The notes below the pieces were generated by a model. The model was given only the letters and a program-made list of their open reading frames with translations, made no database searches and was not told the origin of the DNA. 64,000 bases of DNA, taken from assembly GCA_001600815.1 (NCBI GenBank), contig BCKZ01000016.1, positions 423,077 through 487,076 on the forward strand, written 5' to 3'. Below, in pieces: positions 1 to 64,000 of this stretch. The stretch's first letter is position 1. Each line of letters begins with the position of its first letter. This stretch comes from Alloascoidea hylecoeti. Its lineage: Eukaryota. Made by a program: the position numbers and the translations under genes.

Positions 1-107
1 AAGAAAAATCCATCACACACATATTAATGGATAACTTATAGTTTCACTAAATTTTCTCGGATTGCAACGTATTTATCCTTTCTTTCATCTTTATTTTACA
101 AAGTAAT

Positions 108-719
108 ATGAGCCATATGGATGATATGGATGGTATGGATATGGGCTCGAGTTCCAGTTCCAGTTCCAGTTCCAGTTCCAGTTCGATGGAAATGATTATG
201 GTTTTTCACAGCACCATGACAGATCCACTTTTCTCAGTAGCATGGACTCCAAAATCAAAGGGACAATACGCAGGCACATGTATTTTTTTAATAGTGCTAG
301 GGATCATATACCGGGCATTATATGTCGCAAGCAGTCGGTTCTCGAAATATAATCAGCAAAAGAATGCCAGACTGGCCAATGTTCCAATAATTGATGAAAG
401 TAGTTTTGAGGCTGCATTTGATAGTGAAGATGAGCTGGAAGGTCCCGAGACTACAAACAATGATAGTGACTTAATTACAAGTCGACAGAAACAAGAACAA
501 GGAGTAAGAAGTACTAGATTTCCAGAAAAGACAGGTAGACTTCGGGAGGTAGCGGCGTGGAGAGCTTCGGTGGATATACCTCGGGCGTTACTACAACTGA
601 CGGTTTCAGGGGTCGGCTATTTATTGATGATTGCGGCAATGACGTGCAATGTTGGATATTTTTGCAGTTGTTTAGGGGGAATATTCGTGGGAGAATTGTT
701 TTTGGGGAGGTATGCCTGA
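108..719 (+). CDS. Ctr-family copper transporter
   Basis: Met-rich N-terminus (MSHMDDMDGMDM), MxMxF motif, three hydrophobic segments with the MxxxM motif (YLLMIAAMTCNVGYF). Confidence 0.9.
   Translation: MSHMDDMDGMDMGSSSSSSSSSSSSSMEMIMVFHSTMTDPLFSVAWTPKSKGQYAGTCIFLIVLGIIYRALYVASSRFSKYNQQKNARLANVPIIDESSFEAAFDSEDELEGPETTNNDSDLITSRQKQEQGVRSTRFPEKTGRLREVAAWRASVDIPRALLQLTVSGVGYLLMIAAMTCNVGYFCSCLGGIFVGELFLGRYA
149..184 (+). repeat. (AGTTCC)n hexamer microsatellite encoding poly-Ser
   Basis: Tandem agttcc units inside the Ctr gene. Confidence 0.85.
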
Positions 720-1179
720 GCTGTGTCGTATACTCTATTCATGAAGCACTTGATGGAGAAAATTAAAGTAATAATAGCGCATTTTACGGTGAATTCCTAT
801 AATATATATTTTATCGTTCATAAGACTTCTTATACATTATATCCTCTCCTTTATTATACGATATTTGGCAGTATACGCTGTTTGCGATGTAGATTTTTTT
901 AACTTTACATAGAATTCCCAATTAAAATATCTAAATAATTTGAATCTTCTAACTAAAAACTATTAAATTGGGGAAATCACTCCAAGAGTATAAAACCTCC
1001 GCTACTTTATTTCCCTTCTATTTTCTCTTTTAGTCTTCTCCTATTCATTGTATCTCTTTATCTTATCACCTTGTTATTTTTTTATTATTTTTATTTTTAT
1101 TATTTCATTTAATAAGTGGAACGACTTTCCGACCGTTAAGGTTCTACAAACAGCAGAACCGTTGAGTCCGGTGTGACGA

Positions 1180-1251
1180 TCCGAAATAGTGTAATGGCTA
1201 GCACGGTCCGCTCTCACCGGGCAGATCGGGGTTCAATTCCCCGTTTCGGAG
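1180..1251 (+). tRNA. tRNA-Glu(CTC)
   Basis: Cloverleaf: acceptor TCCGAAA/TTTCGGA, anticodon arm GTCCG-CTCTCAC-CGGGC, T arm CGGGG-TTCAATT-CCCCG; followed by a T-run Pol III terminator. Confidence 0.95.
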
Positions 1252-1445
1252 TCCTTTTTTTCGCAGCTGTCGAATATTTTTTGAGCTCATGTTAATCCTT
1301 TCGTACATCAAATCAATAGTTCAGCCTACATATGTTGAATGGAAAAAAATGCACATGTTTTGGTGAGACATGTTTGATGCACTCCACAGTGATAGCTAGC
1401 CGTACATCTCCGACTTTTCCCGGCCGAAAATCCGGGGAAAGGGGC

Positions 1446-1453
1446 TCACGTGA
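1446..1453. promoter_or_regulatory. TCACGTGA E-box (Cbf1-type bHLH site) upstream of pyruvate carboxylase
   Basis: Motif match in the promoter; identical motifs at 17369-17376 and 51469-51476 (upstream of TFB1). Confidence 0.4.
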
Positions 1454-1660
1454 TTGATCCGCGGTTTAAAGTTTGTGCGATTGGCTGCAAAAACTGAAAA
1501 CTGAAAAAAGTCGATAAAAAGCTGTTGAAAACTGTTTTAAGTGAATAAAATATTCATTTATATCCCTCTTCCCCTGAGTTATATAAATATCTCTTATTTC
1601 TCTCTTCTTCTTCCTTTTCTTTTCCTCTTTCCCCACAAATCTTCTGAATCTTCCTTTTCA

Positions 1661-4600
1661 ATGTCTCACACTCCAAAAACTCCAAACTTTGGTCAGATCA
1701 GAACTGATAGTGTCATCTTAGGCTCCATGAACAAGGTTCTGGTCGCCAACAGAGGTGAAATAGCTATCAGAGTCTTTAGATCTGCTCACGAACTTTCCCT
1801 ACACACAATTGCCGTCTATTCACATGAAGACAGGTTGTCTATGCATAGGTTGAAAGCTGATGAAGCTTATGTTATTGGTAAAAAATCTCAATACACCCCC
1901 GTTCAAGCTTACTTACAAATTGACGAAATTATCAAAATCGCAAAAGCTCATGGTGCAAATATGATTCACCCTGGTTATGGGTTCTTGTCTGAAAATGCTG
2001 AATTCGCTCAAAAAGTTGAAGAAGCAGGTATCGCTTGGGTTGGTCCCCCTGCTCATGTAATCGATGCCGTTGGTGATAAGGTTTCTGCGAGAAATTTAGC
2101 TATTAAAAATAATGTTCCTGTTATTCCTGGTTCTCCTGGTCCTATCGAAAATGCTCAACAAGCTCAGGATTTCGTTAATGAACATGGTTATCCAGTTATT
2201 ATTAAAGCCGCTTTTGGTGGTGGTGGTAGAGGTATGAGAATTGTTCGTGAAGGTGATAGTATTACTGATGCTTTTACGAGAGCAACTTCTGAAGCTAAAA
2301 CCTCTTTTGGTAATGGAACCGTCTTTATTGAACGTTTCTTGGATAAACCAAAACATATTGAAGTTCAATTGTTGGCTGATGGAAAAGGTAACTGTATTCA
2401 TCTATTTGAAAGAGATTGTTCTGTTCAACGTCGCCATCAAAAAGTTGTCGAATTGGCCCCAGCTGGTAAACTCCCGAGATATGTAAGAGATGCCATTTTA
2501 GAGGATGCTGTTAAACTAGTTTCTTCTGTTAATTATAGAAATGCTGGTACAGCTGAATTTTTAGTCGATGAACAAAATAGACATTATTTCATTGAAATTA
2601 ATCCAAGAATTCAAGTTGAACATACAATCACTGAAGAAATTACTGGTGTTGATTTGATTGCTGCTCAAATTCAAATCGCTGCTGGTGCCACCTTACCACA
2701 ATTAGGTCTTACACAAGAAAGAATTAGTTTAAGAGGCTATGCTATTCAATGCCGTATTACAACTGAAGATCCTGCAATGAATTTTGCCCCCGATACCGGT
2801 AAAATCGAAGTTTATAGATCAACTGGTGGTAATGGTGTTCGTTTAGATGGTGCTAATAATTTCTCTGGCGCTGTCATTTCCCCACATTATGATTCCATGT
2901 TGGTTAAATGTACTTGTTCTGGTGCAACTTATGAAATCGCTCGTCGTAAGATGATTAGATCTTTAATTGAATTCAGAATCAGAGGTGTCAAAACAAATAT
3001 ACCTTTCTTATTAGCTTTATTGACAAATGATACTTTTATTAGAGGTGATTGTTGGACTACTTTTATTGATGATACTCCAAAACTGTTTGAAATGTTATCA
3101 TCTCAAAATAGAGCTCAAAAGATATTATCTTATCTTGCTGATTTGGCTGTTAATGGTTCTTCAATTAAAGGACAAGTTGGTCTACCTAAATTAACGACTG
3201 AAGCCATTTTACCTCCTATTTTGGACCCCAAATCTGGTAATGTTATTGATGTATCAGAACCTGCTACACAAGGTTGGAGAAATATTTTGGTCGCAAAGGG
3301 CCCTGAAGCTTTTGCCCAAGCTGTTCGTGATTATAAAGGTACTTTGATTATGGATACAACTTGGAGAGATGCTCATCAATCTTTATTAGCTACAAGAGTT
3401 AGAACTGCTGATTTGGCTGAAATTGCTCCACAAACTTCTCATGCGTTATCAAATGCTTTTGCTTTAGAGTGTTGGGGTGGTGCTACATTTGATGTCGCTC
3501 TTAGATTTTTACATGAAGATCCATGGTCAAGGCTAAGAAAATTAAGAAAATTAGTTCCAAATATTCCATTCCAAATGTTGTTACGTGGTGCTAATGGTGT
3601 TGCTTATTCTTCTTTACCTGATAATGCCATTGATCATTTTGTTAATCAAGCTAAAATTAATGGTGTTGATGTATTTAGAGTTTTTGACGCTCTTAATGAT
3701 ATTGAACAGCTGAAGGTTGGTGTTAACGCTGTTAAAAAGGCTGGTGGTGTTGTTGAAGCAACAGTTTGTTATTCTGGTGATATGTTAAATCCAAAGAAGA
3801 AATATAATATTGATTATTATATGGGTTTTGTTGATAGAATTGTTGCATTAGGTACTCATATTTTAGGTATTAAAGATATGGCTGGTACTTTAAAACCCGC
3901 TGCTGCAACTTTATTGGTTGGTTCAATCAGAAAGAAGTATCCAAATTTGCCAATTCATGTTCATACTCACGATTCTGCTGGTACTGGTGTTTCGTCAATG
4001 GCCGCTTGTGCAAAAGCTGGTGCTGATGTTGTTGATGCTGCATCAAATAGTCTTTCCGGTATGACTTCACAACCATCAATTTCTGCTTTATTAGCTACTT
4101 TAGAAGGTGATATTGAAACCGGTCTTGATTCAAATCAAATTAAATCAATTGATAGTTATTGGGCTCAAATGAGATTATTATATTCTTGCTTCGAAGCTGA
4201 TCTTAAAGGTCCTGATCCAGAAGTTTATGATCATGAAATTCCTGGTGGTCAATTAACAAATCTACTTTTCCAAGCACAACAGGTTGGATTGGGTGAAAAA
4301 TGGGCTGAAACAAAGAAAGCTTATATTGAGGCAAACAATTTATTGGGTGACATTGTTAAAGTTACACCTACTTCTAAAGTTGTTGGTGATTTAGCTCAAT
4401 TTATGGTATCAAATCAATTGACTTCTGAAGAAGTTAAAGAAAGAGCCTCTAACTTGGATTTCCCTGCTTCTGTATTAGATTTCTTCCAAGGTATGATGGG
4501 TCAACCCTACTTTGGTTTCCCAGAACCATTGAGACATGATATCTTAAAAGGTAAAAGAGAACCACTTTATGAAAGACCTGGAAAATCTTTACCACCATTT

Positions 4601-5185
4601 GATTTGCCTGCTATTAAGACTGAATTAGCAAGTAGATACCGTCATATTAGAGATACTGATGTTGCCTCTTATAATATGTATCCAAAAGTTTTTGAAGATT
4701 ATAGAGCCTTTGTTGAACAATATGGTGATTTGTCTATCTTACCAACAAGATATTTCTTAGCTCCACCAAAGATTGATGAAGAAATGTGGATTGAAATTGA
4801 AAAAGGTAAAACTTTGATCATTAAGTTGATGGCTGTCAGTGATATTTCAACTGAGACTGGTACAAGAGAAGTTTACTTTGAATTAAACGGTGAAATGAGA
4901 AAAGTAACTGTTGATGATAAGAATGCAGCTGTAGAAACTATTACAAGACCAAAAGCTGATGCTCATAATCCAAATGAAATTGGTGCTCCAATGTCAGGTG
5001 TTGTCGTTGAAGTTAAGGTTCATGATGGTAAACCAGTAAAGAAAGGTGATGCAATTATTGTTTTGTCAGCTATGAAGATGGAAATGATAATTAGTGCTCC
5101 TGTTGATGGTGCAGTTTCTGAGTTACAAGTCAAAGAAGGTGATTCTATTGATGGTAATGATCTTATTTGCAAGCTTGTTAATTGA
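1661..5185 (+). CDS. PYC1: Pyruvate carboxylase
   Basis: Biotin carboxylase (VLVANRGEIA), carboxyltransferase (DTTWRDAHQS, HVHTHD) and biotin-attachment AMKM motifs. First ATG at 1661; the ORF-track start is a GTG in the pyrimidine-rich 5' region. Confidence 0.97.
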   Translation: MSHTPKTPNFGQIRTDSVILGSMNKVLVANRGEIAIRVFRSAHELSLHTIAVYSHEDRLSMHRLKADEAYVIGKKSQYTPVQAYLQIDEIIKIAKAHGANMIHPGYGFLSENAEFAQKVEEAGIAWVGPPAHVIDAVGDKVSARNLAIKNNVPVIPGSPGPIENAQQAQDFVNEHGYPVIIKAAFGGGGRGMRIVREGDSITDAFTRATSEAKTSFGNGTVFIERFLDKPKHIEVQLLADGKGNCIHLFERDCSVQRRHQKVVELAPAGKLPRYVRDAILEDAVKLVSSVNYRNAGTAEFLVDEQNRHYFIEINPRIQVEHTITEEITGVDLIAAQIQIAAGATLPQLGLTQERISLRGYAIQCRITTEDPAMNFAPDTGKIEVYRSTGGNGVRLDGANNFSGAVISPHYDSMLVKCTCSGATYEIARRKMIRSLIEFRIRGVKTNIPFLLALLTNDTFIRGDCWTTFIDDTPKLFEMLSSQNRAQKILSYLADLAVNGSSIKGQVGLPKLTTEAILPPILDPKSGNVIDVSEPATQGWRNILVAKGPEAFAQAVRDYKGTLIMDTTWRDAHQSLLATRVRTADLAEIAPQTSHALSNAFALECWGGATFDVALRFLHEDPWSRLRKLRKLVPNIPFQMLLRGANGVAYSSLPDNAIDHFVNQAKINGVDVFRVFDALNDIEQLKVGVNAVKKAGGVVEATVCYSGDMLNPKKKYNIDYYMGFVDRIVALGTHILGIKDMAGTLKPAAATLLVGSIRKKYPNLPIHVHTHDSAGTGVSSMAACAKAGADVVDAASNSLSGMTSQPSISALLATLEGDIETGLDSNQIKSIDSYWAQMRLLYSCFEADLKGPDPEVYDHEIPGGQLTNLLFQAQQVGLGEKWAETKKAYIEANNLLGDIVKVTPTSKVVGDLAQFMVSNQLTSEEVKERASNLDFPASVLDFFQGMMGQPYFGFPEPLRHDILKGKREPLYERPGKSLPPFDLPAIKTELASRYRHIRDTDVASYNMYPKVFEDYRAFVEQYGDLSILPTRYFLAPPKIDEEMWIEIEKGKTLIIKLMAVSDISTETGTREVYFELNGEMRKVTVDDKNAAVETITRPKADAHNPNEIGAPMSGVVVEVKVHDGKPVKKGDAIIVLSAMKMEMIISAPVDGAVSELQVKEGDSIDGNDLICKLVN

Positions 5186-5703
5186 TCATTTGAATCAATT
5201 TATTAGGAAGTTTATGTTTTTGTTTGCATTTCATTAAAATTTGTATTTTTAAAAGAAGTTTTCTTGTTCCAAGCATTCAAATTGTTTTGTTGATTTAGTT
5301 TAGTAAATGGCCCATGTTTGTAATTAGGGAACTTGAAATAAAATATATATAATAAAACCAATTTTTCGTTTATTAAAAACCAAGCATGTAAAATTAAATT
5401 TTTTCGTTCATTAGATGTATAAAAGAAAGAATTAATATTCGAAATGTTGAATCAAACTTTACTAACTATTATTTTAAAAGATTGCGAGATGACTAAACAT
5501 GACGTAAGCCAATTTAACTAAAAAAAAGTTAAGAAACATTTTTCATCATTCAAAACCTCTGAAAAAAAGAAAGATTAAGTCTGATTTTTGACATTTTTTC
5601 ACATTTATACAACAATATAAAATAAAAAAGCAATTTTTTAATCCTCTTTTCTTATTTATCATCGTAAACTATTCTCATCTCCAACTATTTCTTTAAAACC
5701 AAC

Positions 5704-7419
5704 ATGTTAGATTTTAACTCTACTTCTTCCTCTCTTTCCTTTGATGGCTCTAATAACAACAACATTAATAACCTTCTCCTTGGTGGCTTTCCAACCCATA
5801 CGACCTCCAGAATCTTTCCCAATAAAGAATTAGAAGAGCCCCACAATCAGAACCCTTATGCTGTACACACAGACTTGCCGTTATCTCACCATATTATCCC
5901 TTATAACTGGACTTTTTGGTTTCATTCAAGGCAAAGACCAAAAGCACAAAACCAAAATCAACAAAATAATGAAGTTCTAGGAAATCCAACTAATGGGAAT
6001 CCAGCTAATGGAAACCATTTAGGCTCATATCTCTCAACGACTCATCAAATCTCTTTCCCTATTCCCTCTACATCTTTACTTGATTTCAACCAAGTATCGC
6101 TTTCACCTAATACTTCATCAGTGGTTGGATCGGTGGAGTCCGTACTTCAAGCATTATCGTTGCTTAAAAGAACTGAAGATTTGAACACAGGGAGCGAATA
6201 TCTGGTATTCAAAGCTGGAGTCCAACCTGTTTGGGAGGACAAGATTAATGAAATAGGAGGAAGGTGGGTATTTAGATTCAGCAGGAAACTATCACCTACG
6301 GGACAATTTCAATCCAGTGCGACTGGTAATTTAAGACTGTTATCTGCCCAACAGATTGAATTGAGCAAAAGACGAGTTAGTTTGATTTGGGAAAAAATCG
6401 TTTTACAAATTTTAGGCGGTGGAGTTGATGATGAAACTTTTAATAACGAAGTTGTTGGGTTAGTAATTAGTATACGACGAGATGAAGATATCCTTAGTAT
6501 CTGGAATACAAACTTAACTGATAAAAAGATCGGAAATGGTCATACAGTAGTAGATGTGAAGGAAAATGGAAATAATAATAAGAATAATGAAAGCAACAAA
6601 CAAACTGAAGATCTATCAAAAATTTATTCCATCATTACCCAAATGATACAAGAAGCAGACACCCAAATCCAAGAACAGGAGTCTTCTTCTTTAGACTCTT
6701 CTGTTACCGGTTCTCCATTGGCTCTACTACAGCAACTTGACATCTCCAGTAAAGGTGGTAGTCAGAATAAAGAAGATATCGATAAGTTATTTACAGATGA
6801 GTTCAATGATATTCCAGGTGTAATCGCTGAGTATCGTTTTCACTCTGATAGTTATAAAGATGGCCCTCAAGGCGGTCAATCTCAACAAAATGGAAATAAA
6901 AACGGATATAACAATAACAACAATAACAACAATAACAACAACATTAACAACAACAATAATAATCGGTATAATAACAGATACAACAACCATAATAATCACT
7001 CTCATACACATTCTCATGGCCGTCAGAGTATTGCAATAAACACCGACCTTGAAAATAGACCAGGAGATCTTAAACAATCACCACATTATTTCACACGTAG
7101 AAATAATGGTCACACAAGAAACCAAAATTCATCTCCAATAAATTCTCCAATATTATCAGATCTAGCAGGCTCTTTTAATTCACCGACTACCCCGACTCAT
7201 TACTCACATAAGAGTAGGCAAGGGCATAGATCATCACTATCACAAAACAGTGAGTCATCTTCTTCACCCTTTGCAGCCTTGGGAAGAAGAAGAAGAACCG
7301 GAAATGAAAGCATTGTAGGCGGACAGCCTGGTTTTGTTACCAGACGGAGTGGACTTGGAAGGCCGGGTTCAGGTAATTCGCCAGCTATGGCCACAGAATC
7401 AAATGATGATGGAGCATAA
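5704..7419 (+). CDS. eIF4E-family cap-binding protein (class II/4EHP-like) with long Asn-rich tail
   Basis: H..PYNWTFWF, YLVFKAGVQPVWEDKINEIGGRW, GLVISIR...ILSIWN motifs of the IF4E fold. Confidence 0.85.
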   Translation: MLDFNSTSSSLSFDGSNNNNINNLLLGGFPTHTTSRIFPNKELEEPHNQNPYAVHTDLPLSHHIIPYNWTFWFHSRQRPKAQNQNQQNNEVLGNPTNGNPANGNHLGSYLSTTHQISFPIPSTSLLDFNQVSLSPNTSSVVGSVESVLQALSLLKRTEDLNTGSEYLVFKAGVQPVWEDKINEIGGRWVFRFSRKLSPTGQFQSSATGNLRLLSAQQIELSKRRVSLIWEKIVLQILGGGVDDETFNNEVVGLVISIRRDEDILSIWNTNLTDKKIGNGHTVVDVKENGNNNKNNESNKQTEDLSKIYSIITQMIQEADTQIQEQESSSLDSSVTGSPLALLQQLDISSKGGSQNKEDIDKLFTDEFNDIPGVIAEYRFHSDSYKDGPQGGQSQQNGNKNGYNNNNNNNNNNNINNNNNNRYNNRYNNHNNHSHTHSHGRQSIAINTDLENRPGDLKQSPHYFTRRNNGHTRNQNSSPINSPILSDLAGSFNSPTTPTHYSHKSRQGHRSSLSQNSESSSSPFAALGRRRRTGNESIVGGQPGFVTRRSGLGRPGSGNSPAMATESNDDGA

Positions 7420-7922
7420 ATAGTTTTTAGTCAATAACATAAAGTATATGTATTTCGTGTCATGTTTATAAATATGTATAACTACACAATATAAATTCAT
7501 AAAATGTAATCTGTTATATTAATTTCAATATTAATGTTTAATTTTGGGATAATTAGATCTGTTAAAATAAATTTTAAGATTAGGTTCCAATTGCAAAAGA
7601 CTTTTTTATTATATATAATAATTATTAGATTCAAAAACAAAATATTAGAAATAACATAATCATAATTAACTTAACAAGACAAAAAAATTTGGATTATATA
7701 CAAAAATATAGTAAAAAGATTTTTTCTAACTTCTCCGAGTTTAGTGATTGGTTTTAATACCACAAAATAAAATAAAATGAACGAGAAAACATATATAAAT
7801 TTATATATTAATAATAGCTACAAATATAAGTTAGAGAAAAAACCCCAATGGAAAGAAAGATCAAATATTAACCACCGACTTTCCTTTTATGATCATACAT
7901 TATTATCTTGAGAACAGACGCT

Positions 7923-10457
7923 TCAGAGACCAACTTTCAACCAATCCCATTCTGACGTATCTAACTTTGTTGATTCACTTTTCGGGCTTTCTTTTTCATC
8001 TGAACCCATAGGACTAGTAGCATTTGAGTGATTATCACCACTAGTAGGTGTTAAGTTAGTCTCATGAGAATCACCAGTCGAAGAAGGACTTGTGACTGTA
8101 TAAAGTCTACTGCCTTCAAGGTCACTAGGCTTTATACTAAATGATTTATTTGAGGTCACTGTATTAAAAGAGGACGAAAGATTTTGCAAAGCCGGTGAGG
8201 AAACATGATTTTTCAAGTTAGTTGTGGATTGTGACTGTTTTGCAATTCTAGAGTTTACAAGATTTCCTTTGATGTTAGAATTTGATATAGATCTGGAATG
8301 TGATAATGATTGTCTCTTTTGGTTAGGTCGTGAAGTAGCCGTAATTGGTATCGGTGATTCTCCCATTGATCCTGCTAGAACATTAATAGTCTGGGTAGGC
8401 TCTCTAGATTTAGATTCATGTGCAGAATTAAATCCATCAAGTGAAAAACTGAAGCTTTCCGGGGATCGAAAATACGATGAAGAATATGGATCCGAGCCAT
8501 TGGTAATAAATGGACCTCTACCTGTTGGAGCTGAATTGAACATCATATAATCACCATTTATATTGGGGCTGGATGATATAGAATGACTTTGAGGGGGTAT
8601 CGTTGTCCAAACTCGAGCGCCACTTGTAAATTTTGTGAAAGGTGAATTATCTATTGGTTGTTGCTGTTGTTGTTGTGGTTGAATTATTTGCTTAGAGCTT
8701 ACTGAAGAAGGTGTTCTCTTAGGTAGAATCGGAACATTCTTCTGTTTCAGTGATGTTTGTCGTTGCCCAATGAACATAGGAGAATTTTGATCAATATTCA
8801 TTCCCGAATAGTCATTGAATGGCTGTTGGGATGAAGTTCTATCCTGAGAATGGGCCTGTGATTCAGACAAAGATAATGTCAATAGCGACATCTTCCCACC
8901 ATTTAACATTCGTTGATTTTCACTTTTCATTATTGAATAACCGTTATCATTACTATAAGGTATTGGTCGCATCATATTCGATGATTCCATTCCATTATTA
9001 TTCAAGGAAATTAAATTGTTATTGGAATTTGATCTTCTACTATTTCTTTTCTTAATGACGTCTGTTTTCAGTGAAAGAGGACGAGTTGTTCCATGAAGTT
9101 TTTGAAACAAACCACACGCATTACATAATGGATGACCCTGTGCATCTCGTCGCCATAGAGGTGTTGTTCTTGTATGACAGTTTGAACATTCAGTGACATT
9201 AGCAGAGTTGGAGTTTGAACTGGAATTAGAAACAGTGTTTGAGACTGAATTGGATATTGAAGTACCAGTATTAGAGTCATTTGAATATAACTTCGCAGAA
9301 GTACCATTTAAAGATTTGGGAATATCAATTTCTGAAGTGCGTCTTTTGCTAAAATCATGAATGCCTCTTTTCAATTTCGATTCCCGAATCAATGACTTTG
9401 ATAAACTTGAAGGAGTTGTAGAGAATCTAGGAAATGAGTCATTTCGTATCGATCTTCTTATTCGAGTAGCAGATGCATCATTATAAAGGGAATTATTGCC
9501 CGTTGATTGTTGAAATTGGCCTTGAAAATATTTGTCCATGAGACGGCCTTCCTGTATATTTATGTTTGAGTTCTCTTCTATTGAATTCTTAACATCTGTG
9601 TTTGGATCAGTAGGATTGTAAGCCTGTAGATCAAAGAAAGACATTTCACCTGATATCATTCCCTCCTTTGAGCCAAAAGAATGAGGTTTTATTTTGGGTG
9701 TTTCTATGGGTATAGGGTCGGAAGAAAATTGTACCGAACTTGAAGCTTGGGTATTATTTATGTCCAAGAACTCGGCAAAATTCACGACATCGCCTATAGA
9801 GTTCAACGATTCTAAGTCAGTGGAGGAACTAGAGGGAGGGAAAGCAACTGTCGAGAGTCTACGCTGATAGCATTGGTCTTGTGAACGAACAGCAGCACTA
9901 AAGCCTGGTGAATCTGAAAATTGTAAAGGGGAGTGGGTAGCGGTGATAGGAGTTGAAAGGCCACTTTCAGGAGATGGGGTGGAAACACCTGAGCTCTGAG
10001 GCTTCCGATGGGTTTGATTGTTATTATTTAAAGCTGAGGGAGATGAAGAAAGGATGTCTAATAATGGCTCGAATTTATGACTCGCCAACTTGTCAGAATC
10101 AATGGGAAGATCCCAGTTAAACTCACCTGGAACAAACTCATTAAACATTTCAGTATTAATATTCAGGTCGATGTTAGTTGAAGCAGGATCTGGAGAGTTG
10201 GGTCTTGAGATGGGAGTTATCATGGAGTGTCCAGTACTGGACATAGTCGAATCCTTGTTGTTAGTCGCATGATCATCATCTGGATGAGTCAAATCTTTTG
10301 GGTTTGGAGCGGTCGACGCCAATTCTGGGGGTGAAAGAAGTCCAGATCCCAATAGGAGCGAGTCGTGAGCCGTGTTGGAAAAAGTAGCAGTGGCACTGGA
10401 GGTTGCAGTTGTAGACCTGACTTCTGGCGAGAAGGGGGACGGGCCTGAATGTATCAT
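7923..10457 (-). CDS. GLN3: Nitrogen-regulatory GATA transcription factor (Gln3/AreA type)
   Basis: GATA finger [15 protein letters not shown]...[28 protein letters not shown]-terminal EWDWLKVGL resembles Gln3/AreA termini. Confidence 0.8.
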
Positions 10458-10668
10458 CTGAGAAATCTGCTCCGTGGTGTGTTATATCAGTGAGATCTAT
10501 GAGTAGCAAAGTTTTCTGGGGGACTCCGGGGCAGAGTTCTGGAGACAGGCACAAAAGGAAGAGAAAAGAGCTTGAAAAATGGTGAAGGTTGGTTTGCTCT
10601 AAAATCCTGCAATTAATACCTAGAGATGCTGAAGGAATTGCCATGTCCCAAAAAAGGTGTCCCAAGAG

Positions 10669-10676
10669 TTACCCGG
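10669..10676. promoter_or_regulatory. TTACCCGG Reb1-type site
   Basis: The same octamer (either strand) lies upstream of several genes: 11976-11983, 13985-13992, 39686-39693, 45452-45459. Confidence 0.5.
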
Positions 10677-11035
10677 CCCTGTCTGCATGTAGATGCATGC
10701 TCAGATGCCCTTTCCGGTGCTCGGCGCTGCATCTTATGTATATGCATGTGGCTGAATCTGACAGTTGATATGCAGATCTCACTTATATTTCTTCCCTGAA
10801 GGCCCGGGTTATGCAACTCGTTTCCTTAGTCCATATACTTTAATTATATCGATTATCAGGCCTAAGCCTCTTGTGTGGGTCGGTTCAATTAAGTTCAAAC
10901 GAGAAAAGGAGGCTATTAAGTTGCCTATAACATCGGGCCACATAAAGGTATATTGATTATAATTATAATTAAGCTATACGGGCAGGTGATATATAAACTT
11001 CACTAAATGCTTATATTGATAACTCTTCATGACTA

Positions 11036-11842
11036 CTATTTCTTGGGCGTACCCTGATCCCTTTGCGTCTCGGAATCAGGAGTGGCATCCGAGCTGGCTG
11101 CATCCGAAGGTGTTTCTTTTCCGGCCCAGTCTCCGTAAGATCCTAAATAGTTTCCACGCTTCTTGTAACCAAAAGTGGCGGCTAGATTCTCTGAGGCTGA
11201 TGATCGAACACCTGCAAGGCAGAAGAAGATTAACTCATCTTCCAAGCTAGGCTTGGGAAATCCAAATGTTTCTTCGAAGATTTCGGGGTCTAAATCAAGA
11301 GCACCTGGTGATGATTTAAAAGGAATATTAACAGCCGTTGGAATGGTACCTTGTTTGTATTCTTCTGGTTCACGTACATCAACGAGGACAACTCCTGGGT
11401 GTTCTGATTGAGACAACTTTTTGATCTGACCAATAGTAAGGCTTGTTAGTTATTGAAGCTCCCTCGATCCACTTTTCATTTATTTTATATATTGATCTCA
11501 AACTCATTCATTTAATAAAACATAGTGATAAGAAAATGATTATAAAATACATACCTGCTGATATTCGTAAATTTTGGCGGGTGTGTCTTCCGATAACAAG
11601 GAATAACTTCTGTAATATCCTTTATTAGAATCCTTCAACACACTGTTTGTAACGGCATAGTTGAAAGACTTGTAGCTCACAGTATTTCTCGGTAACCATT
11701 GTCTATTTTTCTGAGAGCAGACATAAGAAGCAAATAGTCTAACACCATTGGTACTTGTGGTTGACCTCGAAACTTCGGATAGAAACTGTTTTTTTAAAGA
11801 AGGCAACCCAAGATATCGCTTTGCAATAAAAGTAGAGCTCAT
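11036..11842 (-). CDS. Mitochondrial rhodanese-like thiosulfate sulfurtransferase (Rdl2-like), 2 exons
   Basis: Exons 11842-11555 and 11425-11036; intron GTATGT...ACTAAC...CAG; LVDVREPEEY and FFCLAGVRS motifs; basic presequence-like N-terminus. Confidence 0.88.
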
Positions 11843-12897
11843 TATAATTGTGTGTCAATATTTATAAGGGAATAAAATGGACAAGCAAAGGGATTTCTCT
11901 CAATTAATACTGCAATTAATTGGTGTTGAACAAATTTATTCACGAAAATGCACTCGACAAAAGCAACTCCCTCGGCCGGGTAAATGGAATCACACACAAA
12001 CACATTTTGATTAGAAAGATAGATCCAATAGTATCCAGGTTGTCGTAGACAAATTGTAATTGAGATCCAATATTAGTGTGTGCCACTGCGGTGAGCCCTC
12101 AATAAAGTGTGAACATACAAAAGCAGTTCTACAATATCCACGTTCAGTCATATCTAATATCATTTAAAATTCTGATTTTCTATACTAACTGTATCACAGT
12201 ATTTATATTACATAAAATAAAATCCATAGATTGATATATGTTAGCGTTATTTATACAGGTATTCATGTACCACAATTAAAATAGATTTATGTAGTTTACT
12301 TGTGAGGTATAACGAAGAAGTGTAAGGTTCAATCACAAACACAAATGTCATAGTGACTATAATTATAGAGTTCTTGCAATTTTCAGAGTGGGCACTGTGG
12401 GGTCATCTTTTTTTTTTTTTTTTTTTTTTGAGCCAATGTTCATAATTATATTACTTGATTTACTGATTCATAACAATATTTAGGCCAGGCGGTGATGGGG
12501 CCGATTAAGAAAACTTTGCAATATTCGTTGTAAAGGTTAAAGGTAAAGTTCTAATTAATTAATGTACCGGAAAATCAATTATCCTCGAGTTCGCAATTTA
12601 AATATATCTCTGGGTATTTTGCGAGTGTAATCATATAAGTATACATACAGTGTTAGCACTAATGAATATGATGAAACCGTGATCATAATAATAAAGTCAT
12701 CATTTTTGTCATACATTAATCTGGATTAAAGAATCTAATTTTTATAGAATTTAACGGGCAGTATTAGATTAGAGCAAAATTTTGAAGAAGAAAGATAAAA
12801 GATAAACAATGAAAAAACCAGATCTTTATATAGTTAGTACCTTATATTATATAAACACACCAACTAAAAGTGCATCACTCCCAATTATTAATATAAA

Positions 12898-13751
12898 CTA
12901 GCAACTACATCCTGCAGATGAACTCCCATCATTAGTAGGTGTAGTTAAATCGATTCGTCCATCATTGCTAAGCCTTCCAGATTCTCCTTGAGTTCTACCT
13001 CGATCGTTCTTCACATTTTCTGGAATTTTTGCTGCAATTGACATAAAAACCTCATTTACATTATAACCATTTTTAGCACTTGTTTCAAAGAATAGAAGTC
13101 CTTCCTCATCAGCTAATTGTTTTCCTTCCTCTATTGCAACCTTACGTGAATTCTCCGTCTCGCCTGTAGCTTCATTATTATCACCGTCGGATTCAACGCT
13201 ATCTTCTGAACATAAATCCAATTTATTGCCTACCAAAGCAATCACTATTCCTGGACTAGCCTGCTGATGTAATTCTTTCACCCAGTGGCGAGCTTTGATA
13301 AAAGAAGCTGCTTTTGTTACATCATATACAACAAGAGCAGCCTGTGCATTTCTATAATACATGGGTGCTAAAGAAGCAAAACGTTCCTGTCCGGCCGTAT
13401 CCCTATTTCTTGGTTAAAATTATGATGGGTTAATGTCGCAAATGATAAACTTACCATATTTCAAACTTGATTGTTCTATCGCCAATGTTGCATCTCTGTG
13501 TTAAAAATGCAGCACCAATAGTAGGTTCTAATTAAGTAAAAGTGTTAGTTATTCTCTTGATCAGGAGATTTCTAAAGAAGAGTTATTGATTTGCCATTAT
13601 CATTAACACCTCATTACATACCTTTATTCTCTTGAAAGTCATCACTGACAAATCGTAAAACAAGAGATGATTTACCAACAGCTGCCTCACCTAATAGAAC
13701 TAGTTTAACAGAAGTGGTGGGTTTGAATGCACCCGATGTGTGTGAATCCAT
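12898..13751 (-). CDS. VPS21: Rab5-family GTPase, 3 exons
   Basis: Exons 13751-13622, 13527-13455, 13402-12898 give [44 protein letters not shown]-terminal CSC. Confidence 0.9.
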
Positions 13752-14197
13752 ATCAAAGGAAATAATGCGTTAATGTCTTATGGAGAAGCAATCCTTAAAT
13801 AAACAATTGGAAGAGTTTTCAGTTTTCTTAATCCACTCAAAAAATTAACACCTATAAATAAGTTTTAAGGTATTGTTGGATAAAGATGGAGGGATAATGG
13901 AAAATAGTATAATAAATACTGTTCTGAGTGTGGAAATGTGTGATAAGCTTGAGGAAGTTCGGATGGTATTTTTTGGTATTCTAATTACCCGGATTACAAC
14001 TACAGATGCTATTATTATGTAAGATATTAATAATGGTATGATTTGATACTCATGTAAAATTAGATCGTGTAAGAATGTTAACGTTGGTTTTTTAACTACC
14101 AAGGTAGAGAGGGACAAACCTATAAATTTAGATTATGTAAGAGATATATGGTTTTACATGTGATTGTTATGATATTTACCACCTTTAGTTAGATCAT

Positions 14198-14455
14198 TGC
14201 CTTGTCCTTAAAAATAATGAACATACCTTGGATCATCTCCTTTTCAACTGCAATCTGTTTCAAGAAACTCGGGACTATGGGCGGATCAAAACGCTATTCG
14301 CTACGCAACATGGACGCCCTACAGCGGTTTACAATTTGCAAAGTATAGCAAATAAACTCAAAGAGGAATTGATTACCACCAAATGGATGGGTAACCAACT
14401 CAAGAGTATCCTTCATTCAACTCGATTGATGTCTGGAAAAAAACGGGGGGGGTAA
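14198..14455 (+). mobile_element. Probable 3' relic of a non-LTR retrotransposon (C-terminal zinc-finger region)
   Basis: Translation C....NNEHTLDHLLFNCNLFQETR resembles the ET..HLLF.C..F...R cysteine motif at the end of LINE ORF2; no RT domain visible. Confidence 0.45.
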
Positions 14456-14702
14456 ACGATTTGATAACAATGTTAAATTATAAACCAAAGGCACTAAAGA
14501 GATAAGGGCAAATAAAACGAACTCTTACATAACCAAGAATCTCATAGATACTTCACTAATCATCACTATAATAAACCCACCACAGGAAACTCTGTGATTA
14601 TATAAATACAATTTAATTGTATGCTCTGTTCTATTCTGTTCATTATTATGAATATGATATTCTAAAATGCTATATATAAGTTGCAATTGATATAATAAAA
14701 GC

Positions 14703-15165
14703 TTAAATTCCCGGTGTATGAACGGCTAAAATTGTGGAGTTAATAATATAATTCTAAATAAAAAGAAAGCTAAGGACTTACGAGTCTCCAAGGAAGGATG
14801 GATGTTTCTTTCATGTTTAGTACCACCTTGTCTACATGGTGGAATAATTGGATCTGGATGTCTGTAGTAGTGTAAAGTAGCTTCTGTCTTTTTAATCAAC
14901 TCCTATTATAAACAAGCATATTAGTATTATACCGTTATTGAAATTTTCACAAAGGTATCGATAGATGAAGAATTAAATGGCATACTTGAATCTGACGAGG
15001 GTCCTGGACATTTTTTTGAGCATCAAACTGTTGTCTAATTTTCAAAGCTTCTTCTCTCCATAAGTTTCTCTTATTAATCCAATTTCTGGATGTCTTCAAA
15101 GCATTACGGTATAAGTGGCTGACGACCTTTCTATTTGCTTCCGAGAAAGCGAGTGGGGCAGACAT
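14703..15165 (-). CDS. Complex I accessory subunit NDUFB9/B22 (LYR family), 3 exons
   Basis: Exons 15165-14986, 14902-14782, 14725-14703; LYR motif (HLYRNALK) and YRHPDPIIPP..GGTKHERN. Confidence 0.88.
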
Positions 15166-15205
15166 TGTTGAATCTTAGTTTCAAGGTGAGGAATTTCTGG
15201 AGGTG

Positions 15206-15494
15206 TGATTGGCGATGGGGTGTTCCTACAGATACGCAGTCGTGTAAATCTGGGCACGGTTCCTACAAGTTAGCTTTGATATGCATGCAGATAATCCCGA
15301 AGGGTGTAGGTCAAGTTGCTTTACGATCAACCTCAGAGCATGTCTGGATCTGATTGGAGAGGAGGGTTGTAATTAAAATAGCTGTAGTTTCCACATGTAA
15401 TTATAAAAAATAAACGAAGAGCACTCGAGGTTTTGGAGTTGATCGAGTTGAGCAACGGAAGCAGTAATGAGGAGAACGACCCAGCAGCCAATCA
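15206..15494. promoter_or_regulatory. Three CCAATCA boxes (HAP complex type) in the NDUFB9/AAC divergent promoter
   Basis: TGATTGG at 15206-15212 and 15351-15357, CCAATCA at 15488-15494; TATAAAA at about 15681. Confidence 0.55.
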
Positions 15495-15744
15495 GAGCAG
15501 CCACAAATTTCATAGAACGGGGCCTTTTGCGCGTCTGGCGAATCGTGAAACTGTTTTATCTCTGTTTCCGGAGCCTTCCTACGCCCGTTACGTCAGCACT
15601 TGGTAAACAAGGTTCGAAAATTTTGCACTTTTGCAGATGCAGCCAACCAGCGTCCACCGTGGCTGTCTCTGTCAACGGTATATAAAACCCGGCACCCGCC
15701 CAATCCTTCCTTCTCTTCTTTCCCATCCGTCATCAGTATTCATC

Positions 15745-16835
15745 ATGTCTTCTGAAAAGCAAGAAAGTGTATGTTCCCACTCTATTTCTACTTCAACTTC
15801 TATTATATTCCCTCATTCGAGCTTCGATCTTCTTGGATCTTCTTGTTGCTTCGGCACTTGCCTTTTTTAGATCTAGATCCGAACACTCACTCTCAATTCT
15901 GTAGTGTGCTGAAAATTTTTTGCTAACATCGGAATTTATAGACCTTTCTCATCAACTTTTTGATGGGTGGTGTCTCCGCCGCCGTCTCAAAGACTGCCGC
16001 CGCTCCAATCGAGCGTGTCAAGCTTCTTATCCAAAATCAGGATGAAATGCTTAAACAAGGCCGTTTATCCAAGAAATACGATGGTATTGGTGAATGTTTC
16101 AAGAGAACCTTTAAGGATGAAGGTGTTATTTCCTTCTGGAGAGGTAACACTGCTAACGTCATTAGATACTTCCCAACCCAAGCTCTTAACTTTGCTTTCA
16201 AAGATAAGTTCAAGGCTATGTTTGGTTTCAAGAAGGATGACAGTTACTGGAAATGGTTCGGTGGTAACTTGGCTTCCGGTGGTCTTGCTGGTGCCAGTTC
16301 CTTGTTTTTCGTCTACTCTCTCGATTATGCTAGAACTCGTCTCGCTAATGATGCTAAAGCTTCTAAAGGTGGTGGTGATCGTCAATACAAGGGTTTAGTC
16401 GATGTCTACAAACAAACTTTCAAGACTGATGGTATTGCTGGTTTATATCGTGGTTTTGGTCCTTCTGTTATTGGTATCATTGTTTACCGTGGTCTTTACT
16501 TTGGTCTCTACGATTCTCTTAAACCTGTTGTCCTTGTTGGTCCATTAGAAGGTAGTTTACCTGCTTCTTTCCTCCTTGGTTGGACTGTTACTATTGGTGC
16601 TTCTACTGCTTCTTATCCACTTGATACCGTTCGTCGTCGTATGATGATGACTTCTGGTCAAGCCGTCAAATACAAGTCATCTTTCGATGCTTTCCAAAAG
16701 ATTGTTGCTGCTGAAGGTGTTAAATCTTTGTTCAAGGGTTGTGGTGCCAATATTCTCCGTGGTGTCGCCGGTGCCATGGTTATCTCTCTCTACGATCAAT
16801 TACAATTGATCCTTTTCGGAAAGAAATTCAAATAA
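15745..16835 (+). CDS. PET9: Mitochondrial ADP/ATP carrier, 2 exons
   Basis: Exons 15745-15768 and 15942-16835 (GTATGT...GCTAAC...TAG); RRRMMM signature; strong codon bias. Confidence 0.95.
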
Positions 16836-17581
16836 ACAATTTAATTTAATATATATAATTTGTACGTTTGTTGGATGAAAAATGGGTGCAAAAGATTGTA
16901 TTTTATGTGATTCTATTTGATTCTACCGTGTAAATGTTTGGATCCTCTGTTATCAGTTTTTTATTTATATCTTTGTTATACAATAGCTTTTTTGGTTTGT
17001 CATATATATACCATCCAAAGAACAATCCTTCATTAATTGATTATAGAGTTATGTTAGTTGAAGTTTTATTTTAACATTGTTTATAATTATAAATTGATAT
17101 ATTTAATTGTAAATCAAACAATTCTTAAGCTTATTGCCCTTGCCATACTCGTAATGTGGGTATATTTAAACTAGAATTAATTTTGTAATGCAGTGGTCAT
17201 TCATGAAATAAGTATTTCTATTTTGTTCATAATTATAAGCTGGATTTAATCTCCGGTCGAGTTATTAACATAAAATGTAATATGGATCAAATTCTAGATC
17301 CGGTTTATCTTCTAAATTATAAATATGCTTCTATTAACCGCATTCGGAAATTTAATATCGGTTTTTGATCACGTGATTATATTGTTAGTACAAGCTAGCA
17401 AAATCGAAATATACTCGCAAAAGTTTAAGAATGTTTGAAATAATGTTCCAGAGTTTTGAATTTATGGTTATTTGCCTTAAATCTGAATATATCTACCGGT
17501 ATGTGATTATGAATTTATCGCAGCATATATCTACCATCAACGGCTATAAAATTCGGATGAGTTAGCATGCATGCATGCATA

Positions 17582-17770
17582 CTACTGAGCTCAATGCGTT
17601 TTAAAAATAAAAAAACTCACTCCACAACAGAAATCCCAGAAATTATATTTAACAAACATTATCAGAGTTACGAAATTAAATGGAATGCAGTGATAGTATT
17701 CAATTTAATTTAAGTTAATTTATATTTGTTATTGGTTTAGAAAATCATGGCTGAAAATATCAATATTTTC
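17582..17770 (-). repeat. Solo terminal fragment of the pogo-like family, inverted relative to the adjacent copy
   Basis: 17651-17743 is a near reverse complement of about 17859-17951; TACTGAGCTCAATGCG mirrors CGCATTGAGTTCAGTA at 18003-18018. Confidence 0.85.
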
Positions 17771-17830
17771 CGATCCAGTACCTTGCATGTATCGGTTGGG
17801 TACTATGCTATGTACGCGTAGCAGACGGTA

Positions 17831-19310
17831 CACAACATTGTTCTGTCGCAACCACAAATTTCTAAACCAATAACAAATATAAATTAAATTAAATTAAATT
17901 GAACACTATCACTGAAATCCACTTAATCTCGTAATTCTGATAATATTTGTTTAATTTGTTTCCTTTGTAATTTTTCTGTGTTAGAAATTTTCTAAAACGT
18001 AGCGCATTGAGTTCAGTAGATACATTCATAAAACGCAATTTTTCATTATGTCATCATTAGTTGGAAAATGCCATATGATGCCTCTATAATCAAATAATAA
18101 TTTAAATATTTTCTTAAAGCGGTTATAGTAGTGTAGTATGAGAATTGAGATCTATAATTTCTGAATCACCACCCGGGGCCACAAAATACGAAAAAGTTCC
18201 CAAATCACTACAACTCAAGAGTCCCATTTTTTAAGCCACTAAATCACCACCAAGGTTTAAAGTGGAATGAACGAGGACTCCAAGTAATGAGAACGATCAT
18301 AAACTCTCAACTGTTGGATAAGAGACAACACATGAAGGCGTCGTATGTTGAAGTTGCTAACAAATTTGGTATCTCAAAATCGACTCTTTACGGTGACTTC
18401 CACAATAAATGATCAAAACAAAACCCCCACCAAACCCAAAGGTTATTATATACCCTTGAAAACAAGAGCACATTTAGACTTTTAAATGTTTTGTAAAAAT
18501 GGTTGGTGTCGCTAATCTGGAGCGTCTGCGTGAGCAGGTTGTAGAGCGCTCTAGAATTAAGAATGAATTAGATGCTCGCGTGAAAAAAGCATTGTTGTTC
18601 CGCAAAATATCATTTACTGGTCATTGCAAGACATTCCACAATACTCTATGAAATAATCAGAAAATTTGATATAGTGATGCGTATAGATTTTTAGACGAAG
18701 ATCGAAAATATCCCCGCAGGTAGTTCATTACTTCGAAGTTTTCTCAATGCAACATCGCTAATTTCTCACTTTGATGAATCAGGTACACAGTTAGTATTAA
18801 ACTCTTCATTTTGCTTGCACATGCTGTTCAGAAAACACAAGTGTTAGATGCATATGTTTCCAGTCTCTGTTCACTGAATAAGAGGTTGAAAAAGATCTTT
18901 GAGGAAAATAAAATTCGAAATGTGGTCGGAGAATATATCAATGTGTACGAGCAAATCACATCAAGGGGACTTAGCAGGTTTTATTAATTCATATGTCTAC
19001 TACAGTCCTCGAAGATTGATTAAAACCATTCGGAGTGGAAGTCTGACTTATAAGAGAGGGAAAGACCTGATTACACATAATTCTCTGAAGATAACAAAGC
19101 AAAATGTCAGTCAGGAGATTAGATCTAGTAAGTCTCAATATGCTAACTCCTAGAAGAAATACACCACAACAAAAAATACAGAAAGAATGTTAAGCAATTA
19201 TTATCAAAATCATTTGATTAAGTAGATTCTAGTTATATTTTTGTAATCATGTAAATCTCTTTTTTATTGCTGGATTTGTAACTCGTGGTTGCAACAGAAC
19301 AATGTTGTGG
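17831..19310 (+). mobile_element. Degenerate pogo/Fot1-like DNA transposon, copy 1
   Basis: TIRs CACAACATTGTTCTGTYGCAACCAC at both ends; HTH relic ASYVEVANKFGISKSTLYGDF (18338-18412) and first-Asp motif LISHFDESGTQ (18758-18790); many stops and frameshifts. Confidence 0.85.
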
Positions 19311-20363
19311 TTCTATACGTACCTTTGACTGGATAGGAATAAAATGATATACATGTACATTAATAGTGTTATCTTCGATTGCTAAGTTACCCTCATAGTA
19401 TAAAATCTTATAACTTATATTTATCCATAAAAACTCTAACAGATCAAAGTGTACCAATAATACCTTAAATTTCACGAAAATGACATCGCAAACTAACAAG
19501 TCAACCACTTAACCGTTTACGAAAGTTGTAAAATACCGATTTATCTTACTTATGGTTCATCAAATTGGCAACAATAAAAGAAAAACTAAACTTAATGGCT
19601 ATCAAAGGTGGAGGAGAATCTTTTCCGAATTGGGAAGACTTATATCTAGTACTTAGGGTTCTAAGGGATCGTAGACTAACAATTAGTTGGAATCAATAAC
19701 GTCAACCATTTATCCCCACTTCAACATATCAAACCAAGGAATAAGCCATAAATTCGACCCTCAGTTTTATTTAAAAAGCTGGTTATATTAGTCTTCTTAG
19801 AGCTCAGATTAATGGAATTGAAATGAGATTAGGTGATTAAACTAGCAACTATATAATTATCAAGAAACCATGAACATTATTCAGCTTCACAAAATTATTA
19901 TAACTAAAATCTAGATACATGAGAATAATACAAATACTCATATTGATGATTATTATAAAAACAATTGGATCTAGGAATGGTGAACAGAAAGGTTATCTTA
20001 ATGCAATTATTAAGAGCAGTTCACGCGAGTATATTGATCTTCCCGCAATCGGAAGACATGCGCAAGCCCATACTAGATCTAATGTTTCTTCAAAATTGAA
20101 ATAGTTGATTGAATTTCAAATTGGATATCTACATATGCTCGCTAGTTCTATGTTTTATTTCCTTCAAGCTTGATAAGCTTGTATAATTTATGTTCTGAAT
20201 GTTATTACGGTAGTTAGTTTCATCTTTTTATTTGAGTACTTTTCTTGCTAATTAAGGATTAAATTATATTTTAATAATTAATTAATTAATGATATATAAT
20301 TTATAAGCAACTTACTTATATGTTTACATGCAACTTTCTGGACTTTTTATTTAATTAAGATAT

Positions 20364-20967
20364 GGTTGCGCGTCACACGACTTGTCGCACTTTTGGGAAA
20401 TCAAAAATATTTTCAACACTCTTTTCAAAAAGTCACCACACCAAAACAACTTCATTCATATATATATTAATGATGACATAATGTTGATAATTGATTAAAG
20501 AAACTTCTTTACTTGTTAAAAATATATTTAGACTTCTTTTGCAGAAAGGGTCATCTACCTTCTTAACTATGTAGATTTCAAATAAAATCCACTCAAATAG
20601 TCACACGATCACGGGACTCTATTCGCTTAATAATGAATGCGGAACACTTTTTTTCAAACTAGAGAGCCTAAACAACTTACTAAAATGGCAGTGAATTCAA
20701 TTGTGATGGTTGTAAAGTCTTCTAATCAAATGTTCTAAAATATGTTATAAATATACTGCACCAGTATCCGTCAAAAGAAATGACACACCTTCACCCATGA
20801 ACAAATGTTTGGCAAATGTTTTGGTTTGGGTGCAAGTGAAGGTATGCATTGATACTGGTACATGAATGAATGCATTCATTATGTATTATACACCTTAATA
20901 GAGTAAATTGCGAAGTTGCATGCATATTGGACCCAAATTTCAAAAAAAAGTGCGTATGACGCGCACC
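20364..20967. mobile_element. Possible MITE or internally deleted TIR element
   Basis: GGTTGCGCGTCACACG...GCACTTTT at the left and AAAAGTGCGTATGACGCGCACC at the right are imperfect inverted repeats about 600 bp apart. Confidence 0.45.
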
Positions 20968-21149
20968 AAAATACATCAAATTACTATGCCAGAAGGCTTA
21001 ATAATGCAGCTTTCAACTGTGCAGTTCACTGTGAATAAAAAAATAGTAACAATTCACCTAGTGTAATACCTCCAAAAACGAAAAAAGCTTACAGAACTTA
21101 CTGAATAGCAATAAATTAAATTCTAAACGTTGTGAAAGCTCCCTTCTTG

Positions 21150-21788
21150 AATACGCTTGAGGAGCAGGCTTCAAATTTCAATATTAGAATATCAAACACT
21201 ACCTAAGAAGTTATATTTTTAAGAACCCTTCTTTAAAAATAATGAATATTTTGTAAATAGCCTTGTCTAAATGTGAAGAACCAAAGGGATAGATTGGTAT
21301 TACACAAATATATTACAAGTCGGAGTGGTCTCATGATATTTGGGATGGTGTTATTTAGTGACGAATGTTCGATCGTTACAGGATCCCGATAAGTAAAAAT
21401 ATAATTATACTCGACAACATCTGAGTCTGTGGGCCTTATTGTAGAGACTGAAATATGGAAAGGAGGCCATGTTTCACTATAAAGAGTGATTGGGGATCCT
21501 AATAACAAAAAAATAGGAGCCACACATGTTCCTTTTGTAAGAGGCATTTGATTAGATTAATGAGGATCCCATATACCATAAGGCTAGAATCACAATAAAT
21601 TGGTTTTGTGAAAAGAAGATAAAGGTGTTAGAGTGACCACCCTTTTCACCTAACCTGTCGATTGAGCGCATTTGGAATCTTTCAAAATATTGGGACCTCG
21701 TAGATCGGGATATTATTGATAATCTGACTCCATGCTTCATAGGGTGATGGATTTCTATGGGGTTAAGGAGACCAACATCAAATACTAG
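21150..21788 (+). mobile_element. Degenerate Tc1-family transposase relic
   Basis: Collinear motifs VLFSDECS (21348), YHKARITINWFCEKKIKVLE*PPFSPNLSIERIWN (about 21575-21680) and DSMLHRV...NIKY* (to 21788) match Tc1 FSDES, WPPxSPDLNPIE and SMPRR...TKY motifs. Confidence 0.85.
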
Positions 21789-23526
21789 ATTTAAAATTTC
21801 ATTTTATGTATATGATACTAATATAATTTCTGGTATCTATGGAACATTGTGGACTTAAGAACAGTTTTAAGCTTTTTGGAGTAATTAAGTGTTTATGAAT
21901 TTTCATTATCATGTTGATATAGTAGAATGTTTTAGGACCTAACGTTATGTATTTATTACAGTGCAATTAATATTGGATTATACTCGGGAGTTTAAAACAG
22001 TGATATGATTCTTTTTTGTAGTATATAATTATATTGTATAATTAAACAAGAAATCGCTTCAGAGTAAAAAATTAAATTCATTGTTAACAGAATTCGAGGC
22101 ATCTTTTTACTTGAAAATTCTCTGGAGATAGAATAGGTATAAGTTATACATGTATATTAGATAGTAATTAAGATGAATGAGATGAAGATATTAAGGGAAA
22201 GTTTTATCTATTTATAAGCTATTTACTATATTAATAACTGACTAGAAGGATGAAGTAAAAGCATGGCTATATCTGGAATTTCTGAGTGGGGGTTTGAAGT
22301 GATAATGGAATATATATTAATTTTCTTATTATGAACTCATGGTTCTATTTTATTATGCAGATGTCAGTAATATAATATAGAAATTAGTCCTGCATATTCT
22401 TCCACTGGGTAAATAAGACATATCATTAATATAAATTTTGTCAGATGGCCCAAAAATTCCAGACATTTATTCGAATTCACTTTTACAGTTAATTATAAAA
22501 TATTAAAGGTATCGTGAAATCTTCAAGAGTCCAAATCTACTTGCTTAATATGCGTAAATTTACAGTCTTATCTCTAGATCTATTTTTCCATACCGGTAGA
22601 TGAAAAGTTCATGAAACTTCGGATTTTCATTTGGAAAAAAAGTCTACTACAATGGTCACGACTAATAAAGTTTAAATATATAGACGTTAATCTCGATATC
22701 CTTGACCAGTCACCACAAAAGCATTCTCAACGTGTTAAGTAATTTGGAAAACTTTTCTCATGGCCTCTAGTAATTAACTTTATTATTATGAAATGTTAGT
22801 TATTTAGGTTATTATAAGTTAATTGGACAATTTCCTAATTATAACGAGTCTGAAAGTTACTCCGAGGACAGTCAGTAACTATAAATACAGATACTTCCGC
22901 CAAGAATAATTTATTGCTACGTTATTATAATACGATTAGCTGCAGATCTAGATACGAATATTTCATCTGCCAATTTGGCATCTCTTTAATCCCGATTAAC
23001 CAGAACATTATTCATAAATGATCATCAATGATCCATCATGGTCATGAGAGTAATGATTGTCTAAATCACCGCAAACTATAAAACTTTGATTATCAGTTAA
23101 ACTTGTAATTGGGATTGAAAACTTGCAATTTGACTTAATACCGAAAAGCGGTTGACCAAAAACAAACTTCACATTATAATAAACATAGAAAAATTTGATA
23201 TATATAACACAAAATAGTAATATGGCTTGAGGGGTCAATTGATAGAAACGTTATAACTGGGGTCATACATAGTGATTATAAAGTAAAGTGCTGAGGATAG
23301 TTTTATGTCGAAACTTTAAATTTCGTGTTTACATCACCAACTGTGAGTTTAAAGAAACCAGCCCCAAGAAAAAAGCTTCCAAAACAGTGAAGAGGTTACA
23401 GCTTCTTTTTCAATTGGCTATAATCTTGTAGGATTAGGAATTGAAGTGAAGTAGGTGATCTTAAGATTAATATTTTTCAATTGCAAATAACCACAAAATT
23501 CCACGTTGCATAGTAAATAAGATTAA

Positions 23527-25494
23527 AATCAAATATTAATATTAAAAACATTCCATACTTGCATTTTTTTCATCATTAGCCAGATTGATCCTACCTTTCT
23601 TCCTTATCCTTTCCTTCCATCATATTCAGTTATTATTTCTACAACGTCTCCTCCAACTTCCTTTTCGCGTAAAGAACCTGTCATCTTCAAGGCCTATCTT
23701 TCAAATTATAATGCAGAGCCAAAGCGAATAGACATATTACTACCCAAACAACATCCTTTAGCAAAAGCAAAGCAAACCAAAAATAATTCGAAGTCTGCTT
23801 ATAAAAAGACGAAGCCAGAAAATTCTAGCCCTATAATTATTCCCACTCAAAATCTAGATACAGACATATTTCCGAACAGAGTGACTATTCCTATTAGATC
23901 AATTTCAGTACCAGAAGTGAAAATTTCAAACAATATCCAACATCAAAATCATAACATTGAACTGTTTCCTCTAACTCATTCAAAAACTGAAGAAGATTCA
24001 ATCCCATTGAGATTTTTGACTCACAAACCACTTGAAACCCATTTATTCAATTTTCACGGAGGAAAAAAGCGCTTTACTTTCAAGCCTCAGTTCAAAACAG
24101 ATAGTACACCTTCTATAAGTCCAACAAATAACCAACCTCAGTTACACAAGGAAACCTTTTCCCCGTTCTCAGATTTAAATACACTTCAATACAATAGCCA
24201 AAACATTATGAAATACACAGGGAAACCAATAGACGACGGAAGCATATTCCGCGGCATCACAAAGTATCAAGTGTCAATTGGAAGTGATGATGAACTTGTT
24301 GATGATGTTGCGATTGTCAATTTTGATCCTTATGAAGATAAGAGAGACATGCCAGTCATTTCAGAGAAGCCGAGATTTGTAGCCAAGAGACAAGACATCT
24401 CTAGGATTGGAGGATCAAAGATGACGGCCATGCCTGGTTCTCTTATACCCTTGGACAATCCTATCTTGAACAAAGAAAGAGAGCTAAAGGCAATCAGAAA
24501 ACCTCCTAATATACCATCAAGCCCTATTCGTGACCGGAAATATCCGCCAAAACCAAAAACAAAAAGATCACAGACAGAAAAGCCCTCCAGCAAAAAGCCG
24601 GATTCCCCCATTAAAGAATTGAATAAACAGTATAATGAAGATTTATTTGCCAAGTTGGCACATGAAAGACAAAGACCAGATAATGAACGAAGAAGACATA
24701 CAAGTAATGGCATTAGTGATTCTAATAAAAATAAAATTAGAGCTTTCCAAAATCGGTTAGAAAGAATAGCTGACGAAGAAAAAAAGTTTAGTGGTATTGA
24801 TCGGATATCGAAAGTGATCCCTGGGCCAAATGGCCATTCAACAAAAGTTTCTGCGTTCACTGATAAATTTGAGAGTTTTTCTGATAATTCTGGAGGAGAC
24901 AGACAATTGAGTTTTGTCACTGCGATGGACTACAATAGTAGTAATAATGATATATCCTCAATTAGTGTATCTTCTTTAAGCTCAAATGAACAAGAAAACG
25001 AATTCGCAGTAAATGATAGTGAGCACTTTGTCAGCGTTGCCGATATACCAAACGATAACGACTATATCAGGAAGCACTTTAGAGGGGATCCAACCATCAA
25101 AAGAGCTCTTCCACCGACTCCTGTGGCTACACCAAGCATAAGGGCTAACCATAAACAGCGAACGATCCACGACCAGGAGATGCCCAGATCAAATTGGAAC
25201 TCGAATAAAATTGGTAAATTTAAGAATATGGTACATGTTTTCATTAGAAGCATCCAAATGCCATCTTTTTGTCTTGGCGTGGCCATGACTTTACTTATAA
25301 CACAAATCCAGGGGCATCTTACTAACAGACATGAATCTTGGCTTCGTCTCATTGCACTTATATTACGAACGGTCATGATTTGGTTTTCGATCATCACAGT
25401 AGGGGGGTTGGTGATGTGGTTGAAGTGCGAAGATATTGATTCTACTACGCCAGCAACTATAGCTGGTGTGAGAAGACGGTCGCATTACTATTGA
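23527..25494 (+). CDS. Unknown low-complexity protein with two C-terminal hydrophobic segments; start unresolved
   Basis: Frame open from 23527; first ATG at 24208; two predicted TM segments near the C-terminus. Confidence 0.7.
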   Translation, partial: NQILILKTFHTCIFFIISQIDPTFLPYPFLPSYSVIISTTSPPTSFSRKEPVIFKAYLSNYNAEPKRIDILLPKQHPLAKAKQTKNNSKSAYKKTKPENSSPIIIPTQNLDTDIFPNRVTIPIRSISVPEVKISNNIQHQNHNIELFPLTHSKTEEDSIPLRFLTHKPLETHLFNFHGGKKRFTFKPQFKTDSTPSISPTNNQPQLHKETFSPFSDLNTLQYNSQNIMKYTGKPIDDGSIFRGITKYQVSIGSDDELVDDVAIVNFDPYEDKRDMPVISEKPRFVAKRQDISRIGGSKMTAMPGSLIPLDNPILNKERELKAIRKPPNIPSSPIRDRKYPPKPKTKRSQTEKPSSKKPDSPIKELNKQYNEDLFAKLAHERQRPDNERRRHTSNGISDSNKNKIRAFQNRLERIADEEKKFSGIDRISKVIPGPNGHSTKVSAFTDKFESFSDNSGGDRQLSFVTAMDYNSSNNDISSISVSSLSSNEQENEFAVNDSEHFVSVADIPNDNDYIRKHFRGDPTIKRALPPTPVATPSIRANHKQRTIHDQEMPRSNWNSNKIGKFKNMVHVFIRSIQMPSFCLGVAMTLLITQIQGHLTNRHESWLRLIALILRTVMIWFSIITVGGLVMWLKCEDIDSTTPATIAGVRRRSHYY

Positions 25495-25860
25495 TGATTG
25501 GAATTGTTATTACATATATGCCATTTTTTCTGCGACATTTCCAACCCATATTATATTATATATATCTTCTTAGGACACATTGTTGATTTTCAGCTATATC
25601 CACTCATTTGTTTTTCTAACTACATAGTTTTGTTTTTATTCCATAGTAATTGCAATTTCAGAATTAGTACCAGTATTTACTCTTATATTAATCATCATGA
25701 ATCATGATCATAATAATAGTCGCGAATCCGGATGAGCAGAAATCTCACAAACACCTTTTTCTATATTGTTTACCTAATGGGTTATGTAACGCCTCGTCTT
25801 ACGTACTCTCTCCTTATCTTCTTAGCTACCCATTTACAACCCTCCACAAACCTTCTGAAC

Positions 25861-26890
25861 ATGTCCGATCGTGAAGTCATACGAAGGTATGCCCCCAAAT
25901 ATTCTGCTCTCCCCATCAATCAAAAACTTGCTATTAACCATACTTTTTTTTGTCACTCTAGGAAGATAGTCATCGTGGGTGATGGTGCTTGTGGTAAAAC
26001 ATCACTACTTTATGTTTTTACATTAGGTGAATTTCCTACCGTATGTCTCTAGGCAATGAATCTTTTTACTGCAACTGATCTTTCGCCAGCTGTACCCATT
26101 CTTTTGTTTCTAACTCTCGAATCACTCTAGGAATACGTATGTTTACCAGCTATTAGTGAAAAATAAATATACTAAATCTCTCTTTGTTTCTTTGTTTTTC
26201 AGCATCCAACAGTTTTCGAAAATTATGTGACAGACTGTCGGGTCGACGGGAAAGCTGTTCAATTGGCTCTATGGGATACTGCGTATGATTTTCCATTTCT
26301 TCCGTCTTTTTTTTGTATTTCAAACTAATCAAGCAACTCCATCATCAGTGGCCAAGAGGAATATGAGGTATGAATAATAACAAATGATAGTCATAAAGTT
26401 TTTATTTATGTTTACTAAAACTCAGTAACGTTCACAGAGATTGCGGCCATTATCATATTCACAGGCACATGTCATTTTAATAGGTTTTGCTATTGATATG
26501 CCGGATTCTTTGGATAATGTTTCTACAAAGGTATACTGAGAGTTTTATTATATGATTTCCATTTTCTAGCAAAAACTGACTTTTTTTGATTTAATATAGT
26601 GGATAGAGGAAGTTCAAAGATATTGTCCAAATACTCCTGTTATACTAGTTGGTCTAAAAAAAGATTTAAGAACAAATCCCATCTCTATTGCAGAAATGAG
26701 ACGACGAAGACAAAATTTCGTTACCTCAGCGGAAGCTGAAATAATAGCAAGGGAAATCGGTGCAAAACGCTACATGGAATGTTCTGCCCTATCAGGAGAA
26801 GGTGTAGATGATATATTTGAAGCCGCTACACGGACAGGTTTACTTGTTAATAGTACAAAACCCCCACAAGGTTGTTGTGTTATAATTTGA
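25861..26890 (+). CDS. RHO2: Rho2 GTPase, 7 exons
   Basis: Exons 25861-25886, 25962-26040, 26131-26136, 26203-26282, 26349-26367, 26438-26530, 26600-26890 total 594 nt; [57 protein letters not shown]. Confidence 0.93.
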
Positions 26891-27947
26891 TACTATTTTT
26901 GTCTGCTTTATTGGCTATAATTGTCTATATAATTCAATTGGTCATTTTGTTTGTATCCTAAACCGTTAATTGGAAAAGTTTGCATGCTTATATTTCTTCA
27001 TTTGACCTTTTTTATGTTAGCCTATTCCAACCTCTCAATTTGTAACATAACACACAATACTTAAAATTTATTATATACATTTAATCTCTTACTTTCTGGC
27101 CACTAGTAATTCGACGTTCATTCTTTTAGATCTTGTGCACTTTATAGGCTATTTTTATATAATATTGCTGGGCCTCATCATCCTTATAATTACCCTCGGA
27201 TGGGTATAGCTATGCGTAGTGCCCATATAATATCATGATCATTATATTGTAGAGCTACAGTATATCTACAGTATATGCCTACACGTGCGGCCCGTTTACA
27301 TCTTGAAACTTATATGATAATAACATTTTTTTATTAACTTAAATAAGTAGTTCAAAGACAAAAATCAAACAAACATCTTTTTCTTTTCCACGCCGCGTAA
27401 AACATATAAGCTTTTTTAAAAAGTGTCATTTTTCAAGTTATACTAAAACAATCTAGGAACAATCCAGAAAAATCTTGAAGTACCCAATTCTAATAATCAA
27501 ATTGTAGCATTTAGGATCTTTTTAATGAGGATCGAGGCAGCAATTTTGTGCGTGAATAACTTGTCTTATGCAAAACTGAGATCTTTTGTTTGATCTCCAA
27601 TTACAGCTAATGCAGGCTTCAAAAGGATTTTCCGTGCACTAATATAGTTAGGTATAAATTAAATTAATATTTAAGGCTTTTAAGGTCAAAGTCTGGGACT
27701 TTTCCTGGATTACAAACCGTCAAACAAAGATATCATCATCATGATTCATGAGTATACAAAAATGTAAAAAGATCAATTACGAATACAAAGAAAAAACAAA
27801 TAAAAGGCAGAATAGAATTATTAGAATCTACCTCATTATAAAGTCCAAACAACGTTAACTGCGCATGTAGTGATTAAAAGTAAAACATTGCCCATATATA
27901 AATATTAATGACCGTCCATTCAATCAATCAGATTTATTCGTAAATTA

Positions 27948-30900
27948 TTATTTACTGATACCGGAAAAAGAAGCATAATGTCCATGGCCATTATCCATGG
28001 ATAATGCACCTGAACCAACCGTATCTCTAGTTCTAGATCTCGACAATACAAGATTATAATCAGCAACTGAATCAGCATATGATCCTCTACTAGGAACACT
28101 AGACATGTTGTAACTTAAGACCGATGGCACTGGACTCTCATTCGGTAAAGGGATCACAATGCCATCACTATCAACGGTAATAAGCTGTTCAACAAAAGGT
28201 GGTTGTGAATTACCGCTCCGTACAGAAGACATGTCAGTACTCTGTTGGGGGTAAATAAATTTCTCTTCTTCAGACCATGATACCGGAGTTTCCATTCCAT
28301 TTCCAGAGGAACTATTATTACCAATAACTTTCTCCATTTCGTGAACAACTGAAATAGAGCTTTGCTCTCCATAATTAACTCCATATTGTGACAAAAGTTT
28401 AAGTTTCTTTTTAACCCATCCATCAACTATGCGACCTCTTTGTTTTTCCCCAAGTCGAGATCTAGGAAATTGTCCTTTTTCAACAAATCCAATGATATCA
28501 ATAACAATTTGATGGGTATTTAAAACAGCATTGACAATAACAGGAACTAATGAAGCCAAATGATTTTTCCTGCTAACTTCAACTACCAAAATAATATATC
28601 CTCCCGCTTTAAAAATACATGTTCCCGTTCTTACAATAACAGCATGACATTTTTCAACGGTTGATTCAATATCAATTGGAAAGTGGTTTAAACCCATATA
28701 TTCAAATGTGTCAGCAATCGAGCCCAACACAAATAATGTTTGCATATCCATAACAGGACCGTCAGTAGAAATTGGTCTTGATATATTGTGCAAAAAGCCC
28801 AAATCCCCAGTTCTGACATATTCAATAGAAGTATTACCATCAACAATTTTGCCCTTAAATCTCTCATCGTTAAATTCATCTTTCTTACCTTTTTGTCCAT
28901 TAGTAAAGGATAAAACATTTCCTTCAGAGCATACCCAAATTTCGCCATATTCCCCAATACGACATAAATGTCTTGTCTCTGGGTTTACAATCGAAATCTG
29001 TGTACAAACCGGCACCATTCCGGAGTCTTGAAGGTGTAAAGCATCAGGGTAGCTTTCTGGATTTACAACTGATATATAACCTTGTCGTAGAGCAATTGGG
29101 TCAATCCATATGTTAACAGGATCAAAACACATATAAGAACGGGATGTGATCATGGGATTTAGGTAATGAGCATAAACATTACTAACCGAGACAGAAGCTA
29201 ATGAAGTTTGTGAGAATGTCAATCGCAAATTTTTAGCAATGTCAATATGTGGTCGTCCTTCAAAAGAAATCATTAAATTTTTCATCTCCGCCAAACTAAA
29301 ACCCTTTGGCTTTAATGAATAAATTGCATGAGCAATCATTTGAGGGGTAGCATAAGTATCCTTTACTTTATATCTTGATAATGCTGAAAACAAAGCATAT
29401 GGGTTTGTAGCATAGTCAACTGGAGACACAAGATAGGTCGAAGCCCCAAGGAAAACTCCCAATAGACTACTTTGTAGGAATCCGATACCACTTACATGTC
29501 TAACACAGCCAACCAACGGTTTGGTACTTGTCAGTTGACAAGTTTCTTTAAAAATCTTACACATTCCTAGAATTATCTTGTGCGATAAAGCAACGCCAAA
29601 TCTGTAGTAATCAGGAGTCCAATAAATCCAAATTAAAGCAGGTTTATCACGATTTGCAGTGATTTTAGCGGCAATTTTACTTAGCTTGCCTCTTAAATCA
29701 TATGTTGATATATTTGACTTTAATTTTCCAGTATTCACGAGGTTAGGTATCCTCATTCTCATAGTTAATGAGAGTTGCTTCAAAGCATGTGATATTACCT
29801 TATTCTTCATAGACTGATCTACTTCATGATTGATCAAGACTGCTTGAACATCATAATCCTTAATGATACTCATAAATGCAGATGCATCTTCATTGATTCT
29901 AGTTGGATCAAGCAATGCAATAGGAATTGGGATAACATTAGTCAAAAAACAAGCATATAGAGCAGCAACAAATTCTTCTGATAAAGTATACATTAGAGCA
30001 ACATGCTTTCCCGGGGAAATCTTTAGTGAGTTTAATATTAAGTTACAAACAGCACCCACCTTTTGATCGAATTTCTTCCAGGAAAGGCCCTTGCCCTCAC
30101 GATTTCTATTGTCAATAGTGCAATAAGCCAATTCATCGGGTTGGTGTTTAACTCTCCATGTTAATAATTCAGTGATAGTCTTGAAATCAGTTAACGGAAC
30201 AAATGTCCTATCATCAATAGCTACCTCTCTATAATCAACACCTGAATATTGTTTTTCAGCATCACTCAAAGATTCAGATCGTAATTTTGAAATATAAGGT
30301 GACCATATACCTCCTTCTAGATCTCGACCATGCGGAATATTACCAATCGCTTTTTCAATATCAAACTTGACATACATTGCTGGAAGAGATCCCATCTCAA
30401 ATTTCTTTTTAACTAGCATATTACCAATTTCAGATCTACCACTCTTAATTGTACGGGGTAGTGAGTCTGGAGCCGTTATTAAAACGCAATATAATCTCAC
30501 GTTATGGGCATCTCTTAACGTTTTTATACATCTTGTAGCCATATCATCTAGTGCCGCAATGTTTATCTGTTGAACCGAAGAGTTGGTAGGTGATGGTGTA
30601 GGAACAGCAGCCACGGACTCCATTACCACGATAGGTAAATGCTCATCGTTAACGAAAATATCAAATGTTGCACAATCATAAACTCTTGGTACATTTCTAA
30701 CCAATGTTCTAACTAAGTGTGCAGAGTAATGGTATCTGTATCCATTATCTGGTCTAGGAGGTGTACTGTTTGAAACGGATGGAGTAGTACCACCAACTGA
30801 TGTAGGGATCGTTAAAGAAGTGGTAGAATTATCTGCAGGATCCTTATCATCTAACCAACTCAGCCGTTGTCGTAGTCTATCTTCATAGAGACCTAGAACG

Positions 30901-33069
30901 TAAATCTTTCCATTGTAAGGAAACCCCAATAAACCGGTTCGTAAAAACTCAAGATCCAAAACACCCTCATTATCTCTGCATCTAGCGTGGAAAATATTCT
31001 CAGTTTCACGACTTAATCCCCAAAATCCACCACTTAAGCATGGTGAATCGATCCAAATTTCTCCAACTTCCATTTCTCTTGAAAGCTCGCTAGTTTCAGG
31101 ATTTACAATTGCCAATGTAGCATCGGGCAATGGATAGCCAAAAGCTCCAACCCGTAAGTATTTCGCAGTATCTTCATCAGATAAAGCATCTTTTGGAGGG
31201 TTATCACTAATAATCTTAACTGTGTTTGTTGTTAATGAGGGTTTATCTATGAACACCTCGGATAAATCAGTAGGACTTGCACTTGTTCCATCATCATCTG
31301 TATTCATTCGATGAAAAGTGCATCCTAATTTTTCTTGCCCGCCACGCCAATCACGCATTGATATAACCATTCCGCCATATTCACTTAAAGTTAATATAGG
31401 CGCGACACAATCTCTTGCATTTTCGCACTTTAAAGGTTTCAACCATCGATCAGCCAAAACTTGGTGGAATTCACTGTCTACTGTAAGAGTGTTAATAAGG
31501 CACCACCTAATCGATGAAAAATCAACTGAAATTTTCTTTGAGAATGTCCTCGTGAGTTGTGGAAAAGATTGATAATTATATGCAACTTGTTTTAATCCGA
31601 CGTAATCTGCAAGCAATATATTTACTTTAAATTTGGATATGATATGAGCATATAATCCCGAAACATCTAAGCCTGATTGTTGAGTCCAAACTAATGTATT
31701 ACCCGAATAAACCGTAAATAAGACGGCAACTATAAGACCAATCGAGTGTCTTGGATCTAAAGTACTCAGGACAACATTTTTGTATCTAGTAAAACTTGTC
31801 TCAGATCTCTTAATGACTTTTTTGCCATCTTTCTCCGGCTTTGATGATAATATCGCCGTCAGCATGGACATTTGATGTAATAAAGTTCTATGAGATATAA
31901 CGACACCTCTTAATTCTCCAATAGGAGATCTTGCAAATTCTATATATGCCAGATCTGGCACTTGTAAAGCAGGAGGGTCGGCTTTTTTATTTGGGGGATG
32001 ATAAGTGCCCAAATCATTTGTTCTCCATACCTCAACACCACGAGGCCAATGATGCTTTCCATTTCCATCAGTACCTAATGTCGTCTTTTGCAAGAACTTG
32101 AAAACCGTATCTGTTGTTAACACCAAGTGAGATTGAGTATTTGTTAGGATGTATACCACATCGGAGAAGGGTAGGTTAGGGCTTATCGGGACCCCGACAA
32201 CACCTGCTAAAAAGCATCCTAACAACGCTATTGAAAATTCAATGATCTCGGCCTCCCGGTACAATAAACAAACTCTATCACCTCGATACAACGAAGACTT
32301 ATCACGGATTTGTTGCGCAATTTTCTCAGCTTTTAAATAAAGTTTTTCCCATGAAATGCTTGCAATTTCTTTGCCTTTTAAATCTACAACTATGAAAGCT
32401 TGTTCCCTTTGATATGTCGAGCCTCTATGACGTAATATAGAAGGTAAGTTTTCAAATCTTTCCATAGGTTGGGTATAATTTTCTGGTAGTTCTCTTGGGT
32501 CTAAAGGTTTTTGTAGCTTAGCCAAAGGAACGGATGTAAGTTCCTGATCTTCTGTTGGTAATTGTGTTTGTACATGAATTGATTGTGAGGGAGTGTGAGA
32601 ATGTTGGTAGTGACCGGATTGAAACGTTGGCTGAGGAGAAAATCCCGGAGGAAGAGTTCCTCCCTGTTGTGTATATGTAAAAGCGGTGGAGTGTTGCGAA
32701 ACAGGCGATATCAAGCTACTTGTGCGTACAGTGTCTTGAGATTGCGATGGAAAGTCGCTGAACGACCAGGGATTTTCATGTAGTGACGAGGCCATACTAG
32801 TAGTGTCACTAGGAGATATGGCATCGGGGCCTAACCTTCCGGGAGAAGAAATGGGCAAGTCGGAAGAAATGATTGATGGAGGACATTTTTGAAGAAGTTG
32901 GGATCGTTTCTTATTGTATCCTTTGGCCGTGATGTCTCCTTCCTAAACAAATTTATGAGTAACAAGAAAATATCGATATTTGAACTATAATTACCTCGTA
33001 TTCCTGCCTTAGCTCGTTCAGGGACTCCACGATACCTGGGGGTGCATTTTCCGGAATCGAAAAGTCCAT
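27948..33069 (-). CDS. CMR2: DIP2/Cmr2-family protein (DMAP-binding plus two adenylate-forming-like domains), 2 exons
   Basis: Exon 1 33069-32995 and exon 2 32942-27948 reconstitute LNELRQEYEEGDITAKGYNKKRSQLL; two AMP-binding-like repeats (GEIW, RTG.LGF). Confidence 0.88.
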
Positions 33070-33260
33070 GTCTGGAGGTTCAATATTCACGATGAAGAAG
33101 GTAGTAGTTGTGTTTCAAGATCCAAAAGTTCGTACAGCATGACCCGGGACATCTGCACGACAAGGTCCGGAAGATGTCCTTGTAAGAATGTCATTGTTGT
33201 AACCCTGCTGCTGCAGGTCACAAGAAAGCAACTGGAAAAGAAGATTCATTAAACTCCTCA

Positions 33261-34913
33261 ATGTCTGCGGAATACGACGATATTGAGTCTGCTGCCACCC
33301 GCAATGATACCAAAGCACCCTCCCAGGCCGGACGGAGATCCAGGCCGGTGGTTCCGGAACCGAGCGAACACACTGCGCTTCTGACCCCCGATGACCCCAG
33401 TGTATCTCCATATAACGTATTTGCTGTGAGAGCCGTTAAGTTAGCAACCATTTTCTTACTCTTCATAACCTCATTCTTGGTGTTTCTTTTGCTTCTCTCG
33501 GACTTCGTTTATATCCCTTTTCTGAATTCCCCTGGGAAAGGCTTCAATGAATTATCATACGCAATTACCGCGGTCCTGTCCCTTACAACCTCCTTGGTCT
33601 ACTTTAGTATACCCTCTGCAGCTGAAAGATTGGTTGCTTCAATATCTTTAGGACTGCTAGCCACCATCCTAATTATCACACTGGCCATCGCTAAATTGCG
33701 ACACTCTTCTGGCTTATTGGGTGTTGTTCTCCAGATATGGCTGTTTTTGGTTGTTGCTCTTTCCATTATTGGTGACAGAATTGTGGAGAAAGCAAAATAT
33801 TACGAAGAGGAACGACTTACCGGTAGAATAGAAACAAGACGAACCTGCCTCGAGTGGGTCGAAGTGTCCAGCCGCTTGTTTTTAAGGATAATTCTCTTAC
33901 TAGTCTTGTTTCTTTTCACGTTTGCCACTTTCTTGAGATGGTATGATTCGAGAATCGACCCACCAGGGGTATTGGTACCGGTCCAGCAAGGAACCTTCAA
34001 TATTCATTTAGCATGTTATAACGAAACATCGGTGCATAACCTGGGTGGAATTGATACTAACGCTCCTTATTCTGGACCTGATTCTAATTATACAGTCTTG
34101 ATAGAGTCAGGTTCAACATCGAGTGAAGAATTTGGTTCTTGGATAGAAGATCTGTATCATCAAAATAAAATAAGCAAATACTGTATATGGGATAGACCAG
34201 GTCAAGGGTTCTCTGATAGTGCTCCAAATGCTTTATCAATTGAAAGCACAGTAGATTTGCTAATTGAAGCACTGAAGAATCAAAATGTCACTGGTCCATT
34301 TGTTGTTGTTTCTCATGGAATTGGTGGTCTTTACTCTCGTGTGTTTGCGTCTAAGAAACCAGAATCTGTCAAGTCTTTAATTCTGGTTGATTCTTGGCAT
34401 GAGGATATGCTTATTGGTAGAACAAGTGATTACTATAGTGCTAAGGTAAACGATAGGAATATCTCCTTGACCCCTTTATCTCATTGGAATGGGTTTAAAT
34501 ATTGGTTACAAGGTATCGTATCTCCCTTGGCAATCGAATTTCAACTTGGTTGGATCTTTGAACATATCACATCAATTCAACGTATTTATGGCTCATCAAT
34601 GCTTCATCAAGGTAAATATCTAAGATCTAAACTTCAGCAAACCTTAACAGCATCAAGGTCTTACAAAGATATTTTGGATTGTAATGAAATAACTTCAAAA
34701 AAGTTGAAGACAATGGTTATATCCAGTGGTCTTATGATAGAAAAAAATAGTCAGTGGGGTGTATGGCAACGGTTAATCAGTAGGGATGTTGGAAGCTGCC
34801 TTGCCTGGGAAATTATTGATGGCGTTAAACATGAAATTTGGAAAAATAACAAAGGAAAAGAAAAATTGCAGGTATTAGTTTTGAATTTTTTGGATGATTA
34901 TTATTATAATTAA
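33261..34913 (+). CDS. Multi-pass membrane protein with C-terminal alpha/beta-hydrolase fold
   Basis: About five N-terminal TM segments; WDRPGQGFSD, VVSHGIGGLY and SLILVDS hydrolase-fold motifs. Confidence 0.85.
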   Translation: MSAEYDDIESAATRNDTKAPSQAGRRSRPVVPEPSEHTALLTPDDPSVSPYNVFAVRAVKLATIFLLFITSFLVFLLLLSDFVYIPFLNSPGKGFNELSYAITAVLSLTTSLVYFSIPSAAERLVASISLGLLATILIITLAIAKLRHSSGLLGVVLQIWLFLVVALSIIGDRIVEKAKYYEEERLTGRIETRRTCLEWVEVSSRLFLRIILLLVLFLFTFATFLRWYDSRIDPPGVLVPVQQGTFNIHLACYNETSVHNLGGIDTNAPYSGPDSNYTVLIESGSTSSEEFGSWIEDLYHQNKISKYCIWDRPGQGFSDSAPNALSIESTVDLLIEALKNQNVTGPFVVVSHGIGGLYSRVFASKKPESVKSLILVDSWHEDMLIGRTSDYYSAKVNDRNISLTPLSHWNGFKYWLQGIVSPLAIEFQLGWIFEHITSIQRIYGSSMLHQGKYLRSKLQQTLTASRSYKDILDCNEITSKKLKTMVISSGLMIEKNSQWGVWQRLISRDVGSCLAWEIIDGVKHEIWKNNKGKEKLQVLVLNFLDDYYYN

Positions 34914-35183
34914 TCCAGCAGATGTTGTAATTCTGAATCTAAGGCAGGTTATAAGCTTAATTATAGCTTTATCGCTATTATAAGATCTTATAGATTAATT
35001 CTTTTTAATTTAAACCTATAACTTATAACAATATTATACATATACACATATAACCACATAATTATAGTCATTAATAACCATACAATTAGCTATAGCAGAA
35101 GCTTTTTTTAATAAAACAAGTACACATTATTTCACATACCAATATTAGTAAGGGAAACACTACTCGTCAGACAGAAATCAGTC

Positions 35184-35435
35184 ACTGTCGGACACCAACG
35201 GGTGAGGCTTTTCCCGGTCACTCGGTAGCAACTGCATAAAGCCCAAATTCCCTTTTTTTTGTATTAGGGAACTGATGTAATATACCCACATGTAAATCCT
35301 TCCTTAGCAACACATTGGCAAATAAGACTGAACTATCAATATAACTAAAACCAGCTACAACAGGGTCCTCGTTGTATAAATTGTGGAAGAGGTGGCCATA
35401 ATATTAGACGCTGCAATCAACCAAGACGTGTTTGA
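35184..35435 (+). mobile_element. Probable Mutator-like (MULE) transposase C-terminal relic
   Basis: Zinc knuckle RCINCGRGGHNIRRC (35370-35414) preceded by a degenerate SWIM-like HCRTPTGEAFPGHSVA; disrupted frame. Confidence 0.5.
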
Positions 35436-36227
35436 TAAATTGGATTATATAATTTACCTAAATAATAAAACAAATAAGAACCGATTATATATATGTGTCT
35501 TCTTTTATGTTATTTTATCAAAGCTCAGGGTAATTTGAATGGGTGCCTCACAATAAATGGGGAATTATACATAACTGAGATCGATGTGCTTTTTGTTTTC
35601 TACAGCTGCATATGAACGTAACCGGGAATTAGTTACAATATGCATATGCAACAAACTGGATAATATGCAGGTACATGCAGACAGGTGGGTGTTTGCCTAA
35701 TCGTAGTATATAGTATATTAACAGGATAATTTCTAATCCCATGACCATGCTGATAAAATGTTGTTTAAAATAACATGCGTCACGTGTACTTGATGATCCA
35801 AAACGCGTTTAAAGCACAATTGCAAGATCAGGAACATGAAGCTATAAATGTCTAGATTTAAATCAAATTATAAAAAAGCTTTCATAAAGGATATATAAAA
35901 ATCAAAACAAATAAATGTTATACTTGCTAACGAAGCGCCTTATAGATAAATAAAAACAGATCAATAAAATAAATCATGGGACCTTCCTTGATAACAATCT
36001 CATTCACGTTCAAATATCAATTTGACTCATCGAGGGTTGTCATCGCTTATTTGTATTAAATGATAACAATATTTATAAGAACGTTAACAGTCAATTATAA
36101 GAGAGAACTCGTAGTGTAAATAGTTTCAATATAATTTTTTAGTGAAACTTAATTTATATATCAATGTCGTATTTAGAGTAAGGATTTCATTAAGGAGTGT
36201 TTATAATTGATTTTAAAATCACATGAA

Positions 36228-37115
36228 TTACATTTGATAGGTTAGGAGATGCCAAATAGCAAGTACAAAATTTCCAATAAATTTAACCATCCAAGTGAAA
36301 ATATAACCCAACTGTAAAACCAAATAAACAACCGTATTTAAAACAACTTTAACAAAATTCATGCTTGATAACTCATCTTTTTGTTTACTTGGTGAGTTGG
36401 GTGGGGATTTAAAGGAGTTTATAGTAGTATAACAAAGAAATATAGTTAAAAGAATAGTCAAATAAACGATTAAGTCGTGGACATTGTTATTGAATATATA
36501 CTTGAAGAATAAATCAGAATAAATTAAAGGACGGGGACAACTTGGTAATGAAGGCGAATTGGTTTCGGACTTAGGAATTGATGAAGTAGTATAACGATGT
36601 GAAAATGTTTTAGTCGATAAATTTGGTAATGATTTTTGAGACAGGTGAGAAGAGGCTGATAATGATGGGATGCTTTTCTGTTTATTAATATTTCCACTGG
36701 GAGATCTTGGGATTGGTTTAGGAGAACTAATTTTAGGCCCAGGTGATAGAGCATCATATGTTAAATTTCTATGCATAAACAAGGGTGAATTATAATGTGA
36801 TTTAGTGGGAGACATTGAAATAGAAACTTCAGAACCATGAGCAATAATAGGATTCAAATACGTTTGTGACATTGAATGCTTTAATGAAGATGGTTTCGGC
36901 CTGTTAAATGAATCGATAGATGTCACAGATCTAATAGAACCTCTTCCATAGACATAATTGGAATAACTATTATCCTCATAAACAGTAGCGTCATCATCTT
37001 CAAAATTTAGGTTATTATTATCTTCATGAAAATTCTGAAGTCCCTTATGTAATATAGCATCCTCAACATTACCAGATATACCCCTAGTAACTTTCTCCCT
37101 TGTCACCGGCATCAT
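36228..37115 (-). CDS. Unknown Ser/Pro-rich protein with C-terminal TM segments, overlapping the Dma1-like gene in the +1 frame
   Basis: Frame open 37571-36228; ATGATG at 37115 gives 295 aa; two hydrophobic segments at the C-terminus. Start and mode of expression unresolved. Confidence 0.65.
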   Translation of the reverse strand: MMPVTREKVTRGISGNVEDAILHKGLQNFHEDNNNLNFEDDDATVYEDNSYSNYVYGRGSIRSVTSIDSFNRPKPSSLKHSMSQTYLNPIIAHGSEVSISMSPTKSHYNSPLFMHRNLTYDALSPGPKISSPKPIPRSPSGNINKQKSIPSLSASSHLSQKSLPNLSTKTFSHRYTTSSIPKSETNSPSLPSCPRPLIYSDLFFKYIFNNNVHDLIVYLTILLTIFLCYTTINSFKSPPNSPSKQKDELSSMNFVKVVLNTVVYLVLQLGYIFTWMVKFIGNFVLAIWHLLTYQM

Positions 37116-39129
37116 CGTCGAGAGAGTTCTCGGATCCTGATTGTGATACAACACCCGATTCGAGTTCATTCGTACTGCTCTCTCCTGAAGATCTCCTGGG
37201 ATTTGTTTCCGAATTTGTAGATGTGGACGCACCTGTGGCGACGCCAGACGTGTGTGTGGTTCCTCTTTCTGTGTTAGAAATTGGTGGATTGAAGCTTGGT
37301 GATGCTCTCCCAATGTTGGAAGATTCATTTCCGAAGGCATTCCCATTTTCACTGATGATATCATTGGCGGAATTTGCTGGACTTGAACTGGTTGAACGAT
37401 CAGGTCCTGGTTCTTCACGGATTGGTTGAAATTCAGATCCGTTCGTAGTTGATGATCCCACGATTCCCGCGAGGTTATTATAGGTTTCTGAGTTTGATAG
37501 TAGTTGTTGTAATTCTTCATCTGTACTTCGAGTATAATAACGGAGAGATAAGTTTTCACCGGAAGCAGTATTTAAACTCAAAATGTTAACAGCAGTGTCT
37601 CTTCTAGATGAACTAAAGTCTGGTCTGGATGGATTAGAAGAGGATAAATGTGAAGAAGTAACAGTTTGGGAGAGTGGTTGTTCATTTAAATTGTCTGCAG
37701 TACCCCTGAAAGAATTGTCATGCTCCGCTGTAAAGTTACCATCTTCAGCACTCGTGACGACATTATTTGTCAAATCACTGGAACGACTGTAATCATGAGT
37801 TTGTTCATTTGAGTGATCGTCTAATAAATCTGTTGTCGTGTTAACGTGTCCCAATTCGACATCGCTTTCACTTGAAGAATCTTCATCATTACTTTCAACA
37901 TCCATTTCTAAATCAAAAACTGCTCTACAATTGGGACAGCTAAAGTGAGGGTATGCTTTAACTATGAGAGGTCTAATACATTTGTAATGCCAGGTATGAG
38001 AGCAAGGAGCGAAAAAAAGTGGCTGATAGGGAGATATTGGTAACAAACAAATAGAGCATTCGGTGGATTCACCCGATGTAGTATGTTCTTCAGCTAAAGC
38101 CCTCAGTTTAGATAGAGCTGTAACATTAAATTTTGATTGTTTTCGCTTCCAAACTCCATTAACTTCGACTCTCATCCTAACACATTTATAAATATTTGAA
38201 TTTCCACCGCCTCTAAAATCAACACCTAGTTGAATCATATCACCATCATTTATTTTACAATATTCACTTTCCACACCTGCCGGCGATAGTCGTACATGAT
38301 TCAAAAAGGTGCCTGAAGAAGATTTGACATCTTTGATATACCACTGACCTTCCGAATCAACCATGACCTCGGCATGGGATCTAGACACGACCTTTGATTT
38401 AAATGTAATAGGGCTGCAATGTGCTGTTGCTACCAAATGTTTCTTTTTTTCTGTGTAACGGCCGATTGGTATTAAAGTGTCAGAAGTAGCTTTTCTTTCA
38501 ATAGGACCAAAATACAACGCTTGTGAGGAAGATGAATGGTCTATAAAAGGTATAAACCGGATAGAAAATTTAGAATGGTGGCGTTCGTTTGGATCACTCG
38601 TTGTTGTTATTTGGGGTTGTGAGGAAGAAATTTGAGAAGGTTGATTAGTGGAAGGATTTGCAGGCGAACCTGTAGAGTTTGTATTGTTATTTGAAGGGGA
38701 TACCGAGGTAGCATTTGTAGAATTTAGTTCCCCCGAGGCTCCCACACCTGCTGAGTTTTCAGATGAAGGGACGTTCCCATATAGAACAGCTGATGAAGAT
38801 GCTCTTCTTTCAGGGTGGAAACCACCATTTGAAGATCTAAAAGAAGAGAAGAATGAATGACCATTATAGCTTTGGCCAGTGTTTGAGGAAGAAACAGTTG
38901 GTGATCTTGCAGTAGAAGTTGTATTTGTCCCCAACCCTGGAGATGAAGTAGTATTATTTCTGAAAGAGAATGAGGCGAGCCCGGACAACGAAAGTAAGGA
39001 GGATTTTTTTGCTCTTGATATGCCCTGGGCGACATTACTTTGTGACCTTGATCTGCTTGAATGGGACTGTGAGCGGGACTGGTCCGTTGAGTCGGAATGG
39101 GCGGATCCACTAACGACGTACGGCATCAT
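37084..39129 (-). CDS. DMA1: FHA-RING E3 ubiquitin ligase (Dma1/Dma2-like)
   Basis: FHA (IGRYT...FKSKVVSRSHA...DVKSSSGTFLN) and RING-H2 (CSIC...PCSHTWHYKC...CPNCR); first ATG at 39129. Confidence 0.9.
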   Translation of the reverse strand: MMPYVVSGSAHSDSTDQSRSQSHSSRSRSQSNVAQGISRAKKSSLLSLSGLASFSFRNNTTSSPGLGTNTTSTARSPTVSSSNTGQSYNGHSFFSSFRSSNGGFHPERRASSSAVLYGNVPSSENSAGVGASGELNSTNATSVSPSNNNTNSTGSPANPSTNQPSQISSSQPQITTTSDPNERHHSKFSIRFIPFIDHSSSSQALYFGPIERKATSDTLIPIGRYTEKKKHLVATAHCSPITFKSKVVSRSHAEVMVDSEGQWYIKDVKSSSGTFLNHVRLSPAGVESEYCKINDGDMIQLGVDFRGGGNSNIYKCVRMRVEVNGVWKRKQSKFNVTALSKLRALAEEHTTSGESTECSICLLPISPYQPLFFAPCSHTWHYKCIRPLIVKAYPHFSCPNCRAVFDLEMDVESNDEDSSSESDVELGHVNTTTDLLDDHSNEQTHDYSRSSDLTNNVVTSAEDGNFTAEHDNSFRGTADNLNEQPLSQTVTSSHLSSSNPSRPDFSSSRRDTAVNILSLNTASGENLSLRYYTRSTDEELQQLLSNSETYNNLAGIVGSSTTNGSEFQPIREEPGPDRSTSSSPANSANDIISENGNAFGNESSNIGRASPSFNPPISNTERGTTHTSGVATGASTSTNSETNPRRSSGESSTNELESGVVSQSGSENSLDDDAGDKGESY

Positions 39130-39759
39130 TCTAGGGTTAGCTGGGGAGCTAAGGATTGTAGAGAAGTAAGTACGGTAGGAAGGTGACTTTTGCACTCCAA
39201 ACAACCGTGCAACCCAATTTCAAATTTCCCAAACTTTTTCTTATGCATGGGGTTAAAACAATTTTATTTTTATATTTTTTTATTATTCTATATTTTCTAT
39301 ATTATATTTTCTATTTTTTGAGTCCGTTCCTGAACTCGTTTCCAAAGAGCTTTGCAAACAGGAAAACCTTCCCGGTCCGGCTGCTAGGGTTGAGGGCCCG
39401 GGAAGAGTGTGAGTTGAGGGCGGGGCCCTTCGAGAGAGGATCCACATAGTGATCTACCGGGATTTTGTTGACCTTGTTGTAGACGGAACGGACGAAAGAA
39501 TGGAACAGTGGGGAGTTCAGCAGCTGGCCAGGCCGAGTTAGCATTCTAGTTGTAACTTCACTTGATAACTAGTAGATACTTACCGAGTCCACTATGAACT
39601 TGTAGAGAAGCTGAGAGGGCATTTTATAATTATGCATTTTGTGCAAACCCCCGCCGTGAGTTGCCTAGTCGGTTGGATCTTAACTCCGGGTAACCGTTCG
39701 GATTTCTATAAATATGGAAAAATCGCATTTGTAAAGATAAAGATAGAGATCAGAAACAA

Positions 39760-40809
39760 ATGACACAAGTCGTTCTTATTGGTTCTGGTGGTGTTGGCAC
39801 CATTGCATCCCTAGCCCTCTTCCTAGCTGGAAAGGCGACAGTTTCCTCTATCCTCAGGTCTGACTACGATCTAGTCAATTCAAAAGGTTTCACCATCAAT
39901 TCATCTCAATATGGCCATTTCGATGGTTGGAAACCCCACAATGTCTTTAAATCTATTGATGAGGCGGCTGAAAAGCTACCCTCAATTGACTACATCGTCA
40001 TTTCCACCAAAAGTTTACAGGATATACTAAGGGTTGATCTTCTTATAAAACCTCTCGTTAAATCCCCCGAAACTACAATTCTCTTACTGCAAAACGGTTT
40101 TGGTATCGAAAGAGACTATATAAAACAATTCCCCAAAAATGTTATATTGTCGGGCGTTTCAATGATTGGCTCTCACAAAATGAATGGGGTTATTGATCAT
40201 ATGGAACCAGACCGAACTGTTATTGGTTATTTTGAGAATAACACTATTCCTGTCGAAAAACAAGAAGCTAAAGCCAAAGAATATATCCGTTTATATACCT
40301 TCGATAAGAATATAGGAATGCTTACTTATGATGATAGTGTCAAATTTTCAAGATGGAGAAAGCTTGTCTATAACGCTGTTTTTAATCCAATTGCTGCTAT
40401 TACAGGCCTTGATGCCGGTAGATTGGAATTATCGGGTACTACTGACTCACTAGTCAGACCTGCAATGGATGAAGTTATTAGAGCTGCAAAAGCTGATGGT
40501 GTTGACCTCCCATCTAATATTGCCGATTTTATGATTCACTCGGATGATGGTCATTGGTTTAAACCATCAATGTTGGTTGATGAATTAAAAGGAAATCCAA
40601 TCGAATCCGAGGCTATATTAGGAAATACATTAAGAAGGGCAAAAGAGCTGAATGTTGAAACACCAATATTAGATACAATCTACAAATTACTCAAATGTGT
40701 TCAATACAGATTGAAAGAACAGAACGGTTATATAAAGCTGCCAGAAAAGAGACCCTCTGGTCCTCCGCCAAAATCAGCAGACCCAGAGAATTGGTTATAT
40801 GATATATAA
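39760..40809 (+). CDS. Ketopantoate reductase (ApbA/PanE) family protein
   Basis: GSGGVG Rossmann motif, LLQNGFG, WRKLVYNAVFNP, SMLVD...PIESEAILG. Confidence 0.9.
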   Translation: MTQVVLIGSGGVGTIASLALFLAGKATVSSILRSDYDLVNSKGFTINSSQYGHFDGWKPHNVFKSIDEAAEKLPSIDYIVISTKSLQDILRVDLLIKPLVKSPETTILLLQNGFGIERDYIKQFPKNVILSGVSMIGSHKMNGVIDHMEPDRTVIGYFENNTIPVEKQEAKAKEYIRLYTFDKNIGMLTYDDSVKFSRWRKLVYNAVFNPIAAITGLDAGRLELSGTTDSLVRPAMDEVIRAAKADGVDLPSNIADFMIHSDDGHWFKPSMLVDELKGNPIESEAILGNTLRRAKELNVETPILDTIYKLLKCVQYRLKEQNGYIKLPEKRPSGPPPKSADPENWLYDI

Positions 40810-41693
40810 TGAAATTATCATTTCAATTATCATATAGTTCTATAACTTATATATAATACAAGTACAACTTTCGCTTAAGTGATTATGATTTATGTATTTT
40901 AAGCAATCATAGAATAATCCCCACCGTCAGCTTGTTAATAATTTTTTGTTATAATTAATGGAAGTTAACGCTAGCGCTTTGTAAGCCTAACTACAAATTA
41001 ATAACAAACATTTTCTACTTTCAAGAAGTTGTATACTAATAGTTGAATAGCTTTATATTTTCTGTTTAGCATCAAATTCCTTCAATTGTAATAATATTAA
41101 AAAGCTTATTTTATTTAACCTGTAACCGTTTTGTAGTACCGCAATGAATAATTATTATGATTTTTTGGACAGAATCTAGAGGAGTCGATTTTTGGACCTT
41201 ATTATTATAAGAGATGAGTTAATTGAATTCTAAGGAAGGAGAAACCGAGGAAGGTTTCGTACAATTGCAATTTCCATGCCTGGTCATGCGTATATGGACA
41301 TCAAGATTTTGCGGAAAGAAACCAGAAGCAGCTTGAACTGATAAATCAATAAGTCATTTAAAATGTATGAGATGACAAGTATCACATTCTGTATATAATA
41401 TAACCTATAGTTATCATCTAACACTACTATTAAAAGATCAGCAGTTTTGTTTTAAGGAAGGGAAAATATTTTGTACCTATCAATTGCGACTGATCATGAT
41501 CATGATGGGTTAGATCACAGGACTAATGGACAATATATTCAGGATCTATTATAAGGTTATAGCATATAAGATCTATAGTTGGTATGATACATATATGATA
41601 CAAAACATATGTGAGCAATTTCTTATTCTTATATCGCTATAGTATGCCGTCTACGGCATAGTTAACTTATGAGCATACTAGGATATACCATGG

Positions 41694-43253
41694 CCACAAC
41701 ATTGTTCTGTTGCAACCAGGAATCATAAAACCAGCGACAAATATATAATATTATTATGCATATAATTATTATCACTAAAATATATTTAATATAATAATAC
41801 TGATAATATTTGCTCAATATATTCTTTTAGTATTTTTTGTTGTGATGTAATATTTCTTCTACGATATCGCGAGTTAGCATTAATATTATAACCCTTATTT
41901 TGAGCTACCTAGATCGAATCTCCCGGTATTTTTTTGGCATCTCCCGAGAATTCTGTGTAGTCAGGGATTTCCCTTAGAAGTCTAAATTCCACTTTGAATA
42001 ACCTTTTAAGTGATATCGAGATGAATTTTTCCTAGATTTTTTCTTTACATTTTCCTCGTTTTTGCTCGTTCAAACTTTTCCAAACTTATATACATGTATG
42101 TAGAATCCAGTGAGGGTCAAAAGCCCATATTTTGGTCGTTGAAAATCCAGAAAAAATATTTTTAGGGGTTATACCCTTTTATTATGCCTTCTGATGTATT
42201 ATAAAAAAATCCTTTTCACACATTCAATACTGGAAATTAGTTCACCCATCGAAAACTTAATTTGGGGAGTATGAGAAACTTATATATAGGCTATAAAGGG
42301 CCTATATTTGGGTGAAGTACATGTAGAGGGCATAAATAATATATCCTGTTCTTTTGTAACACCTAATTGTGTACTTCCTCCATCAAGGTTCCAAATATGA
42401 GAATCCCGTGTTATGAAAGTTTACCCTAGTAAAGTATATCATTCGTTCGTGATCAGTTTGCATCAAGTTTTCTGGTTCCTTTGGGTATACAGAAGTGTGA
42501 GGTGTCTTTCAATGATCAGTATATGATATTTTGCTAAACGATTTTTTGTGATCAATTTCTTTAAACATTTGTTGGCAATTTGTGAGACAGATCTTTTTTC
42601 GCGCTCCATAATCATCGCATAACTAGCGAAAGCGATCTAGACTAGCGGCACAGCTCGTCTTGGTAATTTACTAGAAGTGACCGTGAAAAGTTGATTGAGA
42701 TATTAAACTTGTTGGGAACTTCCACATACGACATCTCCTTGTGCTGTCCCTTATATTTAGCAACTGAGAGTATGAGTCTGCTCTTATGATCGCTCTAAAT
42801 CATTGAAGTCTATTTACGTGGCTTTTTAAATTTTGGTAATGATCTAATGGTTGTTTTAAAAATGGAAAGTTTGGGGTACGGTGATTTTGGAACTTTTTCG
42901 TATTATAGGGTCGTCTTGAATTTGTAAATCTTCTCAATTCTCACAACACACTAAGATCATCGGTTTAATAAAATACGAAAAGTATTCTTTGATCATAAGG
43001 ACATCTTATGATATTAATATGGCAGCTTCCAACTATTTGTGGTACAATGAAAAATTGCCTTTTATGAACGGATCTACTGAGCTCGATCAGGCACCAAATT
43101 TTAGAAGAATTCTCACACCACAGGAAAAATTACAAAGAAAAAACAAAGACTACCAGAAGAATGAGATTAAGTAGATTTTATCGATAGTATTTATAATAAG
43201 ATAAGTCTTATATTTGTTGTTAGTTTTGTAGTTACAACAGAACAATGTTGTGG
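41694..43253 (-). mobile_element. Degenerate pogo/Fot1-like DNA transposon, copy 2
   Basis: TIRs CCACAACATTGTTCTGTTG at 41694 and inverted ending at 43253 followed by TA; the interior aligns by eye with copy 1 in reverse, including the HTH relic (about 42690-42735) and IWNLDGGSTQLG (42396-42361). Confidence 0.85.
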
Positions 43254-43786
43254 TATCTGAATGCAATGCTTGCTCTCTAAAACTTTAAATATTGACTCGA
43301 AAACACTATAACCATAAACAAGTGATTTTCGAATGGCTGACATTATGACTCTTCCGGTTCTCAGCTACAATGATGAATTTTCTATTCTAAACTGAATAAA
43401 ACCAACTTTTCACAATTCAATCCACTGCAGTTTTGTCTTGCTGAGATTGTAAGATCTTATAAATTTAGATGTAAACTTTGTTATGATAGTCCAAAGGGAA
43501 GAGGAGAAAATGGATATGTAGGGTTGATTTCTTATTGTTACATACAAGCCTACCCGCCTATATAGCAGTAATATTATATTTTTTTAAAAAGAGTTATAAA
43601 CAACGTATGTATAATTAATAAATTTTAATTGAAATTAGCTGAGAAACGTAACCACTCAAATAATAACATGAACAAACAAAAACATTTATAGCCAATTCAT
43701 TTATTTATATGTTTATTTTTTCATTCAACTACATTGTCAGCGAAATATCTGACATCCTTGGACGAATACCACCTAATAATGATTCT

Positions 43787-45369
43787 TTAGTGACCATTCT
43801 CTTGAATAGGCGACTCTTCGGCATAGCCATCTTCAGTTCCATCTTCATCTTCATCAACACCAGCATTTTCATATTGTTGATATTCAGAAACTAAATCTTG
43901 TAGATTACTTTCTGCTTCTGTAAATTCCATTTCTTCCATTCCTTCTCCCGTATAATAATGTAAGTAGGCCTTACGTTTAAACATCACGGAAAATTGGGAG
44001 TTGGTTCTCGTAAAAACTTCTTGAATTGCCGTTGTATTTGCAATAAAAGTGGCTGATGAATCCAATCCTTCAGGTGGTGTATTACAAAGTGTTGTTTGAA
44101 TATTATTTGGAATCCATTCAACAAAATAAGGTGAGAATTTATTACGCGCTTTGTAGATTGAATCCTCAACCTCTTTCATTGATAATTTACCACGGAAATT
44201 AGTTGAAATACTTAAGTATCTACCATTATAGGGATTAGCATCAACCATAAGATTATTGGCCCTAAATAATTGTGCAACAAGTTCAGATGCAGATGATATT
44301 TGAAATTGTTTAGCATTTGCATCAAATAATGGAGCACAACCAATGCCAAAGAAATGAAGTCTGGGAAAGGGAACCAGGTTAACTGCCATCTTTCTTAAAT
44401 CTCCGTTTAATTGACCGGGAAAACGTAATGAAGTGGTGACTCCTGACATTGCTAATGATATTAAATGATTTAAATCATTGATACTTGGTGTTTTGATCTT
44501 CAATGTATTCATTGAAATATTGTAAAGCGCTTCATTGTCCAAACAAAATGTAGCATCAGAACAGTTAATTAATTGATTCATCGAGAGTACTGTATTGTAG
44601 GGTTCTGTAACTGTATCAGATACTTTCTGACTTGGCAAAATGGAATAAGTGGAGAGCATCCTATCAGGATACTCTTCTTGTACATTAGACAATAACAAAG
44701 TTCCAAGTCCAGATCCAGTACCACCACCTAAACTATGTGTCATTTGGAATCCTTGTAAGGAGTCACATTGTTCTGTTTCTCTTCTTATGGCATCCATTAC
44801 TTGCTCTACTAATTCGGCTCCTTCAGTATAGAAACCTTTGGCCCATAAATTACCAGCACCGGCATCACCAGAAATTAAATTATCAGGTCTGAATAGCGAG
44901 CCAAGAGTTCCGCTTCTTAAATTATCAATGGTACCAGGTTCCAAGTCAACTGCAACAGCTCTAGGGACATATTTTGAATTGGAAACCTCGCTGAAAAACA
45001 CGTCAAGCCTAGATGTCGTGAACCCTGATGCTGATCTACGCCGAAGAAACCCCTTCGAATCCACATTGTGTTCTTGAGAGATGGTTTCCCAAAAACTAGT
45101 AGCTATTTGATTTCTATATTTAATATACTCATAGACCCCCTCAAAGGGAGGTAGTGTAAATGAATTTGTTAGTTTGTTTCGATGATTTTAGTTATGATCT
45201 AATATGCGCAGATTGATGGGAATAGCTTTGGGCTAAGACACATCATGCATGATAATAAACCTCACGTACCCTAGTCATTTGTTAGTATAAAGATAAAATA
45301 AGAGATCCACAAAGACAGCAGTTATAACGTACCTGCTTGACCACATTGAATGGCCACTATTTCACGCAT
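43787..45369 (-). CDS. Divergent beta-tubulin, 3 exons including a 1-nt exon
   Basis: Exons 45369-45333 (37 nt), 45270 (1 nt), 45113-43787 total 1365 nt; MREIV, GQAGNQI, GGGTGSG, RFPGQLN and [10 protein letters not shown] motifs. Confidence 0.92.
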
Positions 45370-47353
45370 TTTTAACTAGATGATAGTTGGTATATATTTG
45401 TGATGAAAAATCATTGTTTATAAATTAAAAAAGTCACAATAAGGGTGTTGATTACCCGGATCATGCTAAATAATTAAAACAAATTATCACCTGTAACATA
45501 AACCCCTGACACAAGTGCTACTCTCTAGTCAATGTTGTAATCTGCCTTATATATCCAAGTGTAGGGTTATAAGTTATAATGATACACTGAGAGGAGGTAA
45601 AAGGACTTTAAAACACTAAGACATGGCCACTTTTATTTGTATGATTCAGCTTTCTTGATCTGCAGTTAGCGCTATATGCTAATTATCACGGCCAATTGCA
45701 ATTGTGATTACTTGTACAAGGTCTCCCGAAGCTACAATTAAATGATACTATGAAAAACTCCATTTCCAAGACCCCTAGATCTATACCTAATATAATACAC
45801 CATAATACACTCTAATGTCATAATACAAGTTATGATCCATATGTTTCCACTCTGTTACTGATATATCATACAATATATGATGTTATTGAAACATTATTAG
45901 TATTATATATATAAGGGATTGGGGAGATAGCTATACTATTTACGAAGCGTGTATTTGGTGCAATAGGAGTGTTAAGCAATATTAATCATTTAAAATATAT
46001 ATGATCAAGTAGTATCACCTGATTCGTGACTTAGGCCCAGGCTTAATATAATAATAATATTTGTAGATTAGCTAACGTTAACATGTCTATAATACTAATA
46101 ACCAAAAGCTTTAAATTTGGACAAATAAAACAAAATTGATCTTGAAGTGATATCGATGGGCTTGGGCTGTTCTCGATTTTCGAGTTGATATTATCATCTT
46201 GAAGTCTTTTGACTTTCATCAAAGCCCTAAAGCAATTATTGTAATGATCAGTATTAATAGCTAGCTAGGTGTCGTCTAAAACAACTAATACTCAGTAAGT
46301 ACTAAGTAATGATACTCACTTTATATGGTTCATATGCATTACTTGTGTAACAAATTATTAACGATAAAGTACATTAATATTGTCTACGTGCACGCATGTT
46401 TGATCGCAGGGCTGAAGTCATAAACAGTTAAAAATCTAAAAGACAACAATACGAATTCTCCCCTGCAGATGTCATGAGTACTATTTCACGTTCACGTATA
46501 TTATAATTAATTAGTTTTATCATTCTTTGATTGAGCTTGTAATATTATTTGTTTGGGAAATGGATTCCTTAAGATTTAGGATCATACTATTTTAGTATTA
46601 TGCTTTTGCAACAGTAGATATGTACGCATCGCCAGAGAATTAGATAAATGTAAAGCGATTGAATATATGTGTTGATATAATTAATTATAATTACAACTAT
46701 GATATGAGATTATGAATTATAACTAGAGCAATAAATTATAAGCTATTTAAATGGATTCTAGGTTTACCTACCCGATGCATGCAAGGTAATACTTATAATT
46801 GATGACGATCTAGCAAAGTTATATAATTATATAATTAATCAGAGTACAGAAATCTTTTTTATAGCTAGCAATTGTAATGTTGCACTATTTTTAAGCCAAG
46901 TTAATGGAAGTTCTCGATGGGATATCGTTAATCTGTCCTTCTAACGAAAATAACAAGTGTCATAATTATAAAAGTTGAAGAGGTGTTTTAATGGTTAATG
47001 AGATTATTAGAATAATGCACATCCTTTCTGGCTCTATTCAATTACGAGAGCAAAGTAATATCGGAGTAGCATTAATTCAACCTTATGCGGATCACGTGTA
47101 GATCGTTGAGATATAATAATGATAATTATAATACTTTCAAGTAACAGGATCCAAAACGGAAATAATGTGAGCCTTTAAGTAAAAGTGCTAATCAGCCCAA
47201 ACAGGACGCACATAATTAAAAAAGGCCTGAATCAATTGCCTGCAGAGGATAATTCCGGAACTTGCACTTCTGAAATTTCGGAACTGCCTCTTCCTAATTA
47301 GATATCAATAGATTTATTCCTCTTTGTGCCAATCATTTTTCATCTTTTTCACA

Positions 47354-48688
47354 ATGGGAAACTGTTTTTCCTCTCAGAAGGGCCTTAATAATGAGACACC
47401 GAGGGTGGTTTCATCCTCTACCCGAATTTCCCAGCAGCAGCAATCTCAGCGAAAGCCTATACCTGTTTCGAGGCCTCATTCTCCGACATCTAATGCAAGT
47501 CCTAACATTGCTGCTTTATCAGAAACTCGAAAAAGCAGTGCAATTTCTGGAACTGAAACCGGTTCTGATAATGCTATCAGTTACGGAAATAGAACTTTGA
47601 TAGGAACTTCAAATGGTAGTGTCGGGGGAAGTAATAGTTCCGTTGAACGTAATGGCATATCTACATTAGACCCCACCCTAACAGAAAAACCGAAACAAGA
47701 GGTCAAAATCCTTCTCCTTGGATCAGGTGAGAGCGGGAAATCCACAATAATCAAGCAAATGAAGATTATTCATCAAAACGGATTCTCTCCAAGTGAATTA
47801 ATTATGCACAAACCTATCATTTACAAAAACTTATTGCAGTGCGCAAAGTCTATTGCCAAGGCCCTCAAGCAATTTGGTTACATAACAGATACAGACTCTT
47901 CGGGTATCGACCCTAAAGACCTGGGTCAAATTTTGAATTATTCAATAATTGAAAATAAAGAGGAGCCTGCAAACATCGCATTTGACTTTGACATTATAGG
48001 GAAAATTATTTCTCTTTGGTCAAATCCAATGGTTCATAAATTGTTAGATAAACACCGTTCTGATTTTTATCTTATGGACTCTGCTAAATATTTTTTCTCA
48101 AATATCGAACGGATAACAAACGTGCATTACATACCCACTCCTGATGATATTTTACGAGCGAGAAATACAACAACTGGTATTGTTGAAACTTCTTTTCAAA
48201 TGGGTGGATTAAATATTCATATGTTCGATGTTGGAGGCCAAAGAAGTGAACGACGAAAGTGGATTCATTGCTTTGATAATGTCACTTTGATTATTTTTTG
48301 TGTTGCTTTGAGTGAATACGATCAAGTACTACTGGAAGAAAAAACACAAAATAGATTGCTGGAAAGTTTAGTATTATTTGAATCTATTATCAATAGTAGA
48401 TGGTTTATGCGAACGGCGATTGTTTTATTTTTGAATAAAATTGATGTATTTGCAGAAAAGTTGCCAACATGCCCGTTAGAGAAATATTTTCAGGATTATA
48501 ATGGTGGTTCAGATATTAATAAAGCAGTAAAGTATATCCTATGGCGGTTCACTCAGCTTAACAGGTCAAATTTGGCGATTTACCCTCATATTACACAAGC
48601 TACAGATACCTCAAATATTAAAATTGTCTTTACGGCAGTTCAAGAAACAATTTTACACAATTCTTTGAAAGAATCAGGAATTCTTTAA
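47354..48688 (+). CDS. GPA2: Heterotrimeric G-protein alpha subunit (Gpa2 type)
   Basis: MGNCFS acylation start, LLLGSGESGKST, DVGGQRSERRKW, NKID, TQATDT, terminal LKESGIL. Confidence 0.92.
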   Translation: MGNCFSSQKGLNNETPRVVSSSTRISQQQQSQRKPIPVSRPHSPTSNASPNIAALSETRKSSAISGTETGSDNAISYGNRTLIGTSNGSVGGSNSSVERNGISTLDPTLTEKPKQEVKILLLGSGESGKSTIIKQMKIIHQNGFSPSELIMHKPIIYKNLLQCAKSIAKALKQFGYITDTDSSGIDPKDLGQILNYSIIENKEEPANIAFDFDIIGKIISLWSNPMVHKLLDKHRSDFYLMDSAKYFFSNIERITNVHYIPTPDDILRARNTTTGIVETSFQMGGLNIHMFDVGGQRSERRKWIHCFDNVTLIIFCVALSEYDQVLLEEKTQNRLLESLVLFESIINSRWFMRTAIVLFLNKIDVFAEKLPTCPLEKYFQDYNGGSDINKAVKYILWRFTQLNRSNLAIYPHITQATDTSNIKIVFTAVQETILHNSLKESGIL

Positions 48689-49859
48689 TGCTTTTAATAT
48701 CATATATTACTTTTTTTTTTATTTGTTGACCAATCAAATCTCTGCTCATTGCTAGTCTCTTGTTTTAACTGTATTAATTCACCTTGGTTAAGAGTCAATC
48801 GCACAAGGTTGCAATTGAATTCTTGTTCTTTTAGTTCTTTCCAAAATTATGATAATTATATCCTACCATTAGATCACTTACATATAGGAGACTCTTCCTA
48901 ATCTATTGGTATCATGAAATTTATGTTTCTGGCGATAATGACATATGATGCCTTTCAGATACACCAAAATTTCTCATTTATAAACACTTCTTATGCATTA
49001 ACAATAAAAATTAAACTCTGGTCTACATATACTAAAATGATTCAAAGAAACTGAATGCCTGATATTCTGGAAGAACAATGAAAATTGGACTATGAGACTT
49101 TAGTTTATAGTTTTAGAATATCTAGCTATAGAAGAATTTATATTTATCCATTCATTTAATTTATTATTTCAATCTGCTGTTTTTTTAATCATTCATAACT
49201 TTCTGAATAAAATTCTAACTATATCGAAACTACTTAGATGAATACATCTTCTATCTTATTCATTATATTCTTACACAAAAGTACTACAGTTGTTTTCTTT
49301 TATTCATCACAAAAATAATTCCTTATTATAACTTATATCTACATATTTATTAATTATCAATATCACTAAATCGTCTCTGTACTCGTATAAGATCTTATTC
49401 CGGATAAATTTTTTTTTTCAAGTGGCCATTAAGGCTCTATATTATACTTCTATATCTTTAAATACTATATTCATAACAACTAAAATATTGTGAAAATAAA
49501 ACCTAATACTAGGCAAAAATTCCTATCACTAATGTTATAGGTTCACTCTTTTTTGAGTAATATTGTTACGTATTATAGCATTATTTCATCCATTTTCAAC
49601 CCTTTTACTACTATTAATAGTTATCATGGTATTCTTTTTTTTTACTTATAATAATATTGTAATTGTATTCATCTATCTGTATCATATCTAATAACGAACA
49701 TTCGTATTTTTTTTAGAACTTGTATATTTTATTGGTATTTATGAAATATTTTATCTTTCTCGTTTAACCATTTTCATAATTATCTCATGGCTGTTCAAAC
49801 ACTCCATATCGGGAAAAAAGAAAAAAATAGAGCCCTTAAAACATTCTTTTAAAAAATAT

Positions 49860-49956
49860 CACCCACGGTGGGAGTCGAACCCACAATCTTCAGATTGCGA
49901 TCTAAAGAAACTCTTTTAGTAGAAGTCTGACGCCCTAACCATTAGGCTACGCGGGC
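49860..49956 (-). tRNA. tRNA-Arg(TCT) with 24-nt intron
   Basis: Minus strand GCCCGCG...TCAGA-CTTCTA[intron]A-TCTGA...GTGGG-TTCGACT-CCCAC-CGTGGGTG; T-run downstream. Confidence 0.93.
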
Positions 49957-50908
49957 TGCCATTTATTGCTGAGGAAACCATTCATCACCAGTATTGAATG
50001 ATATATTCTCGGTGAAAGGTTAAAAAAGTGGTAAGATATTAGATACAAGAAAACAAGAAGAGAAAATGAAAGAGAAGTAAAGAAGAAGAGGTTTTATACT
50101 TTTGGAGTGACTTCTTCAATTTAATAGTTTCAAGTTAGAAGATTTAAATTATTTAGATACTGTCTTTTAACGGGCTTTGGCAGAATAAAATAAACATTTG
50201 TCCGGTTAATGTTTAACTATATGCACGAATCCCAATTTATTCTTAAATAGGCCGTTAAATAAATCGGAAAAAACAGTATTATAATCGGATCCGGAAAATT
50301 ATACGTGAAGTTAAAAAAAAGAGAGCAAAGAAATTATTTAATATTTTTATCATTTACTTGAGGGAGAAGCAAATTAATAATGATTCTAGTAGCGATATAT
50401 CGGTCTTCCAGATGGCTAACCATTGAAAAGCAAAGCAACGAAACAATTGCTAGACGGAATAATCTGAAACAAATGCGCAGATTTATTGTCCATTTGATGA
50501 ACCTATGGTGTAGCAGAGTAGTGACGATGCATCATTCTTAAAACTAATCATATACTCCACAAGGTGCTAAAATATTGTGACACCAATGTCGAAACGTGTG
50601 ACGAATTAAAAAGAAACAAAATAACGCACATCTTCTCGTCCAAACAACTAACTTTGCGTTCACATAATGGTTTAAGAATATTCAAGCTTATAACGCAATA
50701 TATGTCAATTGAGAGACTAAATATGATAGCGCAAAACAACGAACTGGATGTCACCCAGAACACTAATTTTAATTTCCAATATGTTAAATATTTACATACT
50801 ACAATGGCGAAATTTTCCCTCCCATATAGTGATTTCAGAATGTGTGATATACCGTAGTACTTGGATGAGTTAACTACAGCGGTAAGTTATACCTAGTATA
50901 TTTAAATG

Positions 50909-51022
50909 CTACAACATTGTTCTATTGCAACCACAAATTAAAAGCAAGATATAAGACTTATATTGCCATGGTGTTATTATAAATACATGTGCTATCACTA
51001 AAATTTACTTACCTCATCTGAG
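50909..51022 (+). repeat. Solo TIR fragment of the pogo-like family
   Basis: CTACAACATTGTTCTATTGCAACCACAAA...ATATAAGACTTAT...AAAATTTACTTA matches the reverse complement of 43160-43253. Confidence 0.8.
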
Positions 51023-51543
51023 TTCTATACCGTTTACGGTATAGTTCATATTCCAATCAAATAAACTATACCGAAAACATGTATGGGTTTCAAAAGACTA
51101 TAAAAGAATCATATCATGCTGAATAAAACTATAATAATAATTCCGTGTTATAGTCAAAATTCTCCTCGGGAAATCTATATTAACTTTGGGATCCGTTCTA
51201 GATAGGTGGACCGACTGTTTGTTATAGTTTTATTTGGAAATTTATGAAGGATAGGAAAAAGTTATACCAATAAGAGGAGATATGGATCTAGATTCTAGAT
51301 TCTTTCGCAATTGACGTATAACTTTTTATAAACTTATTATAAGAGTTATTTTTCCCGTCTATTATTTTCTCGAGTGAGCGGGATGATTTAGTCTATACTT
51401 ATTACTTATAAATAATATATCACAGAAATATGAAAAGGAGTATGCTTTAGGAATTAAAAAAATGAATATCACGTGATGCACCAAACCCACCTTCGCATCT
51501 GACAAAATGTATAATCTATCGTAGCTATCACGTCTTCACAATC

Positions 51544-53484
51544 ATGCGGGCATCAGGTGAGGCATTGTTCAAGAAAAAGCCGGGTATGATTGCAATTATG
51601 GAGGAAAGAAAGCCACCTATTTTAGAATGGAGGGCTCAGGATGGTTCTGTCACAGTCCCATTGGTAAAAATTGTCTTATCACTTATAACTCGTATGTTAT
51701 TTATTGTATCTAAACGAATGATATAAATATATGAGCAGTTAACCATGATATTTTGATCGTTAGATTTAAAAGCAACACCTGCATCATCGGCCAAGATGAT
51801 GATAAAAGTGTTTTCAAAAGAATCTGAAAATAGCGAGAACATAACAGAACATGTATTTTCATTTAATGCAAGACACACAATGGATTCCATTAAAGACGAC
51901 CTACAACTAATAATAACTCGGTACCGTTCAGCACATTCGACTCCTACTCCACAAGTTCCCACTACAACAGCTCAAGAAAATTCAAATACACTGGCAAAAG
52001 AACTAAAAACTCTGCTTGACTCTAAAATGTTAATGGGAAACTACGAATTGCAACGTAATTTTTTACTTGCCAACAAGCCTTTGAAAAAGACATTTGAAGA
52101 AACTGTTATGAAAGGAGGACTAGCTTCTGAAGAGTTTTGGGGTACACGAATCCATTTGCTACGAACCTTTGCATTGGCTAATACTCAAAAACAAGGCCCT
52201 TACCATGTTCTTAGTACGATACGGCCTATAACTAGTAGCGATAATGAAACCAATGTGTCAGTTACTCTAGAAAAAATTCACGCTATATTCGAACAATACC
52301 CAGTTGTTCGAAAAGCTTATGATGAAAATGTCCCCAAGGTATGTTTTCTAGAAATTTTTTAGCGTTGATTTGCAATCATTAACAGAATTCTTTTTCTTCA
52401 CTAATATTAGATGAGTGAAAAACAATTTTGGACGAAATTCTTTGAATCTAGGCTATTTCGAAAATTAAGAGGAGATAAAGTGTCTTCTGTTCCAAGAGGT
52501 GAATTGATATTCGAAGAATATCTTGATTGCGATGAGAATGGAGTTAATATATCATCTTATGATAAACAAAAACAGAGCAGAGTGACATCAAAAGACCAAC
52601 CCGCTATTAAAATCCATCGATTCTTGGATTTAGGAGGAAATGAAGAGGATAATACGGAAACTCTTGGAAACAGGCCTGACATCACCATGCAAGAAGGCAA
52701 GAATAAGGAAATAGTAAATATTCTACAAAGTATGAATAGATTAAGCTCAAAAATGGTTTTCAATCAACAAGAAAATGAAACACAAAGAGATTCGGAAGAT
52801 AGTGAGGCAGAAGAAATAATATTATCTGATTTGGAAGAATCAGAAAAAACCGAATATGTTCAATTGCATGTAAAATCACGATTCGATGATGTCGCTTCAG
52901 ATAAAGATTCTACCAAGGAACCAGAAAGAAAGAAAAGAAAATTAGACGACACCGAAAATCATAATATTTTTTACCAAAAATTCACAGGCTCTTTCAATAA
53001 TGAAGTTGATTTACAGACCATATATGGTACTGAACTCAAACCATCAATACATGCAGCTTCAAAACAAGTCCATGGGTTACTACGAACCAATGCTAAACAA
53101 TCTTGCCAAGCATGGCAAACTTCGAAGACTTGGAACGAAGAGTCTAATGAACATTCCTTGAGGTCTGTTTTTGGATCTGACTCTACTTCACGAGAAAATG
53201 CTGGACTAACTGAAGCTCTTTTTGAGGAAATTCAGCTTGTTCATGGAACATCCATCGAATTTCTTCAACATTTTTGGCTTCACTTTACATCGGGTGATCC
53301 AACCCAAGCAATATCTACTAAACGTTTAGCTGAAAGTATTGGTAAATGTAAGATAAGAGTGGATGCAGTTTTGAATGGGATTACAGACTCTTCAGAAAAA
53401 GAAAGAGCAGTGTTGGTACTAAAATCTCTAGCTAACTCCATCGATACAGCTTTAATTCAATATGAGAATGCTATGAATGAATAA
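51544..53484 (+). CDS. TFB1: TFIIH p62 subunit (PH plus BSD domains), 3 exons
   Basis: Exons 51544-51691, 51764-52338, 52411-53484; LKATPASSAKMMIK, EEFWGTR, IFEQYPVVRKAYDENVPKMSEKQFWTKFFESRLF. Confidence 0.9.
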
Positions 53485-53631
53485 ATACTTATTTGGTATG
53501 ACCATGTATATACGTAATTTTATATATATAACTAGGCTCTTATAGTATAATAATATCCTTAAGGTTATATGGAAGCAAGTGACGCAATTCATTTAAATAA
53601 GTTGCTCTAGTAAAGGTTTGACAATTTTGTA

Positions 53632-55920
53632 TTATTTCATATTGTTTATTTCTTTGAATTTGTCCCAGGCGTGATTCAAAGAGACGAAAACAGCCTGTGC
53701 AATCATCTTTTGTTCAGTTGTAGCATTGCCCGGGGTTTTATCAGGATGCGTTTTAGCAACAGCTTTCATATAATTGATTTTAACTTTCTTCTCCAAAATT
53801 AAATCTGACATGCCGATTTTTTTCCAGTTGTAAGAAGGATCAAGTATGGTATCGAGGGAAGCAAGTAACGCTCTGAGATTATCTTCTTTTCCCTTCTTCC
53901 AATTAGTGATCTTAGATTCAACTTGATCTAATAAAGCAAATTTCTCATTTTCTTCGTTTTCCGTCTGTTGAACAGCTTTTCTAATTTTATTTACTGCCTC
54001 AGACCTTTCTGGATTTGCTAGTCTTGCTGGTTTTGTTGGTATTGTTGGTCTTGGACTTCGAAGTTGGGTGGTATTTTGAATCCCAATATTTGGCTTGGGG
54101 TTTGCAGCTGTTTGGCAACGTCTCTTGCCATCCAGTACAACCTTTGAGGCAACACCCTTCTCAATGAGTTCATTCCAAGTTGCAGCTGCTTCGGAATATT
54201 TTTCTAGATTTTCTAAAGCTTCTGCTTTGCGTTGAATTAATTTAAGATAAAAATCTTTAACTGTTTTACCCGATTCTATTTCATAATCATCAACAAGTCC
54301 AATGATTGTAAGAGCCTCAGAAACATCCGTCAAGACAGCCTTTGGATTGCCTAGCTTAAGATTACAAGAGGCACGATTGGAAAGAGCGATTATTCGATAT
54401 AAATGTGGCGAAGGAACATATCTCAGAGCAAGATCATAATATTCCTTAGCCTGTGGAAAGTTACCAAGCTTAAATGCATTTCCCCCTGAAGTTCTATTAG
54501 AATTAAATGCTTGAAGAGCTTCATTTGATATATCAATAGTAGGTCGAATAAACTTTGCTGGGACTGATTTAAGAGGCGGCTTCGGTCTAACGGTCTGAGT
54601 TTTAGTTGGATTCGATCGCTCAGACGGTACTTTTACTAGTGGTTTTCTATTTCTTCTTGCAGGGGAGATATAAACTTCATCTTCGTTCATTAATGAATCT
54701 TTGAAAGCCTGTGATCGAGAGACAGGTTTGATCGAGTTACTTGAAGGTGTGGAAGATGTACTCGGTCGCTTATAACTATCTCGATTATTCGACCTTACTT
54801 CATTATCTAATCTTTGAGATGATTTCCTTCGTGGCGGGACAGGGGGACCATCAGACTCAAGTAGCATAGCTTCAGTAGTTAAGTTTTCTTCATAATTTTT
54901 CTTGGAAGTATTTCGAGGAGGTTTACTGGACTCACTAAATTCTTGCGCATCATCATCAAAGCGATTTGTTAGAGCACTCTTTCTTTGTTCTTTATATATC
55001 TCCTGATTTCTCATCCAAGCAGGCGTGTCATCATCCCAACCAGGATTGTTTAATTCTTCGAGTTTCTTTTGAATGTTTTTACGGCCTTGTGACCACAACA
55101 TCGAAGCCTTTGAAATGAATTGCCCAGAAATGTTATTTACGAGTTTGCCAAGATCATCAACTGTCATATCATTCATGTCATGATCCTCGGATTCGAAGGG
55201 CTTATTGGGGTTGTTTCTGTAGTTTTTTCCAACTTTAGATGCCTTTGTCTTTTCATGTGCCTTATTCATTAAGTAGTCAATAGCTTGATTGACATCATAG
55301 CCTGAGTCTGTATGTATCAATGCCTCCGTGGATTGTTCTACTGTAAATCCCATATCAAGTAACGCTGCGATTGCATCGTCTTTGCGATCATCATTTGGTG
55401 AGATGTTAACATATTGAGAGTCTGTAGAGGAAGATTCCGAGATTTGAGGTCTAGACTCTGATTTTGAGACTGCTGCATGGTCGCCAGTGTTAGGAGATAC
55501 CATGGGTGTGTGTCTATTTGGATTGGGAGTTTCTGAAGGTTTAGGCGCTTCCTTAAAAATATCGAGGAGGTCTATAGAGCTATCATTAAGAGAGATTGAA
55601 CTCTTTGTGGGTGGAACATTCGTACCACCACCACCGATTAATGGGGTCAAGGCCGGCGTTGAAACGACAGGTGTACTATTATGACTTGACCCAGACATCT
55701 CACCGAAGTCCAGCATATCTAGTCTCGACCAATTTGTTGCTGGAATAGAGCCAGACCCCGACTGTCCATTTGACTCACTTGTTATCCCCAACTTCTGTCT
55801 TTCTGACAACGGCAGATTTTTAGCTTTTGCATCCAAGCTTCTATTAGACTGAGAAGAAGAGGGTCTGTAAGAAGACATCAAGTCTGCAAACATGTCTTCC
55901 TTTTTCTTTTGGGAAGACAT
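53632..55920 (-). CDS. SWA2: Auxilin-like clathrin uncoating factor (UBA, TPR, C-terminal J domain)
   Basis: LLDMGF UBA motif, TPR repeats (ALSNRASCNLKLG), WKKGKEDNLRALLASL...THPDK. Confidence 0.92.
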   Translation of the reverse strand: MSSQKKKEDMFADLMSSYRPSSSQSNRSLDAKAKNLPLSERQKLGITSESNGQSGSGSIPATNWSRLDMLDFGEMSGSSHNSTPVVSTPALTPLIGGGGTNVPPTKSSISLNDSSIDLLDIFKEAPKPSETPNPNRHTPMVSPNTGDHAAVSKSESRPQISESSSTDSQYVNISPNDDRKDDAIAALLDMGFTVEQSTEALIHTDSGYDVNQAIDYLMNKAHEKTKASKVGKNYRNNPNKPFESEDHDMNDMTVDDLGKLVNNISGQFISKASMLWSQGRKNIQKKLEELNNPGWDDDTPAWMRNQEIYKEQRKSALTNRFDDDAQEFSESSKPPRNTSKKNYEENLTTEAMLLESDGPPVPPRRKSSQRLDNEVRSNNRDSYKRPSTSSTPSSNSIKPVSRSQAFKDSLMNEDEVYISPARRNRKPLVKVPSERSNPTKTQTVRPKPPLKSVPAKFIRPTIDISNEALQAFNSNRTSGGNAFKLGNFPQAKEYYDLALRYVPSPHLYRIIALSNRASCNLKLGNPKAVLTDVSEALTIIGLVDDYEIESGKTVKDFYLKLIQRKAEALENLEKYSEAAATWNELIEKGVASKVVLDGKRRCQTAANPKPNIGIQNTTQLRSPRPTIPTKPARLANPERSEAVNKIRKAVQQTENEENEKFALLDQVESKITNWKKGKEDNLRALLASLDTILDPSYNWKKIGMSDLILEKKVKINYMKAVAKTHPDKTPGNATTEQKMIAQAVFVSLNHAWDKFKEINNMK

Positions 55921-56058
55921 GACAAAATGTACAATCTTGAGTTATAATTACAAATTGAAAAGATGTTGGCTTTTCCTGCGGGTGTTCGGGTGTTGCATGT
56001 CAAGAAATTTTTGAGAAACTTTTTTCTTCTTTAGTCTCATCAGAAATATTTATTCAAA

Positions 56059-56316
56059 ATGCATTTAATGTATACATTAGACACGGATGGAAAGAGAATC
56101 TACACCTTAAAGAAAGTCACTGAGAAGGGTGAGGTCACAAAATCTGCACATCCTGCCAGATTTTCACCAGATGATAAATATTCCAGACAAAGAGTGACTC
56201 TTAAGAAGAGATATAACATGTTGTTAACTCAACAAGGTGAGTAATAAATATTTGATTCATCTATACATATATGAAGCAAAGATTCTAATCAAGTCATAGA
56301 ACCCGAAAAATACTAG
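56059..56316 (+). CDS. NOP10: H/ACA snoRNP subunit Nop10, probably 2 exons
   Basis: MHLMYTL...[25 protein letters not shown]; likely intron 56237-56299 (GTGAGT...TTCTAAT...TAG) giving the ending EPEKY. Confidence 0.93.
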
Positions 56317-57118
56317 ATGCTCCATCAAATGTTTTGTCTATGAATGTCACAAATGGCAGAATATCAACATTTCAGATCAATTTTCACAAATGTTACAGCA
56401 AAAAATATACAAAATACCACAATCCATAGCTACTATGACATTTTATATAATCAATTGTACTTTATATTATGACATTTTAATTATAATATGTATAATATAT
56501 TATTAATAAAAATTATCATATCTTTTCAGATTACATCTATCTCTAAGATGTTTACACAAACTAGGCTAAAACCCAAAAAAGATTTATAGAATTGGGTCTT
56601 TGATATTTCCTGTAGCTTCAAGATTGAACCGTGCATTTCTATGATAAGTCTCCCACATCTGGGCTAACGTTTCAATTTCCATTTCTTCCGTAGTTATTTC
56701 CTAAAAGTACAAAAGGAGCTTGTTTAATGATCTTGAAAATTAATTCTTACTATAGAAAGGAATAATACATACATCTAGTGCTTTATTCAAAACTTGAATG
56801 GATTCATTTAATCGATCCTGTTGATCCATTTATGTTAGTGATATTAATTAAGTAGTATCTGTATAGACTTCTAAAACCTACCACATTGTTTATTATCCGT
56901 GATAATAAAGCGCTTTGAACCTGCTCGTGTGGATTTTCCATTTGGTTAACGTTTAAATGATATCCTTTTGTGAAGGATGGAAATAAACAAATTATATGTG
57001 GATGTTTGGGTGTTTGTAATTACATAGATATATACCGATAGTCGATTATTATTAAATTAAATTTAACGCACTAAATTATCCATATACATAGCTATTGAAA
57101 TTTCTTATTATTATGTTA

Positions 57119-59695
57119 TCATTCTCTTATTGTTGGTAACCCATTTAAAACACCATTAGCTTTGGCTAAATTTGTTCGAGAAGTATCAATGGGCTTGCTA
57201 ACTGCATTGTCTGAATATGATGTTTCACTAAATTCTGGCCCTGAATCTGATCCACCATTTAGGTTCGATCCGAAAACTTGTGAATTATTAACGTCATTAG
57301 TAGTACCTGTACTAGCATAATAAACGGAGTTTTCAACAGGCTCCTCATCAGCGCCATTTTCTAAAAGTGGTTCTCGCTCACCATGTTTATCTTTTCTACC
57401 CAAAATTAAAACCAATAAGCAACAGAGACCTAAAGATAACGCGACGATTCCAACAATAACACCAATGCCTATAGCGATGGGGGTTCCTAGATGAGGATAT
57501 GGTGGAAGATAGTGATGAGGATTTTTATCAATCCATAACGGTGAAATAGGTTTATCAATTAATAGAATTTGATTACTATTGACGGTAGTGGCTTTACCCT
57601 TTGATAAGACCCTGACCTCTGCCTCACTATTTGAATCCTGAACCAACTTAATTAGATGTGATGCTTCTCCAGCATAGGTTGAGGTCAAGTTAATATTATC
57701 TAGTAACGTTGGAATTGATACGAAATCGTTTGGATCATTACTATCGTTACTTGAAACAAGGCCAAATGCTGTGTTATTTGGTAAAATATGTAATCTTAAA
57801 AATTCGTCGATAAATTGATCTCCCCAAAAGTTAATCGAGTCATTGGTACTCGATATATTAGCTAACTTCATTGAATGAGAGGTCGGAACTAAAATTGAAT
57901 AGTTTTCAGTTGGATCCAGCACATGTGAAATACTAGAACGTTGTAATAGTTTAAGAAATTCCTCACTGTTTGTTGAATCAATAAGCTGATAGGGTGAAAT
58001 TTGTACAGATTCGGTAATGGGCACTTTATTAACAACATGTGCCACCCCTTTGTCGAATAGAATGTCAGAATGCTTGATATCCAGTTCATGCGTTCTTCCG
58101 TTTTCAGTTGCTTGAGATAATACCAGCTTATTCTCAGCCATAGTTATGTTGATTTTGGTACCTTCCAATGTTTCCGTTTCAACAATTCCATCTGTTTCTG
58201 TGTATACAGGTTCTTTGATAATTAAAGAGGTTAAAACATTTTTTAGTAAATTCTTATTTTGCTTCAATTTTAAAAAACGTGTAACCAATCCAAGTTCATT
58301 CCATGCATTTTCATTTGGAACAATCACAGTCCAGCCAATACCAGATTCTAAGGAGAGCAAATTTGTTTTACCAAGAAAGGTCAGAGTTTTCGCGCAGTTA
58401 ACTAAAGGCCCCACAGCCGTCTGTAATGAATGTGGCGGCTCTAGAGATCCATTAATTAGATAAATCCAAGTTTGGCCGATCTTGTAAATCTCATCTGATA
58501 CGATCCGATTATCGCCATTGATTGATATGGTTCCATCCATGGTTTTATGAAACTTTAACATTTGAGGATGCATGCCAATCTTTTTTGTTATCATTTCCGA
58601 TTCAACTAATAAAGTGTTTGTATCATTCATTAATGATTCCAGATTTACCTGATAAGGAACAAAATGATATTGTAATGATGATTGACTTAAAGCCTTGAAA
58701 AGATCTGGATTATTCTGTGGCGCAAATATTGTTTGGTGAATCGTTTTATTCTTTATCAATTCGAACATAGAGCGGAATTTCACCTCTTGAACAAAATCAC
58801 TACAATCTAGTGCCAATAGATACTTTGAAGGATTGAAGTCAAATTTGGCTTCTATTTTATCTGGGGATAATAATATATCCTGGAAAATATGAGCTAGTCC
58901 ATCACTCGCTATAATATTTGTAGTTGTTGATGTATATGATTTGGGGTTATCCAATACAATAGCATTATCTCCGAGATCTGAACTTGTAAAAGAAATAGAA
59001 ACGCTTGATTCTAAAGTAGGAATAATTGAAACGGCTTCTTGGTAGCCTCCATGGATACCTTTCAAGATATGAGCTTTAAGTAGCCATCTTCGTTCTTCGC
59101 GCGCATAAGGACTTCTAAGATATAGCCGCTCTACACCGTTAAAAGCGGATTCGAATGCTGAGTTGGAGGGAATGAGTAGCGTCACATTTGTAACAGAAGG
59201 CCAAATATCAGGTTCTATCATGAGCAGCCGCGAAAACCGCGTTAATTCCAATTTAAGAACAGTTGGATGTAATAAAACGGTGGAAATATTTGAAAATGAG
59301 GGAAGTAAGGCACTTATGCCATGGACGACAGCGTTTTGATGTTTTGATATAATATCCGGTTCTATGATTAGGGTAGCATTATCAATCTCTACTTTAAGCT
59401 GTTTGTCCGCATTACCCTTTTTTGGAGAGACCAGGATAGGAGAGTTATCAAGAGCATTATATATATACGTTCTATCGATTTGATGAGACTTGAATTCTTC
59501 TGTGACGATGTAATTTTTGAAGCTTTTTAGAGAGTTATCATCAAAGTGCTCGGCAAATGCAGAGTTGATGGGGGCCAGTAGAGAGAAGTTTCCATTTTGG
59601 TTCAGCCAGGGGATCAGACCGTTTCTCTGTATGAGTCTGAGGAATTTGGAGAACTCGATGCGTTGTGATAACAGGTCCACAACGGAGTCGGACAT
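57119..59695 (-). CDS. Multi-fasciclin (FAS1) domain membrane protein (YLR001C-like)
   Basis: Repeated FAS1 H1/H2 motifs (SLLAPINSAF, TLLIPSNSAF, TIFAPQN, TVIVPNENAW; VVHGIS, GVAHVVNKV) and one C-terminal TM helix; first ATG at 59695. Confidence 0.85.
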   Translation of the reverse strand: MSDSVVDLLSQRIEFSKFLRLIQRNGLIPWLNQNGNFSLLAPINSAFAEHFDDNSLKSFKNYIVTEEFKSHQIDRTYIYNALDNSPILVSPKKGNADKQLKVEIDNATLIIEPDIISKHQNAVVHGISALLPSFSNISTVLLHPTVLKLELTRFSRLLMIEPDIWPSVTNVTLLIPSNSAFESAFNGVERLYLRSPYAREERRWLLKAHILKGIHGGYQEAVSIIPTLESSVSISFTSSDLGDNAIVLDNPKSYTSTTTNIIASDGLAHIFQDILLSPDKIEAKFDFNPSKYLLALDCSDFVQEVKFRSMFELIKNKTIHQTIFAPQNNPDLFKALSQSSLQYHFVPYQVNLESLMNDTNTLLVESEMITKKIGMHPQMLKFHKTMDGTISINGDNRIVSDEIYKIGQTWIYLINGSLEPPHSLQTAVGPLVNCAKTLTFLGKTNLLSLESGIGWTVIVPNENAWNELGLVTRFLKLKQNKNLLKNVLTSLIIKEPVYTETDGIVETETLEGTKINITMAENKLVLSQATENGRTHELDIKHSDILFDKGVAHVVNKVPITESVQISPYQLIDSTNSEEFLKLLQRSSISHVLDPTENYSILVPTSHSMKLANISSTNDSINFWGDQFIDEFLRLHILPNNTAFGLVSSNDSNDPNDFVSIPTLLDNINLTSTYAGEASHLIKLVQDSNSEAEVRVLSKGKATTVNSNQILLIDKPISPLWIDKNPHHYLPPYPHLGTPIAIGIGVIVGIVALSLGLCCLLVLILGRKDKHGEREPLLENGADEEPVENSVYYASTGTTNDVNNSQVFGSNLNGGSDSGPEFSETSYSDNAVSKPIDTSRTNLAKANGVLNGLPTIRE

Positions 59696-59851
59696 TAATG
59701 GTTTGTTCAACGTTGTTCAACTTTGTTGTTGATGGTTTGGTTGACACTTGCAGCCATGACCATAAATGTTTTAATGCGTACGTCTGAGAACGGCGTACAT
59801 CTCGACACACTTTTCTTGCAAAAACATAAATTTTTCATTATCCTCATCACA

Positions 59852-60437
59852 ATGTCTACCACAACTGAAAACATCGATTCGAAGTCCCTCGAGCAATCCA
59901 GCTCTCAAGATGATGTAAGTAATTCTATTTGTTTGCATCTATTTGTCAGGCTTTTTACTAACAAACTAATAGCTACAGAGTATGACCGAACGAATGGCAG
60001 AAATGGAGGCAGAGGCTACTCGGTTGAGAGAATTGCAGACCTCTCTAGAACAAGAAACTTCTGCTGTGACAGAGTCCAAGGAAGATGTCGATGCCCGTTC
60101 AATTTACGTGGGTAATGTTGATTACGAGGCCACCTCGGAAGAACTACAGAAACATTTCCAGAGTTGTGGTGCCATAAACAGAGTCTCAATCATGCTTGAC
60201 AAGCACTCCGGTCATCCCAAAGGTTATGCCTACATTGAGTTTGCTGAGCCAAGCTTAGTTCCTCATGCTTTGGTTTTAAATGAAAGCGTATTTCGCGGTA
60301 GGAATTTGAAGGTTACCCCAAAACGTACAAACGTCCCACGCTTTCTTCGTGGTAGAGGTAGAGGAAGAGGGGGAAGAGGAGGAAGAGGATACAGAGGTGG
60401 TTTCAGAGGCCGAAGAGGTGGCTATAGACCTTATTAA
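59852..60437 (+). CDS. Nuclear poly(A)-binding protein (PABPN1/Pab2/Sgn1-like), 2 exons
   Basis: Exons 59852-59914 and 59973-60437; RRM ([17 protein letters not shown]), KRTNVP, RGG tail ending RPY. Confidence 0.9.
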
Positions 60438-60796
60438 TTTTAGTGACTATCACACACGAAAAAGATTTTGGATGTATATTGAATGTATATATAATCGGCC
60501 TTACAATTGTTATGTTTTTTTCCAAAAGATTACTTTTTTCAGTCCAATACTGTAGGCTATAGGCCCTTTGTATCTTTTAATACTAATAGAACAAGTGATT
60601 TCAATTTTTCATTAATGAATATAAAATGTTTTTATTTGTTTTAATTATACATGTATACCATAAACGTTAACGTTGAATTGATCTAATCTTACAGTATATA
60701 ATTTTTGTCAAATGTGCCATATCACCATTACATCCATACTCCCTTACATCATCTACGTCTCAAGGCTTTGTGAGGTTCTATATTCTATCCTTCAGT

Positions 60797-63700
60797 ATGA
60801 GAGTTTATGTGCGTCTCAATCCACGGAGCCTGGCCCTGGTGTCGGAAACAAGTGTCATGATACTGTTTCCCATCAAATCAAATCGTGGTACCTGCTCAAT
60901 CTCCTTCTTGCCACGGTCCGAATTTCCAATATCACAATACCAACCACTATCAAAATCAGAAGGTTACGGCCTACTCGGGCTTTCGTATATTGATGGACAC
61001 ATTTACTTGGGAATTATTTCGGGTGCTTCAAAAGTAGCACTCCCTAGAAATGGTGAAACTGTACAACGAATAGATGCCGTTGAGTTCCATTGTTTAACTA
61101 ATTCCGACTGGGATTATATTGGTTTGGATCCTAATGGGTTTGCGCTTGATGCTTCGACACTAGATACACGTTATGAATCTCTAGGCACAAGGGTAGCTCA
61201 TCCTTGTACCGAGCTGAAGAAACTACTATCTGATGGAAGCTTCTACTATTCCACAGACTTTAATATAACACAGACCTTACAACAAAGAGGTATTCATTCC
61301 TTCAATAATAATGGCAATAATGATCACGAACAAATAGAAGAGACTAATTGGAAAGACTTTATGTGGAACGCTTTTATAATGTCTGACATTATCAAATATA
61401 GAAACAGACTGGACCCGACTTTAAGGGCAATATTCGATGCCTCTGGTTTCAATACCTCAGTCATCCGAGGTTTTGCCGAAACTATAACAACTCGGGTTGC
61501 CAATTCAATGGGATGTCGAATTACTATTATATCCAAACAATCATGTAGGAAAGCAGGAACAAGATATAATTCCCGAGGTATAAACGATGAAGGCCATGTT
61601 GCTAATTTTGTGGAATCAGAAATCATTGTTAATATTCCTGAAACCGACTTATGTGCTTCTTATACCCAAGTTAGAGGAAGTGTCCCACTGTTTTGGGAAC
61701 AAGAAACTCAACTGTTAGGTACTAGTTCAAAAGTTACTATTACAAGATCACCTCAAGCTACGCAACCGGCATTTACGAAACACTTTCAAGCATTGGCAGA
61801 TGCATTTGGTGATGTCCATATTGTTAATCTGTTATCGGCAACCAAATCAAATGAAATTGATCTATCTAGAAAATATGAACTTCAATTGAAAGATTTTATT
61901 AAGTCTACAGATCGACATATTCCTTTCACTCATTTCGATTTTCACGTTATCACAGCTTCTTCAAAAGGTGGTTACGCAAATGCTTCCAAAATTTTACCTT
62001 CATTGAATGCTTCGATTAATAATTTTTCTTTTTGTGCAATTGATGAAAATACTGGCGATTATACCTCAGAGCAAACTGGTGTTTTTCGAACAAACTGCCT
62101 GGACTGTTTGGATAGGACAAATTTCATACAACAGGTTATATCTAAAGAAATATTGGTATCCATTTTATATAACTATCGTATAACTTCATCTCCTAGTAGC
62201 TCTGCGGGTATTTACAATATGATGGAATCACATAATAAACTATGGGCTAATAATGGCGATCAATTATCACAAATTTATACTGGAACGAATGCTTTAAAAA
62301 CATCATTTACAAGAACAGGGAGAATGAATCTAGCTGGAGCTCTTTCAGACATGACAAAATCAGTTAGTAGAATGTACGTAAATAGCTTCATGGATAAAGA
62401 TAGACAGGCAATGATTGATTTATTATTAGGAAACAATGCTGATCAAAAGAAAGTGAGAGTTTATGATCCTGCTTCTGAATATGTGGAAACAGAGTTGAAA
62501 AAGGTTGAATACAAATTCAAAAGTTTTCAAAATATTAAAATATGGACTGGAACTTTCAATGTTGCAGGTGGATATCCAAGAGAAAGTCTTACATCATGGA
62601 TTTTTCCTGATGAAACTAACGATGAAACTGACCTTCCTGATTTGATTTTTATTGGACTACAAGAAATTGTTGAATTAACTGCTGGTAATATGATGACAGT
62701 AGATCCAAGTAAAGCTAGAGCTTGGGAAAATAAGCTGGCTGAGACTTTAAAGCAAAAAGGAGGTTATGTTATGATCCGCACAGGCTCCCTTGGATCTCTC
62801 TCGCTTTTTATATATGCAAAAAGTTCAAAAGTGGCAGAAATAAAAAATGTCGAAACTGCCACAAAAAAGACGGGTATGGGTGGTATGACAGCAAATAAGG
62901 GTGCTTTAGCAATCTCTTTGTTATATGGAGCAACATCTGTTGTAATTGTTAACTGTCATATGGCAGCCGGTCAATCTGGTGTGCAAGAACGTATAGCAGA
63001 TTACCAGGTGATTGAAACTGGTATTAGATTTGCAAGAAATCAAACAATAAAGGATCATGATGTAATTGTTTGGGTAGGTGATTTCAATTACAGAGTTCAA
63101 CTACCCAATGATATGGCTAGAAACTTACTAATAATTGACGATTTGGAAGCATTATTTGCTCATGATCAATTAACTAAGGCAAAATCAGAAAGAAGAATAT
63201 TTCGGGATTACAATGAAATGAAAATTAACTTCCCTCCTACCTATAAATTTGATAAAGGGACACAAACTTATGATACTTCAGAAAAACAACGTGTTCCTTC
63301 TTGGACTGATCGTATTCTATGGAAAAGTTCCGTAGATATGAAACAATTGAATTATAGCAATGTTGATTCCATTAGATTTTCGGACCATAGACCTGTTTAT
63401 TCAACTTTTATTACCAAAATTACTATTATTGATAAAGAGTTAAAGAAAGTATTGGCACAAGAATTTCTAAAGAAGTTCTTTGAGGGATCAAATACGCCAG
63501 ATTTACTGGATTTGCCAATCACAGAAATTCGAACTTCGCATATATCTGAAGATATAACAAGACATTCTACCCCTGTTGTCCAGCAAAATCCACCCAAACC
63601 ACCTCCCCCGAGAGTCCCCCCACCCCGAAGCCAGACACAAACACCCCAATCTCGGAACACAGAACATTCTCCACTGATTAATAGTTCCATAGATTTTCCA

Positions 63701-64000
63701 GTTCTTGTTCCGAAATCAAAATTTACCGATACATCATCTGAAAACTCACTACAAATGCCAACGCATTCAAGACAAAACTCAGTATCCCCAGGTTCAAGTC
63801 CAACCCCGCCTCCCGTTCCAAAGAGACGCGAAGATATAGACACTAAATTACAAACTCCTCTTCGAGAATCGACCCCTAATTTACACCCAATGTCTTTCAA
63901 GACGGCGCCGTTAGTCCCAAAAAAGTCGATTAATCTAACGGTTCCAACGGCTCCTATTGTACCAAAGAAGCCTGCCAATCTTACAGCCATACCAAAGTTA
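60797..64000 (+). CDS. Synaptojanin-like polyphosphoinositide phosphatase (Inp52/Inp53 type), runs off the window end
   Basis: Absent from the ORF track (no stop in the window). Starts MRVYVRLNPRSLALVS; Sac1 motifs RGINDEGHVANFVESE and RTNCLDCLDRTN; 5-phosphatase motifs WVGDFNYR and PSWTDRILW; Pro-rich tail. Confidence 0.92.
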   Translation, partial: MRVYVRLNPRSLALVSETSVMILFPIKSNRGTCSISFLPRSEFPISQYQPLSKSEGYGLLGLSYIDGHIYLGIISGASKVALPRNGETVQRIDAVEFHCLTNSDWDYIGLDPNGFALDASTLDTRYESLGTRVAHPCTELKKLLSDGSFYYSTDFNITQTLQQRGIHSFNNNGNNDHEQIEETNWKDFMWNAFIMSDIIKYRNRLDPTLRAIFDASGFNTSVIRGFAETITTRVANSMGCRITIISKQSCRKAGTRYNSRGINDEGHVANFVESEIIVNIPETDLCASYTQVRGSVPLFWEQETQLLGTSSKVTITRSPQATQPAFTKHFQALADAFGDVHIVNLLSATKSNEIDLSRKYELQLKDFIKSTDRHIPFTHFDFHVITASSKGGYANASKILPSLNASINNFSFCAIDENTGDYTSEQTGVFRTNCLDCLDRTNFIQQVISKEILVSILYNYRITSSPSSSAGIYNMMESHNKLWANNGDQLSQIYTGTNALKTSFTRTGRMNLAGALSDMTKSVSRMYVNSFMDKDRQAMIDLLLGNNADQKKVRVYDPASEYVETELKKVEYKFKSFQNIKIWTGTFNVAGGYPRESLTSWIFPDETNDETDLPDLIFIGLQEIVELTAGNMMTVDPSKARAWENKLAETLKQKGGYVMIRTGSLGSLSLFIYAKSSKVAEIKNVETATKKTGMGGMTANKGALAISLLYGATSVVIVNCHMAAGQSGVQERIADYQVIETGIRFARNQTIKDHDVIVWVGDFNYRVQLPNDMARNLLIIDDLEALFAHDQLTKAKSERRIFRDYNEMKINFPPTYKFDKGTQTYDTSEKQRVPSWTDRILWKSSVDMKQLNYSNVDSIRFSDHRPVYSTFITKITIIDKELKKVLAQEFLKKFFEGSNTPDLLDLPITEIRTSHISEDITRHSTPVVQQNPPKPPPPRVPPPRSQTQTPQSRNTEHSPLINSSIDFPVLVPKSKFTDTSSENSLQMPTHSRQNSVSPGSSPTPPPVPKRREDIDTKLQTPLRESTPNLHPMSFKTAPLVPKKSINLTVPTAPIVPKKPANLTAIPKL

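Follow-up and report, generated by a model that had tools for sequence, protein, structure and literature searches.

The window (the whole stretch of 64,000 nucleotides of Alloascoidea hylecoeti DNA that was analysed, contig BCKZ01000016.1) carries on its minus strand a beta-tubulin gene (45369-43787) that is predicted to comprise three exons of 37, 1 and 1327 nt, i.e. 1365 nt encoding 454 amino acids. Exon 1 (45369-45333, minus strand as for all features of this gene) begins with the ATG start codon (45369-45367), ends in GCAG and encodes 12 residues, its last base opening the Gly13 codon. Intron 1 (45332-45271, 62 nt) has a GTACGT 5′ splice site, a TACTAAC branch site (45287-45281) and a CTAG 3′ splice site; its branch A is 11 nt away from the end of the intron and 13 nt away from where intron 2 starts. 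The one-nucleotide exon is the G at 45270, second base of the Gly13 codon (G/G/A). Intron 2 (45269-45114, 156 nt) has a GTACGT 5′ splice site, a branch-like AACTAACAAAT (ACTAAC within AACTAAC, 45173-45168) and an ATATAG 3′ splice site. Exon 3 (45113-43787, 1327 nt including the TAA stop codon at 43789-43787) starts with A AAT CAA ATA, i.e. the third base of Gly13 followed by the codons of NQIATSFWE...GH. Its open frame of 441 codons matches, on its own, the Pfam domains Tubulin (3.6e-55) and Tubulin_C (2.3e-32). The genomic sequence holds the donor, branch site and acceptor of either intron whole, with GT at one end and YAG at the other in each case. The coordinates, intron lengths, splice signals and sum of exons (37+1+1327 = 1365 nt) given in a preliminary description of this DNA were found to be exact to the base.

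All single GT..AG introns that leave exon 1 in frame with more than 400 open codons were listed for the window gene and for an orthologous locus, L002 (see below). According to this full enumeration, none gives GQAGNQ in either locus. The nearest single-intron product in the window uses a donor slid by 4 nt (45328, tac/GTTATA) and reads GQAG-T-NQI; the slid donor of L002 (GTATTT) leads to an inserted I. The other nearest product joins the first donor to an AG inside exon 3 and lacks GNQI. The one-nucleotide exon is the sole reading with canonical signals that restores both Gly13 and the frame, as had been proposed from the G+G+A arrangement. The mature mRNA predicted by this model reads ...GCAGGAAAT... 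and has no extra ACA codon. Leaving out the G at 45270 brings a stop 3 codons on in the window gene; this immediate stop, also part of the preliminary description, was confirmed by translation. It is not conserved, the same omission in L002 leaving 112 codons ahead of a stop. Retention of either intron leads to early stops in both genes. A junction between the first donor and an AG a few bases into exon 3 is in frame in both loci (L002, 2340-2507, product without GNQ; window, 45332-45103, product without GNQI); this is probably a coincidence, possibly a minor isoform.

Single splice motifs are common in the window (35% G+C): GTACGT is found 10 times and TACTAAC 12 times when both strands are counted (128 kb). 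AGGGTAYGT is found once on the same 128 kb, at the one-base exon, for 0.52 occurrence expected; its chance is about 1e-3 per stretch of about 220 nt. The composite motif TACTAAC-N(3-30)-AGGGTAYG also occurs once in the window, at the same site, and in none of 100 shuffles. The signals were compared with those of introns verified in the same window, and they fit them. A Rab5/Ypt5-like GTPase gene (13752-12899, minus strand) has two short introns: a phase 1 intron (13621-13528; AAG/GTATGT..AACTAAC..TTAG) and a phase 2 intron located after FEIW (about 13454-13403; TG/GTAAGT..AAATAG) that splits a Trp codon into TG and G. A gene whose downstream exon resembles a rhodanese domain (..GVVLVDVREPEEYKQGTIP..) has a phase 0 intron of 129 nt (11554-11426, minus strand; CAG/GTATGT..AACTAAC..GTCAG). 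The +5 G is present in all five donors of the window introns checked (GTATGT, GTAAGT, GTACGT). The branch A of intron 2 lies 55 nt from the 3′ splice site, versus about 10-25 nt in the other introns of the window. GAG is a poor acceptor; the only two AGs between the branch site of intron 2 and ATATAG are both in GAG, and ATATAG is the first non-GAG AG past this branch site. A third GTACGT...TACTAAC(N10)TAG unit, 195 nt long (59778-59972, plus strand), is located right after an ATG and ahead of an open frame; it is possibly an intron placed in or close to a start codon.

A hairpin enclosing both GAGs of intron 2 (about 45165-45127, minus strand) was considered as a structure shortening the distance from branch site to acceptor. 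It was dropped: with an MFE of -10.9 kcal/mol (z = -1.14; 27 of 200 shuffles as good), it is not better than shuffled sequences. The whole intron region gives a folding z of +0.74. An Rfam scan of the window with gathering thresholds found no intronic RNA gene; its only matches are two tRNAs located elsewhere. One is a tRNA-Glu (CTC; 1180-1251, plus strand). The other (49860-49956, minus strand, 97 nt) is called tRNA-Ser with the unusual anticodon ACT by ARAGORN; an intron inside this gene probably throws off the anticodon assignment.

The sequence of the locus was compared with DNA contigs from two other runs, which may include the source of the window itself so that their independence is uncertain. 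A contig of 18,531 nt from run X1 covers 43700-45500 and a contig from run X4 covers 44236-45500, both with 0 differences and 0 gaps. An assembly indel appears unlikely, given that the same layout is found in L002. The metatranscriptome run X8 does not cover the region and says nothing on expression.

The best named relatives of the window protein (66-70% identity) are TBB2, the second beta-tubulin of Geotrichum candidum, reportedly described by Gold and colleagues in 1991, and proteins from Nadsonia, Trichomonascus, Magnusiomyces, Tortispora and Lipomyces. A search with N-terminal words retrieved 10 proteins, including one new clade member. In a quick maximum-likelihood tree of 44 rows, 16 canonical beta-tubulins stand apart from 28 proteins of GQAG type (SH-aLRT 100). 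The window protein falls inside the GQAG-type group, with G. candidum TBB2, and not among the canonical TUB2-type proteins; its branch is long (0.76), and given this length a relaxed constraint on the protein is possible. Considered jointly with the one-base exon, it is very probable from these comparisons that the window gene is a fast-evolving member of a second beta-tubulin lineage ("beta-2", GQAG type) of early-diverging budding yeasts. An extra, fast-evolving beta-tubulin with long branches has been reported in Yarrowia and Galactomyces (Zhao et al. 2014, PMC5381371); the available part of that paper does not mention the intron structure of this paralog.

A comparison with orthologs, advised in the preliminary description, rests on a scan of metagenome contigs that gave 61 loci. 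The N-terminal side was examined in 35, the other 26 stopping short of the N-terminus. The site is uninterrupted in 29 of the 35 (mostly transcript-like contigs); two do not start from residue 1, three are distant tubulins with an intron elsewhere and one, L002, has an intron here. The L002 product shares 69% amino acid identity with the window protein (312 of 455 aligned columns) and is sister to G. candidum TBB2 in the quick tree (SH-aLRT 98). L002 shows the layout of the window gene, i.e. 37 nt, intron, G, intron. Exon 1 (37 nt) ends in GCAG; intron 1 (69 nt) has GTATGT, three CTAAC motifs, a T-run and TTTAG; the one-base exon is a G (L002:2409); intron 2 (90 nt) has TATTAAC, a T-run and TTGTAG, and its donor is GTATGA, not GTATGT; exon 3 starts with A AAC CAA GTT. 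The motif AGGGTAYG is expected 0.20 time per 12.6 kb in L002. The two exons 1 are identical at 31 of 37 nt. A MAFFT alignment of the two loci aligns the exons, misplaces the one-base exon and is used here for exon identity only. The introns of the two loci show no similarity to each other (182 of 500 and 489 of 500 shuffles score as well). Since the introns cannot be aligned and the layout is the same, the internal pair of acceptor and donor, one base apart, appears to have been kept while the intron sequence was randomised. Conservation at the same codon is seen at the DNA level in one ortholog (L002); four more species are inferred from artefacts in gene models. An origin of the one-base exon by tandem duplication of an intron was also considered and finds no clear support. 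What introns 1 and 2 of the window have in common is limited to the branch motif ACTAACAAAT (score equalled in 37 of 500 shuffles). Those of L002 match better (3 of 500), but by their T-runs.

The deposited proteins of the clade carry marks at the same position. Of 153 tubulins retrieved, 119 start with M..REI; GQxGNQ is uninterrupted in 108 of these and the 11 exceptions are all gene models (five with insertions, all in the beta-2 clade, and six of exon-skipping type, two of which, P0098 and P0116, lack GNQI). Insertions between G and N are found only in these five models among the 119 tubulins. Considering only clade proteins with GQAG in their first 20 residues, 17 of 22 read GQAGNQ and 5 of 22 have inserted residues; the preliminary description had foreseen that gene predictors would mis-model the site, and these five deposited or called N-termini bear it out. 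The inserted residues are M in G. candidum TBB2 (P0037, GQAG-M-NQV), I in Nadsonia, T in Lipomyces tetrasporus, N in Dipodascopsis uninucleata and YISSS in Limtongia. By species, residues are inserted or missing in Nadsonia fulvescens, L. tetrasporus, D. uninucleata, Limtongia smithiae, Magnusiomyces and Yarrowia; exact models come from Trichomonascus, Tortispora, L. arxii, L. japonicus, Kockiozyma and D. tothii. A gene predictor unable to place a one-base exon, when it joins a phase 1 GTA(T/C/A)GT donor slid by 4 nt to a phase 2 acceptor, gives I or M (GGT AT+N), T (GGT AC+N) or N (GGT AA+Y). The four single insertions (M, I, T, N) are all among I, M, T, N and K, the residues that such a slide can give; by our own arithmetic, chance would place four random residues there in about 0.4% of cases. 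The artefact is predicted to insert T in the window protein and I in the L002 product; the latter does not match the M of the deposited G. candidum TBB2. The extra Met of this entry is nevertheless most likely a splice-model artefact at a one-base exon, the near-identical L002 giving GQAGNQV. In four further models (P0035, P0040, P0044, P0047), exon 1 is absent and the frame is read through the acceptor. In these four, as in the window and L002 frames read back in the same way, the residue before NQ is R or S (AGN; 6 of 6), which places an acceptor AG/N between bases 2 and 3 of the Gly codon (phase 2). These artefacts of protein models suggest that Nadsonia, Lipomyces tetrasporus and Dipodascopsis uninucleata have the one-base exon as well.

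We consider it very likely that the G at 45270 is a real and conserved one-base exon of a beta-2 tubulin gene, and, as part of this explanation, that the layout was inherited and is not an accident of the A. hylecoeti genome (L002 and the model artefacts both point to this). The codon of Gly13, which belongs to the motif GQAGNQ of the GTP-binding T1 loop, would be split over three exons (G/G/A), with the single G flanked by two ordinary U2-type introns, each with a full set of signals of its own (5′ splice site, branch site, YAG acceptor). Recognition would be by intron definition, one intron at a time, with a separate reaction to remove each. The two reactions would not be simultaneous: the branch A of intron 1 is 13 nt, and its acceptor 1 nt, away from where intron 2 starts, which would be too close for a complex on each intron at the same time; removal would occur one after the other. 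Being short and the earlier of the two to be transcribed, intron 1 would most likely be the first to go. Joining donor 1 to acceptor 2 in one step would lose the G, shift the frame and yield a dead transcript. The available text of Guo & Liu 2015 (PMC4674806) argues likewise for APC11, with sequential removal under intron definition. More tentatively, and with somewhat more doubt than belief, the G/G/A split may be ancient in the beta-2 lineage: it would predate the split of Lipomyces, Nadsonia and Geotrichum, would have been kept for hundreds of millions of years and would have disappeared only where introns were lost all at once by way of spliced mRNA. Such a loss would account for intronless relatives that read exactly GQAGNQ.

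Several readings do without a one-base exon. A single intron from the slid donor at 45328 (tac/GTTATA) to ATATAG would make the added Thr a genuine part of the T1 loop of the protein (GQAG-T-NQI). This intron is of GT-AG type and keeps the frame, and deposited relatives do read GQAG-M/I/T/N-NQ. We nevertheless regard it as quite unlikely: the donors GTTATA (window) and GTATTT (L002) have no +5 G and a perfect donor (GTACGT or GTATGT) lies 4 nt upstream; the inserted residue follows positions +3/+4 of the intron and is not conserved; 17 of the 22 clade N-termini and the 108 uninterrupted tubulins have no insertion; and the conserved internal AG/G/GTAYG is left unexplained. The reading by which donor 45332 is joined to AAATAG/CT (45103) is less likely still. 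Its product, in frame and from a GT-AG intron in both species (the L002 analogue uses CCAAG/TT and lacks GNQ), would lack GNQI. The codons thereby made intronic are precisely those for N-Q-I (window) or N-Q (L002), in a T1-loop motif that is universally kept. GQxGNQ is intact in 108 of the 119 tubulins, although the models P0098 and P0116 do lack GNQI, and ATATAG, the first non-GAG AG past the branch site, precedes the acceptor at 45103. The mature mRNA of the one-base exon would also result from a single intron that is non-canonical at one end (GT..TA up to 45115, or TA..AG from 45331), its internal signals being coincidental. This is highly improbable: a yeast with strict signals would have to use a non-canonical splice site, and branch site, YAG, G and GTAYG would have to coincide inside introns that are otherwise unalignable between the two species.

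That the gene is a pseudogene, or that its frame problem stems from an assembly indel and is not biological, is held to be equally improbable. The long protein branch would suit a pseudogene; against it stand the 441 open codons with both Pfam tubulin domains, the identical sequence in the X1 and X4 contigs and the same architecture in L002. A further proposal of the preliminary description does not compete with the one-base exon but adds to it: skipping of the G would be a regulated switch to NMD that tunes the level of the paralog. The stop 3 codons after skipping in the window gene and the early stops after retention of either intron in both species are in its favour. It remains improbable, if less so than the readings above, as L002 runs on for 112 codons and as any frameshift would act alike, which leaves no sign of design.

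One-base exons are already in print, in three gene families (plant APC11 and VPS55, Fusarium CYP621A). The tubulin case can be called striking for yeast splicing and relevant to annotation. If it is confirmed, several yeasts would have public models of the beta-2 paralog, among them the G. candidum TBB2 entry of 1991, that are off by one residue in the GTP-binding loop; neighbouring splice sites with mismatched phases would call for a rule of their own in annotation pipelines; and the genetics of yeasts would offer a way to study how splicing is ordered when an exon is too short for anything to bind. If the split is also ancient, it would be the oldest and most widespread one-base exon of fungi and the first in yeasts with rigid splice signals like those of S. 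cerevisiae, offering tractable genetics for the encounter of the spliceosome with a lengthless exon.

The arrangement was compared with four known systems. A ratchet point of recursive splicing consists of AG/GT, i.e. a zero-length exon at which a 5′ splice site is regenerated from the upstream exon. The likeness, as generally understood, is stepwise removal of a long intervening sequence by means of an internal pair of 3′ and 5′ splice sites; the difference is that a ratchet point leaves nothing behind, whereas here the second 5′ splice site pre-exists and a base is kept. A zero-length recursive splice site was rejected, one G being retained in both the window and L002. Stwintrons (spliceosomal twin introns; Fekete et al. 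2017, PMC5587772) likewise involve two consecutive splicing reactions at one site and are known in fungi, including early-diverging yeasts, according to the available text. However, in a stwintron the external intron has its donor, branch site or acceptor split by an internal intron, so that it exists only once the latter has been excised, and nothing is retained, whereas the tubulin introns lie intact side by side with one base kept. The kinship with stwintrons suggested in the preliminary description was not upheld: all signals of both introns are intact, none is interrupted, and by our own reasoning no nested two-step path leads to the correct mRNA. In Lipomyces, GUACGU is given as the ideal donor (PMC7138796, available part). 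The portions available of this stwintron paper and of two papers on Yarrowia introns do not mention tubulin, and the literature searched, most subscription journals being outside its scope, yielded no description of a one-base exon from any tubulin or any budding yeast.

A microexon of 1 nt was described in APC11 of Arabidopsis (Guo & Liu 2015, PMC4674806), and 1-nt microexons of APC11 and VPS55 were traced across land plants (Yu et al. 2022, PMC8831610), where the accessible text ascribes intronless copies to loss via reverse-transcribed mRNA. As in the tubulin gene, the available parts of these papers describe a single base located between canonical introns, long conserved and absent from annotations, and propose sequential removal under intron definition. 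The differences are that these are plant genes, that the base of APC11 is an A and that the exons were validated by RT-PCR, reporter constructs and RNA-seq. Another parallel is the one-nucleotide exon of Fusarium CYP621A, AG/G/GT within a Gly codon (Nelson & Syed 2026, PMC12940212). Both are fungal and have AG/G/GT, with the G at the centre of a Gly codon that belongs to a conserved motif; both are conserved among orthologs, have intronless relatives that serve as length markers and are wrong at the site in public models. CYP621A differs in being a P450 gene of Pezizomycotina with RNA support at the level of reads; the tubulin gene belongs to a budding yeast and is read here from DNA. With its complete flanking signals, a base that is required for both frame and motif and the same codon split in L002, the tubulin case, as read from genomic sequence, matches the one-base exon kind.
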